Shown one piece after another: positions 1-64,000 of a stretch of DNA of 64,000 bases. The translations under genes and the position numbers were made by a program. The notes beneath the pieces are model-generated. The model was not told where the DNA came from. It was given only the letters and a program-made list of their open reading frames with translations, and did not search any database. The DNA is from Nitrospirales bacterium (lineage in GTDB: Bacteria > Nitrospirota > Nitrospiria > Nitrospirales > UBA8639). The stretch lies in assembly GCA_963422365.1 (NCBI GenBank), contig OY729426.1, positions 2,304,001 to 2,368,000 on the forward strand, given 5' to 3'. The first letter of the stretch is position 1, and each line of letters begins with the position of its first letter.

Positions 1-503
1 CGAATCTTGGTCGAACTCACGATGACTTCTTGCGAACTCACAGGTTTCACCAAATGAACCTGAAAATCGGCTTGTTCGGCTAGAGCACGTAACGTTTCCG
101 TGTTTCCCGCCCGATCTTTGCCAAACACGAAATGCTCTCCCACAAACAAGGCCTTGATGCCCAGCCTATCTCTCAAAATCGAGAACACAAACTCCTTCGG
201 GCTTAATGCCGCAAATGCTTTGGTGAAATTCAACACCACGAGCTGCTCGACTCCTTGTGCCTCAAACCAAGCCACTTTTTCTGGAGAGGACGACAAAAAT
301 TGAAAATTGGTTCCAGGACTCAACACCGACACCGGATGGGGATGAAAGGTCAACACCATCGGCGTCCCTTGCTGTTCACGCGCACATTGAACGACCGCGG
401 CTAGTAACTGTCGGTGCCCGATATGCTGCCCATCAAAATTGCCTATGGTCAGAACCGGATGGGACGGCAAGGGAGGAGATGGAAGCCCGCGCGAAACCTT
501 CAT
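1..503 (-). CDS. ribF: Bifunctional riboflavin kinase/FAD synthetase, N-terminal part (runs off window)
   Basis: Not in the ORF track. Manual minus-strand translation from ATG 503 gives MKVSRGLPSPPLPSHPVLTIGNFDGQHIGH, containing the TIGNFDGxHxGH motif. ATGA overlap with the hemB stop. Confidence 0.92.
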   Translation of the reverse strand, partial: MKVSRGLPSPPLPSHPVLTIGNFDGQHIGHRQLLAAVVQCAREQQGTPMVLTFHPHPVSVLSPGTNFQFLSSSPEKVAWFEAQGVEQLVVLNFTKAFAALSPKEFVFSILRDRLGIKALFVGEHFVFGKDRAGNTETLRALAEQADFQVHLVKPVSSQEVIVSSTKI

Positions 504-1522
504 AGGGGAGCGGCATTCAAGAACTTGGCGGCATCCTTGGCAAAATAGGTGAGTATGAGATCGGCACCAGCACGTTTAATGGATAGCAACGTTTCCAGCA
601 CCACTTTGGACTCATCCAGCCACCCTTGTTGAGCGGCGGCTTTGATCATGCTGTATTCACCACTGACTTGAAACGCCGCAAGGGGCACAGCAACTTCAGC
701 ACGTATTCGCGAAATTATATCGAGGTAAGACAGCGCCGGTTTGACCATGACCACATCCGCACCTTCTTCCACATCAGCCTGCACTTCACGGATGGCTTCA
801 CGGGCATTGGCGGGATCCATTTGGTACGAACACCGATCACCGAAAACGGGGCGTGACGAAGCAGCCTCTCTGAAAGGGGCATATAGGCAAGACGCATATT
901 TGGCGGCATATGACATGATGGGAACGTGCTCGAAACCATGCTGATCCAATTCGTCACGGATCGCCGCGACTCGCCCATCCATCATGTCAGAAGGCGCCAC
1001 CATATCGGCACCAGCTTCTGCATGGGTTTTCGCCATCAAGCGTAAACACTCAAGCGTTTCGTCGTTTAAGATGCGACCATCTTTCACAATGCCGCAATGC
1101 CCATGAGACGTATATTCATCGATGCAGACATCCGTCACCACAAAGAGCCCAGGAAGATCGTCTTTGAGCGCACGAACGGCCCGTTGCACAATCCCGTTCG
1201 GATCATAGCCGGATGACCCACATTCATCTTTTTGATCAGAGATCCCAAATAGCATGACAGCCGGAATTCCCAGCCTATGGACATCAGTCGCTTCTTTGAT
1301 CAGACGATCAAGGGACCACCGGAATTGACCGGGCATCGACAGAATGGCCTCCTGTTGATCCGTTCCTTCCTTCACAAACAAAGGATAAATCAGGTTGCTC
1401 GGCGCGAGAACGGTTTCCCGCACCATCCGCCGAAGAGGCTCAGATTCGCGCAAACGCCGCATTCGTTGACGAGGAAATCCCATCATCGATCCAATGATTT
1501 CAGACTCTCTTGTGATTCCCAC
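500..1522 (-). CDS. hemB: Porphobilinogen synthase (ALA dehydratase)
   Basis: Motifs DVCIDEYTSHGHCG, APSDMMDGRV, SYQMDPAN, VMVKPAL, QVSGEYSMI. True start may be ATG 1486 or 1483. Confidence 0.97.
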   Translation of the reverse strand: MGITRESEIIGSMMGFPRQRMRRLRESEPLRRMVRETVLAPSNLIYPLFVKEGTDQQEAILSMPGQFRWSLDRLIKEATDVHRLGIPAVMLFGISDQKDECGSSGYDPNGIVQRAVRALKDDLPGLFVVTDVCIDEYTSHGHCGIVKDGRILNDETLECLRLMAKTHAEAGADMVAPSDMMDGRVAAIRDELDQHGFEHVPIMSYAAKYASCLYAPFREAASSRPVFGDRCSYQMDPANAREAIREVQADVEEGADVVMVKPALSYLDIISRIRAEVAVPLAAFQVSGEYSMIKAAAQQGWLDESKVVLETLLSIKRAGADLILTYFAKDAAKFLNAAPL

Positions 1523-1570
1523 TCATCGAGCGATACCCTCAGTCTCCCGTTGGCATCCCCGAAGACCCGA

Positions 1571-1963
1571 TTATTTCCTGGGAAGATTCGTCAAAAACAC
1601 AACCAAATCCCGCACGGAAATCATTCCAACAAGGTTCCCATCTTTCGAGACGCCTAAATGCCGAACATGTTCTTTGGCCATCAAATCATTGGCATCCAGA
1701 AGCGTCTTGTTTTCCTCAATTGTTAAAATAGGCGCCGACATGATTTGTTCAACCGTTGTCTGGGTCGAATCGGATCCTGCCGCCACCAACCGCCGAACAA
1801 GATCGGTGTCGGTCAAAATCCCAATAATCTTATTCTCTCGAGTAACAAATACACTCCCGATACCACGATCCTTCATAATTTCTGCTACCCTCCGGACATT
1901 GGTATCACGATCAACCGTAACAAATTTTTCCGCAGGGACCATAAACGATTTCACTGGAACCAT
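1571..1963 (-). CDS. CBS-pair domain protein
   Basis: MVPVKSFM...GIGSVFV...GILTDTDLVRR...IMSAPILTI...VRHLGV...GMISVRDL gives two CBS repeats. Start trimmed to ATG 1963. Confidence 0.88.
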   Translation of the reverse strand: MVPVKSFMVPAEKFVTVDRDTNVRRVAEIMKDRGIGSVFVTRENKIIGILTDTDLVRRLVAAGSDSTQTTVEQIMSAPILTIEENKTLLDANDLMAKEHVRHLGVSKDGNLVGMISVRDLVVFLTNLPRK

Positions 1964-2039
1964 ACATTTCTCCTTGAATGAACACGCGTCGTTAAACAAA
2001 AAACGGGCACCGCATTCCTCCACGACATCAGGGGATTTT

Positions 2040-3608
2040 TCAGCAATCCATACGGCGTGAAGAAACGGGCACCTCGTGTTTGACATAGTCGACCAACGAC
2101 TGAACCAACGCTGGAATCGTATTGTGGGCAGCCATGACGTGAACGTCCAAACCCATTTCCCGAATGGTCTTTGCCGTAATGGGCCCAATACTCGCAATAA
2201 TGGTTCCATTCAGATTTTTCTTCAAATCATGTGCTCCATCAAAGAGTTGAAAAAAATTCCTGGCCGTAGACGAACTGGCAAACGTGACGACATCGATCAA
2301 CTGCTCACGAAACATTTGCTGAATATGCTCTCGTTCCATCGGTGGCACGACAGTCTTATAGACTGTCACAATTCGAACAAAAGCTCCTAATCGCTCTAAC
2401 TCATTTGGCAAAATCTCACGGGCTTCTGCTGCCCTGGCAAGCAACACCCGTTGACCGGACACGCTGGCTCTCTTCAAAACCTCGATAAGCCCTTCAGCTT
2501 GGTACGTTTCCGGTACCAAATCGGCATTGATGCCAAAGACTCTCACCTCCTCAGCCGTCCGGGGTCCGATACAGCAAACCCGTACCCCTGCCAATGCCCG
2601 AGCATCACGACCATGATGCCATAGACGTTGCATCAACGCCTTCACCCCATTGACGCTTGTTAAAACAAGCCATTGATAGGTTGCAAGGTGCTCGATGGCG
2701 TCATCGACTTCCTCCCAATTGTCGGGTGGACCGATGTCGATTGTTGGACATTCAATCGGGTCTCCTCCTTGAGCCCTGATAAGGTTCGATAATTCCGAAG
2801 CCTGAGCTTTGGCACGTGTCACAAGCACTCGCTTCCCAAATAAGGGTTGCGTTTCAAACCAATTGAGTTGCTCCCGTAACCGTACAACTTCCCCCACTAC
2901 CACAATCGTCGGAGGGCGAATATTAGCCGATTTCGCACGATCGACAATATCCCGCAAGGTCCCAATCACCGTATACTGTTTGGCATAGGTCCCCCACCGA
3001 ATCAAGGCCACAGGGGTATCTACTGATTTCCCTTCCTCAACCAATCGCGAGACGATCATGGGTAAATTTTTGACGCCCATTAAGAAGACCAACGTTCCCT
3101 CAGCCGCGGCGAATCGTGGCCACTCCAAAACCGTCTCACCTTTGTCCGGATCTTCATGTCCTGTGATAAAGGCCACGGTGGACGCCAGAGTTCGATGCGT
3201 GACAGGAATTCCCGCATACGCGGGTACTGCGACCGCTGAGGTCACGCCCGGCACCACTTCAAAGGGGATCTGATGTTCAACAATCCACTCTGCTTCTTCC
3301 CCACCCCGTCCGAACACAAAAGGATCTCCGCCCTTCAATCGCACCACACACTTCCCTTCACGAGCCTTCTCCAGAATCAATTGATTAATCTCGTCTTGCG
3401 GCTGATAGGTCCCACATCCACGTCGCCCTACGTAAATCCGCTCTGCCGCAGGGGAGACATAATCCAACAACGCAGGATTGGCAAGATGGTCATACAACAC
3501 AACGTCAGCCTCTTGAAGACAGGATTTGCCGCGAAGCGTCAAAAGACCGGGATCTCCTGGACCCGCCCCTACCAAATAGACTTTTCCTGAAAGTCGAAGC
3601 TCTGCCAT
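2040..3608 (-). CDS. cobA: Uroporphyrinogen-III C-methyltransferase / uroporphyrinogen-III synthase fusion (CobA-HemD)
   Basis: VYLVGAGPGDPGLLT, VVRLKGGDPFVFGRGGEE and VPGVTSA, followed by a HemD domain (PLFGKRVLVTRA, TFASSST, SIGPITA). Confidence 0.95.
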   Translation of the reverse strand: MAELRLSGKVYLVGAGPGDPGLLTLRGKSCLQEADVVLYDHLANPALLDYVSPAAERIYVGRRGCGTYQPQDEINQLILEKAREGKCVVRLKGGDPFVFGRGGEEAEWIVEHQIPFEVVPGVTSAVAVPAYAGIPVTHRTLASTVAFITGHEDPDKGETVLEWPRFAAAEGTLVFLMGVKNLPMIVSRLVEEGKSVDTPVALIRWGTYAKQYTVIGTLRDIVDRAKSANIRPPTIVVVGEVVRLREQLNWFETQPLFGKRVLVTRAKAQASELSNLIRAQGGDPIECPTIDIGPPDNWEEVDDAIEHLATYQWLVLTSVNGVKALMQRLWHHGRDARALAGVRVCCIGPRTAEEVRVFGINADLVPETYQAEGLIEVLKRASVSGQRVLLARAAEAREILPNELERLGAFVRIVTVYKTVVPPMEREHIQQMFREQLIDVVTFASSSTARNFFQLFDGAHDLKKNLNGTIIASIGPITAKTIREMGLDVHVMAAHNTIPALVQSLVDYVKHEVPVSSRRMDC

Positions 3609-4556
3609 TTACACGCGCCCATATAGTTGATCTAAAATGTGCCTGCCCCCTCTGTCCAGGATTCGATCGGCTAAAGACACACCGAGTAGGGCAGCCTCTT
3701 CCACCTGTCCTTCGATCTGATCGCGAATAATGTGCTTCCCATCAAGGCTTGCGACAAGTCCCTCAAATTTTACCCTTTGGTTCTCAAGGACCGCATGTCC
3801 TGCGATCGGCACCTGACACCCCCCCTCTAATCGGTCCAAGAAGGCTCGTTCAGTCGAAACCGCAATTGAGGTCCGGAGATCATTGATTGGCGCAAGCAAT
3901 TCTCGAACAAACGTATCATCCACGCGCGATTCAATCCCCAAAGCCCCTTGACCAATAGCCGGAAGACTCACGTTCAAAGGAAGATATTCAGTCACATGGT
4001 GGGCCCAACCCAATCGGGTGAGCCCCGCCGCAGCCAAGACAATAGCATCGAACTCCCCTTCCTCAAGCTTCCGAAGACGGGTATTAACATTTCCTCGAAG
4101 CATGGCAACGACGAGGTCGGGCCGGTGAGCCAATAACTGGGCTTGCCTTCGAAGGCTACTGGTTCCAATTTTCGAACCGACAGGAAGATCCTGGAAAGCA
4201 ACATGGTCCCTGGTTAATACGGCATCCCGAGCATCTTCTCGTGCCGGAACACAGACAATTGCCATTTCCTCCGGCAACACCGAAGGCACATCTTTCATGC
4301 TATGGACCGCGAGATCTATTTCTCGTCTAACGAGTGCCTCCTCGATTTCCTTGACGAATAATCCTTTCCCCCCAATTTTGGCTAAAGGCACATCAAGGAT
4401 GGTATCACCACTCGTTCGAATCCGTTGGAGTCGAATCGAAACGGACGGAGCGACTTCTTGAAGTCGAGCTTGGACCCATTGCGCTTGCCAGAGAGCAAGT
4501 TGACTGCCGCGTGTTCCAATAACGAGAGACCTCCGCCGTTCATTTGTGCGACTCAC
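3609..4556 (-). CDS. hemC: Hydroxymethylbilane synthase
   Basis: IGTRGSQLALWQA, GGKGLFVKEIE, AVHSMKDVP, GTSSLRR, LEGGCQVPI. Confidence 0.97.
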   Translation of the reverse strand: MSRTNERRRSLVIGTRGSQLALWQAQWVQARLQEVAPSVSIRLQRIRTSGDTILDVPLAKIGGKGLFVKEIEEALVRREIDLAVHSMKDVPSVLPEEMAIVCVPAREDARDAVLTRDHVAFQDLPVGSKIGTSSLRRQAQLLAHRPDLVVAMLRGNVNTRLRKLEEGEFDAIVLAAAGLTRLGWAHHVTEYLPLNVSLPAIGQGALGIESRVDDTFVRELLAPINDLRTSIAVSTERAFLDRLEGGCQVPIAGHAVLENQRVKFEGLVASLDGKHIIRDQIEGQVEEAALLGVSLADRILDRGGRHILDQLYGRV

Positions 4557-4625
4557 TCTGATTCCTTATCCATCAAGGTTCTTTGCTACGCGATGCCCTC
4601 GCCCTCGCCATGGCACTCATTGACC

Positions 4626-6032
4626 TTACAAACCCGGAGCCTGTCGTGAAATTCTTTCTTTTTCAGACTCTTTGGTCGACGTGGGCGAAAGCGCATTTGT
4701 CTCCACGGCCTCCTCTTCCAAATCTTGTATTTCTTGAACGTTCACGGATTTTTTCTCCGAAGGATTTTGCTCCAAATCATAAAACCGTCTCGCCACTTCG
4801 ATATACACCAACCCATTGGACGATTGAGCCGCAGATTTTAAGGCAACCAAGGGGCCATGAAGGAGTTTATTGACGATCCCCGATGCGAGACCTTCCACGA
4901 CTTCCTGCTGCGGCGGCGTCAACGTCCCGAGTCGGCTGAATGCTTTTTGCAGTTCCATTTGCTTAAGAGCATCCGCACGTTTTCGTAAGGCAACAATCGT
5001 GGGAGTCGCTTTTAAAGACTGAAGCCATTTCAGGATGACTCCGACTTCATCTTTGACAATGCATTCTGCCCGGGTGGCTTCTAGCCTGCGCTCTTCACGG
5101 TTTTGTTCGATATGCGATTCAAGATCATCGATATCAAACAGGAACGCATTATCGACTTGGCGAACAGCAGGATCAATATTGCGGGGGACGGAGACGTCAA
5201 TCAAAAAGATCGGCTGATTCCATCGTTCGCGAACCGCCCGTTCCACATCCTCCGGACTAATCAAATAGTGGGACGCCCCGGTTGAACACAGTACAATATC
5301 AGCCCGATGCATGTCCGCACGAAATTCTTCAAAGGGAATGGAGACCCCCGTAAACCGGGCAGCCATATCTGCCGCACGAATCGGGTCACGCGTAGTGAGC
5401 AACACCTCCTGGACTCCGTGATTCACTAAATGTTGCGCGGCTAATTTGGCCATTTCTCCGGCCCCAACCAACATGACCGTTCGTGCGGACAAATGGCTAA
5501 ACACCTTTTTGGCCAGTTCGACTGCGGCATAGCTCACGGAAACCGCATTTTCTGCGATCCGAGTTTCCGTTCGAACACGTTTGGCCACCGAGATGGCTTT
5601 TTTGACTAACTTGTTCAGAAGGACTCCGCTGGCATTATGGGTCAAGGCATCTCGGAAAGAATCCTTCACCTGACGCAGGATTTGTGGTTCTCCGACCACC
5701 AGGGAGTCGAGGCTCGAAGCCACGCGAAACAAATGCGTGATGGCTCGATCCTCCGCATGCCAATACAGACGAGGCAGTACTTGTTCGGCGGACAACGAAA
5801 GATGCGTGTCCACCAAAAATTCCTGAATGGTGGAAAAGCCGCTCTCAACCTGATCGACCACCGCATACACTTCAACGCGGTTGCAGGTCTGCAACAACAT
5901 CCCTTCACGAATCCCCACATGGGCCATGAGCCGATTCAGGGCTTCACCCATCCGGCTATCAGGAACCACGAGGAGTTCTCGAATCTCGACGGGAGCGGTT
6001 TTATGACTCAGTCCGACAACGATGATATTCAT
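4626..6032 (-). CDS. hemA: Glutamyl-tRNA reductase
   Basis: MNIIVVGLSHKTAPVEIRE, TCNRVEVY, SLDSLVVGEPQIL, GAGEM, DVSVPRNIDP. Start at ATG 6032 overlaps the upstream stop (TAATG). Confidence 0.96.
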   Translation of the reverse strand: MNIIVVGLSHKTAPVEIRELLVVPDSRMGEALNRLMAHVGIREGMLLQTCNRVEVYAVVDQVESGFSTIQEFLVDTHLSLSAEQVLPRLYWHAEDRAITHLFRVASSLDSLVVGEPQILRQVKDSFRDALTHNASGVLLNKLVKKAISVAKRVRTETRIAENAVSVSYAAVELAKKVFSHLSARTVMLVGAGEMAKLAAQHLVNHGVQEVLLTTRDPIRAADMAARFTGVSIPFEEFRADMHRADIVLCSTGASHYLISPEDVERAVRERWNQPIFLIDVSVPRNIDPAVRQVDNAFLFDIDDLESHIEQNREERRLEATRAECIVKDEVGVILKWLQSLKATPTIVALRKRADALKQMELQKAFSRLGTLTPPQQEVVEGLASGIVNKLLHGPLVALKSAAQSSNGLVYIEVARRFYDLEQNPSEKKSVNVQEIQDLEEEAVETNALSPTSTKESEKERISRQAPGL

Positions 6033-6841
6033 TAGCTTATAGGAGCATTTCCTTTTAAAATGACCCCAAGAAACGTCAACAGCACGCTGGCAAATCCCAC
6101 GATCGTCAGATAGGCTGCCTTTTTCGCTCTCCACCCAACGGTCACTCGTCCCATCAAGACCACAAAATAAAATACCCACGTCACAAGCGCCAAAATTTGT
6201 TCGGAATTCCAACTGACATAGGCACCAAACGTGAGTTGTGCGGACATGGCCCCTGTCAAGATACCCATGGTGAGAAATGGGAACCCCAACAAAATCGAGC
6301 GTTGGTTCAGCATGTCTAAAAAATCCAACGGCGGCAATTTAAAGTACAAGACATTAAATTGTTTGGATTTCAGCAGCCGGTCTTGCATCAGATACATCAA
6401 CCCTGCCACAAAGGCCACGGCAAACCCGACGGTCCCTAACATACTGAGCGCGACATGGACCCACATCGCTTGAAACATAGGATGAAGGGCTGGAGTTTCT
6501 GAAGGCAGGATCGTGGTCGAGACCAACGAAAGAAAGGCAAGGGGCAAGATGAAAGCACCCAACACGTAGAGTCGTTGGAGGAGTACGACCAGCAAAAAAA
6601 TAAGCACCAAGGACCACGAAAAAAATGATAGGGCTTTATGGAACGTGACCCATCGCACTTCTTCTCCGGAAAACACTTGAACAGCCAATGCGACGGTATG
6701 GATGGCAAATCCGATACATGTCACGCCAAGAGCCACCTTGGCAAGAACATCAGACCGCCGAAGCAGGTACACCAAGGACAGCAAGATCCCTGTAAAGTAC
6801 AGCCCCAATGTGAGTTGCAAAAAGGCAACGGTCATCGGCAT
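6032..6841 (-). CDS. ccsA: Cytochrome c assembly family membrane protein (CcsA/HemX-like)
   Basis: About 8 hydrophobic segments, WVHVALSMLG, LPPLDFLD, GFPFLTMGILTG. Translationally coupled to hemA. Confidence 0.85.
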   Translation of the reverse strand: MPMTVAFLQLTLGLYFTGILLSLVYLLRRSDVLAKVALGVTCIGFAIHTVALAVQVFSGEEVRWVTFHKALSFFSWSLVLIFLLVVLLQRLYVLGAFILPLAFLSLVSTTILPSETPALHPMFQAMWVHVALSMLGTVGFAVAFVAGLMYLMQDRLLKSKQFNVLYFKLPPLDFLDMLNQRSILLGFPFLTMGILTGAMSAQLTFGAYVSWNSEQILALVTWVFYFVVLMGRVTVGWRAKKAAYLTIVGFASVLLTFLGVILKGNAPIS

Positions 6842-6980
6842 CCAATGGTCTAAAAAATAGTTCTATATACCTAGTTTGGAAGTATAGATAGGCCATTTGA
6901 AGATATCAAGAAAGGAACGGATGAAGCAGGGGATTCCCAAACACTCAACATGCGGTGAGAAAAGGCAAACCTGGGGTGAA

Positions 6981-7766
6981 TTAGCCGCCTGACCCTGCTG
7001 TGGCACCACCACACACGTTAATGACTTGTCCCGTAATCGACGCCGCCTCCGCTTGACAAAGAAAAATCGTCAAGGCGACGACCTCCTTAATCTCCGCCAT
7101 CCTTTTTATGGGTACCGCCGCGATGGCCCGAGCTCGGAAATCTTCGACCGACATCCCTAAGACCGCCGCTGTTTCTTCAATGCCCTGACGAGCCATGTCG
7201 GTATCAACCCAGGTAGGACATATGGCATTGACCGTAATTCCCCGCTCGGCCACTTCAAGTGCCAGGGCCTTGGTAAACCCCAGGATGCCATGTTTAGCAG
7301 TGCAATACGCCGCGTAACCTGGGACACCAAACCGACCAAGGACGGAAGACATATGAATAATACGCCCATAGCCAGGATCCTTCATATGAGGCAAAACGAC
7401 TTTCGAGCATAAATATGAACCTGTCAAATTCACTGCAAGAATATTCAACCAACGTGCATCATCTGGATCGTCTATTGGAGTCCTACCTGAAACACCGGCA
7501 TTATTGACCAAAATGTCAATCTGCCCCCATTCGTTCACAATAGACGCAACGACTCGCTCTACCTCGCCACGATTGGTCACGTCTGCAGGCAAGCCCATAG
7601 CAATCCCCCCTTGTTCTCGGATATGGGCAACCGTTTGCTCAAGGAGTTTCTCACGACGACCACACACAGCAACGTGAACACCGTTATCTGCTAAAGCCAG
7701 GGCCATGCCTCTGCCGATACCGACTCCCCCCCCCGTCACAAAAGCCACACGACCTTTTAACATCAT
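6981..7766 (-). CDS. Short-chain dehydrogenase/reductase (SDR)
   Basis: TGGGVGIG, DILVNNAG, YCTAK catalytic motif, VNAICP. Start chosen after an AGAGGGA RBS. Confidence 0.92.
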   Translation of the reverse strand: MMLKGRVAFVTGGGVGIGRGMALALADNGVHVAVCGRREKLLEQTVAHIREQGGIAMGLPADVTNRGEVERVVASIVNEWGQIDILVNNAGVSGRTPIDDPDDARWLNILAVNLTGSYLCSKVVLPHMKDPGYGRIIHMSSVLGRFGVPGYAAYCTAKHGILGFTKALALEVAERGITVNAICPTWVDTDMARQGIEETAAVLGMSVEDFRARAIAAVPIKRMAEIKEVVALTIFLCQAEAASITGQVINVCGGATAGSGG

Positions 7767-7967
7767 CAGTTCCCTCTTCTGCTCACGACAAGCATCATCC
7801 TCAACATTCATAAATCAATGCATGTTTCGAGAACTCAAGATCGAATATTTGATCAAACAATAGCTGAACTGACAAAATCCTATTGCTTTCACCTGCATAG
7901 GCCCTCGTCCTTGGCCGTCTGATAGCTGCCCGTCCACATAACCCAATCCACCGAAAGGCCGAGTCTC

Positions 7968-8702
7968 ATGCCAGGAACGTTGTATCTTGTTAGCACACCA
8001 ATTGGAAATCTGGACGATTTAACCTTCCGAGCCCACCGGACTTTACAAGACGTGTCGATCATCGCGGCGGAGGATACCCGTCATACCAAAAAACTGTGTT
8101 GCCATTACAAGATTCATACACCCCTGACAAGTTATCACGATTTCAATAAAGAAGAAAAAACTCCTCTTCTTTTGAAGCGTCTAAACGAGGAACAATCCAT
8201 TGCCCTAGTTTCCGATGCCGGCACTCCACTGATCTCCGACCCAGGCTACTATTTGGTGACCCGAGCCATTGCCATCGATATTCCCATTGTTCCGATTCCA
8301 GGTCCCTCTTCGATTATCGCCGCACTATCCGTTGCTGGATTGCCCACTGACGCCTTCACGTTTATTGGATTTCTGCCGAAAAAATCAGCAGCCAGAACCC
8401 GCCTCCTTCGAAGCCTTCAGGACGATTCTAAAACCATTATTTTATTCGAAACACCCCATCGTATAAAGGCAACGCTTTTTACCATCCAGGAAATCTTCAG
8501 CGACCGCCAGATCGCTATCGGCCGTGAACTCACAAAATCCCACGAAGAAATTATTCGTGGCACCGCTCAAGAAATTCTTCTGTCAAATCCATCACGAGGG
8601 CTAAAAGGAGAAATGACGCTTATCATTCAGGGAAAAGCGAAAAGGAAAAAGCGAGTCAGACAGGAACAAAAACAGGAAGTTAATCATCGCCTTTTTGAAT
8701 AA
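7968..8702 (+). CDS. rsmI: 16S rRNA (cytidine1402-2'-O)-methyltransferase
   Basis: LYLVSTPIGNLDD, AAEDTRHT, LVSDAGTPLISDPG, FETPHR, RELTKSHEE. Confidence 0.95.
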   Translation: MPGTLYLVSTPIGNLDDLTFRAHRTLQDVSIIAAEDTRHTKKLCCHYKIHTPLTSYHDFNKEEKTPLLLKRLNEEQSIALVSDAGTPLISDPGYYLVTRAIAIDIPIVPIPGPSSIIAALSVAGLPTDAFTFIGFLPKKSAARTRLLRSLQDDSKTIILFETPHRIKATLFTIQEIFSDRQIAIGRELTKSHEEIIRGTAQEILLSNPSRGLKGEMTLIIQGKAKRKKRVRQEQKQEVNHRLFE

Positions 8703-8925
8703 ACACGCGATGATACGAGCCGACTAACTCACGGCGAAGAATGGTGTGGCCTTCGTTTTCGACACTCTGCGGGACCTGTCTGATGGGTTCGCCATCATCC
8801 AGAAAGATCTCTAATACTTGCCCAGGTCGCATCGAATCGAGGCTCAGTTTGGTTTTGACAAAATTGTAAGGGCAGATCACCCCTCGAAGATCTAACATCG
8901 CATGATGGGCAGCCTTTTGACTCAT
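8680..8925 (-). CDS. TusA/SirA-family sulfur carrier
   Basis: LDLRGVICPYNFVKTK (CP motif), GQVLEIFLDDGE. Confidence 0.88.
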   Translation of the reverse strand: MSQKAAHHAMLDLRGVICPYNFVKTKLSLDSMRPGQVLEIFLDDGEPIRQVPQSVENEGHTILRRELVGSYHRVFIQKGDD

Positions 8926-9070
8926 TTCGTATGCCTAGTTCATAAGGTATGAAACGATAAAGGGAACAATGGTGATCTTGAGACCACCTACACAAACAAA
9001 TAGAGCGTGCCAACCTTACGTCGACACGCTCTATTTTGGGTTCGCAATTTTTCGAGATGGGATACGTCTC

Positions 9071-9826
9071 TTATTGAACCGTCCCTTTCTTGAAGGTATT
9101 CCGATCAGAACCATAATCAGTGGCAATCGTTTTGTCCGTTCTCAAGTTCACGGTATCTGGTTGAGGAGCACATTGCCAGCAGGGTGCGGCACCCGTTATG
9201 ACACCAATATCCGAGGTAATCCCTCCCTGCACAACACCCTCTTGCATACCACCCTCAGGAACACCAGTATAACCAGCCGTGGGTGTCGAAATACCCCTAT
9301 AGTTTGTGGGATCAGGCCGTTGACCTAACCCACCACCGAAGTCAGGATTATCTGCACCACCAAGCACTTGGGATCCTTCAATCACATACACGGCACGGAC
9401 CATTTTTCGACCCGTACTAAAATTCTGTTCTTGAGTGGTTTCGTCAACGGCGGAAACGGCAACATAATCCCCTTTGTTCACAGCCTTAAGGTTTTCCATG
9501 TTGGTCCCATCATCAAACCATAATTCCTTCAAATTCAGGCCACCACGAAGGGTCTGGCGTTCATCATGTGAACTGCCCCCCATGTCAATGTACAGTTTGC
9601 CCGCTGGATAATCAATGGCCACCACTTCTCCCTGAATAGTCTCTGGGGCTGAAAGATAGCGTTCCATGTCATCTTGGTCGAATACACGGGACCGCGTTCC
9701 AGACCCTTGTGATTCTCCAACACCCGATCCAAACCCGGAGTGTTGAGGCGCACGCTCTTGCGCCACTGCCACGCTAACTGAGCCGACAAGAATGATTGCT
9801 GCTCCAAAGTACCCTAACTTCCGCAT
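9071..9826 (-). CDS. Secreted hypothetical protein with C-terminal CWQC motif
   Basis: Strong RBS (AAGGAGGAG), signal peptide MRKLGYFGAAIILVGSVSVAVA-Q, Gly-rich linker, APCWQCAPQP. Confidence 0.75.
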   Translation of the reverse strand: MRKLGYFGAAIILVGSVSVAVAQERAPQHSGFGSGVGESQGSGTRSRVFDQDDMERYLSAPETIQGEVVAIDYPAGKLYIDMGGSSHDERQTLRGGLNLKELWFDDGTNMENLKAVNKGDYVAVSAVDETTQEQNFSTGRKMVRAVYVIEGSQVLGGADNPDFGGGLGQRPDPTNYRGISTPTAGYTGVPEGGMQEGVVQGGITSDIGVITGAAPCWQCAPQPDTVNLRTDKTIATDYGSDRNTFKKGTVQ

Positions 9827-10119
9827 GTGGCTCCTCCTTAGGAAGTGTAAGTTAATAATCGAACAAATAACTCAATTGATGATATCTGTAAGAATCCGTC
9901 CTTCTGCTGACTTCATTTTTCAGCAAGTCTAGAGGCCCAACTATAGTGATCTCCTTAAATAGTGTCAAGGGATTTCTCCAGTAAATCTTTACACGGTGAC
10001 AACTCCAAGTGCACCGACTACTTGAAATCGATAGTATTTCTGATTAATCTATTCCTCTTTGTGCCTCAAACCAAGAAAAAAAAGCATCTAACTGATTGAA
10101 AAATAGGACATTGAATCAA

Positions 10120-10206
10120 TGGTGCCCGGACCGAGGGTCGAACTCGGACTCTCTTGCAAGAACCAGATTTTGAGTCTGGCGCGTCTGCCAGTTCCGCCAT
10201 CCGGGC
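10120..10206 (-). tRNA. tRNA-Leu(CAA)
   Basis: Reverse complement GCCCGGATGGCGGAACTGGCAGACGCG-CCAGA-CTCAAAA-TCTGG-long variable arm-GTTCGAC-...CCGGGCACCA. 87 nt with encoded CCA. Confidence 0.96.
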
Positions 10207-10389
10207 ATACACATGATCAATGTTTGTTTTCTAGCATGATCTCTAGGCAACGTCAAACAACCGACGGCTTCTTTTCAGTTTTTTGTCGAGCATGTTAAGA
10301 TCGTATCAATTGCTCAGTGAGCAACCGGTTAGCCCTTCTATGGAAATAACTCCATCGTCAAGAGCTACGACACATAGGGAGGATCATTC

Positions 10390-10662
10390 ATGTCGGAGAT
10401 TCAATGTCGAAAGTGTGAACAGCCAGCAGAAAAGATGACCGAACCTCTTTTTCTGGGAAAACTTGAGGAAGAAGTCAAGAATAAGGTTTGCCAAAACTGT
10501 TGGACCGAATGGAATAAACCAGGAGGGGTCAAAACAATGGTCATCAATGAATATCACCTGAACCTTGGTGACGAAAATGGCCGTGCCACCCTCAGGAAAC
10601 AAATGCGCGCATTTTTTAACCTGCCTGATGCCGAGGTAGCATTTAAGGACTATAGAACCTAA
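10390..10662 (+). CDS. Fe(II)-trafficking / Fe-S cluster protector protein (YggX-like)
   Basis: CRKC...VCQNCWTEW...TMVINEYHLNL...LRKQMRAFF. RBS GGAGG. Confidence 0.85.
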   Translation: MSEIQCRKCEQPAEKMTEPLFLGKLEEEVKNKVCQNCWTEWNKPGGVKTMVINEYHLNLGDENGRATLRKQMRAFFNLPDAEVAFKDYRT

Positions 10663-10674
10663 GACGGATTGGCA

Positions 10675-11235
10675 ATGGATATCTCACTTGGTAAAGGCAT
10701 CTTCCTGGCTGCAAGCCCTAGCCTCCGCGACCCCAATTTTCGGCAGACCGTCATCCTGTTGTGCGAACATGGCCCTGAAGGAGCGCTTGGGATCGTCGTC
10801 AATCGACCGACTGAGATCAATATCACTGAAGTGCTCCCACAAGTCCCCATCCTGGAAGGGCAACACCACAGGGTCTTTTCCGGAGGGCCAGTCCAACAGA
10901 ATAACCTCTTGATCTTATATCGTACGCCTGAAGGTCCGGAAGATTCCCACCACGTCTGTCATGGCATCTATCTAGGTGGCAACATGAAAGCCCTGGAAGG
11001 GCTTTTACAAAATCCTTCTTCCTTGGGAAATTTTCGTGCCTTCATGGGGTATTCAGGCTGGGCTCCTGGCCAACTCGAAAATGAAATGCAAACAGGGTCG
11101 TGGCTTACGGTGCCAGCCGACTCCACCGCGATGTTTGAGAGGGACCACAGTCGATTATGGGGAAATATTCTTCGATCTATGGGAAAAAATATGGCCTTGT
11201 ATGCAGATATGCCCATTGATCCGAGTATGAATTAA
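10675..11235 (+). CDS. YqgE/AlgH family protein
   Basis: LRDPNFRQTVILLCEHGPEGALGIVVNRP, GGPV, GYSGWAPGQLENE, terminal PSMN. Confidence 0.93.
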   Translation: MDISLGKGIFLAASPSLRDPNFRQTVILLCEHGPEGALGIVVNRPTEINITEVLPQVPILEGQHHRVFSGGPVQQNNLLILYRTPEGPEDSHHVCHGIYLGGNMKALEGLLQNPSSLGNFRAFMGYSGWAPGQLENEMQTGSWLTVPADSTAMFERDHSRLWGNILRSMGKNMALYADMPIDPSMN

Positions 11236-11278
11236 TCCTCCATCTCCTCATTTTCCTCATTTCTTAAGCAGCGGTCGC

Positions 11279-11314
11279 AAAAACCGTCAGGTTACAAAAA
11301 ACCGTCAGGTTACA
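11279..11314. repeat. Perfect 18-bp tandem direct repeat AAAAACCGTCAGGTTACA x2
   Basis: Read directly at 11279-11296 and 11297-11314, at the left edge of the high-GC insert. Confidence 0.95.
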
Positions 11315-11703
11315 GGATGGACGATCAGGGAAACTTGCTCCAGGGTCCATTCAGCAACAAGAAGACCACCTCGTTCTCCTCACCTCACCCCGTCAGACAA
11401 TCACCTCGTCGAGACGGCAGAGCGGGTCGGCGTGTTCCTTGCCGTAGCGATGGCGGGCAATAGACCTGTATCAGGTCCACAAATATTTGACGCCTCTTAT
11501 GAGTCGTCATCAATGCATGTCGTAACCTGAATGAATCACAAAGCATAAGCATAGAGGTATAGCGAGCATGAGTTGGGCATCCGGTGAAGTAGTTGGCATA
11601 CTCATATTTCTTCTGCCAAGAGTTGTGACAGCGTCCATCTTCTCTTGGCTTACATCGCATCCTAAACCCAGCGTGTTCGACCGTGTAATTCAGGCCCTTA
11701 TAT

Positions 11704-11997
11704 TTACAGGAATTGGGCGAGCGATGCGGATGGATTGAAGGAACTTCTCATGAGCATCAGCACCATAGTCCAGACGAAGGCCATTTCAGAATCGCAGAGG
11801 GCGAACGGTTGGGAGAGGACTTTGCGGATACCCGCAAAGGGAGTTTCTGCGATTCTGATACCTGCAGGCGAAGTCGAAATGGTAGAGTGTTTGAACAATA
11901 AACCTACTGAAGAGACTAAGGAGTAAATCACGGCCAAGGAACCGACACCGCCGCCGAAGAACGTAAGCATGAATATAAGAATGAAGAGGGAAGGCAT
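11704..11997 (-). CDS. Small hypothetical membrane protein (possibly a fragment)
   Basis: 97-aa ORF with a GAGG RBS and a hydrophobic N-terminus; no recognised family. Confidence 0.35.
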   Translation of the reverse strand: MPSLFILIFMLTFFGGGVGSLAVIYSLVSSVGLLFKHSTISTSPAGIRIAETPFAGIRKVLSQPFALCDSEMAFVWTMVLMLMRSSFNPSASLAQFL

Positions 11998-12047
11998 GTC
12001 GCCTCAACCCACGACAGCCGTCAAGCCGCCGCCAGCCCCGCCGCCGC

Positions 12048-12290
12048 CCAGGAAACAGGGTTAGCGTTGAAGTGGATATCTAAGGGCATCGCGCCGAGTT
12101 CAGGCACGGCGTCGCCAAGGGTTTCGCGTTCCTCCCGCGAGAAAGCCCGTCCACATTTCGGCCAGCAATATAGCGGAGGCACGGTCATGGCGGCGCTCTC
12201 CGGGCACAAGGGCATTTCGGTGGTGCCCGCCGCCTTCCCGATCCGAAGACCGGACCGCGCAGAGAGAGCCTTGCATTCTCGAAGGCGGCG
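12048..12290 (-). pseudogene. Relic fragment homologous to the C-terminal region of the R-M enzyme at 13712-17104
   Basis: GTTEMPLCPESAAMTVP aligns with GVTTGTLRPDIAAIAVP, and RAFSREERETLGDAVPELGAMPLDIHFN aligns with RAFTPEERAVLADALPTFGETTFDVYLN. DNA 12125-12152 matches 13993-14020 at 24/28 positions. Confidence 0.8.
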
Positions 12291-12338
12291 GAAAACACAG
12301 CGCAATGTGCGACTCCCGTTCCGGTTTCAGTAGCGCGT

Positions 12339-13715
12339 CTAGCCGTTGTCCTTGGGAGGCCAGCCACGCCAGACCAGCTGCTCGCTGGTCTCCGCGTCAA
12401 GGACAACGCCATCCAGTCTGGGGGGGGCATTGGGGTCGGCGCAGGCTTTGTCGAGTTGAGATTGGGTCAGGCCAGTTGCCAGATTTCCATTTTTACCGGA
12501 GAATTATATGCTTGCAAAACAGTTTCACGTTGTTCAGGTTTGTGTTCTCGAGATTCGCGCCAGTCAAGTTCGCGCCGTCCAAGTCGGCACCAGTCAGATC
12601 CGCACCCCGCAGATCGGTGCCAGTCAGGTTCTCACTCTGTAAGTCCACATATCCAGTCACAGCCGTTCTGATCAAGCTCGCACATTGAAACCGCATCGTT
12701 ATCCAGTTTCACGCCGGTCAGCGGCGCACCGCTCAGGATCGTGCCGGCCAAGGCAGCACCCCTGAGATCCGCGTTCGTCGGGATTTTGCCAAAGAGACCC
12801 GTACCTTTGTTCAGACTGGTTGAACAGAGATCCGAGTCATGCAGGTTCGCGCCTTGCATAGCGGCGCCAGTCAGTATCCCGAAACCAAGAGCCACGCCAG
12901 TCAGATCTACCTTGACCAGAACTGCTTTGGTCAGGTTCGCCTTGACTATTTTTGCGTCGGTCAGGATCGCGCCCTGGAGAATCGCGCCGGTCAGGTCCAC
13001 TTCGTTGAGAGACGCACGATTCAGCTTCGCACCTATCAGAAACGCACCGGCAAGATTCACAGCTTCAAGAGATGCTCTGCTCAGTTCCAGATGGAAGCTT
13101 TCTTTCTTTTCAAGCGCAATTCCGGTCTCACTGCGGAATCCAATCGCCTCCATGACGGCCTGAACGTCCTCGCGGATTTTTAGCTTGGAGGCGGCGCCTG
13201 CCATGAGTTGCGCATCCGGCCGTGCGGTTTCCACCGCGTTGCCGTCTCCGGTTTCGGGCGGACGGCGCGCGAACGCGCAGAACAATTGCATGATCGGGAT
13301 ATGATATTGCTTGGGATGTTCTATGGCCAAGCATTGCAGCGAGTAGATCCTGCCCAGGCGAACTGTCAGAACTCGGCTGCCTCGCATCTCCGCGCCCTTC
13401 TGATAGCGCTCGTTCGGCTACAATTCTGTTGTGCAGTATCGGCTTGTCGTTGGGCCAGATCACGAGCGGTAGCGCTAGAACGGCTGCGATCACCAAACCG
13501 ATATTACGCAGCGTCGTACTGTTGGATTCGGTGTTGTTCCCCTCTTGCAGCCAGTCCCAGATTGTTTGCCAATACCAAGGGGAAAATACATATAGGACAA
13601 CGCAGCCCAAAAGAACTACTAAAACACTCGCCCATAGACGAAGCCGTTCGGCTCGGTCTTTGGCGATCCTGAAAAGGCGATGCCTCTAACGGCGTATCCT
13701 GTCGAAAAGACTCAT
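12339..13715 (-). pseudogene. Membrane-anchored pentapeptide-repeat protein, multiply disrupted
   Basis: ATG 13715 overlaps the R-M stop (ATGA). In-frame TAG at 13686-13688 and frameshifts near 13455, 13420, 12690 and 12490. Fragments: TM segments with ESNSTTLRNIGL, NERYQKGAEM, A(D/N)LxG repeats, and C-terminal GLTQSQLDKACADP...LVWRG ending at TAG 12339. Confidence 0.85.
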
Positions 13716-16700
13716 CGGACAATTCTCGGGCTCATCGGACGGTTCCGATCTGCCACGGTCAGTATCGCACCAATCCTTCTCGCCGTATCGGTGAAATGCT
13801 GCACTTCTTCCGGCTTGAGTGACCGCCCAAGAATGCCGTGTTCGCGGTAGGAGAGCCATTTCTTGAGGACCTGGTAGCCGCCGAGTTTGTAGCGCCAGAC
13901 GGCCGCGGGGATATTGCGCCAGTAGGCATTGCCGTTGAGATACACGTCGAATGTAGTTTCACCGAAAGTAGGCAGCGCGTCGGCCAGGACAGCGCGTTCC
14001 TCCGGCGTGAAAGCGCGTTCGACGGCGCGTCCCTGGCCCGGCATCACGGCGGCGCCCACGCCGGAATGCCCCCAGCCGGCGGTGACCGCAAAATCGCTGC
14101 CTGCCATGTTGCGTCCGCCGACGGTGGCAGGGACGGCGATGGCGGCGATGTCCGGGCGCAAGGTCCCGGTCGTGACGCCGGGGACCGGCGTCTCGGGGTC
14201 GAGCAGGGCGGCGAGTTCGCGGCCCCTCGCCGCCGACCGGGCGAGCGTTTCCGCCACGCCTTCGGCCGCGCCGTCCGGCCAGCCGGGGAGCGGGATGCGC
14301 GGCCACTCCATGCGCAGCGCTCCGGCGTTGGCCTCCCGCCAGGAGGGATCGTGCAGGGTGGCGAGGACGTGGTGGAACAGGTCCTCCGCGCTCAGCCCGA
14401 GGCGGTCGAGCCAGTGTTGCGCTGCGCCCGACAGGTTGGGGCGGCGCGCGCTGTTGCCACCATTTCCGAAACCATCGTCCCGAAGCCATGCGGGAATGCA
14501 TGTTGCACCGCGATCCATCAGATCGAGACAACCGATATGCGAGATGACCTGCGGCGGCGACCAATCGCGACGAGGCTTCTGCTGCGTGACCAACCACAGA
14601 TTTCCCTCGAATACATGCGGCTTGTAGTCAGGTACCGGGCGACCAAGCAAACCATGCCCCGCGTCCCAGTAGAGCCAGCGACTATCGAATGGTCGGTAGG
14701 CATGGCGAACGAAGCCGGCATCAATCGGGCCGCCGCGTGCAAGAAGCGTGTCCCGCACAGCGCGAGCATCGCGCACCACGAAGCCCGACGAACTTTTCAT
14801 TGCGGACGGGCAGCGCCGGGCGATCTCGTCGTGACTCAGGCTTGCGTCGAAGTAGTCCGCGATGCGTGACCTGAGCCGGTCGAGATCGATATCGACAAGA
14901 AATGCATCGCGCTTGGTCTGTACCCCCGGAAACGACACCGGGAACAGGTCGGGCAGCGAAGGCCAGCCGAAACAGTCCTCGCTTACGGCCATTGGCTTGA
15001 ACGGCAGGCCGAGTCGAAGATCGGACCCGAATGCCGAATAGCCCGCGTCAACGTCGGGGGCATCGAGGCTGTCCAGCAACGCCTGCCGTCGTTCGTCGGC
15101 CCTCGCCTGATCGAAGTCGCGATAAAGTACACGCCTGCTCGAATTTGAATCGGCGTCGTCGCCGGACCTGGAAAGCAGAACAATGCTCGTACCGACCTTG
15201 ATTCCCGGCGACTGTCCTTGCAGGGTGAACACAGTTTCGCTGGTCCGCCCGTCCGGCGCGTATTCCGAAATGATGCGGTCGCCATGCAAGTTGTCGATGC
15301 GGATGGCGTCGAACGCGTCGAGAAAGCGTTCCCGCATCCCGGTGAAGGACAGCCCGTCGAGCCACGAATAGTTGGAGATGAAGCAGACCACGCCGCGCCC
15401 CGTCTTCTCGGCGATGCGCCGCTCCGCCATACGGAAGAAACGCACGTAGAGGTCGTTCAGCCCCTGGCCCTCGGGCCGGCGCACCCGCTTCGTCGTCCGG
15501 TAGGCTTCCGACAGTTCCCGCTCCTCGTCCACCGCCATGCCGGCGAAGCCGTTATAGGGCGGGTTGCCGAGGATCACGAGGATCGGCCTCTCCTGCTTCA
15601 CCCGCTCCGCCCGGTCGCGCTCCTCTTCCAGTTCGGGAAACGGCAGCGGCTTCTGCACCTTCGGTTCCCAGCCGGTCAGCGCGTTGGTGAGGAAGACGCC
15701 AGGGCGTTCTTCGCCGTTGTCGGCAAACGGCGCGCCGAGTTCCTGCATGGTCAACCCGACCTGTAAGTGGGCGACGACGAAGGGCGCAGGCATGATCTCA
15801 AAGCCGAACACGCGCTCGGTCGCCGCCTGCTTCACCCGTGCGCCGGCGAGTGCACCGAGGCCCCGCCCTTCGAGATTGGCCGCGATACGACGCAGCACTT
15901 CGGCCAGATACGCACCGGTGCCGCAGCACGGATCGAGTACGTAGACGTTCTCCGCCGCGAGTCCGTCCGCGATGCCGAGGTCGTCCTTCAGCGCCCGGTC
16001 CACGCGGGCGACCATGTAGCGCACGACTTCCGTCGGCGTGTACCAGACGCCAAGCTGCTTGCGCAGTTCCGGATCGAAGGCCTCCAGGAACGGCTCGTAG
16101 AAATACGGCACCGCCTCGCCCTGGTCGAGCCGGCTGAAGAACGCAGCGTGGTCCACCCGTTCAAGCGCGGCGGCGGTCCAGTCCAGCACTTCGACCAGGC
16201 CCAGCGGCTGCAGACGGCCGGGGTCGGATAGCTGCTGGAACAGCGCCCGCAGCACCGGCGCGCGCAGATGCCAGACCGCCTCGCGCCAGTTGAACCCGCC
16301 GGCTGGCGACGGGCGCTGCAGCGCCCACAGCACCCAAGCGGAAAACACACCGTAGAACAGCGTCTGCACCAGCGTCGAGCGGAAGAAGCGCGCGCCCTTC
16401 TCGCCTTCGAAACGTACGCCGAGCGCCTCTTCCAGAGCAGCGTGAACCATCGCAAGCGCCGGCGCCTCGCCCGCTGCCGCGACGCGTGCGAGACCGTCGC
16501 GGGCGTAGGAGGCGAGCAGCCAGGCCAGGTCCTTCGGCTCGGCCAGCGCCGCGCGGTGCGACAGCGCGCGGGCGAGATACTCGCCCAGACCCGCGCCGCA
16601 CTCGCGGGCGAAGGCGCGCGGCTTTGCCAACCGGCGGGTGAACGCTTCGGCGTTGTCAGCCAGCCGGAACGTCTCCAGTTTCGTCGGGCGGCCCGCCTCG

Positions 16701-17104
16701 TCTTCGCCCACCAGAACGAAGTCGCGCGTGTTCGTCACCAGCACCAGCCGGTAGCGGCCCCGATAGCGGCTCACCTGATCGCCCGCCGCCGTGAGCCAGG
16801 CATCGTCGTCCGCCGCCTTCACCTCGACCACGCCGCGCTCCGGCGTCTGGCCCTCGCGCGGGCGGCCTCGCTGCACCTGCCCTGCGGCATAAAGGCCGAA
16901 ATCGGGATGTCCCGTACCCTGGTCGGCAAGCTCGCCGACGCAGAACACTCTCGGCTTGAGCACCGCGCCTACGGCGTTCAACAGGTTGGACAACGCCGGA
17001 TAGCTCGACCGCTCATCAGTAGCGCCGCCCGACGCCCGAACCCGCCGCAATTCGGCACAATAAGTCTCTACCGCCGCCGTCAGTTTCGTGTTCGTTTCCG
17101 TCAT
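13712..17104 (-). CDS. Single-chain restriction-modification enzyme (Type IIG/IIL-like): PD-(D/E)xK nuclease, N6-adenine MTase and Type ISP-like C-terminal specificity domain
   Basis: N-terminal HPDFGLY...VVEVKA; GVWYTPTEVV; motif I VLDPCCGTG; motif IV ILGNPPY; C-terminal WRYKLGGYQVLKKWLSYRE. No helicase motifs. Start set at MTETN (ATG 17104), 1130 aa. Confidence 0.88.
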   Translation of the reverse strand: MTETNTKLTAAVETYCAELRRVRASGGATDERSSYPALSNLLNAVGAVLKPRVFCVGELADQGTGHPDFGLYAAGQVQRGRPREGQTPERGVVEVKAADDDAWLTAAGDQVSRYRGRYRLVLVTNTRDFVLVGEDEAGRPTKLETFRLADNAEAFTRRLAKPRAFARECGAGLGEYLARALSHRAALAEPKDLAWLLASYARDGLARVAAAGEAPALAMVHAALEEALGVRFEGEKGARFFRSTLVQTLFYGVFSAWVLWALQRPSPAGGFNWREAVWHLRAPVLRALFQQLSDPGRLQPLGLVEVLDWTAAALERVDHAAFFSRLDQGEAVPYFYEPFLEAFDPELRKQLGVWYTPTEVVRYMVARVDRALKDDLGIADGLAAENVYVLDPCCGTGAYLAEVLRRIAANLEGRGLGALAGARVKQAATERVFGFEIMPAPFVVAHLQVGLTMQELGAPFADNGEERPGVFLTNALTGWEPKVQKPLPFPELEEERDRAERVKQERPILVILGNPPYNGFAGMAVDEERELSEAYRTTKRVRRPEGQGLNDLYVRFFRMAERRIAEKTGRGVVCFISNYSWLDGLSFTGMRERFLDAFDAIRIDNLHGDRIISEYAPDGRTSETVFTLQGQSPGIKVGTSIVLLSRSGDDADSNSSRRVLYRDFDQARADERRQALLDSLDAPDVDAGYSAFGSDLRLGLPFKPMAVSEDCFGWPSLPDLFPVSFPGVQTKRDAFLVDIDLDRLRSRIADYFDASLSHDEIARRCPSAMKSSSGFVVRDARAVRDTLLARGGPIDAGFVRHAYRPFDSRWLYWDAGHGLLGRPVPDYKPHVFEGNLWLVTQQKPRRDWSPPQVISHIGCLDLMDRGATCIPAWLRDDGFGNGGNSARRPNLSGAAQHWLDRLGLSAEDLFHHVLATLHDPSWREANAGALRMEWPRIPLPGWPDGAAEGVAETLARSAARGRELAALLDPETPVPGVTTGTLRPDIAAIAVPATVGGRNMAGSDFAVTAGWGHSGVGAAVMPGQGRAVERAFTPEERAVLADALPTFGETTFDVYLNGNAYWRNIPAAVWRYKLGGYQVLKKWLSYREHGILGRSLKPEEVQHFTDTARRIGAILTVADRNRPMSPRIVR

Positions 17105-17238
17105 TCTCTCTGTTATCCTCAAATACAAATCGACATGGAAGCCCAGAGGCTGTCTGAAGCCAATCATGGCATGGGTCGCCACCGGTGATCGCCAAACAGG
17201 TGCGTATTCCGGCACAGGGAACGAAGCCGGGCCCACTG

Positions 17239-17256
17239 AAGATGGGTACCCATCTT
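17239..17256. promoter_or_regulatory. Perfect 18-bp palindrome AAGATGGGTACCCATCTT (putative operator)
   Basis: Read directly. Lies between the divergent R-M gene and pepM; function is inferred. Confidence 0.5.
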
Positions 17257-17327
17257 AACAATGTCTGGCCAATTCTGTTACTCTACATATCTGGTCTCTC
17301 CAACATTTGCAAAATTGTTGAACCCGT

Positions 17328-18962
17328 ATGAGCCACACGGTAACCGCCTCGAAAACTCGTCAATTCAAGACCATCCTGCAATCTGAGCAATTGGAGTTTC
17401 TCTGCGAAGCCCACAATGGCCTCAGCGCCAAAATCGTCGAAGAGGCCGGGTTCAAAGGCATCTGGGCCAGCGGGCTCACCCTCTCCGCTCAATTTGGCGT
17501 GAGAGATAATAATGAAGCGAGCTGGACTCAAATCCTCGACCACCTGGAATTCATGTCCGACGCGACACGGATTCCCATCTTGCTGGATGGCGATACCGGG
17601 TACGGAAATTTCAATAATATGCAGCGGTTGATTCGTAAACTTGAACAACGCCGGATCGCGGCCGTCTGCATCGAAGATAAGCTTTTCCCCAAGACCAATA
17701 GTTTTTTGAAGGGCGAAACCCAACCCATGGCCGACATCGACGAATTCTGCGGGAAAATCAAAGCCGGCAAGGATGCCCAGACTGATGATGATTTTTGCAT
17801 CATTGCCAGAATCGAAGCCTTTATTTGTGGCTGGGGGTTACCCGATGCATTGCGACGGGCTGAGGCCTACCATCAGGCCGGTGCCAATGGCATCCTCATT
17901 CATAGTGCTCTGGCAGTCCCCGACGAAATCCTTGCCTTCAAGCAGGAGTGGGGAGATCGATGCCCAGTGGTGATTGTGCCCACCAAGTATTACGCCACGC
18001 GTACCGATGTCTTTCGACAGTATGGATTTTCTCTGGTTATTTGGGCCAATCATCTCCTTCGTGCGGCTGTGACCACTATGCAGAAAACGGCACAGACCTT
18101 GAAAGAACAAGAAACCTTGCTCCCGATTGAAGATAAAATTGCACCGGTTGCTGAAATCTTCCGACTGCAAGATGCCGCTGAACTTCAAGAAGCTGAAAAA
18201 CGCTACCTTCCACACGGCGGTGACAGTCTGGCCGTTATTGTCTTGGCCGCGTCCCGTGGGAACGAACTCGGCGAATTAACGGAAGACAAGCCCAAAACCA
18301 TGGTTCCGACTCAAGGCATGCCGATCCTGTCGCATATTGTGGATGCGTACAATACCGTTGGCATCAAAAACATTACCGTCGTCCGCGGCTATAAAAAGGA
18401 GGCGGTTTCACTGCCCAATCTGACCTATGTTGATAATGAGGGTTTTGCGGAGACCGGGGAGCTCGTCTCTCTCCTTAAAGCGCTGGAATCAAAAAACGGG
18501 GAATTTCAAGACACCATCATTTCGTATGGTGACGTGCTCTTTCACACGTCCATTCCTCAGAGCCTTTTTCAAGAACCCGATGATTGGGTGATTTCCGTCG
18601 ACAGTGTGTGGGAAGGGAAAACCTCCTATACCCGACTCGGAGGGTTTGCGGAATGTACGGTGCCCAATTCACGGAAAGCCTTTAATGCCAAAATCTACCT
18701 CAAACAATTGGGGCGAGATGTTCCACAACAATCCATTCACGGCGTCTGGATGGGATTTCTGAAGGTGTCAGCCAACGCAGCCGCACAATTACACGGCATT
18801 CTTGAGGAAATGCTCGCCGATCCCACCAACACAAAAGCGGGCATGTCTCAATTGTTTCAGGAATTGCTCAAACGACAGGTCTCAATACGTGTGCTCTACA
18901 CGGTTGGTCACTGGCTAGACATCAATAGTCTCGATGATCTGGTTCAGGCCGGACAATTTTAA
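17328..18962 (+). CDS. pepM: Phosphoenolpyruvate mutase fused to a C-terminal nucleotidyltransferase (LicC/cytidylyltransferase-like)
   Basis: [25 protein letters not shown], diagnostic [18 protein letters not shown]-terminal [36 protein letters not shown]. Confidence 0.95.
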
Positions 18963-18985
18963 TTTCCCAATTTTCTGGAGAAATC

Positions 18986-19840
18986 ATGCAAATCATGACC
19001 GCACACAACGGCGTGCCTATCCCTCACTTCATGTACGGCACGGCGTGGAAGAAGGAGGACACGAGCCGGTACGTCCAATTAGCTGTTCAGGCCGGCTTTC
19101 GGGCCATCGATACCGCGAATCAAATGATTCATTATCACGAAGCCCTGGTTGGAGAAGCCTTGCTCGCCCTGGCGGAACAGGGGATCACTCGGGATCACCT
19201 GTTTCTCCAAACCAAATTTACACCGGTCTCAGGCCAAGACCATCGAACGCCGTACGATCCCATGGCCTCCATCACCAAACAAGTCGAACAATCATTTGAA
19301 AGCTCGATCGAACATCTGCAGACCGATTATCTAGATTCCTATATCTTGCACGGGCCCCATTCGAGATGGGGATTGGAAAAAGAAGATTGGGAGGTCTGGG
19401 CAGCACTCGAAGGTCTCTATCAGGCAGGTCGAACCAAAATGATCGGGATCAGCAACGTCCAAGCCGTTCAACTGCAACGCCTCTGCGAACAAGCCAATAT
19501 GAAACCCATGGTGGTCCAGAACCGCTGCTATGCCGTATGGGGATGGGACAAAGAAGTCAGAGAGCTCTGTCAGGCCTACAACATCAGGTACCAGGGATTT
19601 TCACTGCTCACCGCAAATCGCGATGCCTTACGAGCCCCGGAGGTCGACATAATCGCCAAACGGTTCCAGACGGGGCCCGCCCAAATCATCTTTCGGTTTG
19701 CCCAGCAAGTCGGCATGATCCCCTTAACCGGCACCACCAACCCGCAACGCATGAAAGATGATTTAGCTAGCGACCAGTTCGAACTCACTCCAGAGGACAT
19801 CACACAAATCGAAGAAGTCGGCTGTGAGCACCGACCGTAG
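18986..19840 (+). CDS. Aldo/keto reductase
   Basis: YGTAWK, GFRAIDTA..Y, LFLQTKF, YLDSYILHGP, IGISN, VQNRCY. Confidence 0.92.
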   Translation: MQIMTAHNGVPIPHFMYGTAWKKEDTSRYVQLAVQAGFRAIDTANQMIHYHEALVGEALLALAEQGITRDHLFLQTKFTPVSGQDHRTPYDPMASITKQVEQSFESSIEHLQTDYLDSYILHGPHSRWGLEKEDWEVWAALEGLYQAGRTKMIGISNVQAVQLQRLCEQANMKPMVVQNRCYAVWGWDKEVRELCQAYNIRYQGFSLLTANRDALRAPEVDIIAKRFQTGPAQIIFRFAQQVGMIPLTGTTNPQRMKDDLASDQFELTPEDITQIEEVGCEHRP

Positions 19841-19851
19841 AGAAGAGACCT

Positions 19852-20640
19852 GATAAGACGCATTGGAAGACTGACCGTTATCATCGTGGGGTGCCTCACG
19901 TTTTGTACCTCCCCTGCCCTAGCCGAAGACGGCCATTCAATATCTCGATCAGCCGGATGCCCTCGCACCACGACTCGCAGAAAAATTTCAATGGGTGATC
20001 AGTAAAGCCTCGACCAAACCTAAACGCAAGGGGGGCTTGCTGGCACGTGACCTCCGGCATGCCCCGATCTCCACCAACGCCGAGATTAAAAAGATGTCGC
20101 CGGATGAGCGAACGGAAGCACTTCAAGCATGATTGGATACCTACATTCAAACCGTAGATGCCTATGGAAGTCTTACGAATCAACCATATTATGAAATGGG
20201 AACAACAACCCTGACAACACCCATGCAGGAGGGACTCGACAACAAAGTTGTACGATATTCGTGTCCGACAGGCCCTTCAGTTGATTGTCGGCGATCCCTA
20301 TTTCTGGGAAAACACAAAAAGCCGTTCGCAGCCTGCTTAATGGAAAAATCTGGAACATCTTAATGGCAAAAATCGATGAACGAAATTGGACCACACGTAC
20401 GCGTGTGGTGCCAAAAGACCAGGCCGTCACGGTCGGGAAACGTGGCAGGGTCATTCAACCTGCCAAGATCCTCGTGAATTACCAGCACACGATGGGGTCA
20501 GAAGAGGGATTTGTATCTTCGGACGCAAAGACTTCCCATAGGAGCATTATCGGCCGAACAACTTGCCCTGGTTCTCGCTTGGGAAATCCAAAGTCAAATC
20601 ACCGAAAAGTCCATCCGAGGCCACGTGACCTAGGATGAAC
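19852..20640 (+). pseudogene. Probable decayed secreted protein (fragments)
   Basis: Signal-peptide-like (I)RRIGRLTVIIVGCLTFCTSPALA-ED beginning at ATA, followed by short coding-like fragments in shifting frames with an in-frame TGA (EALQA*LDTY). No family recognised. Confidence 0.35.
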
Positions 20641-20696
20641 AAACTGCCTCGGAGTGACGCATCAGGAATGCCGACTCGTCCGTCGTTCGCAGGTTC

Positions 20697-21623
20697 TCAT
20701 TGGATTTCTGCCTGTTCACGGTCACGGTACACCGAAAGATACACAGTATCGGCTTTCTTTCTACTCCACGGAAATCGGTATAAGGTTCGAATCTGGCTCG
20801 AGTACTGCCCAATATTGGTCTGTTGCCAGAGCCCCTTTTCAAAATACTGCCTGCCTTCCTGGTCCCTGAGAAATCCTGCAACTCGCTCTTCTGCAAAAAA
20901 ATCGACGGCCCAACTATTCGTCCATATCGGTTGACACTGCTGCACATAGTCATCCACTTGGTAGAGCAGGGCGTGCACCTGTTGCAAGTCGGTCATCACG
21001 GATTCACTGGTGAGGAGAAAAAGCACCTCATGGCCTTGGGGAATGTCAATGAGACCGATAACCCGTTCCACCCTCCTGCAAGCAGATTCATTCATGGCAT
21101 ACACATCCGGCTCGCCGGGATCATCTTTCGGGATGATCATGGTATGGGGAGCATCCTGTTTGCACACCAATTGCAAAGAAGGATGGGAACACTCCCACTG
21201 AAGCTGGACACCAAAGCGCTTCATGTCCTCCAACAGAGTCGGGAGTAGATGGTTTAAGACCAACTTGCCTTGGACCGACTCGCCCGGCACAAGGCGAATG
21301 CTTCGTGCTCCGAACTTTCCGGGGAAAGAGTGTTGATCAAGGAGACTGTGTCGAGAATCCATTCGAAACGCCAAAATCCACTGAGCATCATTCGGTGGAA
21401 TCCAGGGCAAGTCACGAAGATTCACGGTCATCGGTTCAGGGTTCCTATTGGTCAAATGGATGTGAATTTCGTACACATGTTCCATGGGCTTCTTCAGAAA
21501 GACTTCCATGGCCAATGGAAAGCGAGATCCTTGTCCAGGATCCACGGTCTGACCAAGTGAGGTGGGTAGAACACCCAGCAACCCGAAGTAAACAACAAAT
21601 GGAGTCCACAGAACTCGTTTCAT
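20697..21623 (-). CDS. Secreted hypothetical protein
   Basis: 308-aa ORF with an N-terminal signal-like segment and a beta-rich HLTNRNPEPMTV...LVPGESVQG region. Confidence 0.7.
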   Translation of the reverse strand: MKRVLWTPFVVYFGLLGVLPTSLGQTVDPGQGSRFPLAMEVFLKKPMEHVYEIHIHLTNRNPEPMTVNLRDLPWIPPNDAQWILAFRMDSRHSLLDQHSFPGKFGARSIRLVPGESVQGKLVLNHLLPTLLEDMKRFGVQLQWECSHPSLQLVCKQDAPHTMIIPKDDPGEPDVYAMNESACRRVERVIGLIDIPQGHEVLFLLTSESVMTDLQQVHALLYQVDDYVQQCQPIWTNSWAVDFFAEERVAGFLRDQEGRQYFEKGLWQQTNIGQYSSQIRTLYRFPWSRKKADTVYLSVYRDREQAEIQ

Positions 21624-21870
21624 GGTGCTATCCGACGCATATTGGTTAGCAGGTGCCTGCTTTTAGCAGGATTTACTCTCTCAAAGAACCGTTCACAAGA
21701 TAGGGCGAGATCGAGTAAATGGTCAAATTGTTGCCTCACCATCTTCCACGATGCAGACCCAGTAGGGATTGAAAGAGTTTTTCAATAAACAGCTAGGCGA
21801 CCAGGGGGCGCATTTTCCATCTTTTCTAGACTGTCATCCTTTCTCTACGCTATGATACTATGAAGTATAG

Positions 21871-23700
21871 ATGGCTCGTGAAATAATTTTCGCCGATTCC
21901 GCCATGGATGGTGTTTTTCCCTGCCTATTCATGAATACACACGCCGAAGCCCATATTCAAATATCGTCCGCGTGGCTGAGATGGCATTGTCACATCACGG
22001 TCATGCTCTGTGTCATCCTTCTCGTGACGTGGGCGCCGATGACCCACACGTTGGCTCATGATCAACAACTCGATGCAATCGAAGTAATCACCGAGCTCGT
22101 GGAAGCCAAGTGGATGGATGGCGCCCCCAACCGCGCGTTGCATATCCTTGACCAAGGGATTCAAGACTATCCGCACGCTGTGAGGCTACAAAAATTACAG
22201 GGTGATATTCTTGCTACAACATCCCGTCACCACCAAGAAGCTGTCGAGGCCTATGATGCGATCCTCACAACGAACCCAGAGGCTTTGGATGTACGCTGGG
22301 CTAAATGGAGCGTATTGCTCCGCTCAGGACAGCAAGATCAAGCCATCGCCGAATTTCAACGTATTGCTCAGCTAGATGCGAATAATCCCCTGGCGTCCCT
22401 TCGGCTCGCGCAAGAACTCCGAAAAGTCAATCGCCTGGAGGAATCCCTGGAGTGGTATGAAAAAGCCGTCGACATGGTTCCTGACATGCCAGGGTGGCGG
22501 TTGGCGCTTGCCCGGGCCAAGCTTGATATCTTGGATGGTCCGGGTGCACGCGACGAAGTCATACGCGTCTTACAAATGGTCAAACCCGGTTCTCCCGAAG
22601 AAGCGGCTGCCCACAGTCTGAGGTCGGTGGTCTATGGCGCTACCAAAGAACGAGGCCGCCGCTTCGAGCCTATATTGAGCCCTGGAGGTTCCGCAGCAAC
22701 GCTCAAAGAATGGTCCTCTATCCGTGCACATGCTTGGGAACTGTTCGACGCAGGTCGCTATGAAGAGGCCGAGCCGGTTTATCGAAAAATTCTAGCCCTC
22801 AAACCCAGCGATTACGCCGCGACCCATGAATTAGGGATGACCTTACTGGCGCTTGAGCGATGCAAAGAAGCCATAACGGTGTTTGAAACAATATCGAGGT
22901 TGGATCCATCGGATGAAGTCTACGCGGATACGTTTTTCCGAGTAGGCCGATGTTTGATGAAGCTGGAACAGTGGTCTGAAGCCTTACTCTATTTTGAAAT
23001 ACTCTATGAGGCCGCCGCTGAGTTTGATGAAAGCACGAAAGATGTTCCCCTCAAAGCCGATCTGAGGATTCTGAACAAAGAAGAACTGGCGGCATGGATC
23101 GAAAGGGTGAAAGAACGTATTCCCAGCAAAATAAACCCCAAGCCTGATGCGAACGCGCGTATTCCCCCTGTCGATGCCAAGACCCCAGCCCCTCTTACCG
23201 AGGAAGCACTCTATCACCGAATAGCGACACAGCCGCTCACCCCTGAGAAACAGATTTACAAACGGGCTTCTCTGATGGGGCGAGATGCAGATTTCAGCAT
23301 GTTTCGATATGTCATCCCGTCCACCCGCGTCATGCGGGATGATAGACCCACTGGCACCCATGAATTTATCCCCATTGAGCCACACGACACCTTCCCGAGC
23401 ACCCAGGAAGAAATTTATTTGGTGTATGGACTCGTGACCGCCTCCTATGATGAGATGCCACTCAGCGTGGAATGTTTTCTTGAGACATCAAAAACAAACG
23501 CGAATCAAATACCATTGGCCCGGGACCACGTCATCATGAACATGGGTGACCAGTCCGGCTATTTTATCATCACCCAGCCTGAATCGGGATGGACTCCTGG
23601 ACTCCACCGATGTGGATTCTTTGTCGGCAGTGAATCGTCGGCCTATACGCATGCTGACGAGGTCAGGTTTCGCATCATTCAGATCCCTCAATCTTCGTGA
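21871..23700 (+). CDS. Exported tetratricopeptide-repeat protein with C-terminal beta domain
   Basis: Multiple TPR units (EAVEAYDAIL, AIAEFQRIAQLD, SLEWYEKAVDMVP, AEPVYRKILALKP) and C-terminal GWTPGLHRCGFFV. Hydrophobic leader; true start may be downstream. Confidence 0.85.
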   Translation: MAREIIFADSAMDGVFPCLFMNTHAEAHIQISSAWLRWHCHITVMLCVILLVTWAPMTHTLAHDQQLDAIEVITELVEAKWMDGAPNRALHILDQGIQDYPHAVRLQKLQGDILATTSRHHQEAVEAYDAILTTNPEALDVRWAKWSVLLRSGQQDQAIAEFQRIAQLDANNPLASLRLAQELRKVNRLEESLEWYEKAVDMVPDMPGWRLALARAKLDILDGPGARDEVIRVLQMVKPGSPEEAAAHSLRSVVYGATKERGRRFEPILSPGGSAATLKEWSSIRAHAWELFDAGRYEEAEPVYRKILALKPSDYAATHELGMTLLALERCKEAITVFETISRLDPSDEVYADTFFRVGRCLMKLEQWSEALLYFEILYEAAAEFDESTKDVPLKADLRILNKEELAAWIERVKERIPSKINPKPDANARIPPVDAKTPAPLTEEALYHRIATQPLTPEKQIYKRASLMGRDADFSMFRYVIPSTRVMRDDRPTGTHEFIPIEPHDTFPSTQEEIYLVYGLVTASYDEMPLSVECFLETSKTNANQIPLARDHVIMNMGDQSGYFIITQPESGWTPGLHRCGFFVGSESSAYTHADEVRFRIIQIPQSS

Positions 23701-23934
23701 CCGGTGCAGAGACACATTGTCCACCAGAAAGAGTCTTTCCACCAAATGATGCTCACTAGAAGGGACTCCCCTTGCACTACAAAGCATCGGCATGGTTTGG
23801 TAAGTTCATCGCTTTCACGGAGAGTTTGCACGCATGTTTTCTCCTCTGCTTGCTGGAACGCAACAGAATCTGGTAATCCATCCTTGTAGGTATTCACCCT
23901 ACCAAAAACGGTTACGCTGACATCATCGGGCGAA

Positions 23935-24552
23935 ATGATTGAACTCTTGAAAAAGCACCTTGTGGGAGCTGTTGTTTTCTGGATGGCGTGGGGGTCCTGC
24001 GTTAACACGTTCGCTGGTGAAGCGACCCACGTCGTGACCGAACTCCAGGAATCAATCATGACCATTATGAAAGAAGGACGCAGCCTCAGCTATACAGGTC
24101 GCTATCAAATCATCTCTCCCACGGTGGAAAAAACACACGACCTGGATAATATCGCACAGCTGGCCGTTGGAAGACATTGGAAAGGGCTCAATGCAACGCA
24201 GAAATCCACCTTTATCGAGACGTTCCGAGAATTAAGTATTTCTATGTATGCTGGACGTTTCAAAGACTATGGCGGAGAGCAATTCAACATTCTTTCAGAA
24301 AAATCTTTAAAAAGAGGCAATCGTACACTTGTCACAAGCCATTTCGTGAAACCTGACGGCGAGAAAATGACATTCACCTACATCTTGCATCTGATTCGTG
24401 ACCAGTGGAAAATTATCAATGTTAGCGTAAACGGTGTCAGCGAGTTGGCCTTGAAACGTGCCGAATATGCGGGAATTTTGCGAAACATGGGGTTCCCAAC
24501 CCTCATTCAACGCCTGAAAACCCAGATTCGAGAAAATGCGCATGGACGCTAG
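23935..24552 (+). CDS. hpnM: MlaC/HpnM-family periplasmic lipid-binding protein
   Basis: LAVGRHW...YAGRFKDYGGEQF...WKIINVSVNGVSELALKRAEY. Next to hpnN-like and vacJ-like genes. Confidence 0.8.
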   Translation: MIELLKKHLVGAVVFWMAWGSCVNTFAGEATHVVTELQESIMTIMKEGRSLSYTGRYQIISPTVEKTHDLDNIAQLAVGRHWKGLNATQKSTFIETFRELSISMYAGRFKDYGGEQFNILSEKSLKRGNRTLVTSHFVKPDGEKMTFTYILHLIRDQWKIINVSVNGVSELALKRAEYAGILRNMGFPTLIQRLKTQIRENAHGR

Positions 24553-24585
24553 CTCGCATAAGCGTTTAGAGTCTCTGATGATTTC

Positions 24586-25728
24586 ATGAGAGGCATGATG
24601 AATTCCATGAGGAAAATGAAACAGGCCACCACCATACTGTGGTTGACAGTTGGCTGGTCGGTGTTCATCGTTATGACGGGGTGCGCAACGACTCAATCCA
24701 CTGAACTTCAGGTCTCAGATAACGATCCGCTGGAATCGGTGAATCGACCGATATACTGGGTCAATGACTTTCTCGATCGGACGATTGCCGAACCGGTCGT
24801 TGATGTCTATATCAATTATGCCCCACAGCCGGTCCAGGAAAGTGTTTCTAATTTTTTCGATAATGTGAGTTACCCGAATGTCATCTTGAATGACTTTCTC
24901 CAGGGGAAGGGAATTCAAGGACTCAAGGATTCAGGTCGGTTTCTTGTGAACTCAACTTTTGGGTTCTTCGGAATTTGGGACATGGCCACGCCTCTTGGTC
25001 TCGAAGCCCATGATGAAGATTTTGGACAAACCTTAGGCGTATGGGGTATGGACGAGAGCCTCTATTTGGTTCTTCCTTTTATCGGCCCCAGCTCTATCAG
25101 AGATGCCCCGAATTTAGGTATCACTACCGTCGCCAATATTCTGTTCTATATGAGCAACCCCGTCGTGGTGCCCGTTGCCCTTTTAGGATTTATTGATAAA
25201 CGGGCGAAAATGGAGGAGGCCATCACCTTTCGGGATAAGACTGCGGTCGAGCCCTATCTCTTTACGCGAGAAGCGTATCTGCAACATCGGAAATTCCTGA
25301 TCTACGATGGGGATCCGCCCATTGACGACGACTTTTCCTTTGACGACCCCTTTACCGATCGTGAAGTTGAAGAAGAGGGGTCTCTTCAAGAAGAGGCAGC
25401 CAAGCTCAAGAATCCCTCGACCCGAAAACTTGAGACCTTGTTGACTCCAAAACAGGTCTCATTGCAGACCCTACGCCCGTCACCCTTTCTGTTCGATCCT
25501 CCTTTCTTTCCATCCCTATTTGGGAATCATTCCTATTCACTGACGCCCCACCACCCTCTCTGCTCCAATTCAACCATAAGAGCGGGAAGAATCACCAACG
25601 CACAGACCAGGGCCAAGATCAAAACCACTACCAGCAAGACGCCCAAACTTGCCATGCCTGGATGGTGTGAAAACCCAAGAGCTCCAAAAGAAGCCATCGT
25701 GGTTAAGGCACTACAGAGCACAGCGTGA
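24586..25728 (+). CDS. mlaA: VacJ/MlaA family lipoprotein (abnormally long tail overlapping hpnN)
   Basis: Lipobox MTGC, DPLESVNR, RFLVNSTFG, EDFGQTLGVWG, YLVLPFIGPSSIRD, REAYLQHR. Confidence 0.88.
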   Translation: MRGMMNSMRKMKQATTILWLTVGWSVFIVMTGCATTQSTELQVSDNDPLESVNRPIYWVNDFLDRTIAEPVVDVYINYAPQPVQESVSNFFDNVSYPNVILNDFLQGKGIQGLKDSGRFLVNSTFGFFGIWDMATPLGLEAHDEDFGQTLGVWGMDESLYLVLPFIGPSSIRDAPNLGITTVANILFYMSNPVVVPVALLGFIDKRAKMEEAITFRDKTAVEPYLFTREAYLQHRKFLIYDGDPPIDDDFSFDDPFTDREVEEEGSLQEEAAKLKNPSTRKLETLLTPKQVSLQTLRPSPFLFDPPFFPSLFGNHSYSLTPHHPLCSNSTIRAGRITNAQTRAKIKTTTSKTPKLAMPGWCENPRAPKEAIVVKALQSTA

Positions 25729-28196
25729 GACGTACTGCTCTGTAATACTTGGACAATGGAGCGCGAGCCACCTTCCTGTTTCCGCAGGATAAGATAAATG
25801 CCGAAGGCAACCCCCAAGCCAAGGACCAAGGGCAAGGCAATCACGTTTGCCAAATTCAGGGGAACTCCCAACGCCAAACAGGTGGCGACCGTTAACAAGA
25901 GCGTTAAGACCAGGGGTAAGAGGACGAAGAGAGTGTCTCCCAGGCGTCGAAGCACCACAAGCAGCAACAAGGCAGAAACCACGATGGCCAATATGGTCGC
26001 TTGGATACAGGCATCAATGATCGTTTGCCCTCCTTCCAGAATACTCACGGGCGAACCGATCGCATGAGGAGCCATCTGCTGCACACTCGATACGAATCGG
26101 CGCAACGCCTGATTCTCCTCGACATTTCGAGCAGGGAAGACCTCAACACGAGTCCGACCATCTTGAGAAAAATAATAGCTCGTTAAGCTTTCCGGTAACG
26201 TCTGCAACGTCATCTCATCTGCAGACAGTAACCCTCGCAATCGTTCAAGCCACTTCGGAAGGTTTCCCATGAGCCTGCTACGGAGATCATTCACGAAAAG
26301 GGTCGATCCGCGAGAACTGTGAAGAAGGTCATCGATCGATTGCATGAGGGTTTTCAGATTTTTACCAAGATCACCCTGCCACGTTTTGGGTTCATGAACG
26401 CCAAGGGCGTCGCGAAACTCTTTCATGGCCTGCACCTCTTCATCCTCACTGGGAGCATCGACTGCCGCCTGAGGAGTGAGGACAGGCTCCAGCACCAAAC
26501 TCATCTCATCAATAATGGCTAACTTTTCTTCTTGGTCACGAGGAACGAAACTTGAAAGCGTGATGACTCGATCGACTTCAGGGACCAATCGAAGACGGTC
26601 CGCCAACGCATCAGCATCAGATAAATTTTGGGCTAACACCTGGATGACATAGGGAGAGGTCTCTGGGTCTGCCAGCAATTCTTGAAAGGTTGATACTCCT
26701 TCAGTCGAAGAATCCCGAAGGTGTAAGGCATTAAAATCAAATTGCAACCGTGGCACCATGATAACGGCGACGAACGCCACAGGAATCAAAACCCCAAGAA
26801 TCACCCGCCGATATCGAATGATTGAACCCAGAACCAGACTGTCTGACGAATCGCCTTCTGCAAGTTTCGTGAAAATCGAAGCACGGGAACAAGAAAGCGG
26901 AAACAAGGTCAGCAGTGCCGGGAAAACCGTGAGATTCGCAAATAAAGCGATACACATACCGACACCAGCAATGAGCCCCATTTCTGCAAACCCTCGATAT
27001 GATGTCGGGAGGAAAGAAAAAAAACTTAAGGCCGCGGCAATCGCAGCGAGAGTCAGCGCCCCACCGACGCCAGCGACCGCACGTCGTAAGGCTACCTCGT
27101 GATCGCCGACTTGTGAAAATTCTTCACGATACCGCATGCCAAACTGAATGCCAAAATCCACGCCAAGCCCAATAAACAACACTGGCACGGATGCAGAAAT
27201 AAAATTCAACGAGCCTACGGCCACCACCACAAATACGGCTGTCCACAGTAATCCCATCACAAGCGTACACAGCATCGCACCCACGAGCCGTAGAGACCGA
27301 AAGCCGACAATCAAGACGAAAGACACTAAGCCCAACGACAAACTCGCCGCCAACCCAGCACCTCGGGCAATCGTTTCTCGCTCTTCCGCTTCAATCGGAA
27401 TAGAGCCCGTCAGTCGAATTCGAATACCGAATCGATCTTCAAGATCAGCACTGTGCTGGCGAAGAAATCTTAGCGGTCCTCTCGACGCTTCCAAGCTCGA
27501 ATAATCCAGCCGTGGCTTCACCAAAAGGAACCTGCGTGACGGATCATTTTTGCTTGTCACGTCTTCAAGCATGGCCTGCTGCCAGGACGCGGGCACAGGC
27601 TTCCCGAGTCGTTGGGCTTCAATCGCCTCGCTCAAGAGTGCCAACGCGTTGGCCAGGACCTTCTGTTGCTCGGGTGTCGGGTCCTCTTCCAACGCCATGG
27701 TGAGAATGGAAAAGAACCCTCGAAGACTTGGATCATGCACGAGCGTCCCCAAGAAAGGCTCCCATTTGGCAAGACGTGCATCCAAGCGCCAGAGTTCGTC
27801 GACATCGAAATACAGCAGTCCATATTTATCAAAAAAAATATCCTGCTGAGGTTGATACACCGATGAAAAGAACGAAGGTTGTTGTTCCAGAAGTTTTGCT
27901 AATGCGTGAACCGCCTCACGTCGGTGCGCAGGAGAACCTTGATCGACGACGACGACAATCAAATCATCAAGTTGCGGAAACGCCGCAAAGAAGTCTCGTT
28001 GTAACTTCCGGAAGTGAAGATCCGGATCCAATAAATGCACGGGATCCGTATCAAGGGTCAGGTTCTTCACGGTATACACCGCGGACAGGCCCGTGACGAC
28101 AAAGGCTCCAATCACAACCCATACGGCCGCTCGACGACAGTGATCCACCAACCAAACCAGAAAGGCCTGATAGCCGTATCCGATCCGATCAAGCAT
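25533..28196 (-). CDS. hpnN: MMPL/RND hopanoid transporter (HpnN-like)
   Basis: LFIGLGVDFGIQFGMRYREE, FLPTSYRGFAEMG, FDFNALHLRD, NLANVIALPLVLGLGVAFGIY, SHHPGMASLG. Confidence 0.88.
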   Translation of the reverse strand: MLDRIGYGYQAFLVWLVDHCRRAAVWVVIGAFVVTGLSAVYTVKNLTLDTDPVHLLDPDLHFRKLQRDFFAAFPQLDDLIVVVVDQGSPAHRREAVHALAKLLEQQPSFFSSVYQPQQDIFFDKYGLLYFDVDELWRLDARLAKWEPFLGTLVHDPSLRGFFSILTMALEEDPTPEQQKVLANALALLSEAIEAQRLGKPVPASWQQAMLEDVTSKNDPSRRFLLVKPRLDYSSLEASRGPLRFLRQHSADLEDRFGIRIRLTGSIPIEAEERETIARGAGLAASLSLGLVSFVLIVGFRSLRLVGAMLCTLVMGLLWTAVFVVVAVGSLNFISASVPVLFIGLGVDFGIQFGMRYREEFSQVGDHEVALRRAVAGVGGALTLAAIAAALSFFSFLPTSYRGFAEMGLIAGVGMCIALFANLTVFPALLTLFPLSCSRASIFTKLAEGDSSDSLVLGSIIRYRRVILGVLIPVAFVAVIMVPRLQFDFNALHLRDSSTEGVSTFQELLADPETSPYVIQVLAQNLSDADALADRLRLVPEVDRVITLSSFVPRDQEEKLAIIDEMSLVLEPVLTPQAAVDAPSEDEEVQAMKEFRDALGVHEPKTWQGDLGKNLKTLMQSIDDLLHSSRGSTLFVNDLRSRLMGNLPKWLERLRGLLSADEMTLQTLPESLTSYYFSQDGRTRVEVFPARNVEENQALRRFVSSVQQMAPHAIGSPVSILEGGQTIIDACIQATILAIVVSALLLLVVLRRLGDTLFVLLPLVLTLLLTVATCLALGVPLNLANVIALPLVLGLGVAFGIYLILRKQEGGSRSIVQVLQSSTSHAVLCSALTTMASFGALGFSHHPGMASLGVLLVVVLILALVCALVILPALMVELEQRGWWGVSE

Positions 28197-28752
28197 GGCG
28201 ACTCACCCCCCTTGACATGACCATTCCCTAAGGACAAAGGGAACGGCTTAATGGTTCCCTAAATTTTCACAGACGCATGACCATCGGTTCCGTAAAATGC
28301 AAGCTTCCATCACTAACGCTCACATGTCTGAAGGGAAAATCTCAATCAATCCAATGGATGGGAGTACCGAGGGCAGATGTGGTGGGAAAGGACATTGCTA
28401 GACAAGAAAACAACATTGCCATACTCACATGAGGCACCCCAACCTCATACGCGACTGATTACCATCAATGCATCCGTTTCCCAAGGGTTTCTGATCCGGA
28501 TCACCCCTAGTCTCCTGCAAGACCGCTCTCATTAGCCCCTGATGTCGTTCCACCTGCTCGACCGTCTCGGCGTATGGCTGGGAAGACACCTGGGAAGCCT
28601 AGGACGGACGCCTTGTCAGGGTGGTGCTTCCACTGTCTTGCAACAACCACGTGTGGGAAATCTTGGCTGGAGTGTACCACACAATGTCGATTTTCTACAC
28701 GAAAGCCGTAATCGATTTTGATTCGTGGCAGTTGGTTCATAGAAGAGAACCT

Positions 28753-31131
28753 CTACAACCTTAATCGCCTGAGCCGCAACGCATTCGCAATGACAGACAC
28801 CGAGCTAAACGTCATCGCGACGCTGGCAATGATGGGGCTTAGAAGAAGACCCCAAAAAGGATAGAGGACACCTGCGGCAATTGGCACACCGAGAGAATTA
28901 TAGACAAACGCACAGAAAAGATTTTGTCGGATATTCCTCATCATGGCTGTACTTAAGGTCCGGGCACGGGCGACACCTCGAAGGTCGCCTTTCACTAAAG
29001 TAATGCCTGCACTTTCCATAGCCACATCGGTACCCGTTCCCATGGCAATGCCAACATCGGCTTCAGCAAGGGCTGGAGCATCATTGATGCCATCCCCCGC
29101 CATCGCCACCACGTAGGCTTTTTTTTGCAATTGCTTCACCACTTGTTGCTTCTGTTCGGGAAGGACTTCTGCCTGAATGTCTTGCAACCCTAATTGTCGA
29201 CCCACGGCTTCGGCGGTCTGTCGATGATCCCCCGTGACCATGATGATTTTGAGTCCATCGCGTTTCAGCAAATGAACCGCTTCGGCCGTGCTGGCCTTGA
29301 TCGGATCGATGACACCGATGATACCGGCCGGACACCCATCAACGGCCACAAACACGACGGTTTGCCCTTCTTTTCGAAAAGCATCACTTTGCTTATTGAG
29401 CTCCATCAATTGCTTCGATGGCAACCCCATGTCTCGTTCGAGAAACAGTCGATTTCCTAACGCCACGGTTTTTCCATCAACTTTGCCTTCCACTCCTTGA
29501 CCGGTTTGAGAACGAAATTCTTCGACCTCACTGAAGGGAAGCCCTTGCTCCCTCGCACCGGAAACAATGGCTGAGGCTAAGGGATGTTCGCTGACTCGCT
29601 CGACGCTGGCCGCTAATTGAAGTAGAGCCGTCTCACTCAATCCTGATGCTGGAACGACCGATCGCAAAACAGGTTTCCCCTCCGTTAAGGTGCCCGTTTT
29701 ATCGACTACCAGCACACTCACCTTTTCTAATCTTTCAAGGGCTTCAGCATTTTTAATGAGCACTCCTGCTGTTGCGCCACGTCCCGTGCCAACCATGATC
29801 GACATGGGTGTTGCCAACCCGAGAGCACACGGGCAGGCAATGATAAGGACAGCCACGGCATTCACCAAGGCATAGGCCAACCGAGGCTCTGGCCCGATAC
29901 TCGCCCACACACCAAACGTGACTGCTGCACCCAACACGACGATTGGGACAAAATAGCCGGCTACGACGTCGGCCACCCGCTGGATGGGTGCACGACTGCG
30001 TTGAGCTTCGCTTACCATCTTGACGATCTGCGCCAGCATGGTTTCTTGGCCGACGCGTCTAGCTTCCATCAACACGGTGCCGGTGCCATTCATGGTGCCT
30101 CCTATCACCCAACTCCCTATCCGTTTTTCAACTGGAATAGCTTCGCCCGTAACCATGGATTCATCAACAGATGTTGAGCCTGCCAGCACTTCACCATCGA
30201 CCGGAACTTTTTCTCCAGGACGAATGCGGAGGGGCTCACCGACTTTGACCCGTTCTAAGGGGATGTCCTCTTCCTGGTTTTCATTCCGCACGATTCGTGC
30301 GGTTTGGGGCACTAAGGCAAGAAGGGATTTGAGGGTACCTGTGGTTCGACGGCGTGCCCGAATTTCTAAAACCTGGCCCAAGGCCACTAAGACAAGAATG
30401 ACGGTTGCGGCTTCAAAATACACAGGCACGTGACCGTCCAGGGTGCGGAATGCCTCTGGAAACTTGCCAGGTAAAATCGTTGCCAGCGCACTCGAGAGAT
30501 AGGCTGCTCCCGTGCCCATGGCAATGAGCGTAAACATGTTGAGCCGACGGTTGACGACCGATGCCCACCCGCGTTGAAAGAACGGCAACCCAACCCAGCC
30601 CACCACAGGCGTGGCCAAAAGCAACTGCAGCCAATTGGACAATCGAGGAGAAAGGACGTCCTTCAAGGGCTGACCCGGAATCATCTCGGCCATGGCCAAC
30701 ACGATCACGGGCAACGCCAGTACCAACCCAATCCGAAACCGTCGAGTCATGTCGACGAGTTCTGGATTTTCGCCTTCTTCTAGCGCAACGGTTGCCGGTT
30801 CCAGAGCCATTCCGCAGATGGGGCAAGCCGCTGGCGTATCCGACTTCACTGTCGGACACATCGGGCAGATATATTTGGTCCCTGGCTTGGCTGGTGCATC
30901 GTCCATGGACTGCTTGTACTTGCCACTCAGATACCCGTCCGGATCACCGCAAAACCGTTCTTCACACCTGGGACTACAGAAGTAGTAGGTCGTTCCTCCA
31001 TATTCGTATTTTCCTGCCGCCAATAGAGGGGCCACCGTCATTCCACACACCGGGTCCTGGACCATGGGGACACTGGCCATCATGAGTTCCCGGCGTTTAG
31101 GTTTTGGATGGGATGGGTCGGGGTTCATCAC
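28753..31131 (-). CDS. copA: Cu(I)-translocating P1B-type ATPase with N-terminal YHS and heavy-metal-binding domains
   Basis: DPVCGM/YYFCS (YHS), [54 protein letters not shown] and MxxSS Cu(I) ligands. Confidence 0.95.
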
Positions 31132-31360
31132 GATCCTGATCGCTGACTGGTTTGAAGACCATGCTTATTATAACCGACTCCCGACATTTTTCTCAGATCA
31201 AATTCCAATCGCCTTCCCTTGACAAGGGCAATCTTCTCGGGCACCCATCTGAATCCGTTCTTCCCGAACTCTTTAGAGCAGTTTGCCGGATTTGGCAGAC
31301 CTTTTCTTTTCGCAGTATACTCTCTTGAGACCCTTCGACCTTAACGAGAGGAACTTCTTG

Positions 31361-31936
31361 ATGCGCCTCGCTTTTTGGGGATTTTGCTGGAGCTTCTTTT
31401 TTGTGATGGCCATTGGATGTGCTTCTTCAGACTATAGCCACCTGTTTTCAGCACAGGTACTGGCCGCAGTTGATCCAGGAACAACCTATACCCAGATAAA
31501 GGAAACCCCCTCATCCCATCAGGGCAAAACCCTGATCATCGGAGGCGAAGTCCTGGCAGCGAAACGCTTGAGAGACCATACACGCCTGACCATCCTCCAA
31601 CTGCCCCTAGGGGAGACGAAAAGACCAACGTCCAATCGTACCCACACGCAAGGTCGATTCATGGCGATTCAAAAAGCATTCCTCGATCCAGCTACTGTCC
31701 CACAGGGATCTCGCGTCACGCTCATCGGCACATTAACCGGCAGCATCACCGAACCACTCGATGAAATGGACTATACCTATCCAGTTCTGACTATCAGAGA
31801 ACTAAAAATATGGCCTCAAGCCGTCCAACCACCTTGCTCGCGACTACCCTGTGGATACGGCCCTTATGGATTCAGCCCCTATTACCCTCGGTATTATTGG
31901 TATCCAGCCGTTTGGTATTATCCATATTGGTGGTAA
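31361..31936 (+). CDS. Slp family outer-membrane lipoprotein
   Basis: Lipobox AIGC, IIGGEV, TQGRF, FLDPA, YTYPVL and an aromatic/Pro-rich tail. Confidence 0.88.
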   Translation: MRLAFWGFCWSFFFVMAIGCASSDYSHLFSAQVLAAVDPGTTYTQIKETPSSHQGKTLIIGGEVLAAKRLRDHTRLTILQLPLGETKRPTSNRTHTQGRFMAIQKAFLDPATVPQGSRVTLIGTLTGSITEPLDEMDYTYPVLTIRELKIWPQAVQPPCSRLPCGYGPYGFSPYYPRYYWYPAVWYYPYWW

Positions 31937-31955
31937 CCGGAAAAAGGAGTCTTCC

Positions 31956-32678
31956 ATGAAACGATCTGCCTCCATGACAGTGTTGACTGGCTTCACAGCT
32001 TGTGCGTTGTTGACCCTGATCGTCGTGTCGTGCAAACAAGGCTATGCAGCCGAGACCGGCACAGGTGGGGATGCGCCTGTCTATTCGTTCACATTGAACG
32101 ATATTGACGGGACTCCGCTCCCCCTGAACACCTTTAAGGGGAAAGTATTGCTCTTGGTCAATACTGCCAGTTTTTGCGGCAATACGCCTCAATACGAGGG
32201 ATTACAAACGTTGTATGAACAGTATCGCAACCAGGGCCTGGAAATTTTGGCCTTCCCGGCCAACAACTTCGGCCGACAAGAGCCGGGTACCGACGAAGAA
32301 ATCAAATCCTTCTGCTACACCAAGTACGCCTTGGAGTTTCCCTTGTTCAGCAAAATCAGTGTCACGGGAAAGGATATGCATTCACTCTATCATTATCTCA
32401 CCACTCAAAGCCCGTTTCCCGGCGAAATCGAGTGGAATTTTCAAAAATTTCTGGTGAATCGACAAGGATCGGTGATTGCCCGTTATCGCCCGGGGCTGAA
32501 ACCGCTCTCCTCCCAACTCGTGCAAGACATTGAACGCGCGCTCAGCAAGCAGGGGTTAAGAGCACTGCCGAACAATAAAAAGAGGGCCGTGGAACGAATG
32601 CGTAGGAAGGAGACACCCCAAAAATCGTATGTAGCCAGTCCCGCACCGGACAAAAATGACTCTACCCCCCCCCAATAA
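31956..32678 (+). CDS. Exported glutathione peroxidase family protein (C-terminus probably extended by frameshift)
   Basis: GKVLLLVNTASFCGNTPQY, LAFPANNFGRQEPG, IEWNFQKFLV. Start at ATG 31956 after AAGGAG. The domain ends near 32555, where GGGG-TTAA places a stop one base out of frame. Confidence 0.9.
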   Translation: MKRSASMTVLTGFTACALLTLIVVSCKQGYAAETGTGGDAPVYSFTLNDIDGTPLPLNTFKGKVLLLVNTASFCGNTPQYEGLQTLYEQYRNQGLEILAFPANNFGRQEPGTDEEIKSFCYTKYALEFPLFSKISVTGKDMHSLYHYLTTQSPFPGEIEWNFQKFLVNRQGSVIARYRPGLKPLSSQLVQDIERALSKQGLRALPNNKKRAVERMRRKETPQKSYVASPAPDKNDSTPPQ

Positions 32679-34072
32679 TTTCTTTCACTTCAATACGTTA
32701 GATGTTCCTTTCATCGGATACCTCTTTTTGTGTCTGAATATATTTTTCTTCAGCGCTCTCATGGTGACCGATCCGGTGAGCTATCATGCACTGGCCCAGG
32801 AAGACCGCTGGATGGAAAATCTCACCGCGGTCTGGTTCTTCCTGGCGGGCCTGCTGCTGTTCGCCACGGCTGTGGCGGAGCCAAGTGTCTTCCGGCGCTG
32901 CGCCTATGTGCTTGGCGGCCTGGCAATGCTGTTCGTCGCCGGGGAGGAAATCAGTTAGGGGCAGCGCATACTCGGATTTGCGACACCCGATGTCCTGATG
33001 GACGTGAATGCCCAGGGCGAATTCAACGTTCACAACATCAACTTAAGATTATTTGAGAAAATTCAGCGGGAAGGAACGCTGATCCTGTGCATGGTGACCT
33101 GCGCCGCGTTTTTCTGCCGCAAGGACAGACTCTTCGGGATTCCCTTGCCGTCAGTCCTGCTGATGTTCGGCTTTCTTCTGGTGTTGTCCCATTTGCCATT
33201 CTTGAGAATGGCGAACATCCTGGAATTTATCCATTACAAAGAGAAAGGGCTGCTTCTGCTCTTTGTCATCTTCACGTTGCTCGCAGGGCAAGCCAGATGG
33301 CTGATTGCCGCCGTCGCAACGATAGCACTCGTCCTGGCTTTGTCATATGCCAGTGACGTTAGCAACTTCCACAATGACCGAATGTACGAGGTGCAGGAGT
33401 ATCTGTTCGGCATCGTCTGCCTTTTCTATGCAGGTGAACTATTGCGGGCCCAGGGACAGCGAGTGGCATTCAGATGGACGCCATTCACCGGGCTGAAATT
33501 GCCGGCGACGTTTGCATTCCGGCGATGGAGGTTTCTGGCTTCCCGCTTTCGCGGGAATGACGGAGGGTTTCGCAGGAATGGCGAAGGCTGGAAAGACGAA
33601 TTTCCAAGACCGCTCTGGCTGATGATGTGCACTTTGGTCATTGCCGGCAGCATCGGGGTGGCGCTGTTGGCGCATTTCAGATCCAAAGACGACGCTGCCG
33701 CCGTTGAGGAGGCATATCAGCGGATCTTGTCCGGCGAGTTCGGCGATCCGGCCATCCGCTCCGACTTCGACGTCTATTTGAATGAAAACATGCTGATTTA
33801 CTTCAAGGAATCGTGCACCCGCGCTGACAGAACAACGCGCTTCTTTCTGCACCTGATTCCCGCGGACAAGGATGACTTGCCCGGACACCGCAGGCGGTAT
33901 GGCTTCGACAACCTGAACTTCCGTTATCGCTGGTTCGACTGGCCCGACACGAACTCCGGCGGGAGGTGCCTGGTGGCTGTCCCCCTCCCCGACTACGTCA
34001 TCACCGGCATTGAGACGGGACAGACCACCCAGGAAAGGCCGAGTCTGGCAGGGGAAGTTCGCAATCAAATGA
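32656..34072 (+). pseudogene. Polytopic membrane protein (GEEISWGQR-type) with extracytoplasmic C-terminal domain, disrupted
   Basis: QEDRWMENLT...GEEIS*GQRILGF..P..NAQGEFNVHN, with TAG at 32956-32958 in place of the conserved Trp. A second frameshift near 34030 restores GRVWQGKFAIK* (TGA 34070-34072). Confidence 0.8.
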
Positions 34073-34301
34073 TTCGTGACGTGATTCTCAGGCGCTTCGC
34101 CAGAGATGCGCATGGCCCGGAGTCGAAGAAGGCTGGCGCTGAGGATGATGGTGTCCACGGAAGTCGAGGATGAGCGCGAGGCCCAGGAACATTTCACGCT
34201 ACGCATCCGGACCGAAATCAATTGCCATGAGACGCAATCCGACCTAGATCGGACCGATTAGGGAGTCTGGAGGGTGGCGTCCACCCCGCGATGGGATACT
34301 G

Positions 34302-34769
34302 CTACGCGGAATTGCCGACGGGCACCTGGCTCGGGCACAAGGCCGCAGCGCAGGGCCTCGCCGCCAGCACCAGAAGTCCCGAGATTTTTCGCAAGCGCGT
34401 AGCTCGGACACAAGGTCGCGGCGCGCATCCTTCGGCTGATCGCCACACCGTGTTCGCGGAGCCCATTCCCCATGTTCCGCTCACGGCGTGGCGATCATAC
34501 AACTTCGCCGGACCTTGAAATACGTGCACATTCAACGACCCGTCATAGCCCTGCGGAGGCGTGACGACGAACGACTCGCGTTCGGCGCCTTTTCGCGTCA
34601 CCTGCCGCACGTCCGCGTACACGTTACCACACTCCTGGCTTTCAATAGTCAGATCAACAAAGACCCGTGAATCAACGTGATTCTCGTCACTCACGCACGC
34701 TGAAGCATTCACGAAACATCGGCGAGACGTTATTGCGGCGATAACCATGGAAAAAGCCCTCATAGGCAT
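34302..34769 (-). CDS. Hypothetical protein (possibly degenerate)
   Basis: Coding-like segment SDENHVDSRVFVDLTIE...VYADVRQ...PPQGYDGSLN; ends uncertain. Confidence 0.35.
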   Translation of the reverse strand: MPMRAFSMVIAAITSRRCFVNASACVSDENHVDSRVFVDLTIESQECGNVYADVRQVTRKGAERESFVVTPPQGYDGSLNVHVFQGPAKLYDRHAVSGTWGMGSANTVWRSAEGCAPRPCVRATRLRKISGLLVLAARPCAAALCPSQVPVGNSA

Positions 34770-34800
34770 GGAAGAGGAGCAGACAAACCGGCTGCCCGAA

Positions 34801-35358
34801 TCAGGCCGGCTTCGAACGCACGTCGAGTTTCTGTAACAACTCATCCCAGTCGGAAACGCGGGTCACGCCTGGGGATGCAACCATTCGATTCCACGGTTGA
34901 TCCATGAGAAAGACCCGAACGCCTTGCGCCAGATACTCCCGCACGTGGCCCGGATGGTCATCGACGGCCAAGACAACGTTGTTCGAAACCTCGGTTTTTT
35001 CCCAGGTGTGATGGAGTTCGTCAAACGGAATGCCATGTTCGTCCAACCAATCCAGTGTGGGTCGGCGAGCAGTGGGACGACGCGCCGTAATCAGGACAAT
35101 CCGATAGTCTTTCTGAAGCCATTGTAACCCTTGTCGAGCACCAGGAACGACCGGCAACGTCGGAATGCTCCGCTCATGAAAATAATCGAAAATCCGTTCA
35201 ATCAGCTCTCGATCCCAATCACTGCCGTCAAGCCCACCCGCGCTGGCATACGTCTCAGGCGGCCAGGGCTCGCCGGTCAATTCATGAAAAATTCGTTGGA
35301 CTTCCTGCTCGGCTTGAGCCAATACGTTATCGATGTCAACAGCAAACCCTGGTCGCAT
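34801..35358 (-). CDS. HAD-family 5'(3')-deoxyribonucleotidase (NT5C-like)
   Basis: AVDIDNVLA (DxD), LITARR, TLDWLDEHGIPFDEL, VDDHP, MDQPWNR, RVSDWDE. Confidence 0.85.
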   Translation of the reverse strand: MRPGFAVDIDNVLAQAEQEVQRIFHELTGEPWPPETYASAGGLDGSDWDRELIERIFDYFHERSIPTLPVVPGARQGLQWLQKDYRIVLITARRPTARRPTLDWLDEHGIPFDELHHTWEKTEVSNNVVLAVDDHPGHVREYLAQGVRVFLMDQPWNRMVASPGVTRVSDWDELLQKLDVRSKPA

Positions 35359-35479
35359 CCGATCCTCATCCTCCTCATCACTGCAAGACAGTATTCTGCG
35401 GGGTCACTTCAGTACATACCGCGCCAACCCCGTTGGGCACAACAGAAAAAGAGGCTGGACAGTTTGGAAACGGGCGTGC

Positions 35480-37231
35480 TTAGTTGCTCATCCGAAGCAT
35501 GCGCAACCGGTTCAAGGCTGCGGCGATTTCCAAGGAGCGAGGACGAGCAAAATTTCCTGGATGGTGCTCGCTTTTGCGAAAGGGATCAAGGACGTCCAAG
35601 CCTACTTCATCAAACAGTCGATCCAGGTCTTGGACTACCGCTTTCACGTCTATCCGTCCATCCAGCATACGGCGTGAGGCAAGATGGAGAGCATACCCCA
35701 CCGCCCGGGTTTGACTGACATCCACCAGTTGTTCTATCCCGCTCACGTCAATGACTTCATGCCCAAAGGCAATGGCCTCCACGGACTTGGCGTCAATGTT
35801 CACCTCGCGGTTACCACGGGAAGGATTGAGGCTCTCCCCCAAGGGAATTCGGGACTCGACATCCGCCAGAGATGAAACCCGTTCGATGGCTCGTTGAGTC
35901 TGGAACTCTCGTGCGACTCGTTGGGCACGTGCCGTTACATCCAGAGGCTGATACTCCTGCATCATGATGACCGTATCGGCCACGTCGAAATAATCCCCAC
36001 AGCCTCCCATCACCAACACCGTGGATACCCCATGCCGTTCATACAGATCACGCACATGGTCCACAAACGGCGTGATGGGTTCAGACTCCTTGTGAACCAA
36101 CGCCTGCATCCGCGCGTCCCTGACCATAAAATTCGTGGCACTGGTATCTTCATCAAGCAACAACGTCGTGGCACCTGCTTCGATGGCTTCAAGAATCGAG
36201 GCGGCCTGACTGGTGCTCCCACTCGCATTGTCCGTTGAAAACTGCGTGGTCTCCTGCCCATACGGAAGATTGTCGATAAATCCACTGATATTGACTCGTT
36301 CAATGTGTCGGCCGTCTTCCGCGCGAATTTTGACGGCTTGATCCGTTGTCACGACGTATTCCCGACCATCTTCAGGGACATGAGGATACACCCCACGCTC
36401 CAATGCCCGAAGGACCGTGGACTTGCCGTGATATCCTCCTCCCACAATCAACGTGACTCCCTTGGGGATCCCCAGGCCGGTTAAGAATTGCGTGGTCTTG
36501 CCGTGTTGAGAAACAGGATGAGAAACGGGTAGCGACACACGAAGGGCATCAGGCGTGATAAAAGGCTTCGCCTTCTCATCCGACAGTGGATGATCGGATG
36601 CACCGCTGGTTCTTGGCAAAATCGCCTCATCGGCGACGAAGGCCACCAACCCCAAGGCGTCAAGTTGTGCGCGGATTGCCTCTTGATTGTCCACACAATC
36701 AACAAAGGCCAGTGCCCGGCCTTGATCAACGTGTTTCCACTGTAAGGCGTCTTCGGCAATCTTGGGCACTTCCTGACACAGCATGGCCTCCGCTTGTCGG
36801 CCGAGTATGGTGCGGCCTTGTGCCGGCAGGCCGAGCGACAATCGAGCTTCAACCCATTGGGACGTCACCACCATGGCCGTTCGTTCCAAGACCTCTTGCC
36901 CACCCACGTCTATCGAAACGAGTCCGCTTTTCCCAATCCCCCGATTTCCCTGACACTCTTGACGGATGGTCTGATGCACGCCACGAACCAGAAAATCTTG
37001 CAAGGCAACCCGGCGAACGCGACTGGAAAAAAAATTCGAGGGAATCTGAGTCACGGCACGGGGAACTCTCACGCGAATTTTTGAAGGGGAGGCAAACGGG
37101 TCGCCTTGCACGTAATCGATGAACAAGGTGAACTGAGGGTAGGCGTAGGCGCCTTGCAGATCCCTGTAGGCTTTGTACCCTCGGCCATCAATTCGGGCAA
37201 GGATTGTTCTGAGATCATCGACAGTACGCAT
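35480..37231 (-). CDS. Soluble ABC-class ATPase domain protein (ABC_ATPase / MRB1590-like family)
   Basis: IDGRGYKAY, VQGDPFASPS, Walker A GGGYHGKST, IRAEDGR, ASGSTSQAA, Walker B LLLDEDTSATNFM, C-terminal ARPRSLEIAAALNRLR. Confidence 0.88.
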   Translation of the reverse strand: MRTVDDLRTILARIDGRGYKAYRDLQGAYAYPQFTLFIDYVQGDPFASPSKIRVRVPRAVTQIPSNFFSSRVRRVALQDFLVRGVHQTIRQECQGNRGIGKSGLVSIDVGGQEVLERTAMVVTSQWVEARLSLGLPAQGRTILGRQAEAMLCQEVPKIAEDALQWKHVDQGRALAFVDCVDNQEAIRAQLDALGLVAFVADEAILPRTSGASDHPLSDEKAKPFITPDALRVSLPVSHPVSQHGKTTQFLTGLGIPKGVTLIVGGGYHGKSTVLRALERGVYPHVPEDGREYVVTTDQAVKIRAEDGRHIERVNISGFIDNLPYGQETTQFSTDNASGSTSQAASILEAIEAGATTLLLDEDTSATNFMVRDARMQALVHKESEPITPFVDHVRDLYERHGVSTVLVMGGCGDYFDVADTVIMMQEYQPLDVTARAQRVAREFQTQRAIERVSSLADVESRIPLGESLNPSRGNREVNIDAKSVEAIAFGHEVIDVSGIEQLVDVSQTRAVGYALHLASRRMLDGRIDVKAVVQDLDRLFDEVGLDVLDPFRKSEHHPGNFARPRSLEIAAALNRLRMLRMSN

Positions 37232-37245
37232 CTGAAAAAAGAAAC

Positions 37246-38181
37246 TTATTGAGAAAGCTCAGCCGGCATTGAATTCATGCGAACATTCGACAACTGCTCT
37301 AACGCAAGCATCAAGGCATGCGTGCCAGAGCGTCCATGCCCATGAGATTGAACGGCAAGATAGAGTTGATGCACCAATGAAAGCCCGGGCAAGACAAGCC
37401 CCATCCGTTTGGCTTCTTCCAAGGCGATACCCATATCCTTCACAAAATGTTCGACAACGAACCCCGGGACAAAGTTTCGAGTCAGTATGCGGGGAGCAAG
37501 GTTATCCAACGTCCAACATGCCGCAGCGCCGACTCGGACGGATTGCAACATGGTTGCTACATCCAACCCCGCGCGATAGCCATACAGTAACGATTCACAC
37601 ACTCCAATCATGGTTCCAGCGATCGTTATTTGATTGCAGAGCTTGGTGTGCTGACCAGCGCCTGTCGTCCCCTGATGGATAATGGTCTGACCCAATAACT
37701 CAAAAAGCGGTCGGATTGCTTCCACAACGTCGGTTTCGCCGCCCACCATAATGGACAACGACGCGTTGCGCGCGCCTATATCCCCACCTGAAACAGGGGC
37801 ATCCAAGAAAGACGCTCCGCGAGCCCTTACAATTGCTGCTATCTTTCCAGCTAAAGTCGGAGGAGCCGTGGTCATATCCACAAACACCATCCCTGCTCGT
37901 GCCTGATGGATGAGGCCTTCTTCGCCTAAGTAGACTTCGAACACATCCTGAGGGAACCCCACCATCGTGAAGACCACGTCGGATTCATCAGCCACTCGTG
38001 CCGGTGAATCCGCCCATCGTGCCCCTTGCTGAAGCAGTTCTTCAGCTTTTGATCGAGTTCGTGAAAAGACGGTTATCGCATGGTCCTTGGCCAAGAGGTG
38101 TCCGGCCATGGCCCCTCCCATGACACCCGTCCCAATCCATCCAAGACGAAGCGGGAAAGGAAGTCTGAATTGTCTGGACAT
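37246..38181 (-). CDS. 3-hydroxyisobutyrate dehydrogenase / tartronate semialdehyde reductase family oxidoreductase
   Basis: GWIGTGVMG, LDAPVSGGDIGA, GAGQHTKLCNQ, HFVKDMGIAL. Confidence 0.92.
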   Translation of the reverse strand: MSRQFRLPFPLRLGWIGTGVMGGAMAGHLLAKDHAITVFSRTRSKAEELLQQGARWADSPARVADESDVVFTMVGFPQDVFEVYLGEEGLIHQARAGMVFVDMTTAPPTLAGKIAAIVRARGASFLDAPVSGGDIGARNASLSIMVGGETDVVEAIRPLFELLGQTIIHQGTTGAGQHTKLCNQITIAGTMIGVCESLLYGYRAGLDVATMLQSVRVGAAACWTLDNLAPRILTRNFVPGFVVEHFVKDMGIALEEAKRMGLVLPGLSLVHQLYLAVQSHGHGRSGTHALMLALEQLSNVRMNSMPAELSQ

Positions 38182-38196
38182 AGAGAATAAAAAAAA

Positions 38197-39300
38197 TTAC
38201 ACGGTGGGCAAACCAGGTTGTTGTTGAGTCAGACAATGCAACGTCCCAAAGCCCCACACAAGATCGACCGCGTGAACCCCAATAACCGGGCGGTCGGGAA
38301 ATAATTCGCTCAAAATGCCCAGAGCCATTCGATCATTGGGATCATTAAAGGTTGGAACCAGGACAGCCGCATTCGCAATATAAAAATTGGCGTAACTCGC
38401 TGGAAGCCGTCGACCATCAAAGTACAGTGGGGCCGGCAGAGGCAATGGAATTACCTCGATTGTTGATCCATTTTCCAGTGTCGCGTTTTCTAAACGCTCT
38501 CGATTTTCAGCCAACACATGGTAATTGTCATCACCGCTGTTTCGTTCCTGACACAACACCACAGTCGTCGGATTCACAAAACGACACACATCATCCACAT
38601 GCCCATGGGTATCATCCCCGGCAATACCTTTGTTCAACCATATGACATTGGTGACGCCCAACGCGTCTTGTAAAACCGACTCATAGTCCGTAGACAGAAA
38701 TCCTGGATTGCGCACTTGAACATCACGATCAAGCAAACATTCTTCGGTGGTCAACCCAGTCCCAACCCCATTCACGTCAATGCTGCCCCCTTCCAAGACC
38801 ACCTTCTGCCCTTTGTGAAGAATGGGGAAGGAGCGACAGGCTAAGCGAGACGCGACTTTCACCGACACTCGATTGTCTTTTTTCCAATCAGCATAGCGGG
38901 CCCACGCGATAAATTGAAAACGTGTAATCGCCACTTCCGAAGTCGGCCGACCCCGCGTCACAAAAATCGGACCAAAGTCACGAGTCCAGCCACGATCCGT
39001 CGAAATCCGAAAAAACTCGATACTGGAGAGATTGGCTTCGGCCCGTGCCAAAACACTCCGCGCACGCTCTTCATGCGACTGGGAATGAACAAGAATCCGG
39101 ACCCGCTCTCCATCCGCCAACTTCCGAACAATCTCCCCATACACCCAATGAACGGCAGCCAGTTTTCCCGGCCAATCCGAGGCATTATGGGGCCACCCCA
39201 GCCAAGTTGCCTCATGCGGCTCCCATTCCGCCGGCATGCGGAACCCTAATTGCACAGGAGTCGACCGTAACGTGTTCCCTTGATGCGTCTCTTTTCCCAT
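38197..39300 (-). CDS. aguA: Agmatine deiminase
   Basis: RMPAEWEPH, WTRDFGP, LEGGSIDVNG, DDTHGHVDD, ASYANFY, GTLHCLTQQQP. Confidence 0.93.
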   Translation of the reverse strand: MGKETHQGNTLRSTPVQLGFRMPAEWEPHEATWLGWPHNASDWPGKLAAVHWVYGEIVRKLADGERVRILVHSQSHEERARSVLARAEANLSSIEFFRISTDRGWTRDFGPIFVTRGRPTSEVAITRFQFIAWARYADWKKDNRVSVKVASRLACRSFPILHKGQKVVLEGGSIDVNGVGTGLTTEECLLDRDVQVRNPGFLSTDYESVLQDALGVTNVIWLNKGIAGDDTHGHVDDVCRFVNPTTVVLCQERNSGDDNYHVLAENRERLENATLENGSTIEVIPLPLPAPLYFDGRRLPASYANFYIANAAVLVPTFNDPNDRMALGILSELFPDRPVIGVHAVDLVWGFGTLHCLTQQQPGLPTV

Positions 39301-39352
39301 TGAAGGAACAGATTGTCTCCCTGCAGCAATGGTTTCTCACTATGATATGAGA

Positions 39353-40092
39353 TCAAAGCTTAAGGACCAATGTGTTGTGATATGACATCGTCCGTGTAAA
39401 AGTTCTGCGTTCTAGCAGTCCATTAACCGCCGAGACCAAGCCGGGAAACCTGTTTGAATAATCGTCGAAAATCACGAGTGCGCCTTTCAGGAGTAGCGGA
39501 AAAAACAACTCAACATCTTTTTCAACTCCTTCCTTGGTATGATTTCCGTCAATAAACAGCATTCGAATCCCTTTGTGACCGATTTTCTTAGCTGCAAGCT
39601 CACTCGACATATCAAGAAGGTAGACCACTTTATCGAGACCAACGCGTTTCATATTATTTAAAAACGCTCTTTTCAGATCACTCAACTGTTCATTTTCTTT
39701 TACAACCGTTTCTTTCCTAAGATTTTCACCAAAATGATCAATAGCGTAAAACGTGCCGTTATTCGAATTCGCTCTACCGCTCGGCCCAAAAAACTCGTTG
39801 ACCGCCCTTGCCATGAACCAATTTCAACGACATCCCCTTGAAGCTCTTGCATGTAACATAACGTGTACAAAATTTCTCCTGATCGCGGCGCGACCATCCC
39901 CGGAATCAACAACGAAATCGATGCCAACATATCTAAATCTATGATTTTGCGATTTGGACTAAGATCACATACTGGTTCGATTATATTTTTGGCGCGAATG
40001 AGTCGAAACACTGATACCAAAGTATTTCGCTTTTTTTGTATTAACAGCCTCAGATTTCGTTTTAACGACTGTAGTATCAACCGCATATTCAT
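39353..40092 (-). pseudogene. Class I SAM-dependent methyltransferase (Methyltransf_24-like), frameshifted, AT-rich
   Basis: GDVVEIGSWQGRST in one frame, then YAIDHF...MLFIDGNH...IFDDY in another. Frameshift at about 39772. Confidence 0.85.
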
Positions 40093-40123
40093 ATTTTTCA
40101 CCCAAGGCATCATTTCAAACTGC

Positions 40124-41035
40124 CTAGCACTCGCCATCGTCGTCTTGGTCAAAGAAACGCTTCGTGAGGCCGCCATACGCATCAACTCGACGGTCGCGGA
40201 GAAAGGGCCAATGGCGCCGGACTTCTTCAACTCGGCTCATATTAATTTCAGCGAGGAGAATTTCTTCTTGATCAATCGACGCTTCGGTTAGGACAATACC
40301 AAAGGGGTCGCAAATGAACGAACTCCCCCAAAATTCGATGCCCTCTCCGCCTGCATCGGGTTTCTCATGGCCCACTCGATTCACAACAGCCACAAACACG
40401 CCGTTCGCAATCGCGTGACTACGTTGAATGGTCTGCCACGCGCCGCGTTGCGATTCACCGTCTTGGGCTTTTTCGGACGGATGCCATCCAATGGCCGTGG
40501 GGTAGAACAACATCTCAGCACCCTGAAGCGTCGTGAGCCGAGCGGCTTCAGGATACCATTGGTCCCAACATATGAGGGTGCCGATTTTACCCACACTCGT
40601 TTGAATCGCTTGAAAGCCTCTATCTCCCGGCGTGAAATAAAACTTCTCATAGTAGGCTGGATCATCAGGAATGTGCATCTTGCGATAGAGGCCGGCAACA
40701 GAGCCATCGCCGTCAAGCACCACAACCGAGTTGTGATACATCCCGGCGGTTCTGCGTTCGAAGATCGGAACCATAATCACAACGTTGTACTTTCTCGCAA
40801 CCTTGCCCAACGCTTCAGTCGACGGCCCAGGCACCGACTCCGCCAAATCACACCACGCCGGATCTTCTTGTTGACAAAAATACTGCGAACGAAACAGTTC
40901 CGGCAGACAGATGATCTTAGCCCCACGCCGTGCGGCTTCTTCGACTTTGGCAAGGGCAGAGACGAGATTCTCGTGAGGAACAGCCTCACAAGACATTTGG
41001 ACCAAGGCTATCGTCAGATTGTTTCCCAGATTCAT
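40124..41035 (-). CDS. aguB: Carbon-nitrogen hydrolase, probable N-carbamoylputrescine amidase
   Basis: ICLPELF, YRKMHIPDDPAYYEKFYFTPGD, LICWDQWYPEAAR, WPFLRDRR. Clustered with aguA. Confidence 0.9.
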   Translation of the reverse strand: MNLGNNLTIALVQMSCEAVPHENLVSALAKVEEAARRGAKIICLPELFRSQYFCQQEDPAWCDLAESVPGPSTEALGKVARKYNVVIMVPIFERRTAGMYHNSVVVLDGDGSVAGLYRKMHIPDDPAYYEKFYFTPGDRGFQAIQTSVGKIGTLICWDQWYPEAARLTTLQGAEMLFYPTAIGWHPSEKAQDGESQRGAWQTIQRSHAIANGVFVAVVNRVGHEKPDAGGEGIEFWGSSFICDPFGIVLTEASIDQEEILLAEINMSRVEEVRRHWPFLRDRRVDAYGGLTKRFFDQDDDGEC

Positions 41036-41047
41036 GAGAACAGCCCC

Positions 41048-42317
41048 TTATGATACTTGCATTTCTTTGGTTTCATTGTCCAACCAGTCGATTGCAGTTT
41101 TCTCGTCTTGTTCGATAGCCATTTCCACTCCTCGTTTGGCGCACTCCAGAAGGTGTTTGGATTGTTTGCGCAGGTTAAAGGATTCGATGACTTTTTGCTG
41201 GATTTGGGTTTGTTTTTCTTCTGACAAAATGGGAAGCACCGTTCCTTTGACTTGATCCGGTCGCCAATGAAGTATGACGGAACCGCCTACATCTCAGGTT
41301 ACCTGTTCCTTTGTCAATATTGAATTAAGCATCAACTTTAAATATTCGTTCTTGACCTTCTCGGTTTTGTTTTTTAATCGAAGGATTCCGCCTGATGGAA
41401 TCATTTTCCGTGGCAATTGATTTAAGTAATAGGCAATTCCAGGAGTTGCGTCCTTGCTGAAAAGGATTTCTCCTTTATTTGGTTGATGCTGCTTGATCTC
41501 TGCATACAGCGTTTCAGAAATGTATTTTTCTTCCGTGATCTCAAAGGGGCTTAGGTTGCTAACCCGAACAAACGGGATGCCCTCATCGAGATACTTATCC
41601 CTTCCGACTTCTATGCATTTTTCGACCGTAACGAGATTCCTTAGTGTATCCCAGCCAGCCGGATAGTTTTTGATGGCATGAACGATTTCTTCATATTTTG
41701 GCTGGAAATACTCGGCATCAAGACGTTCAGTCTGCTCGACATCTGAGTAGTTCTTGACGAAGGTTAGCCGATGTTTGAGGTGCAATTGGTTAAGCCGAGT
41801 TCGGAGAGGAGAATTGTTTGGGCTTCGGTGTACAAACTTTCTGACCTAACCAAAACATCCAGAGCAGTTTTGTAATGCTCTAAAACAATTTCCTGGAATT
41901 GAGAATCAGGGATATATGTTTTTATTTTCTTAACTTGCGTCAGTAGTAAATTCGGCTGAACACTACTGATTGTTAGCCTTTTTGTCTGTCCTTTACCGTA
42001 TTTACAGTTCAAGAAAATGGTTAAACTACGGTGAAATCTTGTTCGACACATTTATATTTTCGATAGCCTGTAATGCCCTCCCCAATATCTCCTACATTCA
42101 AATATGGAGTGCCGTTATCTATAAACTCAATTTGATTACAAAGAGAGTAAGCGACAAACCTGATAATAGAGTCACATATATTGCCGAGATATTCCCATTG
42201 GTTATTTGTGATTTTTATCTCCAAACTCAACAAGCCTTTCCTGAAATACTCAGCATCGAACCGGAACAGTTCATTATCAGTTTTAATTTCACTCAAACCC
42301 ACTATAGAGTACTGCAT
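41048..42317 (-). pseudogene. R-M specificity (HsdS-like) subunit, fragmented
   Basis: FRFDAEYF and RLDAEYFQPKY repeats (two TRDs), GIPFVRVSNL, GSVILHWRPDQV, KHLLECAKRGVEMAIE, spread over at least 4 frames. Confidence 0.85.
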
Positions 42318-42412
42318 TATTCAGCTTTTTCCTCTCTTTCTGTTATTTCCTCTCGACCTTTTCAGATAATCACAATGTCGGCTCCTCACAATATGAACAA
42401 ATAGGAGCTTGT

Positions 42413-44534
42413 TTATCTCCAAAAGCTCAGCTTTTCCTCTCTTGCCCACTTAATAAAAGCTTCGGCGATGCCATCAGGTAATGCACCATTGTGGTTATGA
42501 AGATCATGATCAACAATCAGATGACCGTTTCTGTCCAGCTTGTCTTGTCCATTTTCATTTTTGAGATAGACATAATCGCCGGAATTGTTTTTACCGCCTT
42601 TCTCTGAAACGGCAAAAAGATAGGGTAGTCGTTGACTTCGGGGCAAAGCGGCCCTTTTTCTGAATCCTCATTCCACTTTTGCACACATAGTACGCTGGTC
42701 TTGGTGCCGGTATGCGGTTTGAAGGTGTTGCCGTGCAAGCCGATCACCGCCAAAATGCGCCCGCGCTCGGCGATAAACTCCCGAATGTGTTTATCCGAGG
42801 TGTTGTTGAAGCGACCTTGCGGCAGCACGATGGCCATGCGTCCGCCGGGTTTCAGAAAATCCAGATTGCGTTCTATAAATAGAATATCCCGCCCAACCTT
42901 GTTTTGCGCCTTTTTCCTGTCCGCTTTGAAACCAAGTTCGTATTGATGCAGGATACGACTTTCCCTGATATCTCCTGCGAAAGGCGGATTGGCCATGAGT
43001 AAGTCAAACTGGAACTGCTTGTTTTCTCCTTTGTTCGCTCTGAGCTTTTCAAGTCGGGCAAAGCCATTGCCGTAGGTGTTGATCCATTTTCTGTCCTGTT
43101 CGGTTCTATTGCCCCAGCGGTTAAAATCCAGCGTGTTCAAATGCAGCACATTGGTTTCCCCGTCTCCGGCAATCAGGTTCAGGGTTCGGGCCACCCTGAC
43201 CGTCTTTTCATCAAAGTCGATACCGAATACCTTCAGGGCATTCTGTTTGTCGCCCTCCGGGATTTCTTCATTGGTGAACAGATAGCCTGTCAGTTTGAAA
43301 ATGGTATGCACCGGAAATCCGCAACTGCCTGATGCCGTATCAATCATATATTCGCCCCGTTTGGGATTCAGCATTTGTACGCACATATCGATGACATGAC
43401 GCGGCGTGAAATATTGCCCTTTTTCGCCTTTGGCGGATTTGTTGACCAGATATTCAAAGGCTTTGTCCACCACCAGCAGATTGGAGTTGAACAACTTCAC
43501 GTCCTGCAAACTGGAAACACAGACGGCAAGATGGCTGTCGGATAGCTCAAAGGTTGCGCTTTCGGGGAACACGCCGCTCCATTGGTTTCTGGCCCGGTTG
43601 AACAAATCCTGGATTTTGTTTTTCAGCTCGGTGTCGGTCTGTCCGGTGCTCCGAAATTCCATGACGCGAAAGCCTTCATCGTCAATACCGCTGACCGCTG
43701 TTTTCACTGTTGCATAGTCTGACCCATCAATATAGCTAGGAGGAAGGGGATTACAAGTCGGTGGCGGTTCATGTACGGATGTTTTTGTCACTTGCTTCAG
43801 CAAGTAATTGATGATGCCCTTGTCCGGCTGGCTCTGGTATTCGTCATACAGCTTGGTGAATATGAGCTTGAACACCTCCTCGAATACATCTACCCCGGCA
43901 TTGGCCAGCACTTCGTCCTCCATTTCCAGAATGATGTCTTTCAGGGACTTTCTCTCATTGGCGAGTTTGTCCTTGACAACCAAATCTTTCAGGGTCAAGC
44001 GTTCGCTGAGTATGTCCTTGAGTGCTTGCGTTGCCTTAGGGACGCGGTGATGTCTTCACAATAGTTCGGGTCTTTGCGGTGGTAATGGGAAATCTTCTCA
44101 CCGTTTGTCCATGCACCGATGGGTGCGCCGGTGGCGTTGCAATAGGAACGAAGCTGGGCCTTGCCGTCTTTCAGCCTGGGCTTTTTTAACTCAACAATGA
44201 CATAGGCGGTGTCGGAGCGGTCCTTGTCGAAGATAACGATATCCGCTTTTTTCTTTTCCCGGCCAAAATTGACGGAATATTCAAATGCCAGCCGGTTCTC
44301 TGTATAACCGTACTCCTTCATAAGTCGCGCAGCATAAAGCTGACGGACGATTTCTTCCGGTTTGAGCTAGATTTCCCTGTCCCGAACAACGCAGGTCACA
44401 AAAGCGGTTTCCTTGCCTCTGATGGTTTTGGTGAAGATTTTTCCCCGTAAGGATGCAATTTCATCATCCGAGAACAGGGTGAGATGATCATTGCTGTCTT
44501 TGAGTATCGACTGGATCATATCCGGTTGTGTCAT
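42413..44534 (-). pseudogene. Fused HsdR-N-like nuclease / N6-adenine methyltransferase (Type IIB/IIG-like RM subunit), disrupted
   Basis: Start ATG 44534. In-frame TAG at 44367-44369 before KPEEIVRQLY. ADIVIF..IVELKK; KGQYFTPRHV, DTASGSCGF, ANPPFAG. Frameshifts near 44040 and 42620. Confidence 0.88.
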
Positions 44535-44587
44535 CTACGATCCGTTCCGTTTTGCGCGGCTTGCATGCCAGTATGGTTGGTTTGCAA

Positions 44588-44666
44588 AGATAACACTTCC
44601 AATAAACGGCTCAGAGCACGAGCCTGGGGGTGACTGCAGGAGACAAATTTAATTGCTTTGTTACGC
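44588..44666 (-). mobile_element. Integron attC recombination site (79 bp)
   Basis: Minus strand reads GCGTAAC-AAAGCAAT-T-AAA-...GGCTC-GTGCTCT-GAGCC-G-TTT-ATTGGAAGT-GTTATCT. AAC and GTT boxes, L arms CAAT(T)AAA / TTTATTG with one unpaired base, and the upstream gene's stop TAA inside the R'' box. Confidence 0.72.
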
Positions 44667-45290
44667 GTTTTCTGCTGCTGTGCGTCCATAACTAATTGCC
44701 AACGTTCTTTGACTGCTAGATAAAGCAGGACATATGATTTGGACGTGATCTGTTGTCATGCTTGCTCAGTCCTTCTTGTACTTATCTTTCGTCAGACTAA
44801 TCTTAAAGAAAGAAGGGCTGTGATCTATTCCGTTGAAGGAAAGACGCCAGAACACAACACAAGCCAATTGGGGATTTCAATGTTTATTCCTTAAGTAAAA
44901 ATCTAATGCATTGCTCAATATATTATTGTCTTCACTTACGGCAAGTGCTCTCAGAGCCTTGATGCATGAGTCGAGACGCATTTTTTCTCAATCTCATTAA
45001 GTTTTTTCTGAGAACTCTTCGCATCCAGCAGTATCCCGTTTTCGAAAACTTGAACCTGAAATTTTAAAATGCAGCTTGAGCCAAGCAGAAGGCAACGGTT
45101 TGTACGCCTATTTTTAATCTCAAAGTGATACCTAAGCTGCTCTTGACCGTATAGTTTGCAATCTTCAGTGGCTACCCCATAGTCCTCAACAGTTTCTGTG
45201 CAATCCCATTCTTTCAATGCCTCGGGCAGAGACCCTGCAATAGAAAGAGGCAATATATTTTCAGCTACTCTTTGCGGAGATGTCTTCTGC
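44661..45290 (-). pseudogene. AT-rich hypothetical cassette gene, decayed
   Basis: RBS AAGGAGAGG without an intact ATG. Reconstructed KTSPQRVAENILPLSIAGSLPEALKEW...QLRYHFEIKN...GSSCILKF...VVFWRL..IDHSPSFFKI...LAISYGRTAAENA*, with two internal TGA and two frameshifts. Confidence 0.7.
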
Positions 45291-45412
45291 CGCCTCTCCT
45301 TTTATTTGAGTTGAGGTATTGCGTCGGCCATGTCTAGCGGTTGCTATACCGGCCTAGCAGCAGTACCCAAGAACATGCTGAACGTCATGAACGGTTGATG
45401 ACAAAGAGGCCA

Positions 45413-46786
45413 TTACGAAGCAGGCTGATCCAGGAAAAGAGAAGACGGTTCAGGAGAAAGCAGAGCGGCAGGTTCTTCGGCCGCAAGCATGGTAAGAGTC
45501 ATGCCAGCCAAGGCCTCACGGACGGCTTGATCCCGTTGGCGCAGAAGCGATCCAACGGGATCGTTGCCTTCCTGCACCATCTCAGTTGGCGTAAATTCTT
45601 TATGCGCGACGAGTTGAAGTACTTCCAGCACGGTAATCTGTTCCGGTGGTCGTCCCAATGCCATTCCTTTGGGTTCGGCTGTTCGATGAATCAGACCGTG
45701 GTCAACGAAATTTTCGACAAGAGCTTCCAGCGCAGAAAGAGGTACGCCTAATTTCGTCGCCAATTGTTGCATCTGATAGGGTGGCGCACCAGCCATATAT
45801 TGGCGCGTGATGTAGACCAGCAGGGTCAGGGCCAAACGTTCTCGGAAGGCAGCGGTGCGTTGTTTCCATCGGAGGCGAGTCAGATAGGCGGTCGGATGCT
45901 GATGATAGTAGGCGACTTGCGCGCCGACTAAGACTATAAGCCAACCGATGTAGAGCCAGATGAGGAACAGAATCAGAATGGCAAAACTGGAATAGACGGC
46001 ACTATATCGCGTCGCTCCTGCGACAAAAGATGCAAACAGCACCCCAACGATTTTCCATAATATTCCGCCTGTCACTCCCCCTACTAAGGCTGATGCGAAG
46101 CGCACTTGAGTATGAGGAACGAACTTGTACAAGAACGTAAAACCAAGACAAATCAGCATAAACGGCATGAGGGCCGTCATCCAGAGGACGGCGATTCCCA
46201 CGGGCTCGATTTTTAATATGGTTTGCACGAGCCAGTGGCTCTGTGCCGAGGCGATGCTGGCAACAGCCGTGAAGACCAGCACGGGTCCCACCAAGACCAC
46301 ACTCAAATAGTCGGTAAATTTTCTTGTCAGAGGTCGCGCATCGCGCACTCGCCAGATATGATTGAGAGCTTCTTCGATTTTGTCGATCAGTGAAAACGTG
46401 GTATAAAATAATCCCGCCAGCCCAACTGCCCCTAAAGCACCCACTTTGAGGTTGTTGACGAATTCAACAATATGACCGGCAATTTCCGAGCCTTTTCCCC
46501 CCAACGGTTCCAGACCTTGAACAAGCAGCGGTTCGAGGTGTTGGTGCACGCCAAAGGCTTTCAGCACGGAAAACGTCACGGCCAGGAAGGGAACGAGTGA
46601 CAGCAACGTGGTCGAGACAAGACCCGTCGCTCGTATACTGAGAACGCCATCACGAAAATCCGAGACCGCCACTACGACCAACCGCAGAGGCTTGACATAA
46701 AAAGCTGTCAAGCCCTTGAGTGTTCCCGAGTCCTGAACCCACAAATCCCGACGAAAAAATTTCTCGGTTCGACCCAAGACGTTCAC
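45413..46786 (-). CDS. YihY/BrkB family membrane protein with C-terminal Rrf2-like winged helix
   Basis: TTLLSLVPFLAV, IEEALNHIWRV, LYKFVPHTQV, YSAVYSSFA...WLYIGWLIVLVGAQ; C-terminal LGRPPEQITVLEVL. Confidence 0.9.
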   Translation of the reverse strand: MNVLGRTEKFFRRDLWVQDSGTLKGLTAFYVKPLRLVVVAVSDFRDGVLSIRATGLVSTTLLSLVPFLAVTFSVLKAFGVHQHLEPLLVQGLEPLGGKGSEIAGHIVEFVNNLKVGALGAVGLAGLFYTTFSLIDKIEEALNHIWRVRDARPLTRKFTDYLSVVLVGPVLVFTAVASIASAQSHWLVQTILKIEPVGIAVLWMTALMPFMLICLGFTFLYKFVPHTQVRFASALVGGVTGGILWKIVGVLFASFVAGATRYSAVYSSFAILILFLIWLYIGWLIVLVGAQVAYYHQHPTAYLTRLRWKQRTAAFRERLALTLLVYITRQYMAGAPPYQMQQLATKLGVPLSALEALVENFVDHGLIHRTAEPKGMALGRPPEQITVLEVLQLVAHKEFTPTEMVQEGNDPVGSLLRQRDQAVREALAGMTLTMLAAEEPAALLSPEPSSLFLDQPAS

Positions 46787-46982
46787 AGATTTTCCTTTAT
46801 CACCATTGCCCTAATTTCAAGATCTTCTGTTCAACCTCTACCCTGATAATTACGTAGGCTACAATGGCCATTCCCAAAAGTCCAGCAAAAGGCCGACTCC
46901 CCTTTCACGAGACTCGAAACAGTTGGCGCACGAATGGGTTTTTTATGATCCTGTTATGATGAAACCGATGCTGCACAGAGAG

Positions 46983-47538
46983 ATGGCTGGGTTTTTCTTT
47001 TGTCTCCTCCTCGTGGCTTGCCAAGAAAATATGCCCTCGCCCCCTGCCTCAAACTCTGAGCCCAACAGGTTACAGGCGGGTCACTCTACCACGGCAGAGC
47101 GAGTCCTTGTACAGGCGCTTTGCGAGGCCGAAACCAGCGGACAAGATCACGACCTTGCCGCCGCGTTGCATGATGTCGGTGCACGGTATCGGATTCAGAG
47201 AAATTGGGCTGCGGCCGAGCCCTATTTTTGGCGGGTCCTTCAGGTTTGAGCTTTCTCGGTCGGTGCCATGGATCCACACATGGCAATGAGCTTAAGCAGC
47301 CTGGCTTTGGTCTTTGAAACCAAGAAAGAATATACGAAGGCTATCACGCTTGGTGAAACAAGCGCTCACAATCAGAGAGGAGGCATGTGGCGTGGATCAT
47401 CCCCGGATCGTTCACAGTCTTGAACAATATGCCCGCTTGCTTCGGCTTTTGAATCGTATCGAGGAGGCAGAACAGATAGACGCTCGCCGGGCGCGTATTC
47501 TGGCACCAGAATGGACGGATCCAGGCTCTCGAGTGTGA
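46983..47538 (+). pseudogene. TPR lipoprotein (kinesin-light-chain-like repeats), disrupted
   Basis: Lipobox LVAC; AAAEPYFWRVLQV*AFSVG (TGA 47247-47249); frameshift near 47352 into KQALTIREEACGVDHPRIVHSL. Confidence 0.75.
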
Positions 47539-47659
47539 AGCTTCACGACGCGTCTTGGGCAAAAATTCAAGACGCCCATCCCTGAACAATCCGACAACGC
47601 CTGACACCACCCCTATCTATCAACACGCTCTTTGCTCAAGACTCAAGGTGATCACGACT

Positions 47660-48565
47660 CTAGTCACGTACAGCCATGTTCATATCCGTTGCAAAATGCG
47701 CTCGCCGATTAGCCTGGAAACACGCTGCAGTAAACATATGGCATGCCGGCCGGTCCTTCCCAAAAGAGACCACAACCATCTGCTCTGAAGGAACCCCTAA
47801 ATGGGACAAATATTGCTTGACCATCGCGGCGCGTTTTTCGCCGAGGACGTAATTGTAAGCGCGCGTTCCCCGCTCATCGCAATGACCTTCAATGCTCATG
47901 CGTTCATGAGGGTGGGCTTTGAGCCACTCTGCATTGGATTCCAGAATGTAGTGAGACTTCTCAGAAAGCCGCCAACTGTCATACGCAAAAAAGACATCCT
48001 GGAGACCATGCGAAACATGTACGCCCTTTCTCTGAGCAGACCGATCCTTATGAGCATCGGGCACAGAATCGTCGGAAGAGCGTCCGGATACCGCCAACTG
48101 ATCCCGGGTCAGGGCCCGGGACATGCCTTTGATATTTTTCATCCCAGAAGGATCCAACAGTCCACTCCTTGTCGTGGACGATCGATCTGCAGAGGAAGAA
48201 GGGGTAGGGGGAATGGACGAAAAACCGTTCCATGTCTCCTGTCCCTCTCCAGCGAACATGGTCCCAAATTTATCGTCATGAAGGTCGGCTGCTGATAAAG
48301 CTTCTACTTCCCCTGATTGCATGCCGTCAGATAAGACCAAATCCTCTGCGTCTCCCAAGGGCGTCTCCTCAAGGTGAACAGAGCGAGCATCAGGGGCGTC
48401 TTTGCTATTCGCATGACCTGAAGCCTTATGATTGGACTTGCCTGAAGAAAGATCTGCTGAACCACTCGCACCACGAATGAATTTCTTCCCACAAGCCGAC
48501 GTCATCATGAGCAAACACGCCAAGAGCACCAACAGACCAATGATTGGTTTATGTGTTTTCATCAT
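47660..48565 (-). CDS. pal: Peptidoglycan-associated (Pal/OmpA-domain) lipoprotein with long low-complexity linker
   Basis: Lipobox TSAC; VFFAYDS, IEGHCDERGTRAYNYVLGEKRA, SFGKDRP, NRRAHF. Confidence 0.85.
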   Translation of the reverse strand: MMKTHKPIIGLLVLLACLLMMTSACGKKFIRGASGSADLSSGKSNHKASGHANSKDAPDARSVHLEETPLGDAEDLVLSDGMQSGEVEALSAADLHDDKFGTMFAGEGQETWNGFSSIPPTPSSSADRSSTTRSGLLDPSGMKNIKGMSRALTRDQLAVSGRSSDDSVPDAHKDRSAQRKGVHVSHGLQDVFFAYDSWRLSEKSHYILESNAEWLKAHPHERMSIEGHCDERGTRAYNYVLGEKRAAMVKQYLSHLGVPSEQMVVVSFGKDRPACHMFTAACFQANRRAHFATDMNMAVRD

Positions 48566-48672
48566 ACTCCCCTCCTTTAACCAGACCCAGGTTATTCCCT
48601 ATCTGTCCTAAACTGTATCTCTTTTCATTCCCAAAACCCTTGTCGCGACGTTTATCTATAGAATAGGGTTCA

Positions 48673-48689
48673 TGCAAAAAGAGGACCAA
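48673..48689 (-). promoter_or_regulatory. Candidate sigma-54 (-24/-12) promoter for pal
   Basis: Minus strand TTGGTCCTCTTTTTGCA = GG-N10-GC with TTGCA, about 110 bp upstream of the start. Confidence 0.5.
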
Positions 48690-48913
48690 TTTACAGAAAC
48701 ACAAAATCTCAAAAAGGGTCGAACGGGCTAATCACGACAGCCCAATAGGCTTACTGGCATTAGCCAAAGGTCTTTTGAAGAAGGGGACATAACCAAAAGA
48801 GGGGAATGCGAGAGAAGAAAGCCCGTGCGAATAGTGGCGGGGTAGCTGATGCTTTTTTTCAACAAGCGTTGCTTTTAACCAACGCTTTGAACCACGAATG
48901 ACCGCACGTCATC

Positions 48914-51095
48914 CTAAACGACTGAAGACCTCCAGCCACGCAACAATGTCGTCATGGCCTCACAGGGCAACGGCCGAGAACACAAAGAGTCTTGCATCGC
49001 CTGACACCCATGTGTGTGGAGAAACCTGACTTGATGAGGAGATGCTACCTCTTTCGCAATAACAGCCACCTGCAATTTTCGACCGATAGCCAGACACCGT
49101 TCAATGGCCATCATCGAATCAGGATTGTTGGGCGCGGCAACCACCAAAGAAGAGGCCAGGCTTCAATCGTTGAAAGGGAAGGCGCTGCAGCAACGGGGCT
49201 AACGTGTCTTCGTACACCACGTCATCCAAGACGCTCTCCACCACGCACACGTCCAACAACTTTTTGACAAGAGTGCCCACGGCCCGTTGTCGCAGACTGA
49301 CACCGGATTGATCAATTTCAAGACGGAGGGCTTGAGGGACAACACCCGTTTCTTGTAACACTCGTTGCACCATCGTCAGAATCTGATTAGGCTCTGAACA
49401 CCTCAAAGAAAGATTGACGGACATCGGCACGGCAGACAACCTTTGTGTAAACCCGGCCAGCCTGTGCAGACAGGCGGTCTTCAGCACCCATTCTTGAATC
49501 GCATCGAAAAAATTGGCCACCTCAGCTAAAGGCAAAAACTGAGATGAAAAGACCAATCCAAGCTCAGGATGGTGCCATCGCAGTAAGGCTTCGACGCCGA
49601 CAATCCGTCCTGAGCGTAGCGTGACCCCGGGCTGATAATGAAGGAGAAATTCCTTCCGGTCCCAAGCCCCTTCGAGATTCTTTTCCAAGATAAGCCGCTC
49701 AAACGCCTGCGCGTTCATTTCTTCGGAAACAAATTGATAGCAGTGGCCACCTTTCTCTTTTGCGCGATACATCGCGCGATCAGCCTGCGCAATTAATACA
49801 TCAGGATCGGTCGCATCGAAAGGATACAACGCAATCCCCACGCTCGCCGTGATAGGGATAGTCTGATGTCCCACAATTGCAGGTTGGCCGACGGTTTCCA
49901 AGACCTTTTGCGCCACATGCCCGGCATCCTGCCCTCGGGACAAATCTTGAAGCACCATGGTAAACTCATCGCCACTCAGCCGAGCGATGGTATCTGTGCT
50001 ACGCACACAACGAGCCAAACGATCCGCTACGATCTTGAGCAACGCATCCCCCATCTCATGGCCCAGGGAATCATTAATCGGTTTAAAACGATCCAGGTCG
50101 ACAAACAGGACCCCGACTCCCCGACCATGGCGCCTAGCTTGGGCTAATGCTTGCCTCAGTCGATCGTAGAACATGGTTCGATTGGGCAAATCGGTCAGAG
50201 GATCATGATGGGCCAAGTGGAATATCCTTGCTTCCGTCTCTTTGCGAACCGTAACCAAAGACAAGGTAATCGCCATGTGCCTCACAAGTTTTTCAAACCA
50301 TCGAATCGTGAACGGATCAAACGCGTCTCGACGCCCCCCATAGACGGCCAGCACCCCGAACGCCCGACCCTGTGTAGAGAAAGGAACCACGAGTTGCGAC
50401 GGGTATCGTCTGCCTCCTACGGGACGAGGCACCACATCAGCCCCGTCACGTTCCTCTTGAAGATGAAACGTTCTATGCGTATCCAGTACGGATTCCACAC
50501 AACGCCGTTCCTCGGCAGTCAACCCGTAAGATGGCGGACCCACGTTCACATGAGAGTCACCAGCCTGTGCGCACACGGAAATTTCTCCATCAGCCCCTCG
50601 TCTCGCCACCCAAACCAAGGGATAGGAAAAGCGTTGAATCAATTGATCGCACAGACGCGACAAGCTTTGTGAAAGAGAAAACCCTTCGAGAAGGTGTTCG
50701 CCCAGGGCTTGGAGCAATTGGTCGCCAGCCGCCAATTGCTTCCAAACCGACACGTCTCGAATCAACCAATGTATCGCTGCAATCCGACCCGAGCGATCCC
50801 GTAACGCAGAGATGGTGAGAAATGCGGAAAAACTCGCACGACCATTCGGAGCAAGAGTCATTTCCCATTCAAGACCAAACTCGCCTTTTTCGAACTTTTG
50901 GAGTTGGGACTGAAAGGCAACGCGCTCATCCAGTGCCAACAACGCAGGCAGATGCTGCCCAATCAGAGCCTGTTGCGACAGCTTGAACATATTTGCCGCC
51001 GTCTGGTTCACTGACTGGATGATGCCTCGAGCGTCGGTGACAAGATGGCCATCACGTGGAACACACTCATCCAACATCGCCAAAGCCCTCCTCAC
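48914..51095 (-). CDS. PAS-GAF-GGDEF-EAL protein; EAL domain degenerate and frameshifted
   Basis: AHHDPLTDLPNR, DLDRFKPINDSLGH, RLSGDEF, EALLRW. DDFGTG is replaced by DDVVYE and the tail (48914-49160) is in another frame. Confidence 0.85.
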
Positions 51096-51101
51096 CGAAT
51101 C

Positions 51102-51836
51102 TCATTCAGGAATTTTGACGATTCCCGCCTGTACATCGCGTTGGACTTGAGCATAACGTTCGGGTGTACCCACATCAGACCAGTACCCGGAAAAGACATA
51201 CCCGGCTACCGTTGCTCCTCGTTCCAACCACCACACATAGGCATCAATGATCGAAGAAAAAACCCCTTGAGAAACATGGCGCAACAGAAACGGGTCAAGC
51301 ACGTGGACGCCGGCAAACATGCGCCGTGACGGAGGCACGTCGCTCCTTTTAGCCATACGCCCCTTTCCATGAATACGCAATACCCGGTCATCCTCATCCG
51401 TCTCAATCACACCCCAGTGCTCGACAGCCGGATCATCACGGAGTGCCATGGTGGCAAGAGCCTCTTTTTTCCGGTGATACGCAACCAGTTGGGATAAATC
51501 GAGATCCACAATCGTGTCTCCATTGAACACAAGAAAGGGATTGTCCTCAAAAAACTCCTCAACGTGTTTGATGCCACCTCCTGTTCCAAGTAACACCGGT
51601 TCATAAGAATACGAAAGGTGCATGTGCCATTGCGACCCATCACCCAACGTTTGTTGGATTTGCTCACCGAGGTAGTGGAGATTAATCATCACATCTTCAA
51701 CGCCATGTCGACGCAGCAAAAGGAGATTCCACACAAGAAGCGGATAGGGCCCCAAGGGCAAGAGCGGTTTAGGAAGAGACTCCGTCAGAGGACGGAGTCG
51801 TATGCCAAGACCCGCTGCCAATACCATGGCTTTCAT
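51102..51836 (-). CDS. Sugar-phosphate nucleotidyltransferase (MurU-like)
   Basis: MKAMVLAAGLGIRLRPLTESLPKPLL, LGTGGGI, NGD, WSDVGTPERY. Directly follows the AmgK-like kinase. Confidence 0.88.
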   Translation of the reverse strand: MKAMVLAAGLGIRLRPLTESLPKPLLPLGPYPLLVWNLLLLRRHGVEDVMINLHYLGEQIQQTLGDGSQWHMHLSYSYEPVLLGTGGGIKHVEEFFEDNPFLVFNGDTIVDLDLSQLVAYHRKKEALATMALRDDPAVEHWGVIETDEDDRVLRIHGKGRMAKRSDVPPSRRMFAGVHVLDPFLLRHVSQGVFSSIIDAYVWWLERGATVAGYVFSGYWSDVGTPERYAQVQRDVQAGIVKIPE

Positions 51837-51846
51837 GGAATGGTCT

Positions 51847-52962
51847 TCACCACCATTCAGGAATATAGGGCGTGAGATGCAGGAGGAGAGATTCTAATTC
51901 AGGATATTTTTCTAAGTTCCGTCGCACATAGCCCAACGTCCGAGGAATATCTGCAAGAAACCTGGGATTCCCTTTGACCCGATCAATATACACAAATCGG
52001 CCGGCTGCTTTCAGATTGCGTTGAATGCTTGTGAAATCAAAGAGCCGCCGGAACGCCGCACGATCCGTCAAGATCATACGCTCCCGGATAGCCGGTTCTA
52101 GCCCTGCACACATCTCGCTGACATAGCGATCAATCATCTCATCAACAAACGCTTCATCCAAGGCAATGTAGGAATCCCGAAGCAGAGAGGCCAGATCGTA
52201 GGTTACAGGGCCTAGTAACGCATCCTGAAAATCAAGGACCCCTAGTCGATCCCCATCGACCATCAAATTCCGTGAGTGATAATCACGATGCGTAAACACC
52301 TGGGGTTGGCAGGCAAGCAATTCAGCCACAGCGGAAAACCCATCACGAATCACCGTTTCGTGACCCGCACACATCGGCTTTTTGTCATGCCTGACCCAAA
52401 TACCATATTCCAAAAAATGCTCAAACTCCCACATCAACAGTGGCTTATCAAACGAATGGGAAAAAGCCTGACACGGATCAGCACGGTATGCCGTAAGTCG
52501 CAGCTGCATCTGAACCAACGTATCAATAGCCAACGGATAGTATTTCCGAGCGACAGACTCCCCATCTTCGAGACAAGCCTGCAATAAGGTCAGATCACCG
52601 AAATCTTCGAGATACAGCAGCCCGGCTGCTTCATCATAAAAATGCAGTGCAGGGACCGAAATCCCTGCCTGGGCCAATAGCCGAAGGATAGCAAGAAACG
52701 GAAGTTCGTGGAGATCCGTGAGTACCCCGCTCACAGCCTCTTCCGAGGCCTTGAATCCTTCCTGATCCGCCAGTTGCATCAAGATCAGCGAGGGCATCGG
52801 CCCGTTTTTCAACTCGAGCCGATAATACCGCCGATTCGACGCATCTCCACACAATGACACCACATGAGCCAGCTCAGCACGAAAGGGCAGCCGGGTCCTC
52901 AGCGTCGTTTTCAACAGCATCGGGTCCGGTCTGAGCGATGAAGCAATGGTTTCAGGACTCAT
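51847..52962 (-). CDS. APH-family phosphotransferase (anomeric MurNAc/GlcNAc kinase, AmgK-like)
   Basis: GDASNRRYYR, LEDFGD, HRDYHSRNLM, LDFQDA, YDLASLLRDSY, QRNLKAAG. Confidence 0.88.
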   Translation of the reverse strand: MSPETIASSLRPDPMLLKTTLRTRLPFRAELAHVVSLCGDASNRRYYRLELKNGPMPSLILMQLADQEGFKASEEAVSGVLTDLHELPFLAILRLLAQAGISVPALHFYDEAAGLLYLEDFGDLTLLQACLEDGESVARKYYPLAIDTLVQMQLRLTAYRADPCQAFSHSFDKPLLMWEFEHFLEYGIWVRHDKKPMCAGHETVIRDGFSAVAELLACQPQVFTHRDYHSRNLMVDGDRLGVLDFQDALLGPVTYDLASLLRDSYIALDEAFVDEMIDRYVSEMCAGLEPAIRERMILTDRAAFRRLFDFTSIQRNLKAAGRFVYIDRVKGNPRFLADIPRTLGYVRRNLEKYPELESLLLHLTPYIPEWW

Positions 52963-53165
52963 ACCCTTGAATTATACGGCGTCTCACCGGCTCTGTCACT
53001 TTGCAATATCGGGATACCCAAAGGTAAGCTATAACTTCTGTGCGAATCCGTCCTTTCAAGCGGACTCTCTGAGAGGTCTCCCCAACGCGTGCCGAGCCCT
53101 TGTTTCCTCATATGATGAACCCACCTTGGACAAAGCCTATTGACACGGGAAGGAAAGGAGCAGGC

Positions 53166-54074
53166 ATGGAAATCGGATTTATCGGACTTGGTAAAATGGG
53201 CCTGAAGATGGTGGCCCGGCTTCAGCAGAGTGATCATCGGGTGATTGTATTTGATCAGGCGCAGGGCCTCGTAACACAAGCTGAAGGGACCGGAGCGGTT
53301 GGAGCCGCTTCGCTTCAAGACCTCGTCTTGAAACTCGTCAAGCCTCGCGCAATCTGGCTGATGGTACCTTCGGGTGCGCCCACAGAAGACACCGTTCAAG
53401 CCCTTGCCGACCTGTTGGAACCCGATGACGTCATCATCGATGGAGGCAACACCAACTTCCATGACGATGTCCGTCGGGCTGCCGAATTGAAAACGAAACA
53501 GATTCATTACATGGATGCCGGAACCAGCGGAGGCATTTGGGGACGACAGACTGGATATTGCCTGATGATAGGCGGTGAAGAAGAACTTGCCCATCGGCTT
53601 GAACCGATTTTCGCCACACTGGCCCCAGAAGATGGATGGGCCCATGTTGGCGCTCATGGAGCCGGACATTACGTCAAAATGGTGCATAACGGCATTGAAT
53701 ACAGCATGATGCAAGGCTACGCCGAAGGGTTTGAATTGATGTCGAAGAGCGATTACCCCCTTGATCTGCCGAAGATTGCCGATCTGTGGATGCATGGAAG
53801 CGTTGTGCGATCATGGCTTTTAGAACTCGGAGCCACTGCCCTCAAAGAGGATCCAACACTCGCTGAATTACAAGGATATGTTCAAGATTCGGGTGAAGGT
53901 CGATGGATGCTGATGGAGGCCATAGACAAGGAAATCCCAGTCCCGACCCTGTCCTCTGCGCTCTTCACCCGTTTCCGGTCCAGGCAGGAAGAGTCTTTTT
54001 CGGAGAAAATGCTCGCGGCTCTCCGCCGTGCATTTGGTGGCCATAGGGTTAAACGGGACTCAACGTCACCTTGA
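53166..54074 (+). CDS. gnd: 6-phosphogluconate dehydrogenase, decarboxylating (short form)
   Basis: IGFIGLGKMG, IDGGN, DAGTSGG, GHYVKMVHNGIEY, DSGEGRW, AFGGH. Confidence 0.95.
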   Translation: MEIGFIGLGKMGLKMVARLQQSDHRVIVFDQAQGLVTQAEGTGAVGAASLQDLVLKLVKPRAIWLMVPSGAPTEDTVQALADLLEPDDVIIDGGNTNFHDDVRRAAELKTKQIHYMDAGTSGGIWGRQTGYCLMIGGEEELAHRLEPIFATLAPEDGWAHVGAHGAGHYVKMVHNGIEYSMMQGYAEGFELMSKSDYPLDLPKIADLWMHGSVVRSWLLELGATALKEDPTLAELQGYVQDSGEGRWMLMEAIDKEIPVPTLSSALFTRFRSRQEESFSEKMLAALRRAFGGHRVKRDSTSP

Positions 54075-54084
54075 GCAGCATGCC

Positions 54085-55635
54085 ATGACAAGGACCATAC
54101 AGCAACAAGAGCAGCCCTTCTCGAGACAGACCGGCTCTGGCGTACAGGTCGAACCCTGTACCCTCGTTATTTTTGGGGGGTCTGGAGACCTCACCCGACG
54201 CAAGCTCTTACCAGCTCTTTACAATCTGATGCTTGATGGATTGCTCCCTCTCAACTATGCCGTGCTTGGCATTGGACGCAAGCCTTGGAGTGACGATGAG
54301 TTCAGGAAAGTCGCGCACAGCGGCATTGAGCAATTTTCTCGGCAGCCGCTCCAACAAGATACGTGGACGGACTTTGCACGACGCCTGCATTATGTCTCAG
54401 GATCCAGTGAAGACCTGACGATGTATCAAGAGCTCAAAAACCGAATCGAAGAAATCGAGACCCAATTCCCTTTGCCAGGCCATCGCATCTTCTACTTAGC
54501 GATTCCGCCTACCTCCTTTGGGCCCTCCTGTGAAGGGTTACGGCATGCCGGACTGATCTATCCAGCTGAACGGCCTGATCGCGGCTCCCGCGTCATCGTT
54601 GAAAAACCCATTGGCCATGATCTGGAGTCGGCAAAGGCTATCAATACAACGATCGGGGAAGTCTTTGATGAATCTCAAATCTACCGTATCGATCATTATC
54701 TCGGAAAAGAAACAGTTCAGAATATTATGGTGCTCCGATTCGCTAACAGCATTTTCGAACCCATCTGGAATCATCAATATATCGACCACGTCCAAATGAC
54801 CGTGAGTGAAGAGGAAGGCGTAGGCACCAGAGCGAGCTATTACGAGGAAGCTGGAGCACTCCGGGATATGATGCAAAATCACATCCTCCAACTCCTCTGC
54901 CTGATTGCCATGGAACCACCCTATTCATTAGAGACGGACGTCGTTCGCAATGCCCGCATGGAGGTGCTTCGTTCTCTCCACCCTATCCGTGGCAAAGATG
55001 TGGAGAAGGTCACGGTTCGTGCGCAATACGCCCATGGAACCATCAACGGGCAGGATGTTCCCGGGTACCGCCGAGAGGAAGGCGTCAGATCGGATTCGAC
55101 AACGGAGACGTATGTGGCTCTGCGGTGTTACGTAGAAAATTGGCGGTGGTCAGGAGTGCCCTTTTATCTGCGAACCGGGAAAGCGATGCCACGTCGAGCT
55201 ACAGAAATTGCGGTGCAATTCAAAGATATTCCGGAAATTCTTTTCAACGCCGCCTCCCAAATGCGCCAGGCACCTAATGTGCTGACGCTTCGGATTCAAC
55301 CACACGAGGGAATGGCCTTGCGCATCATGTCGAAGATTCCTGGCAGTCGAGCAAAAACCCATCCCGTCGATATGAACTTCAACTATGGTGATACCTTTTC
55401 TACTCCATCGCCTGAAGCCTATGAACGGTTGTTGTTGGACGTGATGGCCGGAGACGCCTCGCTGTTTATGCGGCGCGATGCCGTGGAAGCCTCATGGGCC
55501 TGGATTACGGATATTCTTGACGGCTGGAAAGCCCATGGCGGCCGATGGCTGCCCGAATACCCCGCAGGCACATGGGGCCCCGTTGAAGCGGACAAGCTCA
55601 TCGAAACCGACAGGCGAAAGTGGCGATTGGTGTGA
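54085..55635 (+). CDS. zwf: Glucose-6-phosphate 1-dehydrogenase
   Basis: IFGGSGDLTRRKL, VEKPIG, RIDHYLGKETVQN, RWSGVPFYLRTGK, EAYERLL. Confidence 0.97.
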   Translation: MTRTIQQQEQPFSRQTGSGVQVEPCTLVIFGGSGDLTRRKLLPALYNLMLDGLLPLNYAVLGIGRKPWSDDEFRKVAHSGIEQFSRQPLQQDTWTDFARRLHYVSGSSEDLTMYQELKNRIEEIETQFPLPGHRIFYLAIPPTSFGPSCEGLRHAGLIYPAERPDRGSRVIVEKPIGHDLESAKAINTTIGEVFDESQIYRIDHYLGKETVQNIMVLRFANSIFEPIWNHQYIDHVQMTVSEEEGVGTRASYYEEAGALRDMMQNHILQLLCLIAMEPPYSLETDVVRNARMEVLRSLHPIRGKDVEKVTVRAQYAHGTINGQDVPGYRREEGVRSDSTTETYVALRCYVENWRWSGVPFYLRTGKAMPRRATEIAVQFKDIPEILFNAASQMRQAPNVLTLRIQPHEGMALRIMSKIPGSRAKTHPVDMNFNYGDTFSTPSPEAYERLLLDVMAGDASLFMRRDAVEASWAWITDILDGWKAHGGRWLPEYPAGTWGPVEADKLIETDRRKWRLV

Positions 55636-55698
55636 CGCCGGCATTGCGTCATCTATCCTAGCCGCCCCTTCTGTTCTCCCTTGCGACCCCCGGTCGTC

Positions 55699-57441
55699 TC
55701 AAGACGGTGTAAGCAACGCCCCCTCGACCGCCTTCTGAATTCGCTGTAACCCACCTTCAATATCAAGCCCAAGATGAATCCGAATCACTCGCCGATTGCG
55801 AGTAGAAAGACTCTTCATATCTCCCAATGCTTGTGCGGCTGCTAACGTACCAAAAGAATGGGGCTCCTCAGGAATTTCCAGATCCTTTCTCTGGTCCGCC
55901 GTGACCTGAATAAACACTCCTGAATTGGGACCACCCTTATGGAGTTGGCCGGTTGAATGAAGAAAGCGCGGGCCATACCCCAATGTCGTCGCGACTTGTT
56001 TCGCATGGCGAACAATGGTGCGAATGTGCTGAAAGGTGTCATGAACCGCTGGAGTCCGTTCGAGATACGCATTGATCGCAACATAATCCCCGACCCGTAC
56101 ACGGGAGAGATGCGCGGCCACCGCGCAGGCTAACGAAGATGCGCCCTCTAACGCCTGCTGATTCACGGCATCGGCAAAGATACGGATGTCCCCATCCGTG
56201 ATAACGGGCGATGCCTCTGGCAATCGTCCACTCTGTGTAAATTCTTCAAGATAGAACATGGTACACTCTTTACTCTCCTGGACATGGGGTTGATCGAACG
56301 CATTAATTCCCAACAGAGACCCGGCGGTCGCGGTCGCCATCTCCCACCGGAAAAACTCCTGCCCGAGATTCAGGAAACTCGTGAAATCAATGCGCACGAC
56401 TGGATGACCCACCACTTTCAGGGCATCGACTTTTGCATCTTGCTCCGGAACGGCTCCGTCCGCATAACGGATATACACAAACACACGATCGTTGCCGTAG
56501 ACAGGCGGCACGCTTAACGGTTCATCATCAACCGGAATGAGGCCCTTTCCTTCTTTTCCTGTACTTTCGGCAATCAACTGTTCCAACCAGGCACCTAAAT
56601 CACTGATGGCAGGAGAAGTGATAATCGTCACCTTATCATGACCAGCCTTGGCTAATATGCCTAAGACCACCCCTAACACGACCCCGGGATTGTCGGCAGC
56701 AGGCACGGCTGCATCGCAACTCCGACGCATGTGTTCGGCTTGAGACAGAAGAGACTCAACATTCACTCCCATCGCGGCGGCCGGCACCATACCAAAATTG
56801 GATAAGGCTGAATAGCGTCCTCCAATGTCAGGTACACCGTGGAAAATATCTCGAAACTGGAGTTCTCGGGCTAGGTGTTCTAAGAAAGAGCCTGGATCGG
56901 TAATCGCGATAAAATTCTCACCGGCACGATCACCCTTGATCTGCCGCATCCGTTGAAAGAAATGTTTTTGGAACACCAATGGTTCGGTGGTTGAGCCAGA
57001 CTTACTCGCCACGATGCACAGCGTATGCTCAAGATCGACTGTTTCTTCAAAACTCCGCACTTGCGAGGGGATGGTACTATCTAACACGTGCAGTTCAGGA
57101 TAGCCGGAGATGACGCCAAAGGTCATGCGGCACACTTCCGGACAGAGGCTGCTACCGCCCATTCCCAACAGGAGGATATGGGTAAACCCGGCGTTTTTGA
57201 CATCATCTGCGAACGCCTGCAGCCGCGATACGTCACGGACCTGCTGTTCAGAAACGGATAGCCAACCGAGGGCGTTTCGAATGATGGTTTGATGGGCAGG
57301 AGCCTTATGCCAGAGCGTGGGATCTTTAGCCCACATTCTGCGGACAAAATCCTTGGCTTGTAAGTCGTCGAGTACAGCATGCACGGCCGCATCGTATGCT
57401 CCTACGGCATAGGTTTGGTGGTTCATCTTTGGGCCACGCAA
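55699..57441 (-). CDS. pgi: Glucose-6-phosphate isomerase (resembles the Pgi half of Tal/Pgi fusions)
   Basis: LGMGGSSL, ASKSGSTTE, AITDPGS, IGGRYSALS, EQLIAESTGKEG, FDQP, GYGPRFLHSTGQLHKGGP. Start may be ATG 57426. Confidence 0.9.
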   Translation of the reverse strand: MRGPKMNHQTYAVGAYDAAVHAVLDDLQAKDFVRRMWAKDPTLWHKAPAHQTIIRNALGWLSVSEQQVRDVSRLQAFADDVKNAGFTHILLLGMGGSSLCPEVCRMTFGVISGYPELHVLDSTIPSQVRSFEETVDLEHTLCIVASKSGSTTEPLVFQKHFFQRMRQIKGDRAGENFIAITDPGSFLEHLARELQFRDIFHGVPDIGGRYSALSNFGMVPAAAMGVNVESLLSQAEHMRRSCDAAVPAADNPGVVLGVVLGILAKAGHDKVTIITSPAISDLGAWLEQLIAESTGKEGKGLIPVDDEPLSVPPVYGNDRVFVYIRYADGAVPEQDAKVDALKVVGHPVVRIDFTSFLNLGQEFFRWEMATATAGSLLGINAFDQPHVQESKECTMFYLEEFTQSGRLPEASPVITDGDIRIFADAVNQQALEGASSLACAVAAHLSRVRVGDYVAINAYLERTPAVHDTFQHIRTIVRHAKQVATTLGYGPRFLHSTGQLHKGGPNSGVFIQVTADQRKDLEIPEEPHSFGTLAAAQALGDMKSLSTRNRRVIRIHLGLDIEGGLQRIQKAVEGALLTPS

Positions 57442-57579
57442 CTTGGTTCATTCCTGACTTTTCACAGCCATATGTCGACACGCGATTCAATAAGTAGCCG
57501 AACCCATTCTGTCATAACTGGTTGTGTACAGTGCGAGACGACAATCTGTTCGTTAACGGCATTCTCGGTACGAATGCCC

Positions 57580-59664
57580 TTAACGAACTTCCGCGCTTCC
57601 TGTCGTCGCCAACTGTTGTTTGGCAGCGGCTACGACCAGATCGACGGTAAATCCAAAATGTTTGAGTAGATCTTTAAACGGCGCCGACGATCCATAGGTA
57701 TTTATACCTATACTTGTGCCGTTCGACCCCACATATTTACTCCAACCAAACGTCGTCGCTTGCTCAACAGAAACCCTGGCCGTCACCTCAGGAGGAAGAA
57801 CACGATCCCGATACTCTTGACTCTGCTGTTCAAAGAGTGACCAGGCTGGCATACTCACGACTCGGGCATGGATTCCTTGCCCTTTGAGCTCCTCATAGGC
57901 TTGCACACAGAGAGACACTTCGCTCCCGGAAGCCAACAGTAGCACCTCGGGTTGGTTCCTCTCAGCATCAGCCAAGACATACGCTCCCTTGGCGAGGCCG
58001 CTGGCTGACGCATACCGTGTCCGGTCCAACGTCGGAATGGCCTGACGCGTTAAGACAAGTATCACGGGTTGATGTTGGAGTTGCATAATCACCCGCCACG
58101 CTTCCACGACTTCATTGGCATCCCCAGGCCGAATCGTCATGAGATCGGGAATGGCGCGTAAGGACGCCAGATGCTCTATGGGTTGATGAGTCGGCCCATC
58201 TTCGCCAAGACTAATCGAATCATGGGTCAACACATAAATCACTGGAATTTTCATCATGGCCGCAAGGCGAATGGCTGGTCGTCCGTAATCGCTGAAAACC
58301 AAAAATCCAGCGCCATAGGGACGAACTTTCGAGAGAGCCATCCCACTCAAAATCGAACCCATCGCATGTTCCCGAACACCAAAATGCAAATTGCGCCCAC
58401 CCTCGGACCCGGCTTGAAAATCTCCGGCCCCCTCAAAGGTCAGGAGCGTTTTGGTGGAAGGGGCCAAATCTGCAGAGCCTCCCATTAACCAAGGGACTTC
58501 CTTGGCAACGGCATTGAGCACTTTTCCGGAGGACTCCCGACTCGCCAGGCCTTTGGGGTCCGCAGGAAATTCGGGCAACCCCCGGTCCCAATGTTCAGGG
58601 AGTTGCCGGTGTTCCATTTTCAAGAGTTGATCCGCCAGTTCAGGATACTTCTCCTGGTAAGCGTGAAACCTGGTTGTCCAGGCATTTCGTTCGGCCTTTC
58701 CTCGCTCCCCTATCCCACATCGAAAATGTGCCAACACTGACTCGGGAACCAGGAATTTCGCATCTTCAGGCCATCCGTAGTTTTTTTTCGTCAGACGAAT
58801 CTCGTCTTCGCCCAACGGTTCGCCATGTGCCCCATGAGTATCTTGTTTATTGGGTGCCCCAAACGCAATGTGACTATCAACAATCATAAGGGTCGGAGCT
58901 TCGATTTCGTTCTTGAAAGCATTGAACGCCTGCGTTAACAATTCCAAATCATTTGCATCGTTGACATGCGTCACGTTCCATCCATAGGCTCGAAACCGTT
59001 CATCCACGGCTTCACTAAAGGCCAGGGCGGTTTTGCCCTCGATGGTAATGCGATTGTTATCATACATCCAACAGAGATTCGACAACTTGAGATGACCGGC
59101 AAGCGAGGCTGCTTCGCTGGAAAGCCCCTCCATGAAACACCCATCTCCACAAAAAGAAAAAACATCGTAATCGATGACGTTGAAACCCGGCCGATTGAAA
59201 TACTGAGCCATCCATCGTTGGGCAATGGCCATGCCTACACTATTAGCCAATCCCTGTCCTAGAGGGCCGGTTGTGGTTTCTACGCCAGTCGTCCAAGGAT
59301 ACTCTGGATGCCCAGGACATTTGCCACGCAACTGTCGAAACCGTTTGATATCATCCAGAGTCACCGCAAGCTCGTTGGTTGGTTCAGACCCATCACCAAT
59401 CGCTTTGATTTGGCAAAGATGGAGGACGGCATAGAGCAGCATCGATGCATGACCAACCGACAGGACAAATCGATCCCGATTGGGCCAACTAGGATCACCA
59501 GGATCAAAACGCAAAAACCGATTCCACAAGCAATACGCCACCGGTGCCAGAGCCATTGGGGTGCCGGGATGGCCTGATTGTGCAGCTTGCACCGCATCCA
59601 TCGCTAATGTGCGAATGGTGTTGATACTGAGCTGCTCTACGGATTGGGGCCCTGACATCGTCAT
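57580..59664 (-). CDS. tkt: Transketolase
   Basis: SGHPGTPM, NRDRFVLSVGH, TTGPLGQG, GDGCFMEG, FGVREHAM, THDSISLGEDGPTHQP. Confidence 0.97.
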   Translation of the reverse strand: MTMSGPQSVEQLSINTIRTLAMDAVQAAQSGHPGTPMALAPVAYCLWNRFLRFDPGDPSWPNRDRFVLSVGHASMLLYAVLHLCQIKAIGDGSEPTNELAVTLDDIKRFRQLRGKCPGHPEYPWTTGVETTTGPLGQGLANSVGMAIAQRWMAQYFNRPGFNVIDYDVFSFCGDGCFMEGLSSEAASLAGHLKLSNLCWMYDNNRITIEGKTALAFSEAVDERFRAYGWNVTHVNDANDLELLTQAFNAFKNEIEAPTLMIVDSHIAFGAPNKQDTHGAHGEPLGEDEIRLTKKNYGWPEDAKFLVPESVLAHFRCGIGERGKAERNAWTTRFHAYQEKYPELADQLLKMEHRQLPEHWDRGLPEFPADPKGLASRESSGKVLNAVAKEVPWLMGGSADLAPSTKTLLTFEGAGDFQAGSEGGRNLHFGVREHAMGSILSGMALSKVRPYGAGFLVFSDYGRPAIRLAAMMKIPVIYVLTHDSISLGEDGPTHQPIEHLASLRAIPDLMTIRPGDANEVVEAWRVIMQLQHQPVILVLTRQAIPTLDRTRYASASGLAKGAYVLADAERNQPEVLLLASGSEVSLCVQAYEELKGQGIHARVVSMPAWSLFEQQSQEYRDRVLPPEVTARVSVEQATTFGWSKYVGSNGTSIGINTYGSSAPFKDLLKHFGFTVDLVVAAAKQQLATTGSAEVR

Positions 59665-59946
59665 TATCCCTTTCCTGAGAAGATGAGAAATAATGGATGA
59701 TCGCTCACGACTTTTTCTAAAAACCTTTCGGCATGATCAATGCTTGTGATCGTTCCGCCGTATTCGTCTGTGGTTCCGATTTGTCACAATATACTTTTTT
59801 TACCTAGGTTAAATATCGTTCCAGCAAAAATTCTGCCAACTGGAGAATACCTTTTTGAAAGGGGCCTTGCCAAATGGGACACCGGATATCGAGGGTTCAG
59901 TGGTTCATGGCAAACCGACTTCCCCTGCCTTATGATGATACCTGTG

Positions 59947-60201
59947 ATGAAAGTCATTGTGACCCATCCACGTAAAGAGATTGAAGTTCAGAGCCCGACT
60001 CAAGTCCATCAGATCCTGCAACAACTCAACCTGACTCCGGAAGCCTACTTGGTCATCCGTGGAGACGAGTTGGTCACGGAGGATACGGTGCTTCAGGATT
60101 CAGACTCGATTGAAATCAGGTCGGTTATTTCTGGAGGTTCGCCACTCTATACGTTGCCGAAAATGTTCTCATCCCGCCGTCATCAAAATGCCCAGGCATA
60201 A
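59947..60201 (+). CDS. MoaD/ThiS-family sulfur carrier (TtuB-like); C-terminal GG followed by a 20-aa read-through
   Basis: MKVIVTHPRKE...LVIRGDELVTED...IEIRSVISGG (GG at 60133-60138), then TCG where a stop would be expected. Confidence 0.8.
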   Translation: MKVIVTHPRKEIEVQSPTQVHQILQQLNLTPEAYLVIRGDELVTEDTVLQDSDSIEIRSVISGGSPLYTLPKMFSSRRHQNAQA

Positions 60202-61084
60202 TATCTCCTTGTGCAAAGACAGCTTTACCGAGTTTGTGCATACTCAGGTTCACGAGCCATCAAATCCCACCGAATGTTCATTGCCAACGATCGCATTTTA
60301 GTAGCCGTATCCGGTGGCAAAGACAGCCTCACCCTCTGGGCCATTTTACTGAAACTTGGTTACCAAGCTGACGCATTATACGTCGACTTGGGCATTGGCG
60401 ATTACTCCCTTCGGTCCAGGCAAAAGGTCCAATGTTTTACTGACACTGTTGCGGCTAGCTACGAATCGAAACTCCACGTTCATAGGGTTGAACACGAGCA
60501 AGGCACCGGCATTCGAGAATTGGCGGAGTTAGTCCATCGACCAACGTACGCCACCTGCGGGACCATGAAGCGCTATCAATTTAACCGCATGGCTGTTGAG
60601 CAGGACTACGACGTGATGGCAACCGGTCATAACCTGGATGATGAAGCGGCCAGGCTACTGGGAAATGTCCTGCATTGGCAGACGGATTACTTGGACAAAC
60701 AAACACCCACCTTGCCTGCCTCACTCGGAGGGTTCGCCAAAAAGGTCAAGCCCCTCTATCGCCTGACGGAGCGAGAGATTGCAGCCTTATGCGGTCATCC
60801 ATCACATAGACTACATTGTAGATGAATGCCCCATGGCCAAGGGATCCAAGATGCTCGCCTATAAAAACGTGTTGAATCAGCTCAAGGCCGATTCGCCGGG
60901 AACCAAGCATGCCTTTTATCTGAAATTTTTAGATCGTCAAGCCAACCAGCAAGAAAGACCCTATACGATTGCTGAACAAGACCGACAACGCCTCCACCCC
61001 TGCACAACCTGCGAACAACCAACGTCCACAGACGTCTGCGCTTACTGCCAAATGATGGCCAAAGCCAAAGCCCACGCCTCATAA
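60149..61084 (+). pseudogene. ttuA: tRNA 2-thiolation enzyme (TtuA/TtcA family), disrupted
   Basis: Starts ATA-CGT-TGC (xRCRKC zinc finger). PP-loop AVSGGKDS, TGHNLDDEA, KVKPLY, ECPMAKG, CTTCEQPT..VCAYC. Frameshifts near 60250 and 60787; the central CxxC reads YATC. Confidence 0.85.
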
Positions 61085-61130
61085 GCATCGAAAACCGGGG
61101 ATAGAGACAAACAGGTGGTCACGGAGACCA

Positions 61131-61495
61131 CTACCGAGACAGGAGGATCACTGTTTCTTTTCCTCCATGGCCATGCACGGAATCATGTGACCGAATGCGG
61201 ACTTTTTGAGTGGAGGGAGGAATTGTGACGTTCGACAGCGAACGAATAAACGGCTGTTCATTGACGGGTGGGTGAGCCAATTCTCTCGTCGCGAGCACTT
61301 TGCCATCCATTGAACGCACTTCTCACCAATCAGCGTAATGCTCCCACCCTTCATCCGCATCCTCAACCGTGGCAGTGAACTGACACACGAGATTCCTACT
61401 ACAGACGCCTTGGGCCTCAAGCACATCGGCATTCCCTGCTGAAGGCTTGGGTGAAATAAGACCATAAGGAGGACCATTCTCCAACGATATTTCAT
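61131..61495 (-). pseudogene. Small secreted conserved hypothetical protein, disrupted
   Basis: ADVLE...FTATVEDADEGWEHYADW*EVRSMDGKVLATRELAHPPVNEQPFIRSL...RSHDSVHGHGG, with in-frame TGA at 61323-61325. The leader is in another frame. Confidence 0.75.
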
Positions 61496-61770
61496 TCAGT
61501 CCCCCCATTTTTCTGCATGCTCTCACTATTCTACCCGATTCTCAACCAGATTTCAGATATGTCTGATGAATGGGATGACAGGGATCCTCAATATGAGCGA
61601 AGGCCGCATGAGGTGCGGCCCTACATGGCTGGAATTTTCCCTCTAAGCCACGGATTAGTATTCCTCTCCGACCCGCACCCTAAGAATTGACCAAAGCGCA
61701 TCGACTATGCCACATTTCTCCTTTCTGCACAGTAACCACTTGAAGATGAAGAGATAGCTGGAGGACTCTT

Positions 61771-63441
61771 ATGGCTTTGGATCTCAAACACAAAAGTCGT
61801 GAGTTGACGGAGGGACCTGAACGGGCGCCGGCCCGGGCCATGTTACGGGCCGTGGGGCTTCGGGATGAGGATTTTGCTAAACCGCTCGTTGCGGTAGCGA
61901 ATACTTGGTCTGAGGTCACCCCATGCAATGTTCACCTACGTGATATTGCTGAAAAGGTTAAATTGGGGATCCACGAGGCAGGGGGGGTACCTCTTGAGTT
62001 CAATAGCATCGTCGTGTCGGATGGCATCAGCATGGGCACCGAGGGCATGAAGACCTCGCTGATCAGCCGTGAAGTCGTGGCCGATTCTATTGAACTGGTG
62101 GTCCGCGGTCATTTGTTTGACGCCGTGGTGGCCCTCTCCGGGTGTGATAAAACCATTCCCGGTACGGTCATGGCTCTGGCCCGACTCAATCTTCCCTCTC
62201 TGATGCTGTACGGGGGATCCATTATGCCTGGCCAATTCCAAGGCAGAAACGTCTCGATTCAAGAAGTGTTCGAGGCGGTGGGGGCTCATGCTCGCGGCAC
62301 CATGTCGGATGCCGAACTGCATGATCTCGAAAGTGATGCTTGCCCGGGAGCAGGGGCCTGTGGCGGGCAATTTACCGCCAATACCATGTCGATTGCGTTT
62401 GAGTTCTTGGGTATTTCGCCGATGGGGTTTAATGGCGTTCCCGCTCTGGACCCTCAAAAAGCATCCATCGCAGCCCAATGCGGGCATCTTATTATGGATC
62501 TGCTGAAACGTGACCTTTGCCCCAAAGACATTATCACACGAGATGCCTTGGAAAATGCGATTGCCGCGGTGGCTTCAACCGGTGGCTCGACGAATGCCGT
62601 GCTCCACCTTTTAGCCGTCGCCCATGAAATTGACGTTGAATTAAACATTGACGATTTCGATGCCATCAACCAACGGACTCCTCTGATCGCTGATTTGAAG
62701 CCAAGCGGCCGATACATGGCTGCGGACTTATATCAAGCCGGGGGCACCCGTCTCGTGGCCAAACGCTTGCTTGAGGCAGGCTTACTCAAGAGCGAGTGTA
62801 TGACCGTCACGGGACGAACCCTCAAGGAAGAAGCCAGCACCGCGTCGGAAACACCAGGCCAAAAAGTCCTCTCTCACGCGGAAGAGCCGATCAAGGCCAC
62901 GGGTGGTTTAGTCATTTTGCATGGGAACTTGGCTCCTGAAGGGTGTGTGGTCAAAGTTGCAGGACAGAACAAGCTGACCCATACCGGTCCAGCCAAAGTG
63001 TTTGATTGCGAAGAAGAGGCCTTCTCTGCGGTGCAGAATGGAAAAATCGTAGATGGCGATATCGTCGTGATTCGTTATGAAGGGCCTCAAGGGGGGCCTG
63101 GCATGCGAGAAATGCTGGGTGTGACCAGTGCCATTGTCGGCGCCGGCCTTGGCGAAACCGTGGCCCTGCTGACGGATGGCCGGTTTTCCGGCGCAACGCA
63201 TGGATTGATGGCCGGACATGTGACTCCGGAAGCCAACAAAGGTGGACCCATTGCAGTGGTTCAAAATGGAGACACGGTTACATTTGATGTCCCTAATCGG
63301 CGGCTCGATCTGATTCTTTCCACCGACGAAATAGATGCTCGGTTACAGCAATGGACCGTCCCGCGTCCGAAGTACACGAGAGGGGTCCTCGCAAAGTACG
63401 CTCATACTGTCTCATCGGCGTCCAAAGGTGCGGTCACCTGA
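61771..63441 (+). CDS. ilvD: Dihydroxy-acid dehydratase
   Basis: [57 protein letters not shown]. Confidence 0.97.
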
Positions 63442-63502
63442 CAGCCTCTTTCCGTGATGACGGAACCTTCCTAGTTATCAAAACCATCTTGAACAACAGA
63501 AG

Positions 63503-63539
63503 AAAAAAGGCGAGAAGGTCAACAATCCTTCTCGCCTTT
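63503..63539 (-). terminator. Rho-independent terminator between convergent genes
   Basis: AAAGGCGAGAAGG (63506-63518) pairs with CCTTCTCGCCTTT (63527-63539). The A-run on the plus strand gives a U-tail on the minus strand. Confidence 0.8.
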
Positions 63540-63568
63540 ACACAGGTCTGCATCAAACAATGGTTTCG

Positions 63569-64000
63569 TTACCCTGTAGTTTTCTTAAAATCCTGTAATC
63601 TAATATTTTCTTTATAGCGAATGATTTGGACGGGCTTAAAGGCGCGATCTTTTTTCCCTAATGCAGCCCGTTGTTGGACTTCTTTCACAAAAGCCTCAGG
63701 CCCATGAAGAGGAGCATAGGTCATGGTGACAATTACGTCCATCGACGGGGCATTCTGTGGAGTCGGGAAGGTAAACGTTTCAATCCGTTTTTCTTCAGGT
63801 TTGAGTACATTGTCTTTCAATACTGTGACGGCTTCAAAGTCAAAATTTGTGGCTTTTCCATTTTTTGTGCCAAAGACCCGTTCATAGTAGCGTTTTTCAA
63901 TATAGGCTTTTCGTAAATTTTTTCCCAGGATCGTTAAATCGAGTTCCACACGTGACCACCCTGGATGGGGCAAAGGAAGATTATGGGGAACCAGACTCTG
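63569..64000 (-). CDS. C-terminal part of a larger protein entering from the right edge (possibly a multiheme cytochrome c C-terminal domain)
   Basis: The frame is open to the window edge: QSLVPHNLPLPHPGWSRVELDL...DNVLKPEEKRIETFTF. No CxxCH within the window, so the product call is tentative. Confidence 0.55.
   Translation of the reverse strand, partial: QSLVPHNLPLPHPGWSRVELDLTILGKNLRKAYIEKRYYERVFGTKNGKATNFDFEAVTVLKDNVLKPEEKRIETFTFPTPQNAPSMDVIVTMTYAPLHGPEAFVKEVQQRAALGKKDRAFKPVQIIRYKENIRLQDFKKTTG

Follow-up and report, generated by a model that had tools for sequence, protein, structure and literature searches.

Can a single integron gene cassette be found in a genome that has no integron, and if so, how did it get there? 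The question is raised by a minus-strand segment of the window, that is, the whole 64,000-nt stretch of DNA analyzed here, for which the original prediction proposed a solitary cassette with a classical attC site, no integrase, and a possible role in defense. The same prediction assigned the DNA to a probable Nitrospirota genome, and the named relatives of its YihY protein indeed come from Nitrospirales and Nitrospirota MAGs. Comparison with congeneric genomes and with homologous loci leads us to consider segment 44594–45298 (minus strand) quite probably a solitary integron gene cassette that is dead and was likely put there by an integron integrase (IntI) supplied from outside the genome.

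A probable relic attC site behind a broken gene

attC sites carry inverse cores at their ends, R'' with the consensus RYYYAAC and R' with the consensus GTTRRRY, 55–140 nt apart, and their bottom strand forms a stable hairpin in which the R and L boxes pair and extrahelical bases protrude. The candidate relic attC at 44588–44666 (minus strand), composed of R'', L'', a variable part, L', and R', was characterized by constrained folding, by a match to our attC model R3, and by its likeness to an intact attC of locus L064. It opens with R'' GCGTAAC at 44666–44660, followed by AAAGCAAT, T, and AAA, and its 3' half consists of TTT, ATTGGAAGT, and R' GTTATCT at 44594–44588. The boxes are CAAT-T-AAA for L'' and TTTATTG for L', and a GGCTC/GAGCC stem at 44624–44608 lies in the variable part; together with a T-rich tail, this stem was flagged as terminator-like by a simple terminator scan. 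All motifs named in the original prediction, namely, GCGTAAC with its stop codon, AAA, GGCTC/GAGCC, TTT, GTTATCT, and, at the other end of the segment, GCTAGGC and GCTAGAC, are present where it placed them. The two cores stand 79 nt apart; their AAC and GTT triplets are exact, with one departure from the consensus at the degenerate positions of R'' and two at those of R'.

When pairing of AAC with GTT is forced, the site forms an R helix and, beyond an unpaired spacer, an L helix of 4 bp, which is followed by a single bulged T and another three pairs. The same topology is obtained under forced pairing for the intact attC of a homologous metagenomic cassette, L064:3125–3193, ACGTAACAAGGCAATTAATTTG...AAATTATTGCGGCGTTATCT, which shares with the window site the '' arm and the TTATTG of the L' box. 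The L''/L' boxes and the bulged T that match this attC stand 50–60 nt beyond the gene end. The identity of R' GTTATCT in the two sites is partly a coincidence, since TTATCT belongs to the flank. Thus, the classical geometry claimed for the site holds under forced pairing, as it does in L064, but the hairpin is no stabler than those of shuffled sequences: the constrained fold has −5.6 kcal/mol (z −0.33) as against −14.7 kcal/mol (z −4.5) for L064, and the free fold is at the shuffle level on both strands (z 0.05 and 0.17) and leaves R''/R' unpaired. Folding of the bottom strand, proposed as a check on the prediction, gave the described geometry under forced pairing and no stable hairpin.

A comparison was also made with home-made attC covariance models, R1, R2, and R3, which were constructed over three rounds and seeded with six sites of an array in genome G054 (locus L055) and four sites behind genes of the family discussed below (A3); the G054 array adjoins an integron-integrase gene, and R1 finds ten attCs there, including the six seeds. 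R3 was built from 46 sites, with the window site and its closest look-alikes, L064 and L066, left out. Base pairs were assigned from a column-pair count, and later site sets were aligned with Infernal; RNAalifold applied to a MAFFT alignment of mixed-length attCs yielded no structure, and in another MAFFT alignment the right arms were wrongly positioned. attC finders requiring strict cores, or R boxes complementary at 6/7 positions, missed known sites and were dropped, and a later heuristic worked in part.

With filters off, the best R3 hit in the 64-kb window covers exactly 44588–44666 on the minus strand and spans the full model (positions 1–59), its score being 15.5 bits with E 0.2, which is roughly calibrated and non-significant alone; the held-out controls L064 and L066 score 25.8 and 20.7 bits, respectively. 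The covariance-model scan on which the prediction was to be judged thus pointed precisely to the expected place in R3, at a weak score, and yielded nothing in R2. The negative results for this site with R1 and R2 (the latter at E ≤ 10) say little, because with default filters both models also missed the intact attCs of L006, L007, and L064. Given the weak score and a fold no better than shuffles, we read the site at 44588–44666 as a predicted attC in decay, one that has kept its position, register, boxes, and likeness to an intact relative and has lost its stem. As such, it is an example of how a cassette relic fades, the attC stem being lost when the R and L boxes can still be read.

In place of the single ORF expected, there are four collinear segments of 100, 34, 33, and 32 aa between yihY and the methyltransferase gene of a restriction–modification (R–M) system, and no intact ORF is found on the minus strand between yihY and this fused HSDR_N_2/N6-methyltransferase gene. 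Homolog matches and nucleotide alignment identify the region at 44661–45286 (minus strand) as a pseudogene of a family of approximately 209 aa with a CxxC..H..C motif. An intact family protein matches the window in two frames, with residues 2–104 at 77% and residues 96–208 at 67% identity. According to the nucleotide alignment with six homologs, the start codon has changed from ATG to AAG at 45286–45284, one nucleotide has been deleted just before an A run at about 44985–44991, 5' of ATGCG at 44981–44977, and two Leu codons have become in-frame TGA codons at 44879–44877 and 44768–44766. The degenerate Cys motif noticed earlier is confirmed as well: CELC has become CKLY, and Tyr thus stands for the second Cys of the invariant C-x2-C (CxxC to CxxY). 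The native stop codon TAA is retained at 44663–44661, inside R''. The lost start, the frameshift, the two TGA codons, and the Tyr in place of an invariant Cys make the window gene a pseudogene. Recoding of TGA is ruled out, as the adjoining long genes are normal under translation table 11 and the frameshift and the lost start would remain. Nothing in the window cassette is predicted to work today.

The gene family as an integron cassette elsewhere

The first ORF piece matches 99 proteins, mostly of 207–216 aa, at 44–77% identity. They span many phyla, with members in Shewanella, Vibrio, Marinobacter, Pectobacterium, Sulfuricurvum, Phycisphaerae, Novosphingobium, and many metagenomes, and residues C44, C47, H55, and C73 are invariant in 27 aligned members. 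The family has no match in Pfam or NCBIfam and nothing beyond noise in PADLOC; phrog_27072 matches weakly, and in the zinc-motif region only. An AlphaFold2 model made from the 27-sequence alignment is confident (pLDDT 93) and predicts an N-terminal beta domain with the Cys/His motif and a helical C-terminal half. Foldseek found nothing in PDB at E ≤ 0.001 for this predicted fold, a wide VIA-align search gave no clear solved-structure match (best Z 4.7), and ESM Atlas returned unnamed clusters only. One metagenomic protein, P0087 (524 aa), is a fused form with about 310 additional N-terminal residues before a complete domain of this family.

In homologous loci, the stop codon lies within ...TAAC and is followed by a hairpin-forming site that ends in GTTR..., e.g., an attC occurs directly 3' of the stop codon in L006, L007, L064, L066, L078, and others. 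Applied with default filters to 83 non-redundant homolog loci, R3 yields 44 hits at E ≤ 0.5, all co-oriented with the gene. An attC stands directly beside the family gene in at least 17 of the 83 loci (default-filter hits together with filters-off hits for L064 and L066); this count and those derived from it are minimum values, as some known sites, too, escaped detection under default filters, and part of it arises by construction, since many of the counted sites belong to the R3 training set. The homolog contexts thus contradict one of the outcomes named in advance as refuting, namely, that such genes are never flanked by attC. Downstream attCs were found in 14 of these 17 loci and upstream ones in 11, eight loci having both. 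Ten of the downstream sites start 5 nt before the end of the stop codon (offset −5, with the stop in R''), i.e., in the same register as in the window, and the 11 upstream sites end 15–22 nt before the family start codon. About 66 of the 83 loci have no adjacent attC by R3 under default filters.

Independent signs of cassette status are provided by co-oriented, evenly spaced arrays in L078 (seven sites) and L064 (three sites), the homologous intact cassette L064:2480–3187 being 708 nt long. Not all copies stand in arrays: no intI was retrieved at E ≤ 1e-30 from the Shewanella indica genome to which L007 belongs, and the Arsukibacterium gene is located far from the ends of a contig of 209 kb, the two integrase hits falling on contigs numbered 21 and 23. 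In Vibrio anguillarum, the copy sits on a 678-nt contig of a genome with intI. Taken together, the ~209-aa gene is a true integron cassette elsewhere.

Among the first 150 of 215 neighboring ORFs that were scanned, defense and mobile-element genes are abundant around intact family members. The defense-type neighbors are SAVED-2TM, OLD/AAA_15 with UvrD (Gabija-like), KwaB, Mrr, PLD, and a type I R subunit; the others include ArdA, toxin–antitoxin parts, and transposases. In five loci (L008, L065, L067, L072, and L074), a Peptidase_M78 (IrrE/ImmA-like) gene stands just upstream of the family gene, and the two may form a conserved operon outside the integron context. A PIN_2 gene is sometimes found after this upstream gene. 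By association, these neighbors suggest a possible defense role for intact members. They are reasonable candidates for a phage-defense screen, the family moving both as an integron cassette and in defense islands, and the present case draws attention to a widespread, well-conserved, unnamed family with a confident predicted fold.

One slot in a decaying R–M island

The absence of intI from the window, noted in the original prediction, extends to the whole genome and to the genus. A search of the 2.50-Mb single-contig genome with TIGR02249 retrieved two Xer-like genes only, at 84 and 69 bits with the cut-off being 265, and none of the 38 genomes of the genus has an integron integrase at E ≤ 1e-25. 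In the phylum, 68 out of 301 sampled genomes score above the integrase cut-off, one hit being from a different genus of the same family. Nor is there a second attC in the window, where R3 with filters off finds nothing else better than E 2. The expected related attC sites did not appear in the genome either: no array was found, the whole-genome R3 pass gave nothing at E ≤ 10 with 150 of 1454 candidates scored, and a heuristic fold scan retrieved ten scattered attC-like sites that form no cluster. The fold scan also revealed an identical 87-nt near-palindrome present twice outside the window, 3.7 kb apart (G000:C1:2099188–2099274 and 2102887–2102973). Rfam at gathering thresholds finds one tRNA only in the window, confirmed as tRNA-Leu.

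The limits of the cassette were set by comparison with congeners. DNA specific to the window genome, here termed cassette A (44594–45298, minus strand, 704–705 nt), lies between two flanks that are common to the window, G033, and G042. The right flank (44535–44593, minus strand) starts with the TTATCT of R' (TTAGAT... in G033), is shared with both genomes, and ends at the start codon of the R–M gene. The left flank, or island leader (45299–45367, minus strand), is shared with G042 and holds GCTAGGC (45358–45352) and GCTAGAC (45338–45332). These two motifs had been taken for the 5' boundary of the cassette and for degenerate cores; neither reading is supported, as the motifs lie in shared DNA and the specific DNA starts at about 45298, and one-mismatch versions of GTTRRRY occur 1549 times in the window vs. 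1604 ± 33 times in shuffled sequences.

In BLASTN alignments, homology to G033 reaches window position 44594, the G of GTTATCT, and homology to G042 begins at 45299; hence, the window-specific DNA is 44595–45298, or 705 nt with the G. At the right junction, G033 has GTTAGAT followed by TCGCAAACCAAC and the window has GTTATCT followed by TTGCAAACCAAC, with homologous flank beyond. The specific stretch is thus one cassette long (cf. 708 nt in L064), its right end being the G|TT of R'. This is a natural case from Nitrospirales in which congeners place that end of the cassette at the crossover point. A gene cassette is bounded by G|TT at both ends; the left junction here, at about 45298/45299, has no recognizable G|TT core and stands 12 nt before the start-equivalent codon, as compared with the 15–22 nt seen for upstream attCs of homologs; either about 10 nt have been lost or the join is non-canonical. 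Region 45287–45372 has no significant likeness to the empty-site intergenic DNA of G001, G008, G010, and G013, nor to the upstream regions of 92 homolog loci (best score 22, 95th percentile of the null 25). Between the cassette and the island end beside yihY, there are 69 nt only.

In G033 and G042, the same flanks enclose 1.27 kb with an intact gene for a DUF4062 protein of 330 aa. The gene, termed cassette B, occupies L148:2392–3384 in G033 and is also present in L147 (G042) and L035 (G017), the G017 copy being disrupted by IS elements. In G033 and G042, its stop codon TAA lies within GATTAAC, and the 83-nt span that begins there ends in GTTAGAT or GTTGTAC; R3 does not detect these 3' sites, and their fold is at the chance level. 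A DUF4062 homolog in G283 is flanked by attC hits of 58.9 and 49.1 bits, with an intI-like gene containing one in-frame TAA 7.6 kb off on the same contig, and attC hits also adjoin homologs in G258 and G292. Full-length DUF4062 homologs are thus attC-flanked in other Nitrospirota. As cassette B shares the slot and has attC-flanked homologs, two unrelated cassette-family genes alternate at one point; no genome has both. This sharing of a slot fits the proposed spread of cassettes outside integrons. It is possible, if doubtful, that unrelated cassettes (the 209-aa gene here, the DUF4062 gene in three congeners) have been exchanged in this integrase-less genus at one constant capture site, namely, a core of the GTTAGAT type in the leader of a mobile R–M island. 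If so, this site would be a natural, polymorphic attG-like hotspot, through which cassettes seed defense islands in lineages that never had an integron.

The whole island (41040–45402) fills the gap between yihY (45413–46786, with BrkB and Rrf2 domains) and an N-carbamoylputrescine-amidase-like CN_hydrolase gene (40124–41035). The gap is 4363 nt in the window vs. 73–111 nt in G001, G008, G010, and G013, from which the island is absent; the yihY gene of G001 is 94% identical to that of the window. Besides the cassette, the island contains a broken fused HSDR_N_2 and N6-methyltransferase gene, a type I-like M gene (42416–44534, minus strand; identified with Pfam, PADLOC, and tblastn), and fragments of a specificity (HsdS-like) gene (41048–42317, minus strand). 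The M gene matches PADLOC MTase_I with E 1e-188 and, according to tblastn, is spread over three frames, with an in-frame TAG at 44369–44367 and two frameshifts; the copy in G033 is intact (702 aa). The R–M module has no attC and is present at 72–82% identity in ten out of 37 congeners, there without the window cassette. It is not a cassette, and it is dead as well. Two parts of the original prediction are thereby left unsupported: that the cassette delivered the defense genes, and that a working defense factor is encoded here, the cassette gene being a pseudogene and the R–M genes also broken. The decay extends over the whole island rather than the cassette only.

Other islands occupy the same gap in related genomes. 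In G002, G003, and G007 (loci L032, L036, and L033, respectively), it holds AbiE-like genes, namely, an AbiEi-like gene and a nucleotidyltransferase gene, and a PD-Lambda-4-like gene encoding a 1359-aa HTH_37 protein that matches PADLOC PD-Lambda-4_A with E 1e-38; in G017, it contains IS elements. The yihY/CN_hydrolase gap is a defense-island hotspot in the genus. A second insertion, low in GC (about 41%), separates the agmatine deiminase gene from the CN_hydrolase gene at 39265–40123; it contains a Methyltransf_24 ORF (39353–39814) and an unnamed 176-aa ORF and is present in G001 and absent from G008, G002, G010, G017, G003, and G013.

Origin of the cassette and comparison with known systems

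In the scenario that we favor, a circular cassette with a folded bottom-strand attC would have been recombined by IntI supplied in trans, the target being a G|TT site in double-stranded genomic DNA, within the R–M island leader. Afterwards, without integrase and selection, the gene, the attC stem, and the adjoining R–M genes would have decayed. Insertion in trans at a genomic G|TT is favored because the right end lies at the crossover point and the 69 nt to the island edge leave no room for intI or attI. Since the closest relative, G001, has no island, the whole island probably also came by homologous recombination at the hotspot, which is compatible both with insertion in trans and with derivation from an array.

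The latter is the main alternative: the slot may be a remnant of an ancestral resident integron or small array (e.g., cassette B followed by cassette A) that lost its integrase, different species having kept different cassettes after integrase-mediated excisions. Such a history would agree with two different cassette-family genes in one slot with shared flanks, with the equal decay of all three attC-like sites of the genus, which suggests age, and with the frequency of integrases in the phylum, including the hit in another genus of the same family. However, cassettes A and B are never seen together in any genome, a search reading through stops found no intI fragment in 38 genomes, the window has no second attC, and an integrase gene or attI would have to fit into the 69 nt beside yihY; we hold this history to be unlikely. 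Lower still do we rate the view that no integron was ever involved, the gene having come in a defense island by ordinary horizontal transfer and homologous recombination and the "attC" being a terminator-like hairpin with AAC and GTT occurring by chance. The gap is indeed a hotspot of unrelated islands (AbiE-like and PD-Lambda-4-like genes, IS elements, R–M), GGCTC...GAGCC with its T-rich tail does resemble a terminator and the fold is at the chance level, and about 66 of the 83 homolog loci are without an adjacent attC (R3, default filters). On the other side, the best model hit of the window is exactly this site, in the family register, its L''/L' boxes and bulged T agree with those of the L064 attC, the window-specific DNA is one cassette long with its end at G|TT, and the slot takes a second cassette-family gene elsewhere in the genus; we regard this view as highly improbable.

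Finally, the cassette could be alive, its promoterless gene being expressed from upstream as a new defense factor acting with the R–M system. Intact members often stand among defense genes, and the family shows high conservation and a fold predicted with confidence, but the lost start, the frameshift, the two nonsense codons, and the loss of the invariant Cys, along with broken R–M genes and family matches at the noise level in PADLOC, make this scarcely credible; at the level of sequence, it is already contradicted.

The insertion of a cassette from outside, preferred here, has a described counterpart. A preprint reports SALINs and an experimental demonstration of IntI-mediated insertion at genomic GWT (attG) sites (bioRxiv 10.1101/2022.09.11.507474), and gives 3400 SALINs in 2469 out of 21,105 genomes (bioRxiv 10.1101/2022.09.11.507474). 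The window element resembles SALINs in having one gene and one attC, with no other attC in the window, no array in the genome, and no integron integrase in the replicon, and in a right junction where G|TT gives way to genomic DNA, the outcome to be expected from IntI recombination with a double-stranded G-W-T. It differs from them in the decay of both the gene and the attC, in the non-canonical left junction, and in the location of the slot inside a variable R–M island, where three congeners have a different cassette; moreover, SALINs are a class defined by IntegronFinder, whereas the window case was assigned with home-made models.

The cassettes of sedentary chromosomal integrons and CALINs (L064, L078, and L055 of G054) share with the window a promoterless ORF of a ~0.7-kb cassette with R'' overlapping the stop codon, and an attC that shows the R and L boxes and has a bulged base in its '' arm. 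In contrast to them, the window has no array, attI, Pc, or integrase, and its attC has z −0.33 vs. −4.5 in L064. It contains neither the intI, adjacent attI, and cassette array of a complete integron nor the two or more clustered integrase-free attCs of a CALIN, there being one candidate site in the island. It does have the promoterless ORF directly followed by attC that makes a gene cassette, with homologs acting as cassettes in arrays. The integrase-less solitary cassette of the original prediction is thus borne out by a gene with an attC that takes the stop codon into R'', by attC-flanked homologs, and by the lack of any other attC in the window or array in the genome.

Integron cassettes encoding anti-phage defense have been described in a preprint (bioRxiv 10.1101/2024.07.02.601686). 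Both families found in the slot occur among defense genes or in integron arrays elsewhere, as do those cassettes; the window copy differs in being dead, and the link of the 209-aa family to defense is a candidate one only. As SALINs are already described and common, the locus adds no new principle: the window element is a decayed, non-functional SALIN and an ordinary member of this known kind.
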